A stretch of DNA of 63,579 nucleotides, the filler included, from Octopus bimaculoides (lineage: Eukaryota): assembly GCF_001194135.2 (NCBI RefSeq). It is 12 parts of 11 records of this genome, joined end to end, with 100 filler letters (N's around TTAATTAATTAA, not from the genome) between each part and the next. Parts side by side here need not be neighbours in the genome. Positions count along the whole stretch, not along the records: positions 21,262 to 23,132 come from NW_026435647.1; 11 more parts are not named here. One strand, written 5' to 3'. A program made the position numbers and the translations under genes. Positions 1-63,579 of the stretch are shown piece after piece; within the stretch, counting starts at the first letter, position 1, and every line of letters starts with the position of its first letter. The notes under the pieces are model-generated. The model saw nothing but the letters and a program-made list of their open reading frames with translations. It did not search any database and had not been told where the DNA came from.

Positions 1-55
<55 letters not shown>
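1..55. repeat. (GA)n microsatellite
   Basis: Perfect GA dinucleotide run at the window start. Dozens of similar (TA)n, (CA)n, (GA)n, (GAT)n, (AAT)n, (TATC)n and (TACA)n tracts occur throughout, often next to gaps. Confidence 0.98.
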
Positions 56-58
<3 letters not shown>

Positions 59-221
59 AATCCTGCCTATATTTTGATTGAATGGATGTGGTTATTAAGC
101 TTTCACTTTTATTATACTATGGAAGACTGTAGAGAATAAAACGTATGACTTTAAGGTTTGGTTGCAGTTTAGTTATATATTTAGGAGTTGGTTATGGGTT
201 TTACTTATTGAATTTATTTAC

Positions 222-433
222 CGATACCATTGCATGTAGGGTAAATGTGTTTGAAAGTTGTGGTTTCTATGGTATGTTTGTTCCGAAACAACACTTATGT
301 TAGTGCTGCTGACACCACCGGATTGAATGGTACTGCCCAGGTGTCGAAACCATAATGATATCAATGAGGCAGCTGATGATGGAGGTATGTTGGATTGTTG
401 GTATGGCTGTTTTTGTATATGTGGAATAACATC
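222..433 (-). CDS. Candidate exon of an unidentified gene (strand ambiguous)
   Basis: Minus strand: aag|GAT...CG|gtaaat, 70 open codons (DVIPHIQKQPYQQSNIPPSSAASLISLWFRHLGSTIQSGG...MQWYR). The plus strand also has a strong donor (GAG|gtatgt near 385), so the true exon may be on +. Retains CpGs within CpG-poor DNA. Confidence 0.35.
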
Positions 434-436
434 CTT

Positions 437-476
<40 letters not shown>

Positions 477-498
477 AGAATATTTATGCATTTATATA

Positions 499-837
499 GG
501 CATGGGTGTGTAGTTAAGAGGCTTGCTTTACAACCACATGGTTCCAGCTTCATTCCCACTGCATGGCACTTTGGGCAAGTGTCTTNNNNNNNNNNNNNNN
601 NNNNNNNNNNNNNNNNNNNNNNNNNNNNNNNNNNNNNNNNNNNNNNNNNNNNNNNNNNNNNNNNNNNNNNNNNNNNNNNNNNNNNNNNNNNNNNNNNNNN
701 NNNNNNNNNNNNNNNNNNNNNNNNNNNNNNNNNNNNNNNNNNNNNNNNNNNNNNNNNNNNNNNNNNNNNNNNNNNNNNNNNNNNNNNNNNNNNNNNNNNN
801 NNNNNNNNNNNNNNNNNNNNNNNNNNNNNNNNNACAA

Positions 838-906
<69 letters not shown>

Positions 907-1131
907 TATACATACATATATATATACACACACACACACACACTCACACGTCTGTGCATGTGTGTGTGTCTTTGTTTCTGTGTTTGTTCCCTGCACCACT
1001 TGACAGCCGATGTTGGTTTGTTTACATCCAGGGACTTAGCAGTTCAGCCTAAAATACTGATAAAATAAGTACAAGGCTAAAAAAATGGAGTCAATGATGC
1101 ATGGCCACAGTTCATTAAAACAGGTAAAAAG
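499..1131 (+). mobile_element. tRNA-derived SINE, family A (internal microsatellite, gap inside)
   Basis: Head ggcatgg...caaccacatggttccag...ggcaagtgtctt, internal (TA/CA)n, tail ...gataaaataagtac...catggccacag...aaacaggtaaaa. The same architecture recurs more than 10 times in the window. Confidence 0.85.
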
Positions 1132-1881
1132 CTAATAACGAAGATATACAGACATAGACATGCATTATCATCATCATTTAAAACAGATGTTAAAGGATGA
1201 TGATGATACATACTCACACATACACACATGCATTTATATATATGTGCATACACACAACATGGAAAATAGACATGACGATGATGATGATGACGATGATGAT
1301 GACATATTAAATAAAAAAATTTTGGATAAGGTCAAAATCAGCCTTATATTCACATATACATACACACATATACATATGTACATACACATATACTTATAAA
1401 TATACATATACTTATATGTATAGGTATAATTATGTGTGTATATCAATATTTGTGTCTATGTATATGTTTATCTACACATTTCTGCACACCATGAATTCTC
1501 ATATTCAAGGAAATGGAAGGAACAACATTTCATATTCAAACTTGGAACAATGTTATCAATCGGCTTCAATGAATGTTTTTTTTTTTTTTTTTGTGTCTAC
1601 TTCTACACCTCCTCTTATTTCAGTAATCCTGTTCTTATCCTTCAGCTTGCCTGTCAGCACAATTTTTCCCCTCCACCTCATCCTCACTTATTTCTTCACC
1701 TCTTTTCCTTTCTCTTTCCTTCTCCCTCTCACACCCAGTCTCTCACTCGCTCTCTCTCTCTCATACTGCTTCCTGTCTACATATGAAGCTCATGTTGTCT
1801 TGTGTTCTTCATGTAATGTGACCAATTTCTCAAACTTAGCTGTTTTCTTTTATTCTCCTCACACATCAAAGTTACTAAGTT

Positions 1882-1918
1882 AACCTGAAGAAGGAGACTG
1901 TCTGAAACGTTGGCAGTT
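1882..1918 (+). ncRNA. Degenerate type I hammerhead-ribozyme-like motif (possible Penelope-like element relic)
   Basis: AAC-CTGAAGA-A-GGA gactg TCT-GAAA-C gttg GCA-GTT. Core boxes present, stem II 3 bp, stem I AAC/GTT, U16.1 replaced by C. Follows a pyrimidine-rich stretch (~1600-1860). Confidence 0.35.
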
Positions 1919-1983
1919 CCATTCCGCACAGCAAATTCACTCGACGACTCTTTCTGCTACTTTTTATGTACACACATATATAA

Positions 1984-2029
<46 letters not shown>

Positions 2030-2557
2030 NNNNNNNNNNNNNNNNNNNNNNNNNNNNNNNNNNNNNNNNNNNNNNNNNNNNNNNNNNNNNNNNNNNNNNN
2101 NNNNNNNNNNNNNNNNNNNNNNNNNNNNNNNNNNNNNNNNNNNNNNNNNNNNNNNNNNNNNNNNNNNNNNNNNNNNNNNNNNNNNNNNNNNNNNNNNNNN
2201 NNNNNNNNNNNNNNNNNNNNNNNNNNNNNNNNNNNNNNNNNNNNNNNNNNNNNNNNNNNNNNNNNNNNNNNNNNNNNNNNNNNNNNNNNNNNNNNNNNNN
2301 NNNNNNNNNNNNNNNNNNNNNNNNNNNNNNNNNNNNNNNNNNNNNNNNNNNNNNNNNNNNNNNNNNNNNNNNNNNNNNNNNNNNNNNNNNNNNNNNNNNN
2401 NNNNNNNNNNNNNNNNNNNNNNNNNNNNNNNNNNNNNNNNNNNNNNNNNNNNNNNNNNNNNNNNNNNNNNNNNNNNNNNNNNNNNNNNNNNNNNNNNNNN
2501 NNNNNNNNNNNNNNNNNNNNNNNNNNNNNNNNNNNNNNNNNNNNNNNNNNNNNNNNN

Positions 2558-2600
<43 letters not shown>

Positions 2601-4657
2601 TATATAGACACACAGATATGCATTATACCTACACACACAACACATGCCTGCATACTAGCAGACATACAGTTGCTAACTACCACATTCCACTCATAAAATA
2701 TTAGTCAACCCATAGTTATACTTGAAGTCGTTTGCCCGAGGTGTCATCCAGTGAAATCACACCTAAACTACATGGTTGTAGACAAAAAAACAAAAAAAGC
2801 TCTTCCTTTAACCAAATGACTGAGTGCATATATGAAAACTAAGTCAGTTGTGCCAGGTCTCTCTACTCAACAGTAACTATATACACTAACTAGATTACAA
2901 CTATAGAGAATATAAGCTGTTAATTAGTGGAATAATTAGGAAATGAGGTTCATTTGATGACAAAAGCAGACATGAAGAAAATCCAGATTTAGATTTGGGA
3001 AATTTTCCAATATGTGAGGTTTAGCAGAAGCCACACAAAATGTCCATTTCATCATTTGATATGCTTGAATAAATAAGATGCTATACCAACCAACTCATTA
3101 ACCAAACAACCAAGCAATCACCTAAGCCAAACAAGGAGCTGCTATTTAACCATTTGACCTACACAGAATAGTAACTGAATCTTCCTTAACGTATTCTATG
3201 TAAATATAGTCTTACTCCAAGGTGCCTTTTTTAAAACTATTATTACTTAGATCACTTGTTAAGTAGATGTGATTTAAATGTTTCCTTTGATTAATTAATT
3301 GTCACTTCATTTGAGGCAACATTCTCCAGAATATCTCATATATTCTCCAAACATCTAAGTGAAACACACAAAAAGTTAAGTGTAAAATCCCAAGTGCACC
3401 ACAAAATACTTACACTAGAAAAGAAATAATTCTACCTGACCATTTCACTCCTTGCTCCAAATGAGCCAATGAAGGAAATGTCTACATGATTGATGGAGGT
3501 GTTATAAATAGTAACCAAATAAACTTCAAATCACATCCAACTACCTATAAAAGGTGAGATAATTCTTGAAACACTGTCTGAAAAAAGAAAAAAAAAAAGA
3601 AAAAAAAAGAGGGGAAAAAAAGGATAATCACAAGGTGAATCAAAGCAAACTAGGGCTAAGTAATAAAGGTTAAAAACTTCTGCCAAACTTTCTCTTCAAT
3701 CTTTAAAATAAGGGTCATGTTCACTTAAGACATTTTAAAATCTTGATTAATCTATTCTTTTATCAACCATTTTGGAGTTAAGTTGTGTCAACGGGAAGTT
3801 ACCAAGCAATAATAACCAACCAGAACATTTGAAAGGACCATATCTGGTTTGTATAGAGGTTGGGGTTAAAACAATAGGGAAATTACAGACTATAAGCTTT
3901 TATACACACATATAGGTGTAGATGTGTGTATGTAATAATGAATAACACATATTATAAGAATATAACATGATTGTTGTTGTTCCACTGCAGGTCAAATTAG
4001 ATTAAGCGAACCTATGACCACATGCATTCCAACCATGACCATCCTATCAATTTAAAGATATGTAAAACTACATACTCTAATGTCACTTCTATTTAGTTAA
4101 GATGTTATAGTGCGATTTAAGAGAGATTTGACTGTTATTTATAGAAAGTCACATGGTTTTGTTGAGTCCTTCCAACTCAGATGTCATTCATATGCATGAG
4201 TCAGATACTGGAGTCAATCCAATTGACTCCACATCTCTCTCTATATATATAAAATTGTAGCCTTGTGCCAATGCTAGTAATCAATCCTAAAAAGGCAGTG
4301 AAGTGATGAAAAATGGCAGAACATCAGGTTAAAGGCTGTCAGCTAAAAGTTCCAGTTCCCTTTATCATGAGTTTAAATTTTGACTATATCTCCTTCACTT
4401 TTCATCCCTCCTCAGTTGATGAACTGAGTACTGGTTGCTGTTGTTGTTGTTTAACCTTATGATGGCCTTGATTGAGCAGGCCTATGATCAAAGATATTCC
4501 AAGCTTCATTATCAAATGAGTCTTTTGCTTAAGACAGTATGATATCATTTGAGTGTGACTTGGGAGTTGTTGCTAACAAATCAAGTGCTTAGAAGCTCTA
4601 CCTATTGTACTAGTCATGAATTCAAATATATGATATATCTCTCTTTTAAATATGCAG

Positions 4658-4721
4658 TTTTGTGTGAACAAATTCATAGATTTCAGCAGCAAGTTGTACA
4701 GATCTTACACATAGAACAAAG
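4658..4721 (+). CDS. Candidate exon of an unidentified plus-strand gene
   Basis: ctcttttaaatatgcag|TT TTG TGT...GAA CAA AG|gtacag; reads LCEQIHRFQQQVVQILHIEQ(R); phase 1 in, phase 2 out, matching the exon at 8447. Confidence 0.5.
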
Positions 4722-7340
4722 GTACAGATACATAAACTGAGTTATTGAAAGTAAAAAGATTTAAGTCACATAGATAGCACCATGATGATGACAAGATATG
4801 AACCAGCATATAGAAAACTGGTAGTCTGGTGCTTTTGTCAACTTGACTAGCTGCAACTCTCAGACCTAATGAGAATTTAATATGGATAAATTACATGTAA
4901 TGATCCTAATTAATCATTACAAAACTACACCATATTTAAATTATCCAATTGATGACAAAGGCACTCTTTCATAACACCTTTTTATTCACATATTCCCTCT
5001 CTAACCCTGCCACCAACAACTAACTCTACCAATTTTTCTCCTATCCCTATTTGTTGAAACATGACAATGACTGATTCCTAAAACTCTTTTATTTCAATTG
5101 CTACCTTTAAAATAGCTTCCAATAAAAAAAGCTTTCAAAAAAAGACAAAAATCTAGCTTTGCAAATCTCACATTCTGGAACTCCTGATCCATTTCTTTAT
5201 TCCACAATTACAGCCTTCCTGAAGCAAGAGTGTTTTTTTTTTTTAAAAAACCTATCCTACCCAACTTTATACTTGAAGGTTAAAGTAAGAGAAGGGAGTT
5301 CTATTCACCACAAACCATTTTATATTTGCAAGACCTTCTGGCATTCTTTACAACTACCCCTCTCACCACTAACACCCCAGTTTCAACTCAGAAGCAAGAG
5401 TAAAACTGCTTCATTCAAATCACTTTAAAGAAAGTGAATTGGTTCTTACTCTTACCCAATTTGGAAAGCTCACAATTCTCTCTCTCTCTCTCTTAAGCCA
5501 CAACCTCTCACCAACTGCAAATAAATTCCTTAAAGCAAGACAAGAATTACTCCTGGAAACTTATTCAGTTATTTCTCTGCACTAATACAAAAATCAACAA
5601 TAAAGTTGATTGAAAAAAATGACTAAAATCTAATTTCATATATTTTCCTTACACCTCCCTTTTTTAAAAAAAAAATTGTCTTTTGTGTGTGTGTTTATAT
5701 ACACACACACACTAGTGTGTGTTTTGTGCATGAGGTTATGGGTATGCAGAATATATACAGGCATGAAAGTATGTAAATGTAACTGTATATGTGCACAATG
5801 GTGTGTATGCATGTAAGAAAAATATGTGTGTGTGTGTGTTTTATGTGCATTAAGTGAACATGTTGTGCATATAGATTTGTGCTTTAAACTATCATTAATA
5901 CTGATTAGGGAATTAATATAATAATTTCTTTTAATTTTTTTTTTTAAACCAAAGCTCCACCCTACTACCACTGTTTAAGGTCAGTTGAATGTTTTAAAGT
6001 CAGTGCCATACTATTCAGGGAAAAAAATGGAACTTTACAACAAAAATTCCAAACCAAACTTTATGAAATACTACCCAACCAAAAATACAATGCTTCTATT
6101 CATTGGCACAATGCCATACATTTGTAAGGAGTGGAGAAGTGTAGTTGACTGAACTGTCCACAGAATGCTAATGGTATTTTATTCCATCAACCCTGTATAG
6201 TTGAAAATAGATGAAAGAGTTACTGGCTAATGGGTTACATATAATTTATTCATTTCCTCACAGAAAACTATTTATTGTACTTATTTTCAAGGTGAGAAAT
6301 GCTTCAAAACTCCCTTCGTTCACTTCAATAAATAAAGTACTTAGCAAAAAGCTATTGTGCCCAACCAAAACTTGAGATATAAAGAAATTACATTGATTCC
6401 TTAAATTTGAAAATCATCTCAATTTATTGTCTTGAGTTTCAGGCATTACTGTGTGTTTAAGAATTTCACCATCCAGCTATGTGATGCTGGGTTCAGTCCT
6501 ACTGTATAGTGCTTTCTGCGACTGTACTATAACTGCAGGCTGACCAAAGCTGGGTATGTGTCCTGATATTATGGAATAGCCACAAACGAGTGTCACTGTC
6601 ATATAAGTGGAGTCTTTTATTTCCAGTCTTCTGCAAAAACATGTTCAGCCATATATACATATCTGTGGATGTAGTGCATAGAAGGGGTTACAATCTCTTC
6701 ACCAATTTTTTCCTCTCTGTCTCTCAATTTATTCTTGTTTAACGCTTAATATTAAATAGTGCAGCAGTATCCAGTGGAAATTTGTACTATTTTTTAATCT
6801 TTGAAGAATTATGGATAGAATGTCTTCCGTATGTATACCTTCTTTCTACAAGTATATCTTTGTAACTCTTATCCTATAATGAAAAATGTGTAACATCGAA
6901 TAGAAAATATACCAAATTTTTCCACTCTTTTGTTTTTATATATATGTGTGTGTGTGTGTGTGTATGCAAGTGAGTGAACAAACTAAAGAGGATAGTACTC
7001 AAACACATTTGGTTGGATTTAGCATGCATTTGATAACAGCTCTGCAAGTTTCATAGGCACATAAGATACATCTGCCTTGTCAGAACATCTGATGAGGTGG
7101 TATTTCTCTATGTACTCGTGAAACTTGAAACANNNNNNNNNNNNNNNNNNNNNNNNNNNNNNNNNNNNNNNNNNNNNNNNNNNNNNNNNNNNNNNNNNNN
7201 NNNNNNNNNNNNNNNNNNNNNNNNNNNNNNNNATATATATATATATATATGTATATAATGCTGAAGTATATGTATAGAGAGTTCTAATACCAAGGTATTA
7301 GTGTTGTTATGCCTAAGCGAAATATCAAAATATATTTGTG

Positions 7341-7606
7341 GTAAAAGCACCCATGCAGTGCCACGTAAAAGCACCTGTGTCGTGCCATGTAAAAGTGCCT
7401 ATGTGGCACCAGGTAAAAGCACCCATGCAGTGCCACATAAAAGCACCCACCACACACTGTGAAGTGGTTGGCATTAGGAAGGGCATCCAGCCATAGAAAC
7501 CATGCCAAATCAGACTGGAGTCTGGTGCAGCCCCACCCCCACTGCTTGCCAGCTCTGTCCACACCATCCAACTCATACTAGCATGGACAAATGATGATGA
7601 TGATGA

Positions 7607-7610
<4 letters not shown>
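7341..7610 (+). mobile_element. SINE family C (RTE-type 3' tail ending in (GAT)n) with amplified 24-bp internal repeat
   Basis: 4.5 copies of gtaaaagcacccatgcagtgccac, then gtggttggcattaggaagggcatccagc...catactagcatggacaaatgatgatg. The tail is shared with copies at 7672, 10822 and 19345. Confidence 0.8.
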
Positions 7611-7643
<33 letters not shown>

Positions 7644-7671
7644 GCAATGGCTTAAATCTGCTTTACACAAT

Positions 7672-7768
7672 CATCATCATCATCGTTTAACGTCCGCTTT
7701 CCATGCTAGCATGGGTTGGACGACTTGACTGAGGACTGGTGAACCAGATGGCTACACCAGGCTCCATA
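7672..7768 (-). mobile_element. SINE family C 3' fragment
   Basis: Reverse complement of ...gtccaacccatgctagcatggaaagcggacgttaaacgatgatgatg. Confidence 0.8.
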
Positions 7769-7804
7769 GTTTTTTTTTACTTAAATCTGCTTTACTCAAC
7801 ATAT

Positions 7805-7848
<44 letters not shown>

Positions 7849-8446
7849 ACATTTACATAAANNNNNNNNNNNNNNNNNNNNNNNNNNNNNNNNNNNNNNN
7901 NNNNNNNNNNNNNNNNNNNNNNNNNNNNNNNNNNNNNNNNNNNNNNNNNNNNNNNNNNNNNNNNNNNNNNNNNNNNNNNNNNNNNNNNNNNNNNNNNNNN
8001 NNNNNNNNNNNNNNNNNNNNNNNNNNNNNNNNNNNNNNNNNNNNNNNNNNNNNNNNNNNNNNNNNNNNNNNNNNNNNNNNNNNNNNNNNNNNNNNNNNNN
8101 NNNNNNNNNNNNNNNNNNNNNNNNNNNNNNNNNNNNNNNNNNNNNNNNNNNNNNNNNNNNNNNNNNNNNNNNNNNNNNNNNNNNNNNNNNNNNNNNNNNN
8201 NNNNNNNNNNNNNNNNNNNNNNNNNNNNNNNNNNNNNNNNNNNNNNNNNNNNNNNNNNNNNNNNNNNNNNNNNNNNNNNNNNNNTGTGTGTGTGTGTGTG
8301 TGTGTGTGTTTGTATGTGTAACTACTGAAACATACTTGCATGTGTATGTATCTGTTGGCTCATACATAAACGCAATAATTTTTCACATTCTAATCTGATA
8401 AATCAAGTTAATTTCTCGATTTTTTTTTTTTTTTTTTTGTGGTCAG

Positions 8447-8492
8447 AAATATTCCTGAATGGGCAATAAAACCTAATGACTTTGTGGGATAG
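8447..8492 (+). CDS. Candidate exon of the unidentified plus-strand gene
   Basis: T-rich tract + gtggtcag|A AAT ATT CCT GAA TGG...; reads (R)NIPEWAIKPNDFVG-stop, or splices at TTT|gtggga; phase 2 in. Confidence 0.45.
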
Positions 8493-8789
8493 ACATGATT
8501 GAGACAATTATACCTTTTTTTTAATTGCATTAGTGAAGTAAACGAAACTGCCTACCGACTGCATTTCAATATTCATCATACTTCTAATTATACATACAAA
8601 ACATTTGCATATATGTATATACACACAAACACATTTCCCTATGGGGTAAAATAATGCACATATGTTAAAATGCAATCATTTTTACACAAACACAAGTACA
8701 CATGAACACACATAAGTAGATAGACAAACAAACAAACAGTGAGACAGACAGACAAGCAGACAGATAGACAGACAGACAAGCATATAGAT

Positions 8790-9443
8790 TGGTGGTTCTC
8801 AACCATTTTTTACCTACAAACCCAGGGCCAGGTTAAGACCCATGGAGGCCTTAAGCACTTAAAAGATTTTGGCGCCCATCAAAGTATAAACAATTATAAA
8901 CCATAAAATAAATGTTCATTTTTCTAAATGAAACAAAGCTAAAAATAAGATGGAATATATTGTTTATTTTTGTATACATCCACTTCGTTTATATTTGAAA
9001 AGTTTTCTCCTATATTTTTTTTAATTTAAAAGTTTTTGACCAGATCCTTATTATGACACTATGAACGCTTCAACTATATTTCCAATCATGTAAACCAGTT
9101 TGAATATTACTTGAGCAAGTTTAAAGTGATTTCTTTTGTGTCGTGAATCCTTTACCATTTCTGTAGTGTCCCCTACTTCCCTTCATGCCCTAAGCATGTG
9201 CTTATTTTGCATAATGGTTAACCCAGCACTGTACGGACCCCTTTGATTCTTATTTTACTTAGGTGGACCCTCACAGTCATTCAATGTTTAAATAAACCCC
9301 TATTATATTTTTATGAATAAAGATTGTTAATATATTTGGTGTATTGTAGAAGTATAACCAAGTTATTGCACATAAATTTTAACAACAAAATCTTCCATGG
9401 ACTCCATCCCCAGGGTCATAGGGACCTCAGTAGAAAACCACTG
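8790..9443. mobile_element. hAT/Charlie-type MITE containing a nested MITE
   Basis: Ends tggtggttctcaacc ... agaaaaccactg resemble Charlie-type CAGTGGTTCTCAACC TIRs. Confidence 0.6.
8823..9231. mobile_element. Nested hAT-type MITE with 8-bp TSD
   Basis: TIRs cagggccaggttaa / ttaacccagcactg, flanked by tacaaacc (8815-8822) and tacggacc (9232-9239). Confidence 0.7.
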
Positions 9444-9873
9444 AGACAGACAGACAAACAGAGTGAGTGAGAGAGAGAAGAGGGAGGAGGAAGAGGAGAT
9501 CCAGTTACATGTTGGGGTAACTCTGGGCCAACAAACAGACTACTGAATCAGCTGAAATATATTATACTCCTCTATGATATTGTGTACTTTTTTCTTGTTC
9601 ATTAATACCAAATTGATATGTACATATATATATATAAATTACTGTACATAAGTGAACTGTACACATAACTGGGTCAGAGTGAGCATTCACTGATAAGCAC
9701 ATCGCAGAAAATAGAAACAGATGCACAATACACATGCTAAGTAAAAATAAATAAAAGAAATTAAAACTAAAGCAAAAACATTTGCAAATCAGGTTTTATT
9801 GTGTATTTAAGCATTAAAAATGAATTACATGTTCCTTATCTTTTATTTTGTTTTGTTTTGTGTTTTTTTAAAG

Positions 9874-9937
9874 CAATCAAGAATATTTATCCATCATCTG
9901 AGAATGTTACCTGCAGTTAACTGTTATTTTATGCAGG
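9874..9937 (+). CDS. Candidate exon of the unidentified plus-strand gene
   Basis: Long T-rich tract + aag|CAA TCA...ATG CAG G|gtaaga; reads QSRIFIHHLRMLPAVNCYFMQ in the only frame open across the exon. Confidence 0.4.
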
Positions 9938-10349
9938 GTAAGATTATTTGGTAATCAGTTCAGTACTATAATGAGTGTGGAATCATGGTATCTAGTAATG
10001 TGTGTGTGTGTGTAATGGCACAGTTAGAAAGAAGAAGAGGTACCAAAAAGACCTACTTAGGACTTTTATTTTTGCCATCCAACCATCCCTGTAACATTGT
10101 CAATTTTTGGACAATGGATCATAGATTTAACTAGTTAAATAAGTACAAGATATGTACTGATTTGATTCAATTGCTGGTGATACATACATCTTCCAATTTC
10201 CAACTTTATACCAATGTGATGAATCATTCATATTATACACTAAAAGATCATCGACATTTTAAAAGCTAAAAATTGCAGTATCAGATAAAACGCCTAAATG
10301 TACTTTGCTCCATATCCTTATGTTCTAAGTTAGGTACACAACACTGCTT

Positions 10350-10682
10350 TTCCCCTTCCCAGGCTACAGGCCCACACCCCCAACACCCATACTGTTAGGA
10401 TTGGCACTCTCAACGTCGGCACGCTGAAAGGTAGATCTGGTGAAATTGTTGAGATGCTTGAACGGAGACGCGTAGATATGTGCTGCATCCAGGAAGTAAG
10501 ATGGAGAGGAGGTTCTGCGAGGTTCCTCACAGGCAAAGAACACAGGTACAAGATTTTCTGGGCAGGGAACACTGACGGGGTCGGGGGCGTAGGAATACTT
10601 CTAGCGGAGAAATGGGTGGATAAGGTAATCGAGGTCGTTAGAGTAAGTGACAGAGTACTTAAGATCTGACTAGTGCTTCATC
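10350..10682 (+). mobile_element. RTE-clade LINE, APE endonuclease N-terminus (runs into gap)
   Basis: Reads RIGTLNVGTLKGRSGEIVEMLERRRVDMCCIQEVRWRGG...GVGGVGILL...VSDRVLKI, containing the T.NV and IQE.RW motifs of RTE APE domains. CpGs intact, so probably young. Confidence 0.9.
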
Positions 10683-10782
10683 NNNNNNNNNNNNNNNNNN
10701 NNNNNNNNNNNNNNNNNNNNNNNNNNTTAATTAATTAANNNNNNNNNNNNNNNNNNNNNNNNNNNNNNNNNNNNNNNNNNNN

Positions 10783-10815
<33 letters not shown>

Positions 10816-10821
10816 TACATA

Positions 10822-10978
10822 CACTCTCGGAGTGGTTGGCATTAGGAAGGGCATCCAGCTGTAGAAACTCTGCCAGATCAGATTGGAGCCTGGTGCAGCC
10901 ATCTGGTTCGCCAGTCCTCAGTCAAATCGTCCAACCCATGCTAGCATGGAAAGCGGACATTAAATGATGATGATGATA
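10822..10978 (+). mobile_element. SINE family C / RTE 3' tail
   Basis: ctcggagtggttggcattaggaagggcatccagctg...gcatggaaagcggacattaaatgatgatgat. Confidence 0.8.
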
Positions 10979-11196
10979 AGTAGATGTGTGTGTGTGTGTG
11001 TGTGTATATATGTGTGTATATGTATTTATCTGTATATATACTTGTGCATATATATATGTATGTGTATATTTATGTATGTATATATGTGTACATATATGTG
11101 TGTGTGTGTGTGTATATATATAGGTATATATATATATATATATGTATGTCTATATATATATGTGTATGTTTGTATATATGTATGCATATATATGTA

Positions 11197-11231
<35 letters not shown>

Positions 11232-11344
11232 GTTTGTATATCTATATGTATGCGTATATATGTATGTGTGTGTATATATATATAGGTATATATATGTACG
11301 TCTATATATATGTGTATGTTTGTATATCTATATGTATGCGTATG

Positions 11345-11383
<39 letters not shown>

Positions 11384-11404
11384 GTATGCATATATATGTG
11401 TATA

Positions 11405-11459
<55 letters not shown>

Positions 11460-11494
11460 CATTTAAGTTTTCTCTTTTTGTTTCTTTTTTCCAG

Positions 11495-11575
11495 TCGATG
11501 TTGTCCAAAGTTCGTGCAATGTTGAAAGCTAGCCGCCAAGCCATCCTCAAGGAAGACAGTAGTTCTGATTTATGA
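11495..11575 (+). CDS. Candidate terminal exon of the unidentified plus-strand gene
   Basis: Very strong polypyrimidine tract ttttctctttttgtttctttttttccag|TCG ATG...TTA TGA; reads [26 protein letters not shown]-stop. Confidence 0.5.
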
Positions 11576-12399
11576 CATTAACAGATGTATTTTCTCATCC
11601 TTCGCTGTTTCCTTGATTGATTCTAAGATGAAATCTTAACTGGATTAAAAAAAGACACTTTATTTTATGGGCAGAAGTGAGAGGGTTCCCACACACATTT
11701 GGACCTGAATTTTTGTTCTCCTGTCTCCCACATTCTTAACAAACTGTTTAGTGGGACCTCCTCACCCAACTCTCTAGATCCAGTAGCCAAATCGCCCTCA
11801 AAGTACGTCCTATCATCTTAAGTTATAGAGTACAGGGAGCCTATATGTGGTCACTTGGCCTGCTAGAAATAAAGCTAAATCTCCCTCAAAGCTGATCCTA
11901 TTTTACTGTCTCAAATAAAGAAGGATAGAGGGGAGCCTCTATGTGATGACTTGAGCTGCTAGAAATAGCAGCTAAGTCTTGCTTGAATCACACTCCACTT
12001 TATTAAAAAGAGGAAGTATATATCTTGGATCCCCACACCTGTTCACCTACTGAAGAAGGTAGGATGGTCATCGTTGGAATGCCAGTGGTAACTAGTGACC
12101 ATAACTAAACCTCGAGTCTTTTTATTGTTGCTGTGAATGTAATGGTAAGAGGTGGGGGTGAGAATTCCAGGTCTTGGCTGACCCCTTTTTTGGTGGGAGG
12201 GAGCACCATAACAGCTAGAATAATTCTGGTTGAACCTTTTTGTGTTCGTTTTTTTTTCTTTTTTTTTAAGCAACTACTCTACCTGAATGCGTCTCTGTTT
12301 ATTTTGAAAATAGTCAAAAATTTGGAAAAAATTTTTGTGAAATTTTGTCAAATTATATTCCAAACCATAATTTGACAAAAGACAAATAATGTATATTGG

Positions 12400-12958
12400 T
12401 TTATTAAGTTCCATATTGTCATCAGCTTCATCACATATCCAAGAATTAATTTTCCTCTTCGCTAAACGCCTCCTTTAATGGTGATGCTGTTGATGACTAT
12501 AGACCAGTTCTTGCGTAGAAGAGTAAACGGCATCGACTGGCATGGCAATGTTGGTAGAGGACAAGATTGATTTTTCTCGAGCCCTTCTCTCCTGTCGTTT
12601 GATTTCTTCCCTTTCCCTTCTGGTAGCTTCCAAGATTTTGGTTCCGATGGTGATGGAACACTGCCACTTGGTACAGTCTCGGGCTTGTGTATCGAACAAT
12701 TTAGGCTCAATTCCAGTGGCTTTTAGTGTTGCTTTGAGTTGGCCCTTGTATCTTCCAAGAGAAAAATCCTGTGGTCTTTTTCCTGAAGTGAGCTCACTTA
12801 ATAAGACTCGGCACGAGAAACTTGATGCTTCTGTTCTCGCTACATGTCCTCACCATTGAACATGGTGTTTCATGATCAGCAATTCGATACTTTGGCCATT
12901 GGCTCTTTCCAGGACTTTGTCGCGGGTCACAATGTCCCCCCATTTGATGCACAAGATT
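12400..12958 (-). mobile_element. RTE-clade LINE 3' end (pseudogenised ORF2 C-terminus)
   Basis: Reads ILCIKWGDIVTRDKVLERANGQSIELLIMKHHVQW*GHVART...SELTSGKRPQ...GRYKGQLKATLKATGI...DCTKW..., matching the RTE motif I.W.D.V....VL.RA...SI.....R..W.GHV.R; one in-frame stop. Confidence 0.85.
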
Positions 12959-12968
12959 GAAAAAAAGC

Positions 12969-13160
12969 TAAGGCGGCGAGCTGGCAGAAATGTTAGCATG
13001 CTGGGCGAAATGCTTAGCGATAGTTTGTCTGTCTTTACATTCTGAGTTCAAATTCCACCAAGGTTGACTCTGCCGTTCACCCCTTTGGGGGTCAATAGAT
13101 TAAGTATCAATTGTGTACTGCTGGTCGATCTAAAAAACTTCGGCCTTGTGCCTAGACTAT
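12969..13160 (+). mobile_element. tRNA-derived SINE family B (CpG-decayed copy)
   Basis: aaggcggcgagctggcagaaatgttagcatgctgggcgaaatgcttagc...ttctgagttcaaattcc; homologous to copies at 41046 and 59802. Confidence 0.85.
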
Positions 13161-13165
13161 ATAGG

Positions 13166-13272
13166 CTTTGGTCGGCCTGAGGCTATAGCGGAAGACAGTT
13201 GCCCAAGGTGCCACGCAGTGGGACTGAACCCGGAACCATGTGGTTGGGAAACAAACTTCTTACCACACACAT
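13166..13272 (-). mobile_element. SINE family A head
   Basis: Reverse complement of gtggtaagaagtttgtttcccaaccacatggttccgggttcagtcccactgcgtggcaccttgggc. Confidence 0.85.
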
Positions 13273-14699
13273 ATATAATACAAAAACCACATTAAAATAA
13301 AAATCAAAAAAACTTCGGGCCTTGTACCCAGACTAGAAAAGAAAAGATTGAACAAAGCTTTTGTTGATGAAAGCTTTTTGAATTTTTGGATGTCACAACA
13401 ATATGGAGTCCTGGTTTCACAGCTGTAATCCATACGGCTTTTCTGTATTAATATCAGAAAATATAATTTCTGGGGTCCCTTGCTCTGTCTTCCTTTCTTC
13501 TTCCTCCATCCTGCCCCATTATTCTTGTAAAGATGTTTATTTGTTCCCCACTGTTTACAGATTTCTCTGGTTAAAAACAACTGTTAAACCTGTGAAGATA
13601 CAGGCTTGAAATGAAAATGTCCTGGGGCCCCAATTCATTTGTCTAAAAAAGATACATCAACCAGTGTTGGTGTATTTACGTCCCCATAACATAGCAGTTC
13701 AGCAAAAGAGAAACGATAGAATAAAGTACCAGGCTATAAAAAAATAAGTCCTGGGATTGACTTGTTCGACTAAAAAAATTCTCCATGGTGGTGCCCCAGC
13801 ATGGCCACAGTCTAATAACTGAAACAGGTAAAAGACATCCACAGTGATGAGATTTTTAGGGGGCTTCCATATATGGGCACAGGTGTGGTTTTGTCTATGT
13901 TCCAGGTTCAATCCTGCTGCATGGCACTTTTGTCTCTACTGTAGAGGTATTGGCGTGCCATACAAATATACCTTGTGGTGTCTCAGTTTGAATTACCGTA
14001 TATAAGGGACCCCTTTTTGTTAAAAATTAGGTTTAAAAAATTAGGGAGTTTCTTGTACATGGATAGTATTATAGTCTCTTACAAAACCGTTTTTCCAAAT
14101 TTTAAGCCCCCAAAATCAGGTAGTTCCTTATACATGTTAAAATTTGGTAAATTCCTTTGGCTGGACCCATTTTATAAAATAGAAGGCGGTATTAAATAGC
14201 TGTGAGTCAAAGTGGTGGGGTTGTGATATGACTGACCAAAACTCCCTTTTGAGAAGATTCACATCCACATTGAAATTACCCATCACTGTGAGGTACCCCA
14301 TAGTACCTCATAAGTGTTATCTGCTGTACCTCACAATATCATTCCCTTTTTTTTTTTTGGTTCAAATACTGAATCTAATGAAGGGATAATTGAAAATTTA
14401 GTAAAGTCAGGGTTGAAAGTCAATAAAACGAAACGTGTTTCAATTTAGGGTCTTTTGTGTTTGTCAAGGATTACAGATGCTGTAGGTCTGTGAAGGGCTG
14501 TAAGATGGAGTGTCTAGGGAAGGTCATAGATGGAGTGTCAGTGGTGGGTTACAGATAGTGTGCGTGGGTGTTTTAAATTCATTTCCTAGTTTCACACCAT
14601 CCCCTCCTGGTCCTTGGATGCCTCTAGCAGGGTCCACAGGCCAAGTCTCCTTCCACCTGCCTCAGACACCCTACAAAATATCAGGATCTGATCAATGGA

Positions 14700-14870
14700 G
14701 CAGCATGCTTGTGACATTAACAAGCAAGTGGCTGAGTGGCCCACAGACGTGCGTACCCTTAATGTAGTTGTCTGGCAGATTCAGTATGACACGGTATGCA
14801 ACAAAGCTGGCCCCTTTATATTTCCGGTACATTTTTGTGCCAGTTGAGTGAACTGGAGCAACGTGGACTA
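14700..14870 (-). mobile_element. SINE family D fragment
   Basis: Homologous to the central part of 25111-25498 (gagtggcccacagacgtgcgtacccttaatgtagtt). Confidence 0.7.
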
Positions 14871-15327
14871 AATAAATAAATCAAACGAGCCCTATAAAAA
14901 AATTAAAAAATAACACTGACCGCCTCACCATCGCACTCTTCGCTCCACCACCCCTCCTGGGTCAGATTTACTCTCCATAAATACTACCAGTACCACCATA
15001 TATATTTTTTTTTTTGCCAAACCTTCACCTTCTGGAAAAATTCACATCCACAATGAAATTACCCATCACTGCGAGGTACCCTGCAGTACCTCATCATATC
15101 ATCTTTCTTCTATAAATTTATTGAATTCTCTCTCTCTCTCTCTCTCTTAGAGGTAGCTGTACTATGTATATTCTACTTACTCATCACTATGTAATATGTA
15201 TGTGTGTGTGTGTGTGTGTATATATATCGTGTAAGGTTTGTAATGCATGTTTATATAATGATATGCAGTTGTTTGTGTGTATGTGTGTGGTTATATATGT
15301 ATGTGCATATATATATATATATATATA

Positions 15328-15393
<66 letters not shown>

Positions 15394-15493
15394 NNNNNNN
15401 NNNNNNNNNNNNNNNNNNNNNNNNNNNNNNNNNNNNNTTAATTAATTAANNNNNNNNNNNNNNNNNNNNNNNNNNNNNNNNNNNNNNNNNNNN

Positions 15494-15529
<36 letters not shown>

Positions 15530-15562
15530 ATTGTGTGTATACACACACACATACATGCATAT

Positions 15563-15996
15563 AGGTGCATGCATGGCTCTACAGTAGGAAGTTTGCTTCC
15601 CAACCACATGGTGCTGGGCTCAGCCCCAGTGCATTGCACGTGTTTTGTACCATACCCCGAGGCTGCCCAACACATTGTGTATGGATATGGTAGACAGAGG
15701 CTGAAAGAAGCCTGTTGCATGTATATGTGTACATGTGTATTTGTGTGCATGCATGTGTACACGTGTCTTTGTGTCGGTGTTTGTCTCCCATCACTTCTAG
15801 ACAACCAGCGTTGGTGTGTTTACAACCCTACAATTTAATATTTCAGCAGAAGAGACCAAGAGTATAAATACAAGACTTGAAAAACAGACGAATAAGTACT
15901 GAGTGGGGTGGGCTGGGGATGACTCATCTGATTGTAATTCCTTACGGCATTGCCTCAGCATGGCCACAATCTAATCACTGAACCAAATAAAAGATA
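15563..15996 (+). mobile_element. SINE family A (diverged)
   Basis: Head gtttgcttcccaaccacatgg, internal GT-rich repeat, tail catggccacaatctaatcactgaacc. Confidence 0.75.
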
Positions 15997-17736
15997 TGTT
16001 CACGAGAAGAAAGCAGTAGAAAGGAATGAATAGGCAAATATTTGATTTATTTGATACAGAATTCAATCATACAACATTTGTGTAGAATTAATGGTGAGAT
16101 TGCAGCATCTAATTCAGTTTTAGATATTTTCAGAACTAATAATCTACTTATTTTGGAAAATATATATCAAGAATGCATCCTGAAAGCAGAAATCTACCAA
16201 AGTGCTCAGTGATGTACTTTGAGAGTGTTATAAATTTCATATATATTAGTAAAATATATACAAGGGGCTGGTGAAAAGTTCCTGTATTTTTTAGGGTACT
16301 ATGAAAGGCCTGGCTGGAGGTCCAGCATTCCAAGTTCTTTTACAGCGCTTAGGAAAACTGGTCTTCTTCTCAGTTTACTATTTAAATGGCAGTCATTGTC
16401 TCATAAAATACCTTGGGTTTCTTGCTAGTAGAGTTAAGTCTGCTTGAATTCTTTAGTTGTATGGCAAACTAACTAGTTGCCAAATTATATAAAATTTCAT
16501 TTCATACATGTATTTAGAAAAATATATCAAAATGTTCTGAAATATTTAGAAATGTAATAATTCCATGCTATGTTTTTGTGGTGATAGATTTTGTATTTAT
16601 CTGAGCTAATAGGAAGAAGCCAGCATGACAGCAAGCTTTTGGAGTGATACAACATGAAAGCTAAGCTAAATAATTATGTGAGATTATGTAATATTATTTC
16701 ATATGTGTATTTAGAAAGTATGGCAAGATTTAGATCTGAAATTCATAGAAATTTAGTTATTCCACAAAATGATCCGCATGGTGTTTTGGTAATGACAGAC
16801 TTTGTTGGTTTTCAGCCTGAGTAGAATTAGTTAGTAAACCGATTTGTCTATTCTGCCTCCAGTTTTTAACAACAAATAAACTGAAACACTGTTTTTGACA
16901 TAACACATCCTTTCATGCTGCATGTTTTAAAATTGACCCACCCAGTTCCCTTCACTTTGATCTCTTTCATACTTTATGAATGACTGTCTCCATTTCTGTT
17001 TGTCTATCTGATTGACTACCTGCCTCTCTTTTTCCCTCTTTCTCTCTCTCTCAGCAGCTTTAGCCAAAGATATATCTATGAAGATAATCGACCATGTACA
17101 GCACTGGCAGCTTACAAGGGTCATGTATTATCCCCTACATCTCCAGAGTGATTGCATTGAACAAATGTACTATGTCTAAAAGTATGTGAATAATAATTCT
17201 CATCGCTAATTTTAATTTACCCCTCTCTCCCCCTCTTCTCCTCTCCCCCTCAACCTTCTTTCACTCCTTTTCCCTCTCTATCAGTTTCAACTTAGAGAAA
17301 GAGAGAGAACTTTAATTTTTATAGTATATTTATATGCACTCATAATAAAGGATGGCTCATGAACATACTATAACAACACATTATCTCACAAAACTAAAAG
17401 CAGGGGATCGGATGAGATATGTTACACTGCTAATTACTGGTTCTATTGTTTTTATTATTAATTAGTAGGTTTAACATCGTCAGATTTATTACTATCATAT
17501 TTTATTAGTATCTGATATTGCCTGCAAGCTTTTATCACCAACATGCATACATCACATATGCTTCACACCCGCTTTTCTACCCATCTCACTCATATCTCAT
17601 TCTTCACATCTCTCTCTCTCTATCTCTCCCTCCCTCTTTCTCTCACAGGTCCCATTCTTCCTCTCTCTTTATATGTCCCTTTCTCAAACAAGATGAGGAG
17701 AAATATCCGTCAAATGTAAATAATGTAAATAATATA

Positions 17737-17871
17737 CTTGCTTACCAACCACATGGTTCCAGGTTCAGTCCCACTGCGTGGCACCTTGGGCAAGTGTCTT
17801 CTACTATAGCCTCAGGCCAACCAAAGCCTTATGAGTGGCTTTGGTAGACGGAAACTGAAAGAAGCCCGTCG

Positions 17872-17906
<35 letters not shown>

Positions 17907-18090
17907 TTCTGTGTCTGTGTTTGTCCCCCCACCATCGCTTGACAACCGATGCTGGGGTGTTTACGTCCCCGGTTCGGCAACAAGAGACCGATAGAATAAG
18001 TACTAGGCTTACAAAGAATAAGTCCTGGGGTCGATTTTCTCGACTAAAGGCGGTGCTGGCTGCAGTCAAATGACTGAAACAAGTAAAAGA
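17737..18090 (+). mobile_element. SINE family A (near-complete)
   Basis: cttgcttaccaaccacatggttccaggttcagtcccactgcgtggcacc...gaagcccgtcg(TA)n...gaccgatagaataagtactaggc...gactgaaacaagtaaaagag. Confidence 0.9.
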
Positions 18091-19344
18091 GTATACATAT
18101 ATATAATAATATAAATATATAGATATATGCATATATCTATACATATATGTACATACCTACATCTATAAGTATACATACATGCATATATGTGTACAGGACA
18201 TCAAAAAAACGTTAAACACAATGAGAAACGAAAACATAAAAATGAAAACAGAAAACGAACTTTTTTGGAACAACGAAAAAAACAAACAGAGAATATATCC
18301 AAAATTAAGGAATGGATTAGATAAAATCCAGACTACGTATTCTTCATAGCTAGCAGAACCTCGGAAGTAGTAATTTCCCAAACAAGGGATAAACTGCTAG
18401 CTACTCATTGAGCAAAGACATCTTAGTCAAATGAAGGTTACATGTTCATCAAGAGATTACATGTTAACTTGCTGGAGATTTGATAGAAAATGTATGGAAA
18501 GCACAGAGTGACAGAACAAAAGGGAAAACATGTTTGTGAAGAAAAAAACATGTTTGTGAAGAATTTGTTAAGAAAAAGTATCAGGATATGAATAAAGAAA
18601 AAGAGAGAGGGAAGAGTTGGGGGGAAAAATTTGGTAGGGGAATATCTTTGTGAATTTGGCTAGGGGAATGACAGAGTTAAAGAAAAAGAAGATATAAGTT
18701 AGGATTTGATAGGAGGAAGGTGGGGAGAAGGAGAGGGGGTGGAAGATAATGGTTTTGGTCTGTAGAGGAATATAGTAGTTCTAGGTAAGTTACTGGTTTA
18801 TTGCTTAATTTTAGAACTACACATGCATGTATTAGCACATGCGCATGTATTTTTTCATGCGCCTGTAGCATCTAGGAGGTATACTGCATGTGTGGGCGCT
18901 TGTATATTCTCATGTGCAGAAGGAAGGTGTAAGGAGATCAAAGTGTTAGAGAAAATATTGAATATAAAAGGATAAAGAAATAAAATAAAATATGAAAATT
19001 ATAAAGGTAGTTAAAAATCTTGGATTTTTATTCACATACACAGCAACCCTAGCTGCTAACTGTGAACTATAAAATAATAACTTTTTTTGAGCTTATTGAA
19101 GTTCAATATGGGAAAAATTCACAACCTCCTACGTCAATAAACCACTGTTTTTCCTAAAAGTTGTTTTTTATATCTTCTATGGACTGCTTGAAGCTTACTA
19201 ACTTCCTACAACTTGATCCTTTGATCTTACTTTTATATATTAATATATATACATATATATAAAATTATAATTTAGGGTATCTAAGAGATACCACCATGCT
19301 TGAAATAGCTGTCAAAACTTTGACTCTAACACCACATTAATCTC

Positions 19345-19553
19345 AGTCATGGCAGATACTGGTGTCATGCAAATGGCACCTATGCCAGTGGCACGTAAAA
19401 GCACCCATTACACTCTCAGGGCAGTTGGCATTGGGAAGGGTGTCCAGCTGTAGAAAACCATGCCAAATCAGACTGGAGCCTGGCGCAGCCTTCCAGCATA
19501 CCAGCCCAGTCAAACCCGTCCAATCCATGTCATGTTAAATGATGATGATGATG
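19345..19553 (+). mobile_element. SINE family C
   Basis: gcacgtaaaagcacccattacactc...tgtagaaaaccatgccaaatcagactggagcctgg...gttaaatgatgatgatg. Confidence 0.8.
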
Positions 19554-19579
19554 TATGTATATATATGTGTGTGTGTGTG

Positions 19580-19629
<50 letters not shown>

Positions 19630-20265
19630 ATTATAATTAAGGGCATAGAAAAAAATTCTTGCCTACATGCTGAAAGGAGACGCTAAATTGTCGAACCACA
19701 TTAAATATCATTGCTATTATTATTACACACATGTCAAAAACCGAGGGACCAAGCTAATGGAAATTCATAAAATTGAGTTATCTCTGGGTCGGACCAATAT
19801 CTGGATTAAACCAAAGGATTTTCCTTCCAAAAAAGTTACAAAGTCATGTGACTGTTTGGAGGATTGGTGCACAAATATAAAAAGCAGGCAGTAAGCAGTG
19901 GTCAGTCAGTGTGAAACCAGGTGATGGGGAACTACATTCCACAAGACATCTAGCTGTGCATGACTTCTCTGGGCAAGTTAACTTGCTGGGCTGACCTGCA
20001 GTTTCCCTGCTGTTAACTTTGATGTAGGAGCCAAGTTGGTGTCAAGAGGCCATGTTCTGCAACACTATAATTTCTATTTGGAATCAATAGGATTTTTTTT
20101 TCTTTGAGTAAAGGGCAGATTGTATGATGCTTGTGAACAAATTGTAATTCTGCATGGTAGGAAAAACATGGGTGTTGAATAGAAGGATATATACAAAGGC
20201 AAGAAAGAAATGTAGAAAGTATATTCCACCAGATGTGAAATGTTCATATGCATAAAAAGAAATGA

Positions 20266-20307
<42 letters not shown>

Positions 20308-20399
20308 ATAGCTGGAAGGGAAAATCCAAGTATTGGAGGAATCAGATGAAACATGCAATAGAGAAAATTTCATTAATTAGAGACATGTGATGCCTACAG

Positions 20400-20575
20400 G
20401 GAATAACAGTTGTGTAAATAAGTGTCGAATGATACAAGGAGATGGAACCTGTGGAAGAGAAAGACCAAGAACGATGTAGAAAGAAGTTGGTGAATGCTAA
20501 ACTCTGGGAAATGAACTTTGCAAAGGAGATGAGAAAGGATTGGAACAAATAGCAAGATGCTGTGCTAGAGAAAGG
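20400..20575 (+). mobile_element. Highly degraded RTE LINE 3' end
   Basis: Reads CRMIQGDGTCGRERPRT...MRKDWNK*QDAVLEK, the same motif as the RTE tail at 45760. Confidence 0.6.
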
Positions 20576-20611
20576 TTAATCAATCTATGTAAGCATGGGG
20601 GGGGGGGGAAC

Positions 20612-20642
<31 letters not shown>

Positions 20643-20811
20643 CAGTGGTGGTGGTAATAACAGGGGCAGCTGCAGCAACAAGGATGATGATAAAGACAGC
20701 AATGGCAATGACAGCATTGGCGATGACAGCAACAATACATATATATATATGTATATATATATATATGTATGTATGTATATGTGTGTGTGTATATACATAA
20801 ACTCTTTTACT

Positions 20812-21020
20812 CTTTTTACTCTTTTACTTGTTTCAGTCATTTGACTGCGGCCATGCTGGAGCACCGCCTTTAGTCGAATCAAATCGACCCCAGGACTTAT
20901 TCTTTGTAAGCCTAGTACTTGTTCTATCGGTCTCTTTTGCAGAACTGCTAAGTTACGGGGACCTAAACGCACCAGCATCGGTTGTCAAGCGATGTTGGGG
21001 GGACAAACACAGACACACAA
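20812..21020 (-). mobile_element. SINE family A tail
   Basis: Reverse complement of the family A 3' half (cagtcatttgactgcggccatgctggagcaccgcc). Confidence 0.85.
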
Positions 21021-21322
21021 ACATATACACACACATACATCAAAGGCAGGTTAACTAGCAAGTTAGTTTTTGTTTGTGGCAGATGTTCAGGTGCAATAAA
21101 GACTGCAAACAAACAGGAAACAACTTCTATCTCATTCCAGGGTGAAAAACTAGAGGTAGTCNNNNNNNNNNNNNNNNNNNNNNNNNNNNNNNNNNNNNNN
21201 NNNNNTTAATTAATTAANNNNNNNNNNNNNNNNNNNNNNNNNNNNNNNNNNNNNNNNNNNNTACATACATACATGCATACATACATGCACACATACGCAC
21301 ACACACATACACATATGTATTT

Positions 21323-22970
21323 ATGCCATTTTCGCCGTTTAGAGGATACCCACATGCCATAAGAAGTACTGTGTGTAGAGCTATNNNNNNNNNNCGTTTA
21401 GAGGATACCCACATGCCATAAGAAGTACTGTGTGTAGAGCTATACCAAGGAAAACCTGCACAGGTATTTTAAAGACAACTTTTAAAGACACACTTAAAAA
21501 GATNNNNNNNNNNNNNNNNNNNNNNNNNNNNNNNNNNNNNNNNNNNNNNNNNNNNNNNNNNNNNNNNNNNNNNNNNNNNNNNNNNNNNNNNNNNNNNNNN
21601 NNNNNNNNNNNNNNNNNNNNNNNNNNNNNNNNNNNNNNNNNNNNNNNNNNNNNNNNNNNNNNNNNNNNNNNNNNNNNNNNNNNNNNNNNNNNNNNNNNNN
21701 NNNNNNNNNNNNNNNNNNNNNNNNNNNNNNNNNNNNNNNNNNNNNNNNNNNNNNNNNNNNNNNNNNNNNNNNNNNNNNNNNNNNNNNNNNNNNNNNNNNN
21801 NNNNNNCTATCAATTTGATATCCTGTATCATCTTTCATTCTTAGAATAAAATGAGTCCAAAGAGTGGCCTTGCTCTCCTCCTGCTACCGCTATTGTTATG
21901 TCTCCGCCTCCAGCTTCTGCACAGATTAATACGCTCACTCCTTCCCAAAACATAAGNNNNNNNNNNNNNNNNNNNNNNNNNNNNNNNNNNNNNNNNNNNN
22001 NNNNNNNNNNNNNNNNNNNNNNNNNNNNNNNNNNNNNNNNNNNNNNNNNNNNNNNNNNNNNNNNNNCAGCGAAGGCCACAGGCCCATAGGCACTGTCTCT
22101 TTCTTCCAAACACATGTACCCTTGATGCAATTCTCAGGCCCAAATAGCGTCACACAATATTACAAATTNNNNNNNNNNNNNNNNNNNNNNNNNNNNNNNN
22201 NNNNNNNNNNNNNNNNNNNNNNNNNNNNNNNNNNNNNNNNNNNNNNNNNNNNNNNNNNNNNNNNNNNNNNNNNNNNNNNNNNNNNNNNNNNNNNNNNNNN
22301 NNNNNNNNNNNNNNNNNNNNNNNNNNNNNNNNNNNNNNNNNNNNNNNNNNNNNNNNNNNNNNNNNNNNNTCTAAATTAATTACTCCATAATCAACAAGAC
22401 GATTATGACGTAACAACGAGCGCTTATTGAATATCTTTTCACTTTTCACTTCTCTTAGCTATCCAATTGACGTNNNNNNNNNNNNNNNNNNNNNNNNNNN
22501 NNNNNNNNNNNNNNNNNNNNNNNNNNNNNNNNNNNNNNNNNNNNNNNNNNNNNNNNNNNNNNNNNNNNNNNNNNNNNNNNNNNNNNNNNNNNNNNNNNNN
22601 NNNNNNNNNNNNNNNTTCAGCCGCTGTATTTGCATACCTGACGGCGAAATTGTCTTTACAGATTTCCATAAGATTTTATTTCCTGATATGCCAGAATATG
22701 ACCCCAAAACAATTTTTGCTCCCCAAAAACTTAAATTCCATGATTGCCCCGAAGAGAAACCAATTTTCACCATAGATCACCATAACGTCAAACGCCATTT
22801 CATTGTCGAAGACATAAGTTGGTTAACATTGCAAACTTTTCCTGATCCAGATATTACTGAAATAGAACTGCCTAAAGTTATCTCAAACGAATGGAAACCA
22901 GAAAAAGCCAAAGTATTTTGCCCCAGCCGCANNNNNNNNNNGGCCCACTTAAACGGTAAGGATTGAAGTT
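21323..22970 (+). other. Fragmentary coding-like block of unknown origin (possible endogenous viral or orphan element)
   Basis: Open plus-strand frames between N-runs: MPFSPFRGYPHAIRSTVCRAIPRKTCTGILKTTFKDTLKK (21323-21503, across a duplicated 10-N join); YQFDILYHLSFLE-stop; MSPPPASAQINTLTPSQNI; SEGHRPIGTVSFFQTHVPLMQFSGPNSVTQYYK; and 105 open codons FSRCICIPDGE...KAKVFCPSR (22616-22931). No microsatellites, no family I recognise. Confidence 0.45.
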
Positions 22971-25110
22971 TTCTGAATTATAACCAACGCAACTATACAC
23001 AAACACAACACATATCGCATACAAATTCACATTAACAAAACCGAACAGTACACAAGCACACATATATACACACACATACAAACTTACATATACACACACA
23101 TACACATACACACTCATTTCACACACACATATNNNNNNNNNNNNNNNNNNNNNNNNNNNNNNNNNNNNNNNNNNNNTTAATTAATTAANNNNNNNNNNNN
23201 NNNNNNNNNNNNNNNNNNNNNNNNNNNNNNNNCCCCCACAAAAAAAAAGAATTATTACATTGTTTTTAAAATCTTCATTTCCATAAACTACTTCACGACC
23301 AAAAATCAATTGATGGAGTGTTTCACAGTTTGTCTGGTAAAATATAAAATATGTATGATGAAGTCATTTCCACTGTTCATCATACATAATTCATTCTTTG
23401 CTGATTCTCGTTAGTTTATTCCCAAAAGGGAGAACATCTTATTTTGGAATCCATTTTGTAGTTTAGCAATCCTTGAACTATTTAAAAAAAAATTTAAGTT
23501 TCTTACCAATTCACTCAGCAAAGTTTTCTTATTATGTTACTTATGATCAGTTTCGTCCAAGATTTTTTCTTTTTTGCTAAACTTTTGTTGAAACCCACCA
23601 AATTTTCGTCCCTAAACCCTTCATTTCTCAATCATTCCCTCTGTTCTCTCTAATATTAAAATTTGCTTCCACACAAACGTTGAGCTTAGTGTAACCTAGA
23701 TCGCTTTTATTGCTCTCTCAACTATTCTCGATTTCATTGTTACTTAACATGCTACTCTTAATTTCTTTTCTCTGTATACATCTTTCCTACTCCAACACAC
23801 CTTTATTTCTTTTGTTATGAACAACCTTTCATCCCTCTATGTCTCTTTGAATTTTCTTCATGATTTCATCTAGATTCAATATATCACCTATGTATTTTTT
23901 CAGTCAGCTTCACGTGTGCCATGTTGTTTCATACTAAACTGGATTTCTTTCTATGAAAATATCTTCTGTTGCTTAAATTATTGTTAAGATCCTGCTACGG
24001 TTTTTAGATATATTGTAAAAATATTCATATCCATTAACTACTTCATGCTGAGTGTATTTGTTGAATCCAATCCCGCTTGTTACGTAGCCTTCCACAGTGA
24101 GTATAAGACATTGTGGCACAGCCGTTTTGGCGCTGCTAGTTTGGCATCACTGAGTCGATGCTGGCTGATTAGATAATTTAATGTTAGTTGGTTTTAAATG
24201 TTTTGTTCCTTTTTAAAGTCTCTCTCTCTCTCTGCGGTTCGGCAAAAGTGACCGTTAGAATAAGTACTAGGCTTACAAAGATTAAGTCCTGGAGTCGATT
24301 TGCTCGACTAAAGGTGGTGCTCCAGCATGGCCACAGTCAATTGACTGAAATAATTAAAAGAGTATTCAAATTTCAAGAATGTGAGGCAGGAGGGAACAGC
24401 CAAGTTCTGTTCATTCTGGCACTTTATGCTTATATGTAGACTGGTTGTTTTATTTTCTTAAAATATCTTGCATCTCTTTCTTACAAATCGTCAAGCTTCC
24501 GACACTTTGAAATTTCCTTTCGTAATTGTTTAGCCAACTTATCCTTGAATGGAAAATATATCTTTCTGTGAATGTCACTTGAGTTTCTCTAGTTTGTTTA
24601 CCTTTGGTTACAAATCATATGACGTTGTGGAAGCAATCAACTTTGGTAGATACCAATTTTCATTTTGAAGTTTCAATCAGTCAAGCGATTTTTTTTTTTA
24701 CCTTTTCTAACTTTAGACTTTTTCTTTACTGCTATTTTCTGTATCAAATTTGATGTAACCACCTTTTGTTTATTTGTAAATGTTTAACTATTGACAGCTG
24801 CTTGTAGATTTTCCTAAATCATTCAAAATTTAAATTTCATTATAGCTTGTTCGCCTTCCATTCTTTCATCTATGTATTTTACTTGTAGTCCTAAACACTG
24901 CTTATTTCAACATTTCAATTCTGTTTCTTCAGTTACACTCACATTTATTACAATTTTTATTGAAATGTTTCTTTATGGAAAGATTTTAAAAGTAATTTCA
25001 ATTTTGATGACGATAATTTCTTCAACAAAATTTCTTTCTTATTCACAGCATATTTTACATTCATTGTTGTTTTTTTTCTGTCTTTTTCAACCAGTTTTAT
25101 TGCTATTATT

Positions 25111-25498
25111 GTGGAGGCGCAATGGCCCAATAGTTAGGGCAGCGGACTAGCGGTCATAGGATCGCGGTTTCGATTCCCAGACCGGGCGTTGTGAGTGTTT
25201 ATTGAGCGAAAATACATAAAACTCCACGAGGCTCCAGCAGGGGATGGTGGCGAACCCTGCTGTACTCTTCCACCACAACTTTCTCTCACTCTTACTTCCT
25301 GTTTCTGTTGTGCCTGTAATTCAAAGGGTCAGCCTTGTCACACTGTGTCACGCTGAATATCCCCGAGAACTACGTTAAGGGTACACGTGTCTGTGGAGTG
25401 CTCAGCCACTTGCACATTAATTTCACGAGCAGGCTGTTCCGTTGATCGGATCAACTGGAACCCTCGACGTTGTAAGCGACGGAGTGCCAACAACAACA
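25111..25498 (+). mobile_element. tRNA-derived SINE family D (full length)
   Basis: tRNA-like head gtggaggcgcaatggcccaatagttagggc...ggtttcgattccc, conserved body, (CAA)n tail; homologous to 60494-60800 (-). Confidence 0.85.
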
Positions 25499-25671
25499 TT
25501 GCTATTATCAGTAAAACCACACTTCTTTTCTGTAGACCATTCTCCAGGAGCCATTTTCATGGACAGTTTCCTCTTTCATGGATTACTACCTCTGGAGCAT
25601 GTCTCTATTCGACTACAATTTTATTGTCAATCTGCATTCGACTTCTAATGTACATCCATATCTTTGCAGTC

Positions 25672-25815
25672 GAAGACGGACAATTGGCAAAGTTGTTAAA
25701 ACGTTGGATAGAATGCTTCACGGGATTTGTTTCAAGTGTGTGTGCTCTGAGTTCAAATCCAGCCGAGATCAACTTTGCTTTCATCGTTTCGGTTTATCAT
25801 TTCTAGATCGATAAA
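25672..25815 (+). mobile_element. SINE family B (diverged)
   Basis: ctctgagttcaaatccagccgagatcaactttgctttcatc B-box segment. Confidence 0.7.
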
Positions 25816-26050
25816 AAACAAAATAAAACAAAGAAACTAAAAAAAAAAGCAAAAGACCCAATGCATCTTTGGACTGCGGTCATGCTGGGGTTCAGACTTT
25901 TAAGGGTTTAGTCAAACAAATCCTCCCTAGTATTTATTATTTTAAGATTATGGTACTTATTTCATCCGTCTCTTATGTCAAACTGATAGAGGTTACAGGG
26001 ACATAAATAAACCAGCACCAGTTGTCATGCGAAGTTGAGGAGACAAGCAT

Positions 26051-26114
<64 letters not shown>

Positions 26115-27449
26115 NNNNNNNNNNCCTACCTACTTTTTTCTCGCTTGATCAAAAAGGACATTGTCTGACACTTTTTAGAATCCCAGAAATTGCTGAGAAG
26201 GAAGGAAGCATCCTCGAAGTAGAGACGTGAACAGAATGTGAAGATGTTAAACCTTGCGGGGGATTAAGTCTATGACCCAAGTAAGCCACAGCAAGATTTG
26301 AACTCAGGTTGCAAAAAGTCAGGATAAAAGAATCCAGTTCCACTAGCCGAAGTTTAAATTCGGAATGCAAGAATTTGGCGAGAGAAAAAAGAGAGACCAC
26401 CGCAAGGCATTTCCTCTGACGCTTTCGTGTATTTTTCCTGACTGTTAAAGACCAAAGGACTTCGGACACAAGGAATTCTGGCGATTTTGTTGTTTTTATT
26501 TTTTCTCCAGTTTCACATGGAAAAAGAAAAGAAAACGAAATAAAAGAGAAAAAGAAGATAAAGAGAAGAAAATCAAAGACAGTTTTATATTAATAATTCG
26601 AAGAAAATCGAAGATTCCAGTATTTTCTGCTTTAATTTGCATTGCCGTGGCGTAGAGAAATCGGTAGTAATATATAGATATTTCTCACAAGTTAATGACC
26701 AGGTTTATCTATTAGAGAGAGCTTTTTAGATCAAAGTACACAATTATTTATGTAAGGATTCTTTCTTTAACTGATGCTGTTCGTGGATTCTGTCGGACGG
26801 ACCGAGCAATTCCAACTTCACTCATCGAGATGGCTTCAACGAAAAATATGGGTCTCTAATTGGAGGATTTTGTAAAACAACAGGCAATTTTTTTTACATT
26901 TTTATTTTATTTATTTTTGTTGAATCGATTTCCGGATAACTGAACCATGGAAAAGATTTCTTAGTTACACGATCCATTTTCTCCAAAGAACGTGTTATTC
27001 TTTGGTGAAAACACATGTAGTTTCCGTTTAGTTTCAAAGTTTACGACCTGATTTCGTTTCTCCAGCGAAACAATATGACTTCACGTTCGTTACAAAAACA
27101 ATTAAAAATCTATGAATTCCATTTCTCCAACAGAATATAACTAAAGGTGTATTTTATAGTCTGAAAAGTTCTTCGACGAGCCTGAAAATGGTCCTAAGTA
27201 ACCGATTCTGGTACAGAGCGTGAAAGTAAGAGAAAGAGAGGGGGTAGGGATAGGGGGAGAGAAGAGAATTGGTTTCACTACTTGATTGGAAATTTTATCC
27301 CCGGAAGCATGAAAGATAAAGTTGACCTTAGCAGGAACTGATCTCGAAACACAAAGAACCAAAATAAATATTGCAAGGCATTCAGTCTAAAACTCCAAGA
27401 ATTCTGCCAATTAGTGCCCTGGAAGGGTCAAAGCGACGGGATTTGAGCT

Positions 27450-28010
27450 GACAGTGCAGCGAGCTGTAAGTCTTTTTATCCGCTGTTCTGACGACTCTGC
27501 TACTCTTCCGGCTTACCAATGTCCTATAGACATGCCCTTTCGTTTCTCTGCCACAATTACTAGATTTCCTTCCGCTCGGCACCTATGTCTTCTCCATTGC
27601 CACCTTTTCTCTATCTTTCTGGTATTGTTTAACCCAAGACGCTGGTGCCGATCATCGAAACTTATGATTAACAGACTTTCAAATTGTGATCTTCCCACCT
27701 TTTTTTTGTGCATTCGGGCTACCTTTTCCAATGTATCCCTGGCAGGACGTGGTTTGCCGGAGACTTGACTACTATTTCTAGAATACTGAGTGAACACATA
27801 GATGCTCTTTCCTCAGTGACCCGAGCCTTGCTCATGGTTTTCTCAAAAGCATCCACAATTACATCCAATTGAACCAGAATAGACAGCTTGATACTAATCC
27901 AGTACACAACTTCAAATTGGGGTTCTTCAATCTTGTTAGTCAATCTTTACTGTTGAATCAGAACCCTACTTTAGATTAGTAACTGTATACGAATGCTTTA
28001 AGTACAGTGG
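27450..28010 (-). pseudogene. Ancient RTE-like reverse transcriptase remnant
   Basis: Frameshifted pieces LKAF...; DAFEKTMSKARVTEE...; LEKVARMHKKKVG...LLIISFDD...; VIVAEKRKGMSIG align by eye to the RT motifs KAFD, KVRV, LRFADD and I.AEKTK.M. Confidence 0.45.
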
Positions 28011-29169
28011 TTCATCTCATGTCAACCTCACACAACAATCCTCCTTACTTCGCTATTAGTAGTTCAAGCATTTCTCAGACTGATGTTTAGAGTCCACTCC
28101 CGTTAAATTATTCTTGCATCTCTCTGACGTTGAAATAGTTCGCCACGATCAATGTAATAGAATAGATTGATTTTCGAGACAAAATTAAAAAAATAAGGGT
28201 GGAAACGACTTTGCACATACAAAGTATTTCCTTATAATAGCTTTCCGCTTCATTCAATAACATTGTAAGTTCCATAGGCTTGGATAATTCACACCCAGTT
28301 ATTTCCCTTCTCTTCTTTAACTTTTCTATTGACCTTACAATTTTGTTAAACGGAAAATGTAGTAATATGTGCGTATATATGACATGTTTAGGCAGTTTGT
28401 CATCGATAGATGGACGAACTACTTGCTAATGACATTAATGAATTAATAAATCGGTTAGGCTGATCAATACTCTTTCATTAGAATTTACAAGATCCTGGCA
28501 GTGATGGTTTTATTGGAAGATTTCACGAGACTTACTCAACTATTTATGAGTTCGTTGTATTTGGTTTGACTCGACTTCGAGGAGTGGAGGGGGGTTATTT
28601 ATTATACTTGCTTTCTTTACTCGCTCTTTAATTGTTACCCACAGCTTTCGGTTAGATTACACAGCAGTGAATAGCATCAATTAATTATTTAATTAATTAG
28701 AAATGTTATTATTGCATAGACTGTAGGTGACTTTTGTCTCTGTAATGATATATTGAAAGCTTTAATGTTTTCCAGAAAATAAGTGTTGCTGGCTTCATTC
28801 ATTAATACTGTAGAATGATTCATTTGTTTGCCCGTATAAGGATTCCACCGGAGCATTGGAAACAAGTTTACATTAGCTTCTCACATCAGCCATTGGTTTC
28901 TGCTGTTGGCACAAAGCCACGTGTTTGAAATGTCAAATTATATAAATATTAGCTACAATACATTGCTAAGAACAAATTGTAATTTCAAACAAGGCTCGCA
29001 GACATGCAAGGGAAAAAGGGTGTACAGTCAATTAGGACAATTGGCAGAATCGTTAGAGCGTTGGACAGAACGCTTCGAGGCATTCGTTCCGATGTCCTGC
29101 GTTCTGAGTTCAACTCCTACTGAGGTCAACTTTGCTTTTCTTCATTTCGGGACCAGGCCAGGTCAAGTA

Positions 29170-29520
29170 TAGGGACATGCGCCGTTGCAACGCGTCGCTA
29201 CATCCACCGTTTGTTAGTATTTGCTCAGACGGTCATCCCAGGCAATGCTCTGAGAAGTTTCCCTGTTAGTCTCCATCTCTGCAAGATACTTCCTCATCTG
29301 TCGTGACCATATAGTGTGTGGCCGACAACTGGTTCCTCGGAGAAGAGAGTGCGATATGCGGGATCCAACTCAGAAAACTGAGCAACATGACCAAAGAGTC
29401 TGAGTTGATGCTGTCGAAGTATACAAGTAAAAGAGAACATATCCCAGTCTCTGAATAGTCATTGGTTAAATAAGAAATCTGACTAATGGTCATCCATCAT
29501 CCTACGAAGCGTCCTGGTAC
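29170..29520 (-). mobile_element. RTE LINE 3' end remnant
   Basis: Reads RQHQLRLFGHVAQFSELDPAYRTLFSEEP... and TIWSRQMRKYLAEM..., the RTE C-terminal RQLRLFGHVAR motif. Confidence 0.75.
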
Positions 29521-29904
29521 CAAAGGAGTTCAGATGGCTTCTAAGGGTCACAGACAGTGTTCAACTCATACAACTATAGACCAAGGCAGGGTGGACCGGA
29601 AACGTGAAGACCCGAACCTGGATTGGCGGAACTGTGAGAGCATTGTGCCGGATGTCTGACAGTATTTGTTCCGTTTCTTTGCTTGTTGTGTTCAAATCCC
29701 GCCATAGACTGCTTAGTTTGGACTCTACCCGGTTTAACACGTTTACTTGGTACTTTGGGTATCTTTAGCGGAGTCCACTTGGTCGTAAGCATTCGAACCC
29801 TCCTTCCCTCCTTCCCTCCCTACCTACCTACTTCCTACAAGTTTTGGAGGGAAGACTCTGCTTCCCCGCGTGACTAAAAGATATTTAAAAATTGAATTGT
29901 TGTT

Positions 29905-30120
29905 TAAAGCTGGTGGAATCGTTACTGTACCGGAAAAAATGCTTAGCTGCATTTCTGCCGAACAAAATGCTTAACTGCATTTCTGCCGAACAAAATGCTT
30001 AGCTGCATTTCTTCCGAAGTTGACTTTGCCTGTCGTCCTGTTGGAGTCGATAAAATAAGTACTAGTAAAGTGCTGGGTCGATGTAATCGGTTAACCCCAT
30101 CCTCCAAAATTTCAGGCTAT
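29905..30120 (+). mobile_element. SINE family B with internal 28-bp triplication
   Basis: aaaatgcttagctgcatttctgccgaac repeated about 3 times (29937-30018), followed by a family B tail (gtcgataaaataagtactag). Confidence 0.7.
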
Positions 30121-30149
30121 ATCAGAATATAGGAAGACGGGCAGAAATA

Positions 30150-30335
30150 TGAGGGAGAAATAGTCGTGTAATTCGACCGTAGTACTTAATTGGTACTTAA
30201 TTTTATCACCTCTGAAAGGATGATAGGCAAATTGGACCTCGGCGGAATTTGAACTCAGAACGTAAAGAATCGGATCAAATACCATAAAGTATTTTTTCCC
30301 CGATGTTCTAACAATTTTGCCAGCTCGTCGCCTTT
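30150..30335 (-). mobile_element. SINE family B
   Basis: Reverse complement of aaggcgacgagctggcaaaattgttagaac...gttctgagttcaaattccgccgagg. Confidence 0.8.
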
Positions 30336-31099
30336 CTTACAAACACAATATTCTCAACTCGAAGTTAAGTGAATTAGGAAAGCGAGATAATGGAACTTTT
30401 GTTTCACTTGTGATAATAGAAAATCCTTTCTTCTTTGTTATTCTGGAATAAAGCTTTCCGAGTGTGTTTTGGTAATTGCCCTTTTCCTAATGTGTAAAAG
30501 ACTTGTATCTGCCGAGATAAATTCTACATTAACGAAATGTATACTATTTAAGCCACCTCAAAAAAGGTCTCCAAACTATATTATGAAAAGAATTTGCAAA
30601 AGCTAGTTGCCCTCTAACATGATAATGATTGTGTGAAACGGCGTTGAATAAGAATTTCCCACTTGAGAATTCAGTTCTGTTTTGGCTCACAGGAATCTTA
30701 TTCTCTTTCCGGTTTTCAATTTTGAATAGCCTCTCTGAATGGATTCTATCAAAGCTTTGTTACATATCAATAATTAAGTTGCTGACGAGGCATATTTATA
30801 TCGCCAGTATTTTGCGATGCACTTGCTCTACCCTCACACACTCTCGGCAAACTATTAATATTCGTAAATGAATTTACTTGAAACTGATTGATAGAAATTT
30901 GTTGGTTAAATTTTCTATAAGCTTCAGCGTTTTTCCCGGGTTTGATTTTAAATTGCATCTGGTAGAGAAGCCTACTACCAGATGCAATTTAATGCGGAGC
31001 TTTGAGAAATGTGTTTAGGGTTAGCCACTAATATTCGCAAGTATACTCTGACCAGAAGTAATAGCACCTGTCATGCCGTAAATCGTATGCTGGAGGGCT

Positions 31100-31480
31100 T
31101 GCCTACCTATGTATGGGAAGACCGACCGAATCCAGTAAACTCTGAAGAAGAAACTAGCCCTATACATAACAAACTCTTCTCCACGATAGGGACATACCCT
31201 GATCGTTGGAAACACTATAGTATTCTTATCTCCAAGAAATACAACCACCCTAAATCATTGCACTCAGTTCTAAGATCTTTAAGGTAATAGAATCAGACGT
31301 TATCAACGACGCCCTCCAGCACTTTGTATCTTTCTCTCTTCTTAATGAGTACGAGTACAGTTTCCACAAGGCCAGCTCCAATGAGGACCTACTTTTGTCT
31401 GTCACTCACCCGTGAGTTATTCCTTTGGAGAAATTTGATGAAAGCAACATTGTCACTCGACATCAACAAAGTCTTCTGCT
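31100..31480 (+). pseudogene. CR1/Jockey-group LINE reverse transcriptase remnant
   Basis: NKLFSTIGTYPDRWKH...KK and EYSFHKASSNEDLLLSVTHP*VIPLEKFDES...LDINKVF resemble KLF...G.FP..WK and QYGFRK.RST.DLL...LDISKAF. Confidence 0.7.
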
Positions 31481-31486
31481 ATAGCC

Positions 31487-31830
31487 CCGGGTCGATCACA
31501 GCCTTGTGAATGGATTTGGTAGACGGAAACTGAAAGAAGCCCGTCGTATATGTAAATTTATGTGAGTGCGTGTCTGTGTGTGTGAGTGTGCGTGTGTGTG
31601 CGTGTGTGCACGCGTGCGTGTATGCGTGTGTGTTTCTCCCCACACTGCCCGACAACCGGTGTTGGTGTATTTACGTCTCCGTAACTTAGAGGTTCGTCAA
31701 AAATAACCGATAGAACAAGTACCAGGCTTTAAAAGATAAGTACGGGAGTCTATTCATTCAACTAAAATTTCTTCAAAGCAGTACCCCAGCATGGCCGCAG
31801 TCTAATGACTGAAACACGTAAAAGATAACA
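31487..31830 (+). mobile_element. SINE family A (5'-truncated)
   Basis: gccttgtgaatggatttggtagacggaaactgaaagaagcccgtcg...catggccgcagtctaatgactgaaac. Confidence 0.85.
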
Positions 31831-31855
31831 AATAAGAGATATATGATACTTGTAA

Positions 31856-31930
<75 letters not shown>

Positions 31931-33039
31931 CAGCTGTCTGTCTGTCTGTCTTTGTCCCTGCCTCTGTCACACTATCCATATACATAAGAAATACACTCAC
32001 ATACACACACACATACACACACACACACACACACATACACACACATACACACACACACATGGATATACAAATATCAGAGAGGGGAAACTGATAGTTTATT
32101 GAGAGTGAGCGTGTGAGTCTCTGTCTGTGTGTGTGTGTGTGTGTGTGTGCACGTGTGTGTGTGTGGGTGCATATGTGCATGTGTATGCGTGTGGGCACGT
32201 GTGTGTGTGTGCAAGTGCATATATGTATGCGCGCGTGCGTATGAATGAGTGTATGTGTGTGTATGTGCGCATGTGTGTGCGCGTGTGTGTGCGTGTGTGT
32301 GTGTGAAGAGAGTTGAATGAGGGAGCCGTATGTGTAGATTTATTATGATTTGCTCTGCTGCAGATATTGAATGCTCTCAAGAAACCTCCTCAAGCAAGAA
32401 TTATTCTGTACTCTGGTAGTTCATCCTACAGATAAAATGTGGCTATATTATTACATTTCTGTGTTTTATTTTTATAGATTTCCATAAAACAGCTGTTTCA
32501 CCTCTATCTTCGTCTTACAGAAAATTATTTCCATCCATTCTCCCCCCCCCCCNNNNNNNNNNNNNNNNNNNNNNNNNNNNNNNNNNNNNNNNNNNNNNNN
32601 NNNNNNNNNNNNNNNNNNNNNNNNNNNNNNNNNNNNNNNNNNNNNNNNNNNNNNNNNNNNNNNNNNNNNNNNNNNNNNNNNNNNNNNNNNNNNNNNNNNN
32701 NNNNNNNNNNNNNNNNNNNNNNNNNNNNNNNNNNNNNNNNNNNNNNNNNNNNNNNNNNNNNNNNNNNNNNNNNNNNNNNNNNNNNNNNNNNNNNNNNNNN
32801 NNNNNNNNNNNNNNNNNNNNNNNNNNNNNNNNNNNNNNNNNNNNNNNNNNNNNNNNNNNNNNNNNNNNNNTTTCTATTATTTTTATTTTTGGCAATGATT
32901 TCAGATGAAGAAAAAAAAATAAATAAAATGAAATAAATAAATAAACGATGAAGAAATGATAGAAAATGATAAAACATTTCATTTTTTTTCTCTCTCTTTT
33001 TTATGCAAATAAGTGATTTATTGGTCTACATAAGAGTGT

Positions 33040-33088
<49 letters not shown>

Positions 33089-33393
33089 AATTATATAATG
33101 ATAATAATGAGTTTTACTTAGGTACAATACCAAAAACGTATTGGTCTATTGTAGCAAGATTGCATGATTTTGATGCATTTCTTTTAAGGGCTTTAGCAGT
33201 GTAACGAAGTGTAATATTTTCAAACTGAAATCGAATGAAATGTCTTGGATACACTTTGCCCGGGATTTACTGAATTACTCTGTAGAACTGGTCGTAAGGA
33301 TTCTACAAAAACAGTGAAGAATTGTTGCTGTTCTACGAAACAGTAGCAAATATTTCTTATCACTGTAAAATACATAACCGCTGAGGAACTTAC

Positions 33394-33509
33394 TTTTTGA
33401 ACTGGTAATATTAGGCACGATGCCCTGTAGTTTTGAAATAAAACGAGCTGTTGCAACGTTCATGCCTTTCTCATAAGCATAAATGATATTAGTGAAGTAG
33501 TGAAAGGGG
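33394..33509 (-). CDS. Candidate exon, MAM-like repeat
   Basis: cttaag|C CCC TTT CAC TAC...TCA AAA A|gtaagt; reads PFHYFTNIIYAYEKGMNVATARFISKLQGIVPNITSSK, resembling MAM HY.Y....G..ARLISP. A ~91-nt intron ending tttttgtag continues as KSLRPVLQ, paralleling PNIRAPAGKSLY in exon 55735. Confidence 0.5.
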
Positions 33510-34227
33510 CTTAAGATTTTAAGATATGAATGAAAATTGCGTTGTGATCACGACTCACTAAGTGTTTCATTTTTAACCTTTAGCTTTGAGGCACTCGACG
33601 AAGTTTATATTAAATATTGTAACCAATGAATGATGCAAGAAAAAAAAAACATGAAAAACTTCCGGGGGATCAACAAACAACAGGGAAGAACTCTCCTTCA
33701 CAACCATCATTGAAATTTTATTTATGTATTTTATTTTATTTTATTTCATTTTATTTTTATCAGCAGTAAATCGATGCCTTTTACACCGATAAACCGATAN
33801 NNNNNNNNNNNNNNNNNNNNNNNNNNNNNNNNNNNNNNNNNNNNNNNNNNNNNNNNNNNNNNNNNNNNNNNNNNNNNNNNNNNNNNNNNNNNNNNNNNNN
33901 NNNNNNNNNNNNNNNNNNNNNNNNNNNNNNNNNNNNNNNNNNNNNNNNNNNNNNNNNNNNNNNNNNNNNNNNNNNNNNNNNNNNNNNNNNNNNNNNNNNN
34001 NNNNNNNNNNNNNNNNNNNNNNNNNNNNNNNNNNNNNNNNNNNNNNNNNNNNNNNNNNNNNNNNNNNNNNNNNNNNNNNNNNNNNNNNNNNNNNNNNNNN
34101 NNNNNNNNNNCCTTCAGACAGAGAATCATTTATTAATCTTCCCATATTCCAGAACAGCTGTATTTCTAGTTTCCGGCGGTGGCGAAAGTTAAAAATAGTA
34201 CAAAAAAAGATAATAATAACAATACTA

Positions 34228-34284
<57 letters not shown>

Positions 34285-35712
34285 GTAATAATACAATGCG
34301 CACAAAAATACAAAGTTAAAGTAAACAAAAGATGAAATAAAAATAGAACAGCTAATTATTTTCTTTCTTAGAAGTAACCAGACGAACAGTCAGGCAGACA
34401 TACTGACAACTACTGTCCTGTTATGTTCTGGTGATTCACACATTATGTGGGTGTGTGTGTGTGTGTGTGTGTGCGCATGTGGGTGTGGTTTTGTAACAAC
34501 GAAGACCCTAAAGATGGATATAAATAACATCCTTTGAACTGAACTTTCAGCAACCAATTTTAAATCTGGATAAAATTATACTATTTTGAATAAATATACG
34601 AATGAAAGGTTTCGTAATATTCTTGCAGGTTCTCAAGGGAATCGCAGTATGCATTTAGTGCATGAACGAATGGAAACCCGGATGTAATGAAAGATTAATC
34701 AATATAGTTACATATGAGGATTCGCAGGAAGTGATGTCATACAATCTGTATAGACATATACATACATACACACACACACACACATACATAGACACGCATG
34801 TATGGGTGTGTGTGTATACATACACACACATACACACACACTTTTTATCGGAGAGAGGGGTCTGTTTGTGCAATTAAGAAAAATGGAGTGTGCTAATTGA
34901 TGTATGTACTCACATTTGAAGAATTTCTAATTAACAGTAATTTGACGGTATGGTATAATTATGATAGCCTCCTCATATATACAAAGGAAATGCACAACGA
35001 CACGTCGTATGTGTGTGTACATATACACGTATATGTATTTATGCATGTACATACATGCATATATATATATGCACACACATATATATATGCGTATACATAC
35101 ATGCATATATATATATATATATATATANNNNNNNNNNNNNNNNNNNNNNNNNNNNNNNNNNNNNNNNNNNNNNNNNNNNNNNNNNNNNNNNNNNNNNNNN
35201 NNNNNNNNNNNNNNNNNNNNNNNNNNNNNNNNNNNNNNNNNNNNNNNNNNNNNNNNNNNNNNNNNNNNNNNNNNNNNNNNNNNNNNNNNNNNNNNNNNNN
35301 NNNNNNNNNNNNNNNNNNNNNNNNNNNNNNNNNNNNNNNNNNNNNNNNNNNNNNNNNNNNNNNNNNNNNNNNNNNNNNNNNNNNNNNNNNNNNNNNNNNN
35401 NNNNNNNNNNNNNNNNNNNNNNNNNNNNNNNNNNNNNNNNNNNNNNNNNNNNNNNNNNNNNNNNNNNNNNNNNNNNNNNNNNNNNNNNNNNNNNNNNNNN
35501 NNNNNNNNNNNNNNNNNNNNNNNNNNNNNNNNNNNNNNNNNNNNNNNNNNNNNNNNNNNNNNNNNNNNNNNNNNNNNNNNNNNNNNNNTATATATATACA
35601 TATATATATATATATACAGAAGTGAGTGGACAAACGAAAGAAGGGCACTCAACCAAGTTATTGGGAGTTACATGTATGGATCAAAACAGTTTTATTCAAG
35701 TTCGTTGATGCT

Positions 35713-36019
35713 CTTGATTTTCAAGCGTGACACTAGTCAGCAGCCATTTTGAATTCGAATGACAAAAATTGATTGCTATTACCATAAGGTGGACTGCGAT
35801 TGGTCGAGGAAGGTCACGTGGTGTCATGGTTTGATGTTGGTATATGGATAACAGTTAGTTACCCATATACCAACTAACTGTTATCCATATACCAACATCA
35901 AACCACAACGCCGCGTGACCTTCCTCGACCAATGGCAGCGCACCTTACTGTAATAACAATTGACTTCGGTCATCTAAATTCAAAATGGCTGACGACTAGC
36001 ATCACGCTTGAGACTCAAG
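35713..36019. mobile_element. Fold-back (palindromic) MITE
   Basis: About 145-bp arms: tcaagcgtga..cagccattttgaatt..ggtcgaggaaggtcacg..atggataacagttagtt / aactaactgttatccat..cgtgaccttcctcgacc..aattcaaaatggctg..tcacgcttga, with an 11-nt centre. Confidence 0.85.
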
Positions 36020-36254
36020 GGTACCAACGAATTTGAATCAAACTCTTTTAATCCACACACACACACATATGTGCATACATGTATATGTATATATATTTGT
36101 ATGTATGCATGTTGTTTCTACATACCAATACACTTATACACTTTATTATTCAAGAAGTAGAAGAAAAACATTTGTATATCTAAATGCAAGTAGCTTATAC
36201 ATTGCCAAACTTTTAAATGTATGTATATATATATATAGTCTCTCTCTCTCTCAA

Positions 36255-36290
<36 letters not shown>

Positions 36291-36646
36291 NNNNNNNNNN
36301 ATATATACACATACATACATACATACATACATGCACATATATACATAATATACACAAAAGTGCAACAATGTTGCGTAAACAAATGCTTAGCTTTTATTCA
36401 CATGTATGATGGAGAAATGCTCTTGCTATTACGTTTGCATATATCTATGCATATTTTTATATATACATGTGCGTGTATATATTTTTATATATTATCGTAG
36501 TTTATAGTTACAAGCAGATACATACACCCAGCACAAACCATACACACACGCACACACACACACACGCGCGCGAGCACGTGCACGCACGCACGCATACACA
36601 CATCAATGCATGTCTGTGTGTCTATATACATATATATATATGTGTT

Positions 36647-36687
<41 letters not shown>

Positions 36688-36788
36688 NNNNNNNNNNNNN
36701 NNNNNNNNNNNNNNNNNNNNNNNNNNNNNNNTTAATTAATTAANNNNNNNNNNNNNNNNNNNNNNNNNNNNNNNNNNNNNNNNNNNNC

Positions 36789-37163
36789 GGTGGATTTTGT
36801 GTACGTAGATTTAAGCTTTCTGGTTTCCCTTTTCTGCGCTCCCGCTTATTTTGTTGTAAGTGGTTATCTACCTTGTTTAGCTGGTGGTGTTTGGGATGGG
36901 CAAATTTGCAGTTTCGTCCCTTTTCCCCGTGCCAGCAGGTACCATTTAGGTAGAATTTACAGATCTGTTTCTTTTTCTTTTTCTCTGTGTGACGTGTTTG
37001 GTCTTGAAGCCTGTTTGTGTTTACCGTCTTCTTGTCTGTTCTCCTGTCTTTGTCGTTTGTGGTGCAGCGTTGACTGTATTCACCATGGTCATTGCATCCC
37101 TCATCAGTGGCTACAGCACTGGTGGCATCTGCCTTGTCTTGGTGACTTGGTGATCCTGTCTAT
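36789..37163 (-). CDS. ATG-less open frame with a CCCH-like zinc finger (probably LINE ORF1 fragment)
   Basis: About 125 open codons: ...TEKKKKKQICKFYLNGTCWHGEKGRNCKFAHPK...; C-x7-C-x8-C-x3-H at ~36896-36961; runs into the gap at 36788; absent from the ORF track because it lacks a start codon. Confidence 0.6.
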
Positions 37164-37463
37164 GTATCTATTTACATATATATGTTTGTCTGTCTGTTTC
37201 TATATCTGTCATCCTCAATATATATATATTGCAGTAAATATTCTCGTGGTAGATAAGTGACTTCTTTTTGCAACAAACAGCTGGTATTATGATACCGACA
37301 GTCTCATAGGAGTCTATTCGCAATTGTTCAATCGTAGTTAATTACTGGGAACAACACCTGTATAATTGGATCGATAAGTGGAGTAATGCAATCGTCTTAA
37401 GACTTCAGAATTGCTTGCTATTCCTGAGATGTGTATCAACCTTTAAAGGAATTTTGTATATGA

Positions 37464-37498
<35 letters not shown>

Positions 37499-37904
37499 TG
37501 TATGTATGTATGTATGTATGTATGTATGTATGCATGCATGTATGTATGTATGCATGTATGTATGTATGTATGTATGTATGTATGTATGTATGTATGTGTA
37601 CATGAACACATACACACTAAACGCTCTCGAACAAGGTAACAAAAAAGAAAAATGCCTACTAACGAATTTCACCGTACTGAGACTGGTGGATCAAAAGAAA
37701 TTGGTGGAACCTAAAAAGTTAAACAGTCAAAAATTTAAAACACAACCGGACACATCGTTATGTAGTATAACAAAGAACAAGATGTGTTCTGTTGCGCATA
37801 TCTGCTGCCTTCTGGAGAAAAATATGGTTAGAAAAATACAAGAGAAAGAAGACAGCTATAGATCATCAAAGTTCAGTACCCAACATACACTTTCAGCTTC
37901 ATAC

Positions 37905-37992
37905 CTATCATTATTGGAGCCACATGATACATACCAACCCGTCTTCAGCAAAGTATTGTTTAGGGAGAGAATGTTTATCTTTAATTCATATC
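37905..37992 (-). CDS. Candidate exon, MAM-like repeat
   Basis: ttttcatttgtag|GA TAT GAA...AAT GAT AG|gtatga; reads GYELKINILSLNNTLLKTGWYVSCGSNND(R). A 93-nt intron with a strong polypyrimidine tract and ccag at 37812 continues in phase 2 as RRQQICATEHILFFVILHND. Confidence 0.5.
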
Positions 37993-38403
37993 CTACAAAT
38001 GAAAACGATATCTTGGACTAGAATAGTCTGCAAAACCTTAAAATTTAAAGGTTGATCGTTAGTAGAAGTTACTTCCGTTTGCACCTTTGCTACTAAGTAG
38101 GTGGCCGGTTAAAATTTCCTCTAGTATTAAATTAAAAAAAAGAAGAGAACACACAGACACACCCACACACATAGACACGCACGCGCACGCACGCACACAC
38201 ACACACATACATACACACACACACACACATACACACACACACACACAAACAAACACCTGACTATTTGTTGTACTGAAATATATCTGGTGTGTAAGTTGCG
38301 GGTAATATATGGTGCGTGAAATACTATATTGTTTCATTGGCACCCTCACAATAAATACTTATGCGTATGAATAATTGTTTTTCTATCTATCTATCTATTT
38401 GTA

Positions 38404-38882
38404 GAGAGCTTGTCTCTCCTGTCAGTCATTAGATAAGCCCGTGGCTACGATTTGCTCTAATCTTATTTCTACCAATGCTGGTGCTAACTTGCACTCTTAG
38501 TCACTTGTTTTAGATTGTACTTTTGCCTTTGGTTGTAAATTGCAAATAGCCACCTTAATAATTTATATTTTTCATTTTACCATTTTACGAGATCAGTCAC
38601 CTATTGCTATGGTATTTTCTATAATCTGACAAGGCGAGTTAATTTTAGCCCTCGGCAACTGGGTAAGGGTCACTGATGAAAGTTGATTAAAACCGAAATC
38701 ATTGATGATCTCAATCTATTTCACCTGCAGTTGGGAGATTGTCTCTATTGTCAGTCATTAGGTAGGCGCTTGCCTGTGGCTAAGAGTTGTTTTGACTCTT
38801 ATTTCTAGCAATTTTGGTGCTGACCTGCACCCTTAGTCACTTTAGTGAAGATTGTGCTTGTGCCTTTTGGTTGTAAACTACG
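38404..38882 (+). repeat. ~330-bp partial tandem repeat (about 1.4 units)
   Basis: 38404-38543 aligns with 38733-38882 (tgtctct..tgtcagtcattag..gtggcta..cttatttcta..ggtgct.ac.tgcac.cttagtcact..agattgt.ctt.tgcc..tggttgtaaa); period about 329-338. Confidence 0.85.
38662..38717 (+). ncRNA. Degenerate type I hammerhead ribozyme
   Basis: CTGATGA (38673-79), A-AGTT gattaa AACC stem II with one mismatch, GAAA (38695-98), stem III ATCA-ttga-TGAT, C at the cleavage position (38710). Stem I agggtca/tcaatct is 5 of 7 paired including one G-U. Confidence 0.6.
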
Positions 38883-38958
38883 AACACACACGCGCGCGCG
38901 CGCACACGCAGACAGACAGATACACACACACACACACACACACGCACGTACACAAATG

Positions 38959-39811
38959 CACGGGTGACCAAAAGTTACTGAGGGTTTGCAATTTTTTATA
39001 ATGCTTTTATTTTTTCACACTGTTCTTTTCTTTTCAAGTTTTTCTTTATGGACTAGATCCTGGAAATTAATTTTTGAAAAATATGGCACCACACAACGAA
39101 CCCAAGTGGTGAAATTATTCTGTCAAAATCAGCGTTCAATTATTGAAACCAAGGGAGCATACAGTTAGCATTTTCAAGTGAGAAATGTCCCAAGTAAAAA
39201 CACAATTAAGAACTTAGCTCGAAGCTTTGAAAAACAAGGAGCAGTAAGTCATCTACCACGATCTGAAAGACCTTGCACTTCAGAACCGATAAGGCAAAGT
39301 TACGAGTGCACGTGGACCCGTAGGCAGTCTAGACAGCGTGGAATTTGAAACTTCGCTGCAAAGACTTCTCAGCAGCTTTAAACTTTTTTTTATACAAAGT
39401 TCAGTTGATTCAGCAGTTGAAGCCCCAGGACTATGAATTCAGGCGCCAATTCAGGAATCCAGGTATTGGCACGAAATGACACAAATTTTATACAAAATCG
39501 ATCATGCCTGATGAAGCTCACTATCATTTGAATGGTTTCGCCAACAGACAAAATTGCCAGTTTCCAGTTTTGGAGCTCTGAGAATCCTAGACCAAAACAC
39601 TAAAGATAATTGCACCCCATAAAGTGTGAAGCAGAAAATGGACGCCATTTAAATTTTCCATACGCAACGCAGAGCTATGATAAAAAAAGACTAATGCAAA
39701 TTAATGTCAATAATCTCGTCGATATTGAATTAAAATTTCATGCACCTATTTGTAAAAATAAAGGAGATATCAAAAATTAAAACCCCTAAGTGACTTCTGG
39801 GCTGCCCACAG
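38959..39811 (+). mobile_element. Tc1/mariner-superfamily remnant (DUF4817-type HTH), internally deleted
   Basis: EKYGTTQRTQVVKLFCQNQRSIIET...NVPSKNTIKNLARSFEKQGAVSHLPRSERP; DEAHYHLNGFANRQNC..; degenerate TIRs sharing aagt[t/c]act[g/t]aggg; TA after the right end. Confidence 0.8.
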
Positions 39812-39815
39812 TATA

Positions 39816-39859
<44 letters not shown>

Positions 39860-40267
39860 TATANNNNNNNNNNNNNNNNNNNNNNNNNNNNNNNNNNNNN
39901 NNNNNNNNNNNNNNNNNNNNNNNNNNNNNNNNNNNNNNNNNNNNNNNNNNNNNNNNNNNNNNNNNNNNNNNNNNNNNNNNNNNNNNNNNNNNNNNNNNNN
40001 NNNNNNNNNNNNNNNNNNNNNNNNNNNNNNNNNNNNNNNNNNNNNNNNNNNNNNNNNNNNNNNNNNNNNNNNNNNNNNNNNNNNNNNNNNNNNNNNNNNN
40101 NNNNNNNNNNNNNNNNNNNNNNNNNNNNNNNNNNNNNNNNNNNNNNNNNNNNNNNNNNNNNNNNNNNNNNNNNNNNNNNNNNNNNNNNNNNNNNNNNNNN
40201 NNNNNNNNNNNNNNNNNNNNNNNNNNNNNNNNNNNNNNNNNNNNNNNNNNNNNNNNNNNNNNNNNNN

Positions 40268-40305
<38 letters not shown>

Positions 40306-41045
40306 TTCTATATATATGTATATATATATATATATATAGGTAGCTATCTATCTATATATAAATAGATAGCTAGCTAGATAGATAGATTGATAGCTGGACA
40401 TGTAGAAATGCCAGTAAGTGTGTTTGCATGCAGATACATACACCTATGCTTTCATTAGTGCATATGTACCTTGTACCGTCCTCGGACTCTCGTGTTTCTG
40501 AAATTGCTGGTATGATGTGTTTAAATATAGATTACATAATGGGTTAATGGGATCACTTGATCACTGCATGGTTGCAATACGATGGATTGATGGTTTACAT
40601 ATTATGTATCATGCTGCATAAATGCGTGTTTGCGTGTGTGTATGAGAGAAAGAGAAAGTAATGGAAACGAGGTGGGGTCAGATTGGGTTGGATTCCAGGT
40701 CTACCAGTTGCTCACTGATGTGAATATTCGTATTCATATCGTAGAGAAAGAGCTGCCAAAAATGTAAGATACAAAATTCAAAGATTTTTCCTTCACTGTA
40801 TTGTAGCAACGTTATTTCCGATCACTGTAGAATGGTATCGGTGCAAGTGTGTGTTAAACTTTGTGTGTATATGTGTGTATGTGTGTATCTGTGAGTGATA
40901 TTAATCTATTACTCAAAATAATGCGTAACCTTGAACAGTAATGTATGTATAGTATATCTTGAGGGTCCACTTGTCATAATTATAGTGTGTTTATATTTTT
41001 AATTCGTGAGGGCGTCATTGTTGTAGTATTATTGTGATCTATTGA

Positions 41046-41250
41046 AGGCGGCGTGCTGGCAGAAACGATCGCACGCCGGACGAAATGCTTAGCAGTATTT
41101 CGTCCGCCGTTACGTTCTGAGTTCAAATTCCGCCGAGGTTGAATTTGTCTTTCATTCGGGGTCGATAAATTAAGTACCAGTTGCATATTGGACTCGATCT
41201 AATCGACTGCCCCCCCCCCTATAAATTTCGGGCTTGTGCCTTGAGTAAAA
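41046..41250 (+). mobile_element. SINE family B (CpG-intact)
   Basis: aaggcggcgtgctggcagaaacgatcgcacgccggacgaaatgcttagc...ttctgagttcaaattccgccgagg. Confidence 0.85.
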
Positions 41251-41439
41251 AACATTATTGTGATCCCGTGTAGAGTGGTGATGGAGAAACTTAGGAGGCA
41301 ATGGTAGCATGTATTGTATGATGCAGTGAATTTTAGTTCATAAATTTTAATATGAAGAACCATTAAAAAAAAAGGTAGAAAGCTGACATTTCTGCTTTGC
41401 GAGTTTTATTGAGATTCTGATGCCGGCGAGGTGACCAAA

Positions 41440-42530
41440 AATATAAAAAAAAAACATGTTATTCATTGCATCTCATGGTCAAGAGGTATTGAGTAGTAGA
41501 ACTTGCAGTGAGTGGTTTAAATTTTAAATAAGTATATGAGTGGAAACTGGATGAAAAAATGACAAAATGGAATCCTCCTGCAAAAGTGAAGGATTTTCCA
41601 CTGAAATTAATGTTGGCATTATAAACATTCATAATAATTTGAAGAAGTCAGAATAAATTTCAAATTTTTGAAAATAGGTTGCTCATGTGACCTACAAGTT
41701 CGATTTTTAAACAGAATTTTTTCTGAAGACGACAAATGGTTTTTAGAGCAGTGAAATATTCAGTACAGTCGGAATTTAAAAAAGCTGAACCACATCCATG
41801 AGAATTTTAGGAACAGTTTCCCGGTATCTGCGGTATGTATATTGCCCACCTGGACGAGGATCCGATCCGTTGCAGAATTACATATTTTTGCCAGTTGGTT
41901 TGACTGGAGTAATGTGAAATGGAGTACTTTGCTCAGGAACACAATGCGTCGTTCGATCCACGAATCGAAATCACAATTTCACCAACATGAGTCCAGCACC
42001 ATAACCACAACGCTGCGCGCCTCCATCATAAGGGTTTCACCAAAGAAAATCTTATTTAGCTTTTGTCAGGAAATGGAAAGAACTATTTATTAGACCCGAG
42101 AGAAACAAAATCGTCTGAAGTCTACTATATGTGCAATACAGTGTATGGAGATAGCTTTGGCTAGAAAAGTTCCGCTTCAATTAACCGCAGAGAGGTTTCC
42201 TTTTCACCGAGTTAATTCTCGAATATATACCTCACCGGTCACGAAAAAAATTTGTAGAATTGTTTGATAGAAAAGAGAAAGAAAAAAGAAAAAAAACACA
42301 CCACTATATCCTCCAGACATTGTTCCATCAATCTCAACTATTTTGAGTCTTGGAAAACCACTTCGACAGTAAAATATGACACAAACAGAAAAAAAAAAAT
42401 TGTTCAATTTCAAACTTAGGGTATTTTTCTAAGCAGACATCCGAAAAACTGAAAAATTGATGGAAAGAAGTGAGAAAAAAAAGAAGAAAATAGCTTCGAT
42501 GATTAAATTTGCAATACTAAATCACATTCT
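41440..42530 (+). mobile_element. Highly degraded mariner (Mos1-like) transposase remnant
   Basis: GQEVLSSRTCSEWF near 41478 (HTH, compare GE.ALS.RTC.EWF) and PLYPPDIVPS...SLENHFDSK near 42300 (compare HPPYSPDLAPSD...SL.N.L.GK). Confidence 0.6.
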
Positions 42531-44224
42531 AGTACTTTAAAATGAAATATCAAAAACAACGTAATACTTTCTATACAAACGAATTTTATTTGTATGTATG
42601 CATGTATGTATATATGTATATAATGTATACACAAGTACATTCCATACATATATACGTACAAATATATACATATATAAATACATTTATATATAGAAATTTA
42701 AAGATATATAAAAACATATACACATACCTATATACAAACATAAGTATATAAACACATAGACAAACATACATTACATACATATACTACATACACACACACA
42801 CATATGTACATATATNNNNNNNNNNNNNNNNNNNNNNNNNNNNNNNNNNNNNNNNNNNNNNNNNNNNNNNNNNNNNNNNNNNNNNNNNNNNNNNNNNNNN
42901 NNNNNNNNNNNNNNNNNNNNNNNNNNNNNNNNNNNNNNNNNNNNNNNNNNNNNNNNNNNNNNNNNNNNNNNNNNNNNNNNNNNNNNNNNNNNNNNNNNNN
43001 NNNNNNNNNNNNNNNNNNNNNNNNNNNNNNNNNNNNNNNNNNNNNNNNNNNNNNNNNNNNNNNNNNNNNNNNNNNNNNNNNNNNNNNNNNNNNNNNNNNN
43101 NNNNNNNNNNNNNNNNNNNNNNNNNNNNNNNNNNNNNNNNNNNNNNNNNNNNNNNNNNNNNNNNNNNNNNNNNNNNNNNNNNNNNNNNNNNNNNNNNNNN
43201 NNNNNNNNNNNNNNNNNNNNNNNNNNNNNNNNNGTAGGTATAGTTAGAATATAGATAAGTGTAGTGTGGTGTTACCGTATGTGTGAGTTAGAATTTTATT
43301 GAAGGATTTTTTCATTGAAGACCGTTTTCTTTTTTTATTTACATTCTGCGATAACGTAAATGTAACACGGATATAGAGATTTAGTGTAATATAGCGTGGT
43401 AGTCCTAAGGTATACTTTTGAAGTTTTTTGCTAGTTTACGCTGAATTGATACAATATTAAATTTTATTTTTAATTGTGTATATTGGTGTGTGCTAGAGTT
43501 TATTAGAGAGAATTTTATTTAAGAACATTATCATTATTATTATTATTATTATTATTTTTTAAGTGTGTTTCTGTTTAACCAAGTTCCTCTAGTTTGAATG
43601 TTATGATTATTAATTTTTTAAAAATTGTTTTCTACGGTATGATTTCTTTCTTTCTTTATTTATTTTGATGATTATTGCTCTAACGGATTTTTAAAAATTT
43701 TATAGCGTTCTAAATTGATCAGTAACTGAATTTTATAATATACAATTTTTAGGTTTGACTTAATTTGCCATTTGCTCGTTCCTTGCACATTTGGGATGAA
43801 CAGTTGTGTGCTATCTATTACCTTTTCATCCTGTTTTGTATATTTTCATGGGTCAACTATGGAAATTGGATTTGAATGTTTTCTGTTTTTATTGGCTGCG
43901 TATTACTACTAATAATAATAATGATAGCAATAATAATGGGACCCTGAAGAGATGGAGTATCCTATATTTTATAATATTTTATATGTATTAATCATTCTGG
44001 ATGTTCCATCGAAATGTACATAGGTCAATTTCATTATTACTATTATTATTATTATTGTTGTTGTAATAAAGTATTTTCAACGAATCAGTTTTGAGCTCTA
44101 TTTACAGTTGATATATATATATATNNNNNNNNNNNNNNNNNNNNNNNNNNNNNNNNNNNNNNNNNNNNTTAATTAATTAANNNNNNNNNNNNNNNNNNNN
44201 NNNNNNNNNNNNNNNNNNNNNNNN

Positions 44225-44270
<46 letters not shown>

Positions 44271-44357
44271 GTGTATACATCTATATATGTGTATATATAT
44301 TTATGCATACATATATATGTATAAATGTATATATATATATACACATATGTATATCTG

Positions 44358-44388
<31 letters not shown>

Positions 44389-45345
44389 ATATATATATAT
44401 ATATATTGACTGAATGAAAAAATGAATATATATGTATGATAAATATACATACACACACACACACATGTATTGTATATGCTAATTTTTCTCTTGAAATAAT
44501 TTGCATCCAAATCGTTGTTATTGTTGTTATTAAACCTGATTCACTGTCATTCATGCGTGACCAATTTCATCAAATGTCTCTTTTGGTCTCCACCCCTCCA
44601 CNNNNNNNNNNNNNNNNNNNNNNNNNNNNNNNNNNNNNNNNNNNNNNNNNNNNNNNNNNNNNNNNNNNNNNNNNNNNNNNNNNNNNNNNNNNNNNNNNNN
44701 NNNNNNNNNNNNNNNNNNNNNNNNNNNNNNNNNNNNNNNNNNNNNNNNNNNNNNNNNNNNNNNNNNNNNNNNNNNNNNNNNNNNNNNNNNNNNNNNNNNN
44801 NNNNNNNNNNNNNNNNNNNNNNNNNNNNNNNNNNNNNNNNNNNNNNNNNNNNNNNNNNNNNNNNNNNNNNNNNNNNNNNNNNNNNNNNNNNNNNNNNNNN
44901 NNNNNNNNNNNNNNNNNNNNNNNNNNNNNNNNNNNNNNNNNNNNNNNNNNNNNNNNNNNNNNNNNNNNNNNNNNNNNNNNNNNNNNNNNNNNNNNNNNNN
45001 NNNNNNNNNNNNNNNNNNNNNNNNNNNNNNNNNNNNNNNNNNNNNNNNNNNNNCTTCTTCTTCTTCTTCTTCTTCTTCTTCTTCTTCATCGGCAGCAGCA
45101 GCAGCCAGCGACAAAACTCAATCTTTCCAAACTATCCGTCTTACACATGATTCTACAACTTTTTCCATAAAAGACCACTTTAACAGGGTTTCTTTTTTTT
45201 TTTTACCATGTTTAATCACCTTCCCTCTTATAAACAAGCTTAACTGTTACAATTACTTGGAATAAAGGAAAAAAATCTTTTAAAAATGGCTGGTTCTACC
45301 GGCTTTGTCCTCTCCTTTTCGTTCCACTTCTGTAAAACTCTGCCA

Positions 45346-45377
<32 letters not shown>

Positions 45378-45759
45378 ATCTGGTGCCAATTGTCCAATAA
45401 CTTACATTTCAAGCCGTATCTCTCAGAAATCTCCAACTACGAGAATTGCATCTTGACCTTTTCGTTGAGTTCCACAATTTCTTATAATTCTATCAACATA
45501 ACAGTTATTTTATTCAATTATTTTCTCTGAATGTTTAACTCAGTCACCAAAACATTGATTTCACCCAGTTAGTCTCAAAGAATGTTGGATTCCATTAGGT
45601 GTTCCAGCATGGCCACAGGCACCAGCTGAAACTGTTAATAGAATAACAGAACAACATTCATCTCACCTAGTTATTTTCAATGTGGTAACTTTATCATTTT
45701 AACAATCACCTCACCTTGTTAGTCTTGGTGCAGAGGGACGATAAAGCAGAATATTTGAA

Positions 45760-45990
45760 TGACATCCATGGATGGCTTTGTGGTATGGATAAGGACGGCC
45801 GTGTAAAGAAGTGCCGAGCTCTAATTGTGGAGGGTGCCTGTGGAAGTGGTAGACCCAGGAAGACGTGGGACGAAGTAGTGAGAAAGGATCTTCGGACACT
45901 GGGCCTCACTGAGGAAAGGATAAGCGACCAAGGGCTGCAACGATTTGCTGTACTTGATGAGAAATGTGAAGCTAAGTAAAATTGCAGTCC
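45760..45990 (+). mobile_element. RTE LINE 3' end
   Basis: MDKDGRVKKCRALIVEGACGSGRPRKTWDEVVRKDLRTLGLTE...RFAVL, with the typical RTE C-terminal RGRP..TW motif. Confidence 0.85.
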
Positions 45991-46163
45991 TCCACACGTA
46001 CAGGCTTCTCCTTTGCAGGTGCTGGGGCCACATAAGTTTACGAGCAAGCTGTTCTATTGACAGCCTGCTAAGTTACAGGGATGTAAACACACCAACATTG
46101 GTATGTCAAGCAATGGTGGGAGGACAAATACACAGATACACACACACACAGCCGCTCCTGTGC

Positions 46164-46197
<34 letters not shown>

Positions 46198-46395
46198 ACA
46201 TATATATATATAAATAAATCATTATCATTATCTACACTCCCCCATCACCTCCGCCTCTGCATCATGGCACAGCAATCCCTCCTACCAACCCCCTCNNNNN
46301 NNNNNNNNNNNNNNNNNNNNNNNNNNNNNNNNNNNNNNNTTAATTAATTAANNNNNNNNNNNNNNNNNNNNNNNNNNNNNNNNNNNNNNNNNNNN

Positions 46396-46602
46396 TGTGT
46401 TTGTCCCCTCCCAACATCGCTTGACAACAGATGCTGGTGTGTTTACGTCCCGTTACTTAGCGGTAGGGCAAAAGAGACCGATAGAATAAGTACTAGGCTT
46501 CCAAAGAATAAGTCCTGGGGTCGACTTGCTCGACTAAAAAGCGGTGCTCTAGCATGGCCGCAGTCAAATGACTGAAACAAGTAAAAGAGTAAAAGAGATA
46601 AA
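46396..46602 (+). mobile_element. SINE family A tail
   Basis: tgtttgtcccctcccaacatcgcttgacaacagatgc...gactgaaacaagtaaaagagtaaaagag. Confidence 0.85.
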
Positions 46603-46627
46603 AGAGGTGTAAAACCATGTTAGCTGA

Positions 46628-47351
46628 GTGAAGCGCGCCGCTAACAAAGTGTTGATCTTGTCCGACGAAAAGATCTTCACTGTGGAGGCAGTTACCAACA
46701 GGAAGAGTGACAGGCTTTATGCGCGTAATGCAGGAGACTTGCCTGAAAGTAGCAGGAGTCATTTATACCGCCAGAAGCCAGTGGCACATGATGGGTCCAG
46801 GTCTCCCTTTGTCTTCATTGATGCTGGTGTCAAGATCAAGAATGAAATTTATGTAGAAATGTTGGATGAGAAAGTGTTAACTCGGGTCACAGAAACCTTT
46901 GGTGACTGTTACAACTTCACTCGAAATGGGGCTCCGGCCCACACATCCAATTTGACACAGAGCTGGTGCAATGAACATTTCAGTGGTTCTTGGGACAAGG
47001 TGATATGGCCTCCCTCAGGTCCAGACATCAATCCGATGGACTTTGCTATCTGGTCCATCTTAGAGAGTAATGTTTCTGCTCGCTCCTTTTCAGATGTGTC
47101 AGATTCGAAAAAAGCCCTTCTGTCTCCATGGGTTAAACTGAATGAAGAGGTGGTACGGTGCTCATGCAACTCAGTGACCACTCGTTTGAAGGCTATGATC
47201 AAGGAGAAAGGTAATCCTTTTGAGATGTAGTTACAGCAATGGATTGACAGTTTACACTGGAACATGTGTGCCAAATTTCATTATCCTACCTTAAGTTTAT
47301 TTTGAATAACCAAGAAATATCAATGGGTAAATCTTTCTGGGACACACTGTA
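46628..47351 (+). mobile_element. Tc1/mariner DD37D (maT-type) transposase, 5'-truncated, with right terminus
   Basis: ILSDEKIFTVE...RNGAPAH (D replaced by N), 37 residues, then D in WPPSGPDINPMDFAIW; short internal deletion around the VMVW motif; ends ...tttctgggacacactg|ta. Confidence 0.9.
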
Positions 47352-47861
47352 TATTATGTATATATATATATATATATATATNNNNNNNNNNNNNNNNNNN
47401 NNNNNNNNNNNNNNNNNNNNNNNNNNNNNNNNNNNNNNNNNNNNNNNNNNNNNNNNNNNNNNNNNNNNNNNNNNNNNNNNNNNNNNNNNNNNNNNNNNNN
47501 NNNNNNNNNNNNNNNNNNNNNNNNNNNNNNNNNNNNNNNNNNNNNNNNNNNNNNNNNNNNNNNNNNNNNNTTAAAATTTTGTCAGAGATATTTTTAACAT
47601 GTTTCGGTTCTTGTAAAAACGAACCTTATCAAAAATACATATTTAAAAAAATTAAATTAAATGAAGAGTTCATAATTGTTCTTTACTGGTGTCAATAGTC
47701 CACGTGGGACATTTTTTGTTGGTTGTAGTAGTAGTAGTGACCGTGTTGGTAATGGTAAATGGCTGTGACCTCTGTCCGTGTCAGTAGCAATATATATATA
47801 TATACACATACATGCTCTGTGTCTCGGGCTTTGTGTTTGTATGTCTCTCTTTGTGCCTGTA

Positions 47862-47948
<87 letters not shown>

Positions 47949-48047
47949 ATCTATATATATATATACACACAAACGCAAATGTGCATGTATATTTGTGTAT
48001 ACATATATATGAAACATATATATATGTACGTATATGTATACACACAC

Positions 48048-48078
<31 letters not shown>

Positions 48079-48134
48079 TCTATCTATGTATCTATCTATC
48101 TTACACACATCACACGCATATATACATACTCATG

Positions 48135-48166
<32 letters not shown>

Positions 48167-48471
48167 TACATATACACACATCGTACTACTTATGAATAAG
48201 TTGTGTCATTGATGAGGTAATAACTCAAAACTGAATAGAGTAATGTGATGCATTGATGCAGTATAATAAGACGAACAAAGGTTTCATCCTTTAAAGCTTC
48301 ACCAAACAAAATTGCAAAATTATATTAATAACAATAATTAATATTTACAAACTCATTAAATCTTCAGGCAAACACATCTCTTCGCTGTTTACAATAAGCC
48401 ATCTTGGATGATATTTCCTGTCATGTGCATGATAATTCCATGATTGAAGAAATATATATCTTAAAACTTAC

Positions 48472-48557
48472 GGCAGTATTGAAGTGAAATAAATCAGGCT
48501 TCTTGTAAACCGAGTTATCGTTCGTGGTTAGCATATACATTTCTATGATTTTCATAC
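48472..48557 (-). CDS. Candidate exon (possibly of the MAM-like gene)
   Basis: tatcttttaag|GT ATG AAA...ACT GCC|gtaagt; reads GMKIIEMYMLTTNDNSVYKKPDLFHFNTA; no partner exon placed. Confidence 0.35.
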
Positions 48558-48741
48558 CTTAAAAGATATAGGTTGATGGCTCATGGCTAAGTGTGTAAAA
48601 ATGATGTAAACAATATTTAAAATAAATTGTTCTGAAATGCTTTATACGGTTTCTCATATAATATATGAATAGATAAACTGCTAGCACTATATAAATATAA
48701 TAGTTTCACAACTGGAGTAATAGAATTTAAAAGATTATTTA

Positions 48742-48787
<46 letters not shown>

Positions 48788-48807
48788 NNNNNNNNNNAGA
48801 GAGAGAG

Positions 48808-48848
<41 letters not shown>

Positions 48849-49223
48849 GAGATAGAGAGAGATAGAAAGAGAGAGAGAGAGATAGAGAAAGAGAGAGAAA
48901 GGGAGAAGGAGGTTCTCTAGAAAGTCTGTTTGGTCTTGCATCATATGTGGTACCGTTGTTGTTAGGTCTCAAAAATCTTCAACGCGGTGCCCCAGTATGG
49001 TCGCAGTCAAATGACTGAAAAAAGTAAAAGATATATATATATATGATAGTGGTACATCAATGTACCGATATTTACTGGAAATAGCAGTCGATAATATATT
49101 ACGCTATATCAAAGCTTCATTGTNNNNNNNNNNNNNNNNNNNNNNNNNNNNNNNNNNNNNNNNNNNNTTAATTAATTAANNNNNNNNNNNNNNNNNNNNN
49201 NNNNNNNNNNNNNNNNNNNNNNN

Positions 49224-49254
<31 letters not shown>

Positions 49255-50314
49255 AGAGAGAGAGTGCGAGAGAGAATGTGCGCGAGAGAGAGAGAGAAGA
49301 CGCACGAGAGAGAGTGCGTGCGCGCGTAAAAGAGAGAGAGTGTGCGTATGCGCTAGAGAGTGTGCGTATGCGCGAGAGTGTGTGCGTGTGCGCAAGAGAG
49401 TGCGCGCGCGCGAGAGAGAGTGTGCGTGAGCTTCCTTGCTTGTGTTATGTGTGTCGTATGTCAGCGCATGCGTCCTTCCCAAAACATCCAGTGATTTAAA
49501 GATTTGTATGTCGATTGACTTTGAGCGCGTCACTCAAAACAGGCCACAGAGCAAAGTTAGAGTGAGAAACCGTATCCTTAGGCTGACAATCCAACAGAAT
49601 TGGTTGATGGTAATATAAGCGCCATCCCGTCACAGATGGCTTTGTGAGCGTACGTGTGTACTGGCATCTTTTATCCTTACATTTTACTTGTTTCAGTCCT
49701 TGGACTGCGGCCATGCTTTAGCATCACCTTAGAGGGTTAAGACGAAAAGTTGACCTCAGTACTTATTCATTTAGCAAATCAACAGCGATTGTCAAGTGGT
49801 TGGGAACAAACACAAACACGCATACACATAACGGGATTCCACACAGTTTTCTGTTACCAAATTCACTCACAAGGCTTTGGGCGGTTCGGAGACTATGGTA
49901 GAATGCATTTGTCCAAAGAGAATGGGGAGAAAAGAGGGGATAATGTGTGGAGCCAAAGTTAATTTCTTAATCTTTCAATTATCTATGTACCAATCTTAAT
50001 GAATACAATTTCTGCAGTAGGTAAAAAGGAAAATATCGACTTCTAAATTAGAATAATAGAACCGATTGGCAATATCACTTTATCACCAGGTTCGTTTACT
50101 ACAAAATTTAGTGTACATACAAGTATGCGTGCGCGCGTGCAACTAAGTATATATATGCGCGTGTGCTATTCCTGTAGCGTCTCAAAATCAAAAGTAATAT
50201 GTTTGTGGGTTAAGAATGTGTGTGTATAGCTCATGTTGAATGTACGACAGTTATTCCACACGGGTTTACACCGGTTATCTGAGACATTAAAACTACACTA
50301 GACAACGTACTCCA

Positions 50315-50352
<38 letters not shown>

Positions 50353-50662
50353 NNNNNNNNNNNNNNNNNNNNNNNNNNNNNNNNNNNNNNNNNNNNNNNN
50401 NNNNNNNNNNNNNNNNNNNNNNNNNNNNNNNNNNNNNNNNNNNNNNNNNNNNNNNNNNNNNNNNNNNNNNNNNNNNNNNNNNNNNNNNNNNNNNNNNNNN
50501 NNNNNNNNNNNNNNNNNNNNNNNNNNNNNNNNNNNNNNNNNNNNNNNNNNNNNNNNNNNNNNNNNNNNTATATATATATATATACATACATACATATATA
50601 GAAAGAGAGAGAGAGGGAGGGGGAGAGATAGAAGACAAGTAGATAAACAATATATATAAGTT

Positions 50663-50703
<41 letters not shown>

Positions 50704-50984
50704 AAAAGAGAGAGAGAAAAAGAGAGAGAGAATAAGAGTGTGAGAGATTGGAGGGGGTGTGAAGAACAAAACAGGTTAAAAATAAAAATCGGTGACAAAG
50801 CAAAAGTTCTTGTATACGTGACAATAAGGGTGGACAATGGGTATCACCCACGTACTGGAGATGGTTGGTTGGCGGTCGGGTGTTAGCACAGAGAGAGTAA
50901 GAGAAAGAGAGAGACTGAAAAAAGAGCGGTGGTATAAAGTAGAAATGAGAGAGAAACGATAGAATCCGATATATGAAACATTGT

Positions 50985-51343
50985 TTCTTTTACTCGTTTC
51001 AGTCATTTGACTGCGTCCATGCTGGGGTACTGCCTTGAAAGGGGTATTAGTCAAACGAATCCAGTCCGGTATTTATTTTGCAAAACCTGGGACTTATTCT
51101 ATCGGTTACTTATGCCGAACCGCTAAGTGACAGGGACATAAACACGCCAACATCGGTTGTCAAGTGGTGGTGGAGGAACACAACACACACACAGAGTTCC
51201 CTTTAATTTCCGTCCATCAAATCCATTCAGAAAGATTTCGCCAGTCCGGGCCTACAATAGAAGACAGTTGCAAAGATGCCACGCAGTGGGATTGAGCCGG
51301 GAAGCATGTAGTTGGAAAGCAAGCTTTTTACCACACAGCCACG
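50985..51343 (-). mobile_element. SINE family A (complete, diverged)
   Basis: Reverse complement runs from gtggctgtgtggtaaaaagcttgctttccaactac (head) to gactgaaacgagtaaaag (tail). Confidence 0.85.
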
Positions 51344-51727
51344 TAGATAGATTTTTTTTTAGAAAATACATAATGATATATATATATGTATATAATCTTA
51401 TCTTATCTGCTTCAGTCTTTGGACTGCGCCCATACTGGAGTAGCGCCATAAAAGTCGATCCCGGCACTTTTGTTTTCTAACTGATACTTATTCTATATTG
51501 CTCCTTCGCCAAACGGCCAAGTTACGGAAATGTAAACAAAACAACACCGGTTAAGTGGTCGTGGAGAACAAACGGCACACGCAAACACATATATAACAAT
51601 AAATGTGAGTGTGGATGTATGTGAGTACGTGTTGCTATTTAGCCCCAGGGCAGGCTTAGCTGAACAGTGCTTTCATGTTCTAGGTGTGTGTATGTACGTA
51701 TCACACACAATTGTGTGTGTGTAGAGA

Positions 51728-51803
<76 letters not shown>

Positions 51804-52228
51804 AAAAGAGAGAAAGAGAAAGATACGATAGCAGAAAATCAAAGTATATGTTTCTTTAGTGAAGGCAGGAACATCAATCACATTCCACGTTCATAGCGAC
51901 AGCTAAGCTTCGTCGACATGAAAGTAGATATTACTATTTCATTAACTATATCGTAACCACATTAAAATGACATATGAAGACCATGAACAGAGACTAACAA
52001 CCAAAGTTATGGGGCGAAAAGCAGTTATGGTACACAGTCTCCTACACGGGATCATTCGAAGCCAGGACAAGTTATAAACGTCATCTCTGTAGTACAGGAT
52101 ATATTCCCACCAGAGATGTGGAAAGAGAATCATGCACATTTAAGACTCCCACGAATTGGCGACTGTTAGATTGGTGGACTAAGCCAATATTTTCTGATTG
52201 AAGGTTCATGATTGATTATATTAGATGA

Positions 52229-52396
52229 GTCAATATTGGCCCAACGCTTGTAGAGTGAATATTGCCCCAACGCTTGTAGAGTCAATATTGGCCCAACGCT
52301 TGTAGAGTCAATATTGGCCCAACGCTTGTAGAGTCAATATTGGCCCAACGCTTGTAGAGTCAATATTGGCCCAACGCTTGTAGAGTCAATATTGGC
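52229..52396. repeat. 26-bp minisatellite
   Basis: gtcaatattggcccaacgcttgtaga x6.5 head-to-tail with no spacers; copy 2 has two substitutions; the array runs into a gap. Confidence 0.95.
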
Positions 52397-52496
52397 NNNN
52401 NNNNNNNNNNNNNNNNNNNNNNNNNNNNNNNNNNNNNNNNTTAATTAATTAANNNNNNNNNNNNNNNNNNNNNNNNNNNNNNNNNNNNNNNNNNNN

Positions 52497-52891
52497 TAGC
52501 TTATAACTGGGACAGCTAAAGTGTTGATACCCATTATCTTGTTTTTAGCATTGAGCTCTGTTTTTAGTATTGATCTAACTCGTCTATAGTACTCTTTCTT
52601 TATTTTTTCTTTCATTTGTGTATGTTGTATCCTATCTAGTTCATTGACTCCTAAATACTTATATGGTTGGCTTTCGTCTAGTTCTCTTATTTCATTGGCT
52701 TTATCTAGTGTTATATTGCTACTTTTAACTAATTTTCCTCTTTTCAGGGTTGCTTTGGCACATTTTTCTAATCCGAATTTCATTTCTATTTCCTTGGTAA
52801 AGCCGTGTACTGTCTGTAGTAGTGTTTCTAGCTCTTTGTCGTTTTTTGCATATAATTTTAGGTCATCTTATAATTTTAGGTCATCTTATAA

Positions 52892-52895
<4 letters not shown>
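52497..52895 (-). mobile_element. R4/Dong-clade non-LTR retrotransposon, copy 2 (5'-truncated at the RT DD motif; 3' part lost in gap)
   Basis: DDLKLYAKNDKELETLLQTVHGFTKEIEMKFGLEKCA...YKYLGV...MKEKIKKEYYRRVRSILKTELNAKNKIMGINTLAVPVIS; 18-bp tandem duplication at the 5' junction next to (AAT)n. Confidence 0.85.
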
Positions 52896-52950
<55 letters not shown>

Positions 52951-52951
<1 letters not shown>

Positions 52952-54527
52952 CTTCGTAAAACAGTGTAGGTAAAAATGCACCGGAGTCATCTGTTAAGTC
53001 ACATGAAGGATCTCAGACAGATAATACTTTCCTTAAGATGTGTACTGTGCAAAATAAGGCTTCTTTCTGCAAGACATCAATCTTGCATGGGATTTCCAGT
53101 TGCCTTAAGAAGTTTTGAAGTTTCAACAGGATTGAGCCCAGCACTCCGATCGACACTAGCATCGCTTTTACATTACCCTCTCGCATCCCATACAGTCTTG
53201 CCATTTCCACTTTCAATTCAGTGTACATGATGATTTTTTCAACCTCTTTACTCACAACATTCATGTCATTTGGCATGGCTGCATCAATGATCTGACAGTA
53301 TTTGTCTCTCTTAGTCAATATGACAATATCCGGTCGAAGCTGTTCGATTACATGATCTGTCTAAAAATCATAGTCCCAAAGTATCGTTACTTTTCCATCC
53401 TCCTGCATCAAGTTACTTGGAACATGCTCATACCAGTTCTCTGTTACTTCATATTGGTATTTACGGTATAAGAGCCAATGAAGATACACACACACTTTAT
53501 CGTGGCGGCGCTTGTATTCTTTTTGTGCAAGTTTCTCACATCCACTTAGCAAGTGGGTCACATTTGCCACACTCTTCCTACAGTGTTATACTTCACTGAA
53601 TTGGTAACGAGAATCTGGTCGTATGCAGCAATGATCAGGCTTTCAGTGGTACACTTCAAATCACCTCGCTGAAGCCATACCTACGATACTGTATTATCCT
53701 TAACGTCTTGTGCATTTCTTTCAAACTGTCCATGTGTTTTCATTTCAAGATGATCTTTTCTCTTCTCCTCAGCTCTTTGGTTAAACTCTTCCTCGCCCAT
53801 CATTTAATCTGCATTTACACCCATATATTTCGCGGCATATTGCAGCAGGTCTTCATCACTATTTATGAAATACTCGGCAAGCGTTCTCCTTTCACTCCTT
53901 ATACAACTGTCTATACTAATTAGTCTTCGGTCACCAGTCTTTCTTTTCATATACAGTCTGTTTAAGTTTGCCTTAGGGTGCAGCGCCCTATGCAGTGTAA
54001 TCAACTTCTTCGTCCTTCTATCCATTGTTGATATTTCCTCCTTTGTCCATTTGATGATGGATGCACTATATCTGACCTCCGCAACTGCTCAGGTATTCAT
54101 TGTTGCAGTAATAAAATTTTTGGCATTCAGGTTGGATTTCAACACCATCTTCACCCCTTTTTGATACGCCTCGCTGACATTGACTTTCTTTTCTCTGTGT
54201 AGAATGTCATCCAGCTAGAATGTCATGGTATCTCCTGATGGCAACCGCAATCCTCTGCAGGCTGCTTTCTTCCTTCATTTCATATTAAGTACTGAGCATT
54301 TGGTAATCCCAAATTTTATACCAATGTCCCTACCACACTTCTGGACTGTTTTGGTCATGGAATCTATTGGTTTTTCAGATTGCCTAGACAATTTTATGTC
54401 ATCCATAAACAGAAGTTGTTTCAATGATGGGTCTTTCTTCCCACATCGGTAACCCATCTTAACTTTCCTAAGTGTCATTGCTGTAATTTCCCCTCAAAAA
54501 GTAGAGCAATAGCTCGGAGAAGATTCC
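52951..54527 (-). mobile_element. R4/Dong-clade non-LTR retrotransposon with REL endonuclease, copy 1 (5'-truncated, decayed)
   Basis: GIF...LLFMDDIKL...KFGITKC; DRRTKKLITLHRALHPKANLNRLY; HLLSGCEKLAQKEYKRRHD; RPDIV...CQIIDAAMPND...KIIMYTEL...LQKEALFCTVHILRKVLSV-stop; (AAT)n tracts on both sides (52895-52950, 54528-54544). Confidence 0.9.
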
Positions 54528-54544
54528 TTATTATTATTATTATT

Positions 54545-55110
54545 GTCTTCTATTTTTCTTGTGTCTTCTCGAAAGTATATTATTTGTTGGCATTCCTCAA
54601 TCACTTTCTGCAAGGTTAGTTCAATATCTTGATTCAACCTTGATAATATTCTTTTTTCTAATTTCCGCGTCTTCCGTTGCCACAAGCCCTTTAACGAATA
54701 TTAGACACCTCAATATATTTGGCGTTAATCTCTAAGCTTAAACTTGTCACAAGCCTTATTAACAATACTGGGATATGTTACAAAGTCGTCGGATTCATTC
54801 TTCTTTAAATTTAAACATTCCAGCCGAATGTTAAACAGCGAACTTTTTTCTCTAACAATATTAGTTAAAATATTTATCGTTTCATCAAAACACAATTCCG
54901 TGGGCTTTCTGGGCAAAATGAAGTTACAAAAACTTTCATGTTCCAGAGGGGCAAGTTTTTTCAAAAGGAGCCTTACTATCCTTTCACTAGACCATCCCTT
55001 GCATTCCTCTCAGAATAAGTCCTCGTATCGTCTGTAATACGCGGTAAAGGTAGTTCCTTCATCCGGTTTGTACTGAAATTTTTCGATAGAGTTTGCAACA
55101 CCAACCGCTG
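54545..55110 (-). mobile_element. Ty3/Gypsy (K02A2.6-like) gag remnant interrupted by the R4/Dong element
   Basis: ANSIEKFQYKPDEGTTFTAYYRRYEDLF*...RLLLKKLAPLEHESFCNFILPRKP...EKSSLFNIRLECLNL...FKCLIFVKGL...IRKRILSRL...TLQKVIEECQ, with stops and a frameshift. Confidence 0.85.
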
Positions 55111-55734
55111 AAAATGGAGCAAACTCAAATACAACAACGCGCGGATTTACACAGCTCACCAAACTCTCTGCACATCTCCATTTACATTGTGGCACAGTCC
55201 ATTAGGAGCCAACCAAATAGGGGTGTTCTACTTCCACACAACAGCTTTATTTCTTTTTCGATAATTATACCACAATAGTATGCATTACTGCAGCACGACA
55301 AAATTGATGAATTAGTTTGAAATGCCGAATGCAAATTCTATTGTGGATCTATTGGCAACATTGTGAATCAGACCGAATTCTGTTTTACTTATATTTAAGC
55401 TTACAAATTTAATTTGAGTACAACTATGATAGACTAAATCAGGATAGCTTCATGAATGCAACTACTTCAATGCTTTGAAACAACATCCCCAAAATTCTGA
55501 AAGTCACCATAACAAGATTTGATTGACTTGAACTTTTATAACAACGCCGGTGAAAGCACAAGTGCTACTGCTTTTCTGGATGGTTGTGACCTTCCATCTC
55601 TCATCCATATCAGTATATATATNNNNNNNNNNNNNNNNNNNNNNNNNNNNNNNNNNTATATATATATATATATATATATATATGCTGATAGCGTGGATAT
55701 GTTTATAATTAGAAGAGAAAAATTTTGACTATAC

Positions 55735-55871
55735 CTGAAGTTTTCCATTGTTTTTTGTGATATAATATGTAAAGTAGAGACTTTTGCCTGCAGGAGCTCG
55801 AATATTTGGAAATACAAATTTTGACGTGTGTCCAGGTTGGCCCTTTGAAGAGTCTGTGTACATATAATATA
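55735..55871 (-). CDS. Exon of a MAM-domain-like protein
   Basis: tctttttgttctttcag|TA TAT TAT ATG...CTT CAG|gtatag; reads (V)YYMYTDSSKGQPGHTSKFVFPNIRAPAGKSLYFTYYITKNNGKLQ, matching the MAM YYMY.ESS.G.PG..A.L.SP...CL.F.Y....G.L segment; phase 1 in, matching exon 58263. Confidence 0.75.
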
Positions 55872-56357
55872 CTGAAAGAACAAAAAGATTCTATAAATCG
55901 AAGACAGAAAACAAGAACATCTATGATATGTTCTTTTATTACCAAAGGAGATGATACAGGAAGGGAATTACAACATCATTTCTTCTTCCACCTATTCTAA
56001 ATATGATGATCAGTATAGGCTACTATAAATGTTGTTACAAGGAACATCACGGTTATATCAGCAGCAGCAACGGCAACAACAACAACTACTACTACTATTA
56101 CTATACAATTCTTGAATTTAGCAAAATGTCAAAATTCGCATATAATGTATTTGCATATACTTAGAGATTTTCTCTAACTCGGTGTATTTGCTTAATATCT
56201 GTATTGATTTGGAAGGTATTTTACTTTTAATTCAGACATGTAAGTAATATTACTTATCATAAAACATAATAAAATAAATTATCTTTCAATGTTTTAAGTT
56301 GCGAAACAATTGTTGTGATAATAGAATTCCCAATGGTTAAATAAATTTTATCATACT

Positions 56358-56397
<40 letters not shown>

Positions 56398-58262
56398 GGT
56401 TTCAGAACTTTCCACCTGAAATCCGAAAAAGACTTTTGGTTTGGTTCACAAATCCTATTGGCTATGCATACATATTTATGGCAAAATAGTTATTCCCCCG
56501 TGAACTCATATCAGGGAAATATTCAGCAAATAACCTGTGTAGTTCACCCTGATATTGTTTCTAATAAGTGTTTTTTTCCATATATAAGCAATTCAATAAC
56601 TAAACGTCAGAGAGTTGATACTTAATCTATAAAATTTACATTTTTATTATGCGGTTTGATAAACATTTTACTTGATCTCTAGAAAAGATAGCAGATTTTG
56701 CTCAGAATCGAATCTATGCTATCTCTGTCTACAGTAAGGTGTTGCTTATTTTTACCAAAATTTACCATGTTTAATAATAGATAAACAGTGAGCACTAAAC
56801 AGCTTACACAGAAAGGTAAACTAGATATTTGATATTTATTATAGACAATGATATAATGTGATGTCTGTGATAAGTTGTCGGGAAGCTGTAATAACCTACT
56901 TCTTTTATGCGCAACAAAATGCAGATAAAACTTTTTAGAGAGTTACCATTTTCTTATGAAAAGGCTTCGATTCGAACATCTTATCAGATCGTCTTAATAC
57001 AGCCTTACACTCTGTTCACTCAGCAAGGTTGTTTAGAGAATATTCTCTAACAATTCACATTCTGTTTCACTCTCACATACGCACTTAGGGTGACAAAAAC
57101 AAAAATATATTTAGCAAACTCACAATCTGTTAAGTTTTCTCTCGCTTATATGAACAAAAAGAGATACCAGTAATTCACTAATATAAATATCTTACATGTC
57201 CATACACAAATCATCCGACTGAATTGTGCTTTCCTTGTTTTTAACAAGTTTCTGATAGTCAAGTAACAAGAATATTTGTATTGATTTAAGAATTTGTATT
57301 TATGTGATTTTAATCTTTCAACGCTTCATTGTTTCATTTAGAGACAGCTCAACTTTTACATTTATTTTTCATTTTTTACTTGCTTCAGTCATTTGACTGT
57401 AGCTAATACAGTGCTTTGATTTGAAATATTTTACAATACTTCCATTTTATATTACGTTTTAATTCTTTTGGTTTTCAAGCGTTTGATTTTAAAGTAAGAA
57501 TATTCATTTTTAATCTATTAATATTCTTACAAATTAGATCACTGTCAAGTATATAAAAACTGAACTGTAGAATAATGGATAATGTTAATAACCATTGGTG
57601 TAAAATGTATTTTTCTAATCTAACTCTAACTCAAAAGTAAAGAAAACCATTTTGAATTCGTAGTCCGTTTCTATGCACACTACTGGAAATTATTATTATA
57701 CATTAAAAATTAGTGATTTTCCCCGCCCCGCCACATTTTCCATCCGAATATATATTGATCACTGTCAGTTAAAAAGATGTAGCGTATAATGACTCCCGTG
57801 AAATATGTAACTAGCCATCACCGATCATCAACCTGTAACGCTTTATTAAGCGCAATTTCTTGTACTGGTGAGTTTGAAACAAATCACAGGAAAACAAATC
57901 TGGTAAGTTTACAATTATATTACATAAATATCATAAAACAGGTTTCTTAAGCTACACAATTTACGATTATAATATCTCCTATAGATACAAGTCCACTTTT
58001 TATAGAAGGTATATTTAATCAATCCCAAATATTTCTATTACCAACCTCACTCAGGTTCACATCCGAAATTCAGTAGGCTTAAATTCTAGTTATCCCAGGC
58101 TGTTTCTCAGAGAAGAGAGGTGACATTAGAGAGGAAATGTGCAACATACAATGTTCTTTACAAGTTCATCAGCGTTGTAGACAATGGAACACTTAATATT
58201 CACCTAAACACTAGTTAGATAATAGTTTATGGAATATAAAATTATGATTGTAACTAATTTAC

Positions 58263-58430
58263 CTGAATAATAATATTTGCTGTTATCTGGTCTGGGTAAG
58301 AAATGAGTCATATAAGACGTACTCCTGTAGGATTCTTGCTGCCATGTATATTCAGTATTCTCTGGACAATCCACGTTATAATCACAAAGATGTGGTTCTT
58401 TAAATTCACAGAAATGATGCGTAATACCCA
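58263..58430 (-). CDS. Exon of a MAM-domain-like protein (domain start)
   Basis: atttctttcaacag|TG GGT...TAT TCA G|gtaaat; 168 nt, phase 1-1; reads GITHHFCEFKEPHLCDYNVDCPENTEYTWQQESYRSTSYMTHFLPRPDNSKYYYS, with the MAM C.F....C.Y......W...P..D pattern. Confidence 0.75.
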
Positions 58431-58784
58431 CTGTTGAAAGAAATTATCAAAACATTGATTTCGAAATTTAGTATTTGTAAGATTTTATATATTTCTTATT
58501 CCATTTAGAAATTTTCATTCCCTGTCTTTGCTTAAAATAATACAGATTCGTTAGTAAAAAATATTTCCTAATATATAGAGTTCTTATTTTATTTCTTCAG
58601 TAACTTTTCATCATATCAAATATTAGTAAGATTTTGGTAACTTATATGAAAGATTACGTGGGATAATGCTTGATACTCGTATTANNNNNNNNNNNNNNNN
58701 NNNNNNNNNNNNNNNNNNNNNNNNNNNNTTAATTAATTAANNNNNNNNNNNNNNNNNNNNNNNNNNNNNNNNNNNNNNNNNNNN

Positions 58785-58815
<31 letters not shown>

Positions 58816-59682
58816 AACGGCGTAATATACGTTTCTCAAACAAAGACTGTAGACACTGTGCTTTACCAAATTACATCGTAATGTTTTGTGGTGTAGTCAG
58901 TTACTATTCCTAACTAGGAAATCATTTCGCTTCATTTACATCATCGATAATGCTGGTTTAATTTATGAAAGACAATGTTTTGTCAATTGGTCCTCTTCTG
59001 CACGAGTTTTCGTTTCAATAAAATCGCAACTAATTTCTGATTCCTGATGCTTTAAATAGTCTAATTTATGACTAGCTGCCTTAATCTTATTTAATTATTC
59101 CCCCCTAATTAAAACGTATAGTTCTATGTCCTAAACTTTTCTTGCAAAAACACTAGTGTAATTCTAACAGATTGTAACAACAGATAACTCATCACGAGAT
59201 GGTTTCACAACAAAATACGTCTCTATTCTTCTTAATTTCAATTTGACGTAATCAGTAAAATTATTAAGATTCTATAACTAGACATGTTATCAATAATAGC
59301 TATATCCAATCAATAAAATTACCGAAACGGCGTATGAAATGACATTATCAAATTGATATAATCAATAATCTTTTCCAAGTGACTTTCACAATAACATTAT
59401 CACCGTGATGTCAGTTTGTAAATTCATCAAAATATATTGCGTACGAGTTTTAATCGATACCAAATGATTCTGTTGTTTGACTTGCCGTTCAACACAAATA
59501 CTATAACATTTAACACTTTCGTTTGTTACTATTAGTATTAGTATTACTATTTTTTCTATCTTATTTTATTTTTCTTACACAAACCATTCAGATATAATTT
59601 TCAGACGTATAGTAATTATTATCTCGATAAACACATTAGTCAGAAGTCAGTGAAATGACTTCTACATTTATTTTAGGATTAC

Positions 59683-59787
59683 GCAAGTTGCATTGTACTG
59701 GAAATAGTTTCAGTGATGGTGGTTTGGTTCCAGGATACGATCTCAGTACGTGTGTGACTTGTACCATAGCTTGAGTTTGATCAATAT
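59683..59787 (-). CDS. Probable upstream exon of the MAM-like gene
   Basis: ctcataag|AT ATT GAT...AAC TTG C|gtaatc; 105 nt, phase 1-1, in frame with exon 58430; reads IDQTQAMVQVTHVLRSYPGTKPPSLKLFPVQCNL. Confidence 0.55.
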
Positions 59788-59801
59788 CTTATGAGATTTT
59801 A

Positions 59802-60020
59802 AGGCGGCGAGCTGGCAGAAACGTTAGCACGCAGGGCGAAATGCTTAGCGGTATTTCGTCTGTCTTTACGTTCTGAGTTCAAATTATACTGAGGTCGACT
59901 TTGTCTTCCATCCTTTCGGGGTCGATAAATTAAGTACCAGTTGCGTACTGGGGTTGATTTAATCGACTGGCGCCCCTCCCACCAAATTTCGGGGCTTGTG
60001 CCTAGAATATGAAAGAATAC
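59802..60020 (+). mobile_element. SINE family B with a perfect 14-bp TSD
   Basis: Flanked by cttatgagatttta at 59788-59801 and 60021-60034. Confidence 0.92.
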
Positions 60021-60189
60021 CTTATGAGATTTTAGCTCAACGAAAGCAGTGTGGAAAACCGTCGTTTAATATGCATGAACGAACGTACATACGTACATAC
60101 CCTGTTGATGTTGTTGAAATTCCAATGAAGGAGCCTTGGATCTAGGTTAGAAACCGGCTCTTTCTATTATTGGCGAGAACTCTTGAAGT

Positions 60190-60408
60190 AAAACTGGCCT
60201 AAATACCAATCTTCAGAAATTAGGCTTCTCAAAACAAGAAAGGAGAAAACTAATTCAAAGACTGCAGATCCAGTCTATCACTGGAACTGTAAAAATCTGT
60301 AAAACTTTCCAAAAGTTTATCACTTAAATATATATGAGCATGTCTAGATATGTAAGTATATGCATGAGAATACATACTGAAAGCAAAACATACATACATA
60401 CATACATA
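60190..60408 (+). mobile_element. 3' end of a probable REL-type non-LTR retrotransposon with a (CATA)n tail
   Basis: KTGLNTNLQKLGFSKQERRKLIQRLQIQSITGTVKICKTFQKFIT-stop parallels the LQK.AL.GT..I.R..L C-terminus of REL elements; short 3' UTR then catacatacata. Confidence 0.55.
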
Positions 60409-60493
60409 TCTTGTTGATTTTGATATTCCAATGAAGGCGCCTTGGATCTAGGTTAGAAACCGGCTCTTTCTCTGTGGTAAGAAATCTTGAAAT

Positions 60494-60800
60494 AGGAGCA
60501 ACTCTGTCGGTTACGACGACGAGGGTCCCAGCTGATCCGATCAACGGAACAGCATGCTCGTGAAATTAACTTGCAAGTGGCTGAGTATTCCACAGACACG
60601 TGTACCCCTAACGTAGTTCTCAGGGACATTCAGCGTGACACAGAGTGTGACGAGGCTGGCCCTTTGAAATACAGACACTACCCAATTTTGTCAGCTGAAT
60701 GGACTGGAGCAACGTGAAATAGAATGTCTTGCTCAAGGACACAACGCGTCGCCGGGAATTGAACTCACGACCTTACGATCGTGAGCCGAATGCCCTAACT
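60494..60800 (-). mobile_element. SINE family D with an 11-bp TSD
   Basis: tRNA-like head at 60800-60740 (gttagggcattcggctcacgatcgtaaggtcgtgagttcaattcccgg); TSD aatcttgaaat at 60483-60493 and 60801-60811. Confidence 0.9.
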
Positions 60801-61225
60801 AATCTTGAAATCAACTGAACAATCACATACGTACATACATACATGCATGCACGCACACACACACGTGTATGCTTGTGTGTCTGAGCATACACATGATGTA
60901 CGTAACCAAATGGAATAACGTTAAATCCTGTACCATTCCGTAAAATTTGTTAAATGTTGGTTGTGGAGGGAGTATTAGCTCCCTTGCTCACAGCAAACGG
61001 ACACAGATGGTGTGTCAGTGTAGCCAGCAGGAAAAGATGCTTTCCTGGGGCTAAACAATAGTAACATTGTCCTAATCAGGGCTGCCACTTTACGTTGGTA
61101 AATAAACTTTACCCTAGAGTACTGTTATTACTTATTTCATGATCAGAGATTAAAACTAATTGATTTTTTTTCTTTTTTTTTATATATATGTATATGTATA
61201 TGTATATATATATATGTATATGTAT

Positions 61226-61329
<104 letters not shown>

Positions 61330-61881
61330 GTATATATATNNNNNNNNNNNNNNNNNNNNNNNNNNNNNNNNNNNNNNNNNNNNTTAATTAATTAANNNNN
61401 NNNNNNNNNNNNNNNNNNNNNNNNNNNNNNNNNNNNNNNCATCATTATCATCATCATCATCATCATCATTATCATCATCATAATCATCAGCATCATCATC
61501 ATGCTCTTTCGTTTTCCATATGCTAGCCGTTCTTATATTCAGCAGGCAGCCTTGGTACCAACAGCAACAGCAACAGCAACAGCAACAACATGCGGCATTG
61601 TCGTCCATTATTTTAGACTATATTTTACTACAAACAATAAACAATGATTGTTTAGTTTATATTATTTGATTTGTTTATATTTCACTCTTATTTTAATGAA
61701 CATCTATTATTTCGGCATTTCATTCTACTTTCCTAACCAAAATCCCTGCCCTCTTCCTTGTTTTTCTCCGCTTCCATCTGTTTATCCACCTCCTCCACCT
61801 TCACCACCTCCTCCCCTTCACCTCCTCCCCTTCACCTCCTCCTCCTCCNNNNNNNNNNNNNNNNNNNNNNNNNNNNNNNNN

Positions 61882-61935
<54 letters not shown>

Positions 61936-62042
61936 TCACCGCCACCGGCACCACTGCAGCTGCTGCTCTACAAATTCCAGTTTTCGTTTATTGTTACATA
62001 TAGACACACCCTCGCACTTTGGCAATGTATACATGTCAAACT

Positions 62043-62073
<31 letters not shown>

Positions 62074-62702
62074 TCCATACATCATACATACATACATACA
62101 TACATACATGTGCATATATATATATATATATATATACATACAAACATACATATATATAATATAAAATATATATGCACCTTGATAAAGTAGATATATCCGA
62201 GTATGTATGTATGAATGTATGTACGTATGTATATATGTATGTGTGTATGTATGTATAGATGCATGCATGTATATATGTATGTAGGTAGTTATGTATCTGA
62301 ATGAATAAAACATTTTGCGTACAGTACAGCATTAGTCGAAAGACAAAAAATGAAATAAAATCATGTACAATTGAGTTAAATAAAGTAGAGTATCAACGTT
62401 ATTACATTGAAGAATATTTTGTCTAGCACCTGAGAATGCTTGTGCTGGCATCTTGATCCGTAAGTAAAACGGGACAATATTAAATCGTATACATAAATAC
62501 ATACATACATACATACATACATACGCGGAATGCTCGAAATGAGGAGTAGATAGAGAGCAGACAACTGATGAAGGGTCGTTTCTCTGTGTTTGTCCTGTTT
62601 TCCATTTTTCCTCATTTTCGTATTTCACTCGTCTCTACCTCGTTTGTTTGTGTATTTCATCTTATTTGCAGCGTCGGTGACGTCCTGTACCCATATATGC
62701 GC

Positions 62703-62740
<38 letters not shown>

Positions 62741-63370
62741 ACAGAAATATGTTTCAAAAAGAAAATAGAAACTACACATGGAAGAGATATTGAGAAAGTA
62801 AGAACAAAAAAGCGAAAATGCACATTGGATATCATATACATATATATGTANNNNNNNNNNNNNNNNNNNNNNNNNNNNNNNNNNNNNNNNNNNNNNNNNN
62901 NNNNNNNNNNNNNNNNNNNNNNNNNNNNNNNNNNNNNNNNGACGCTCTTCCGATCTTATATATATATATAGCGCAATGTATAAGCAATGTATCATTGCTC
63001 ATATTAATTCCCTGGTCAAGGACTTGGAGTAATACTGATAGCAATATCTGGTCTGTATATCTTGGCTTATAATTGTGGTCTAATAGTATGCGCATATATA
63101 GGTGTGCGTGTACGTATGCTGATATGGATGCTTGTATGTATGCATGTATGTGTATATATATTAACCATGACACACAGATGGCTACATTATATATATATAT
63201 ATATGTATGTATATTATATACAATACATACATGTGTGTGTGTGTGTGTGCGTGCGTATGTGTGTGTGTGTGTGTGTGTGTAAAAAGGTTGAATTAGATTC
63301 GTCCTTTAATTTGGAGGCTTCCAAAAAAAGATTCCTAACATAGATTCTTCATATTCTGCGGGTAGCTTAC

Positions 63371-63415
63371 TGGCGTAAAATTGTGAATGTGAAAATAATA
63401 CTTGTATATGGTGTG
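63371..63415 (-). CDS. Weak candidate 45-nt exon
   Basis: ttccataatttcacag|...GCC A|gtaagc; all three frames are open, so the product is ambiguous. Confidence 0.25.
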
Positions 63416-63579
63416 CTGTGAAATTATGGAAAGAAATCCCATAGAACTCAACAATTTTGATAAAAATGGAGAATATCTTAAAATATACAAGAGAATTTTA
63501 ACTCATGCAGACGATCGTTTCGTACAGCAATATTAAAACCATGCAAATTCATGGTTTTCTGTTTGATTGTGCATTTACT

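What the first reader, a model, noticed from the sequence alone, without database searches (positions are those of the whole stretch)
21323..22970. Orphan, gap-ridden coding block: candidate endogenous virus or undescribed element
Seen: a ~1.7-kb island between two scaffold joins, without the microsatellites and SINEs found elsewhere, broken by many short N-runs. It has several open plus-strand frames, including 105 uninterrupted codons (FSRCICIPDGEIVFTDFHKILFPDMPEYDPKTIFAPQKLKFHDCPEEKPIFTIDHHNVKRHFIVEDISWLTLQTFPDPDITEIELPKVISNEWKPEKAKVFCPSR). One ORF ends ...SFLE-TAA and an ATG follows 1 nt later. No introns are evident and I recognise no RT, transposase or host motif. Inference: compact intronless gene packing plus poor assembly fits a DNA-virus or Polinton-like insertion, or a low-coverage foreign sequence. 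The fragment at 22370-22472 has stops in all plus frames, so it may be decayed or intergenic. It sits at the CpG-domain boundary.
Basis: partly seen in the sequence, partly recalled or inferred. Interest (0 to 1): 0.7.

Follow-up and report, generated by a model that had tools for sequence, protein, structure and literature searches.

The report
Small lineage-restricted orphan gene, not virus
Inside a badly assembled, gap-ridden stretch there is one real small protein gene without introns, known otherwise only from one unnamed related organism; nothing points to a virus, and the other "open frames" come from reading across assembly gaps.

Summary
The piece holds 1,095 sequenced bases in seven fragments of 102-316 bp. 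The 105-codon open frame (22616-22930, +) is real and is a gene. A full HMMER scan of 1.84 billion proteins gave one hit (E 6e-12, 40% identity). It is a 140/141-aa protein on four ~900-bp Logan contigs from runs SRR11869384/85/90/91.

Those contigs are collinear with window fragments D, E, F and G, non-coding flanks included, and gap sizes agree. That settles order, orientation and continuity for 22067-23132.

The start codon lies just inside gap 22474-22615. The stop is TAA at 22957-22959. All five nucleotide-level indels against the relative are multiples of three, and an unconstrained frame would stay open with P~0.01. Constraint is weak (dN/dS ~0.66), and the upstream non-coding blocks are better conserved than the coding sequence.

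The remaining "coding block" is not supported. The short fragments' plus-strand open frames fit chance. The "139-aa ORF" is mostly N. The first 10-N gap is an unmerged 49-bp contig overlap.

There is no match to Pfam, PDB, PHROGs, IMG/VR, JGI metagenomes or GTDB genomes, and no terminal repeats. AlphaFold gave no confident fold (pLDDT 34-35).

Best reading: a fast-evolving, taxonomically restricted host gene with a compact promoter-like upstream region. Function and organism remain unknown.

The parts
21262..21315 (.). (TACA)n/(CA)n microsatellite bounding the piece on the left
   Evidence: TRF rows with periods 2, 4, 8 and 12. Direct-repeat family D1. The Rfam mir-297 hit of 45.9 bits is far below the gathering score of 90, so it is a low-complexity artefact.
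21336..21443 (.). Assembly artefact: the same 49 bases are written on both sides of the 10-N 'gap' 21385-21394 (an unmerged contig overlap). Fragments A and B are one continuous sequence.
   Evidence: The tail of A equals the head of B exactly over 49 nt. Family D2 has 100% identity at spacing 59.
21807..21956 (.). Fragment C, unplaced and unexplained. It has no stop-free frame and no homologue, and its joins to the neighbouring fragments are untested.
   Evidence: Only a chance-level alignment to the related locus (67% over 43 nt).
22125..22166 (+). Conserved block D, the best-conserved stretch of the locus (39/42 = 93% identical to the related locus). It is either non-coding or the end of an upstream reading frame. 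In the relative two AATAAA hexamers follow it.
   Evidence: The related contigs start exactly here, so homology further upstream cannot be seen.
22371..22473 (+). Conserved upstream non-coding block E, which looks like a promoter (81/102 = 79% identical). The perfectly conserved sub-blocks are TTATGACG (22403-22410), TCACTTTTCACTT (22439-22451) and GCTATCCAAT (22458-22467, with CCAAT at 22463-22467). The relative has TATATAA about 30 nt further on and the ATG about 70 nt after that. In the window those positions fall in gap 22474-22615.
   Evidence: Alignment, motif positions, stops in all plus frames. Naming the motifs as CRE half-site, IRF-like AAGTGA repeat and CCAAT box is from general knowledge and was not tested.
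22616..22959 (+). Coding sequence of the orphan protein, about 120 aa in full. There are 105 sequenced codons at 22616-22930, then assembly gap 22932-22941, then the last five codons and stop TAA at 22957-22959. The start codon and about 5 codons lie inside gap 22474-22615. No stop or frameshift is seen in the sequenced part.
   Evidence: alignment begins at residue 6 of the relative; dN/dS 0.66. P~0.012 of staying open without constraint; nucleotide-level indels of 6, 3, 3, 63 and 3; fragment G aligns across the relative's stop codon.
22960..23031 (+). 3' flank, homologous to the relative's 3' flank (66/87 = 76% over 22943-23031) and running into the microsatellite. No AATAAA is seen.
23045..23129 (.). 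(CA)n-type microsatellite bounding the piece on the right. The related contigs L002 and L003 end in a similar array at the equivalent place.

Best explanation
Fragments D to G (22067-23132) are one continuous chromosomal locus of the host. It carries a small (~120 aa), intronless, taxonomically restricted ('orphan') protein-coding gene on the plus strand, with its own compact upstream control region.

Shown:
- The reading frame is conserved in a second organism.
- Its start and stop are at homologous positions.
- Indels respect the frame.
- The non-coding flanks on both sides are homologous.

Inferred:
- It is transcribed from a TATA/CCAAT-type RNA polymerase II promoter. The conserved part of that promoter is block E (22371-22473).
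- The product is a soluble, acidic, proline-rich and largely disordered cytoplasmic protein. It has no signal peptide or membrane span, and it has a conserved pair of cysteines near the N-terminus that could be a lipid-anchor or metal site.
- It evolves fast under weak purifying or partly diversifying selection, as lineage-specific immune, stress or reproductive genes typically do.
- The conserved TGACG and tandem AAGTGA-like motifs make inducible (stress or immune) expression the most likely regulatory mode. This last step is a guess from motif resemblance.

For: 1. Homology. One hit in 1.84e9 representatives, E 5.9e-12, 40% identity; BLASTP 1e-19; a cluster of 4 allelic variants.
2. Collinearity, non-coding DNA included. 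D maps to L001 3-44 at 93%, E to 252-356 at 76-79%, F to 482-839 at 69-75%, and G to the stop and 3' flank at 76%. Gap sizes agree.
3. Coding constraint. P = 0.003-0.015 for the open frame by shuffling. P~0.012 that 105 codons stay open at the observed 35% divergence without constraint. All five nucleotide-level indels are multiples of 3: 6, 3, 3, 63 and 3. The stop codon is homologous.
4. Single-exon CDS. The relative's ORF runs from ATG to TAA uninterrupted. An in-frame TGA lies 4 codons upstream of the ATG, with no AG in between.
5. Promoter-like anatomy in the relative. Conserved block at -204 to -100 from the ATG, CCAAT at -110, TATATAA at -76.
6. Protein features. Net charge -5/-6, 11% proline, maximum 19-residue hydropathy 0.9-1.0, so no membrane span. 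pLDDT 34-35.
7. Host-like context. (CA)n arrays flank the locus in both organisms.
Against: - dN/dS is 0.66 and differences fall 43/33/33 over the three codon positions, with no third-position excess. Substitution patterns alone barely separate this from neutral drift.
- Among the four related haplotypes, non-synonymous differences outnumber synonymous ones in five of six pairs.
- There is no evidence of transcription or translation. The library type and species of SRR11869384-91 are unknown.
- The promoter reading rests on motif resemblance. In the window, the TATA and start-site region falls in a gap.
- The conserved GTAAGG that overlaps the stop codon could also be a splice donor.
- Only two lineages are available, so constraint is estimated from a single pairwise comparison.
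- The low pLDDT may reflect the shallow alignment rather than true disorder.
Confidence: 0.6

Rival explanations
1. The ORF is a remnant or cargo gene of an unknown endogenous virus or mobile element that entered before the two lineages split, or entered each of them separately.
For: The protein has no relatives in cellular annotation. It is intronless and short, with a self-contained promoter-like region. Assembly around it is poor, as often happens at repeats. Fragments A-C and everything beyond the piece are unexplored.
Against: No similarity to IMG/VR contigs with a single sequence or a profile, nor to PHROGs, Pfam or PDB. No inverted or terminal repeats. Only one ORF is supported, so there is no gene packing. 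Only one cluster of four near-identical variants exists in the collection, which does not look like a multi-copy family. Flanks on both sides are homologous between the two organisms, microsatellite included.
Confidence: 0.08
2. The frame is not translated. The region is a conserved non-coding or lncRNA locus, or a dying or very young gene whose frame happens still to be open in both lineages.
For: dN/dS of 0.66, no third-position excess, and mostly non-synonymous polymorphism. No confident fold. The flanking non-coding blocks are better conserved than the frame itself.
Against: The frame is unlikely to stay open without constraint (P~0.012). Five of five indels are multiples of three. Start and stop positions are homologous. 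41 invariant columns cluster in motifs such as EDISWL, PEEK and W.PEK...FCP.
Confidence: 0.17
3. The frame is one exon, first or only coding, of a larger spliced host gene. The conserved GTAAGG over the stop codon would be a 5' splice site, and block D would belong to the same or an upstream transcript.
For: GTAAGG is conserved at the stop in both organisms. Block D is open in plus frame 1 and 93% conserved.
Against: In the relative an in-frame stop lies 4 codons before the ATG with no acceptor AG in between. Block E has stops in all plus frames. Six conserved bases within a 76%-identical flank are not significant. No downstream exon can be seen before the microsatellite.
Confidence: 0.1
4. 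The piece is a mis-scaffolded contaminant or foreign low-coverage sequence (bacterial, symbiont or laboratory).
For: Very fragmented assembly, and no annotated homologue.
Against: No relative in 185,579 prokaryotic species genomes or in JGI metagenomes. The (CA)n/(TACA)n microsatellites and the eukaryote-type TATA/CCAAT arrangement are not prokaryotic. A second, independent data set carries the same locus with microsatellite flanks.
Confidence: 0.05

Closest known systems
Taxonomically restricted ('orphan') protein-coding genes of animals
   Same: Short, single-exon and acidic or disordered, with no detectable homologue outside a narrow lineage. It evolves fast (dN/dS 0.66), the frame is kept in at least two lineages, and it has its own simple promoter.
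   Different: This is a category, not a family. The specific protein family here is undescribed: no Pfam, PDB or literature match. Expression has not been shown.
Endogenous viral elements, Polinton/Maverick and adintovirus-like insertions
   Same: Intronless ORF without cellular homologues, sitting in a poorly assembled region.
   Different: No hallmark gene, no terminal inverted repeats, only one supported ORF, no viral relative, and flanks shared with a second organism. The resemblance is limited to 'unknown intronless ORF'.
Small inducible genes driven by CRE/ATF, IRF-type (AAGTGA repeat) and CCAAT/TATA promoters
   Same: Block E conserves a TGACG half-site, a tandem AAGTGA-like repeat (read on the minus strand) and a CCAAT box. 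In the relative the CCAAT box sits at the usual distance from a TATA box.
   Different: This is motif resemblance recalled from general knowledge only. No binding, induction or expression data exist, and the organism is unknown, so the factor repertoire cannot be checked.

Membership tests
Polinton/Maverick, adintovirus or other endogenous DNA virus | At least one hallmark gene (protein-primed DNA polymerase B, retroviral-type integrase, jelly-roll capsid proteins, packaging ATPase, maturation protease) | tested here: not met
   No Pfam hit for the 105-aa frame or its 141-aa relative at E<=10 apart from one chance-level match. No PDB sequence hit. No IMG/VR relative. This applies only to the 1,095 sequenced bases; 776 bases are N.
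Polinton/Maverick, adintovirus or other endogenous DNA virus | Several closely packed intronless genes | tested here: not met
   Only one ORF is supported. The other plus-strand frames are at chance level (3 observed against 1.8 expected, P = 0.25) or are read through N-runs.
Polinton/Maverick, adintovirus or other endogenous DNA virus | Terminal inverted repeats and target-site duplication | tested here: inconclusive
   No inverted repeat of 14 nt or more in the piece. The ends of any element could lie in gaps or outside the piece.
Transposable element (DNA transposon or retroelement) | Transposase, reverse transcriptase or integrase domain; many dispersed copies | tested here: not met
   No such domain. 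Only one cluster of four near-identical sequences in about 15 billion proteins, each on one or two contigs. Conserved blocks are absent from the metagenome and viral collections.
Taxonomically restricted (orphan) protein-coding gene | Reading frame conserved between lineages, with signs of selection on translation | tested here: met
   E 5.9e-12 homologue. Homologous start and stop. 5/5 indels are multiples of three. P~0.012 of staying open if unconstrained. dN/dS of 0.66 alone is only weakly below 1.
Taxonomically restricted (orphan) protein-coding gene | No detectable homologue outside a narrow lineage | tested here: met
   Exhaustive HMMER over 1.84e9 representatives gave 1 hit. A profile search of 5.8e9 clusters found the same cluster only. 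Pfam, PDB and PHROGs gave none. The taxonomic breadth itself is unknown because neither organism is named.
Taxonomically restricted (orphan) protein-coding gene | Transcribed and translated | not testable with these tools
   No expression data are available. The library type of the Logan runs is unknown, and no paper mentions the runs.
RNA polymerase II TATA/CCAAT promoter | CCAAT box about 60-100 nt and TATA box about 30 nt upstream of a mapped transcription start | tested here: inconclusive
   In the relative, CCAAT is at 346-350, TATATAA at 380-386 and the ATG at 459 in L002 (456 in L001). In the window the CCAAT at 22463-22467 is conserved, but the TATA and start region is in gap 22474-22615. 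No start site has been mapped.

The most novel reading that the evidence does not exclude
The D-G locus is a domesticated or resident gene of an as yet unknown endogenous element, viral or mobile, retained in at least two lineages. Alternatively it is a lineage-specific, fast-evolving immune or stress effector switched on through the conserved CRE-like and IRF-like upstream motifs. Either way it would found a protein family with no described relative.
Probability: 0.12. Interest if true: 0.5.

Novelty: new member of a known kind. Interest (0 to 1): 0.3.

Why it matters
It is a clean, small example of a taxonomically restricted gene. It has an undescribed ~120-140-aa protein family with just two known lineages, and its regulatory flank is better conserved than its coding sequence. 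If expression is confirmed, it adds one gene to a poorly annotated genome. It also gives a tractable case for studying how young, fast-evolving genes are maintained.

For the scan, the practical lessons are negative. Frames read across N-runs, and 10-N placeholder gaps (one of which here hides a 49-bp overlap), can create the look of compact gene packing. An intronless ORF with no homologue in a bad assembly is not in itself evidence of a virus.

Tried and rejected
- Word-indexed protein searches with the 105-aa frame and with the 42-aa minus frame of fragment C found nothing.
- An exact-sequence look-up of the 34-aa ORF in fragment C found nothing on record.
- Pfam, PHROGs and PDB by sequence or profile gave nothing above chance.
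- IMG/VR viral contigs with a protein, a profile and a conserved DNA pattern gave nothing.
- JGI metagenomes gave nothing with the profile or the D-block pattern, and GTDB prokaryotic genomes gave nothing with the profile.
- Rfam on the piece and on the related contigs returned only sub-threshold microsatellite artefacts.
- AlphaFold2 on the 5-sequence alignment and on the full-length relative gave pLDDT 35.4 and 33.8. I therefore ran no fold search, because its matches would be meaningless.
- Literature searches for the SRA run numbers and for conserved peptide words found no relevant paper, so the organism behind SRR11869384-91 stays unidentified.
- Considered and rejected: the duplicated 49-mer as a biological repeat (it abuts a 10-N placeholder and is 100% identical, so it is an overlap), and the mir-297 hit (45.9 bits against a gathering score of 90, on a microsatellite).

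Full report
**What is physically there.** The piece 21262-23132 consists of seven sequenced fragments:
- A 21262-21384
- B 21395-21503
- C 21807-21956
- D 22067-22168
- E 22370-22473
- F 22616-22931
- G 22942-23132

N-runs separate them. Fragment sizes of 102-316 bp with estimated gaps are what a low-coverage short-read scaffold looks like. The piece is bounded on both sides by (TACA)n/(CA)n microsatellites (21262-21315 and 23045-23129).

**Gap tests.**
- The 10-N 'gap' 21385-21394 is an unmerged overlap. The 49 bases before it are identical to the 49 after it. A and B are therefore continuous, and 49 bases are written twice.
- Gaps 22169-22369 and 22474-22615 are bridged by homology, described below. 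Order, orientation and approximate spacing of D, E and F are correct: 201 N against ~207 bp in the relative, and 142 N against ~106 bp.
- Gap 22932-22941 is again a nominal 10 N. In the relative the corresponding stretch is about 17 bases. That length class keeps F's frame and leads into the last five codons and a TAA at 22957-22959, homologous to the relative's stop. The continuation '...AHLNGKD*' in the mechanical ORF list is an artefact of the placeholder length.
- Gaps 21504-21806 and 21957-22066, the joins B-C and C-D, remain untested.

**Is the open frame more than chance?** F is stop-free over all 105 codons in one frame, while the other five frames carry 1-10 stops. A fully open frame in any of the six frames occurs in 0.3% of mononucleotide shuffles and 1.5% of first-order Markov simulations.

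The other 'open plus frames' are not significant. The six short fragments show 3 stop-free plus frames against 1.8 expected (P = 0.25). Counted on both strands there are 7 against 2.7 expected (P = 0.016). I attribute that excess to the microsatellite-bearing end fragments and the duplicated 49-mer, though I did not test this separately. The '139-aa ORF' ending in SFLE is mostly N, so the TAA-A-ATG juxtaposition in fragment C carries no information about gene packing.

**The homologue.** The word-indexed search found nothing. The exhaustive HMMER scan of 1.84 billion cluster representatives returned exactly one protein, P0001 (141 aa, E 5.9e-12, 40% identity). BLASTP between the two gives 1e-19. 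Its 90% cluster has four members of 140/141 aa. All come from Logan assemblies of four runs of one series (SRR11869384, -85, -90, -91), on contigs of 907-966 bp. A profile search with all five sequences found no further member among 5.8 billion clusters.

The four contigs are 96% identical column-wise. They differ by a handful of substitutions and small indels in patterns that look like recombining haplotypes of one locus.

**Collinearity.** The contigs match the window well beyond the ORF:
- D 22125-22166 aligns to contig positions 3-44 at 93% (39/42).
- E 22371-22473 aligns to 252-356 at 79% (81/102).
- F aligns to the ORF at 68-74%.
- G 22943-23031 aligns to the stop codon and 3' flank at 76% (66/87), running into a (CA)n array in both.

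D-G is therefore a single locus shared by two organisms, non-coding DNA on both sides included. That is expected for an inherited chromosomal locus. It is not expected for a contaminant or a recent insertion.

**Gene structure.** In the relative the ORF runs uninterrupted from ATG (456 in L001) to TAA. An in-frame TGA lies four codons upstream, with no AG in between, so it cannot be extended upstream by an acceptor there. The window peptide aligns from residue 6 of the relative. The window's start codon must therefore lie about 12-15 nt inside gap 22474-22615.

Counting the hidden ends, the window protein is about 120 aa. It lacks a 21-residue acidic segment present in the relative.

**Evidence for and against coding constraint.** For constraint:
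- A translation-blind nucleotide alignment gives five indels of 6, 3, 3, 63 and 3 nt, all multiples of three.
- Starting from the relative's ORF, unconstrained substitution at the observed divergence leaves 105 codons open in only about 1.2% of simulations.
- Start and stop are homologous.
- 41 columns are invariant and cluster in motifs: FTD, DP..I..P.K..F...PEEK, EDISWL, FPD, W.PEK...FCP.

Against constraint:
- Nei-Gojobori estimates are pS 0.44, pN 0.33 and dN/dS 0.66, with differences spread 43/33/33 over the three codon positions.
- Among the four haplotypes, non-synonymous differences (1-10) exceed synonymous ones (0-2) in five of six pairs. They concentrate at the two termini.

Together this describes a translated but weakly constrained or partly diversifying gene.

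**The upstream region.** The non-coding blocks are better conserved (7% and 21% divergence) than the coding sequence (about 32-35%) and than synonymous sites (44%). This points to selection on regulatory sequence.

The perfectly conserved sub-blocks of E are TTATGACG, TCACTTTTCACTT and GCTATCCAAT. In the relative the CCAAT box is followed after about 30 nt by TATATAA and after a further 70 nt by the ATG. That is the layout of a compact RNA polymerase II promoter with a 5' UTR of about 40 nt.

Reading the motifs as a CRE/ATF half-site, an IRF-type AAGTGA tandem (on the minus strand) and an NF-Y box comes from general knowledge. It is a lead, not a test. In the window the TATA and start region lies in a gap.

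**The protein.** It has no signal peptide or membrane span (maximum 19-residue hydropathy 0.9-1.0), net charge -5/-6 and 11% proline. A conserved C-x-x-C-like pair sits near the N-terminus, and a conserved FCP lies near the C-terminus. AlphaFold2 gives pLDDT 35.4 with the 5-sequence alignment and 33.8 for the full-length relative alone. No usable model exists, so I ran no fold search. The low confidence is compatible with disorder but may also reflect the shallow alignment.

**Tests of the virus, element and contaminant readings.** All were negative:
- Pfam: only a 12.9-bit chance match against a cut-off of 25.9.
- PDB by sequence and by profile.
- PHROGs: E>0.1.
- IMG/VR by protein, by profile and by a conserved DNA pattern.
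- JGI metagenomes by profile and by DNA pattern.
- 185,579 prokaryotic species genomes.
- Rfam: only sub-threshold hits on microsatellites.
- Inverted repeats: none.

None of these collections samples eukaryotic giant or integrated viruses exhaustively, and 41% of the piece is N, so an unknown element cannot be excluded. No positive evidence for one exists, however, and the shared flanks argue against a recent insertion.

**Verdict.** The finding contains one real feature: an undescribed, lineage-restricted, intronless small protein gene at 22616-22959 (start in the preceding gap), with conserved promoter-like DNA at 22371-22473 and a highly conserved block at 22125-22166. The framing as a multi-gene 'coding block' of viral origin is not supported.

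I put 0.6 on the host orphan-gene reading, 0.17 on 'conserved but untranslated or decaying', 0.10 on 'exon of a larger spliced gene', 0.08 on 'endogenous element' and 0.05 on 'contaminant'.

Orphan genes are common in poorly sampled animal lineages, so the surprise to a specialist is modest. The regulatory flank being more conserved than the coding sequence is the only mildly unusual aspect. Interest 0.3.

**Limits.** Neither organism is identified. No paper cites the run numbers, and conserved peptide words occur in no paper. There are no expression data. Only one pairwise comparison is available.

Noticed in passing
window 21336-21384 and 21395-21443: The same 49 bases are written on both sides of a 10-N gap. 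This is an unmerged contig overlap, so 10-N runs in this assembly are placeholders, not size estimates.
   Followed up: yes
window 22125-22166 (L002 3-44; AATAAA x2 at L002 89-100): This is the most conserved stretch of the locus (93%), better conserved than the coding sequence. It is open in plus frame 1. In the relative that frame continues to a stop at 111-113, and two AATAAA hexamers lie nearby. It could be the 3' end of an upstream plus-strand gene or a distal regulatory element. All four related contigs start at exactly this point, so homology further upstream is unknown.
   Followed up: partly
L001-L004 ORFs (about 456-881): The four haplotypes of the relative differ mostly by amino-acid changes (1-10 non-synonymous against 0-2 synonymous per pair). 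The changes cluster in the first 10 and last 15 codons, while the middle is invariant.
   Followed up: partly
window 22616-22930 versus L001 456-878: A 63-nt (21-codon) acidic segment (NEEDIYEPKYIPEKKYSADTD-like) is present in the relative and absent from the window's gene. The indel is in frame.
   Followed up: partly
The following 34-codon ORF begins like a signal peptide (MSPKSGLALLLLPLLLCL...). It has no homologue and no exact record. The fragment's placement is unverified and its meaning unknown.
   Followed up: partly
window 21262-21324 and 23047-23105: Rfam mir-297 and other miRNA models hit the (CA)n/(TACA)n arrays at 27-46 bits, against gathering scores of 80-100. These are low-complexity artefacts.
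   Followed up: yes
window 22370-23132 versus 21395-22168: CpG observed/expected is 0.8-2.1 in fragments E-G (five CpGs in the 104-bp block E) against 0.3-0.5 in fragments B-D. Counts are small. It may mark a small unmethylated promoter patch.
   Followed up: no
window 22955-22960; L001 878-883: GTAAGG overlaps the stop codon in both organisms. It is a possible 5' splice site, which leaves open a spliced isoform that reads past the stop.
   Followed up: no
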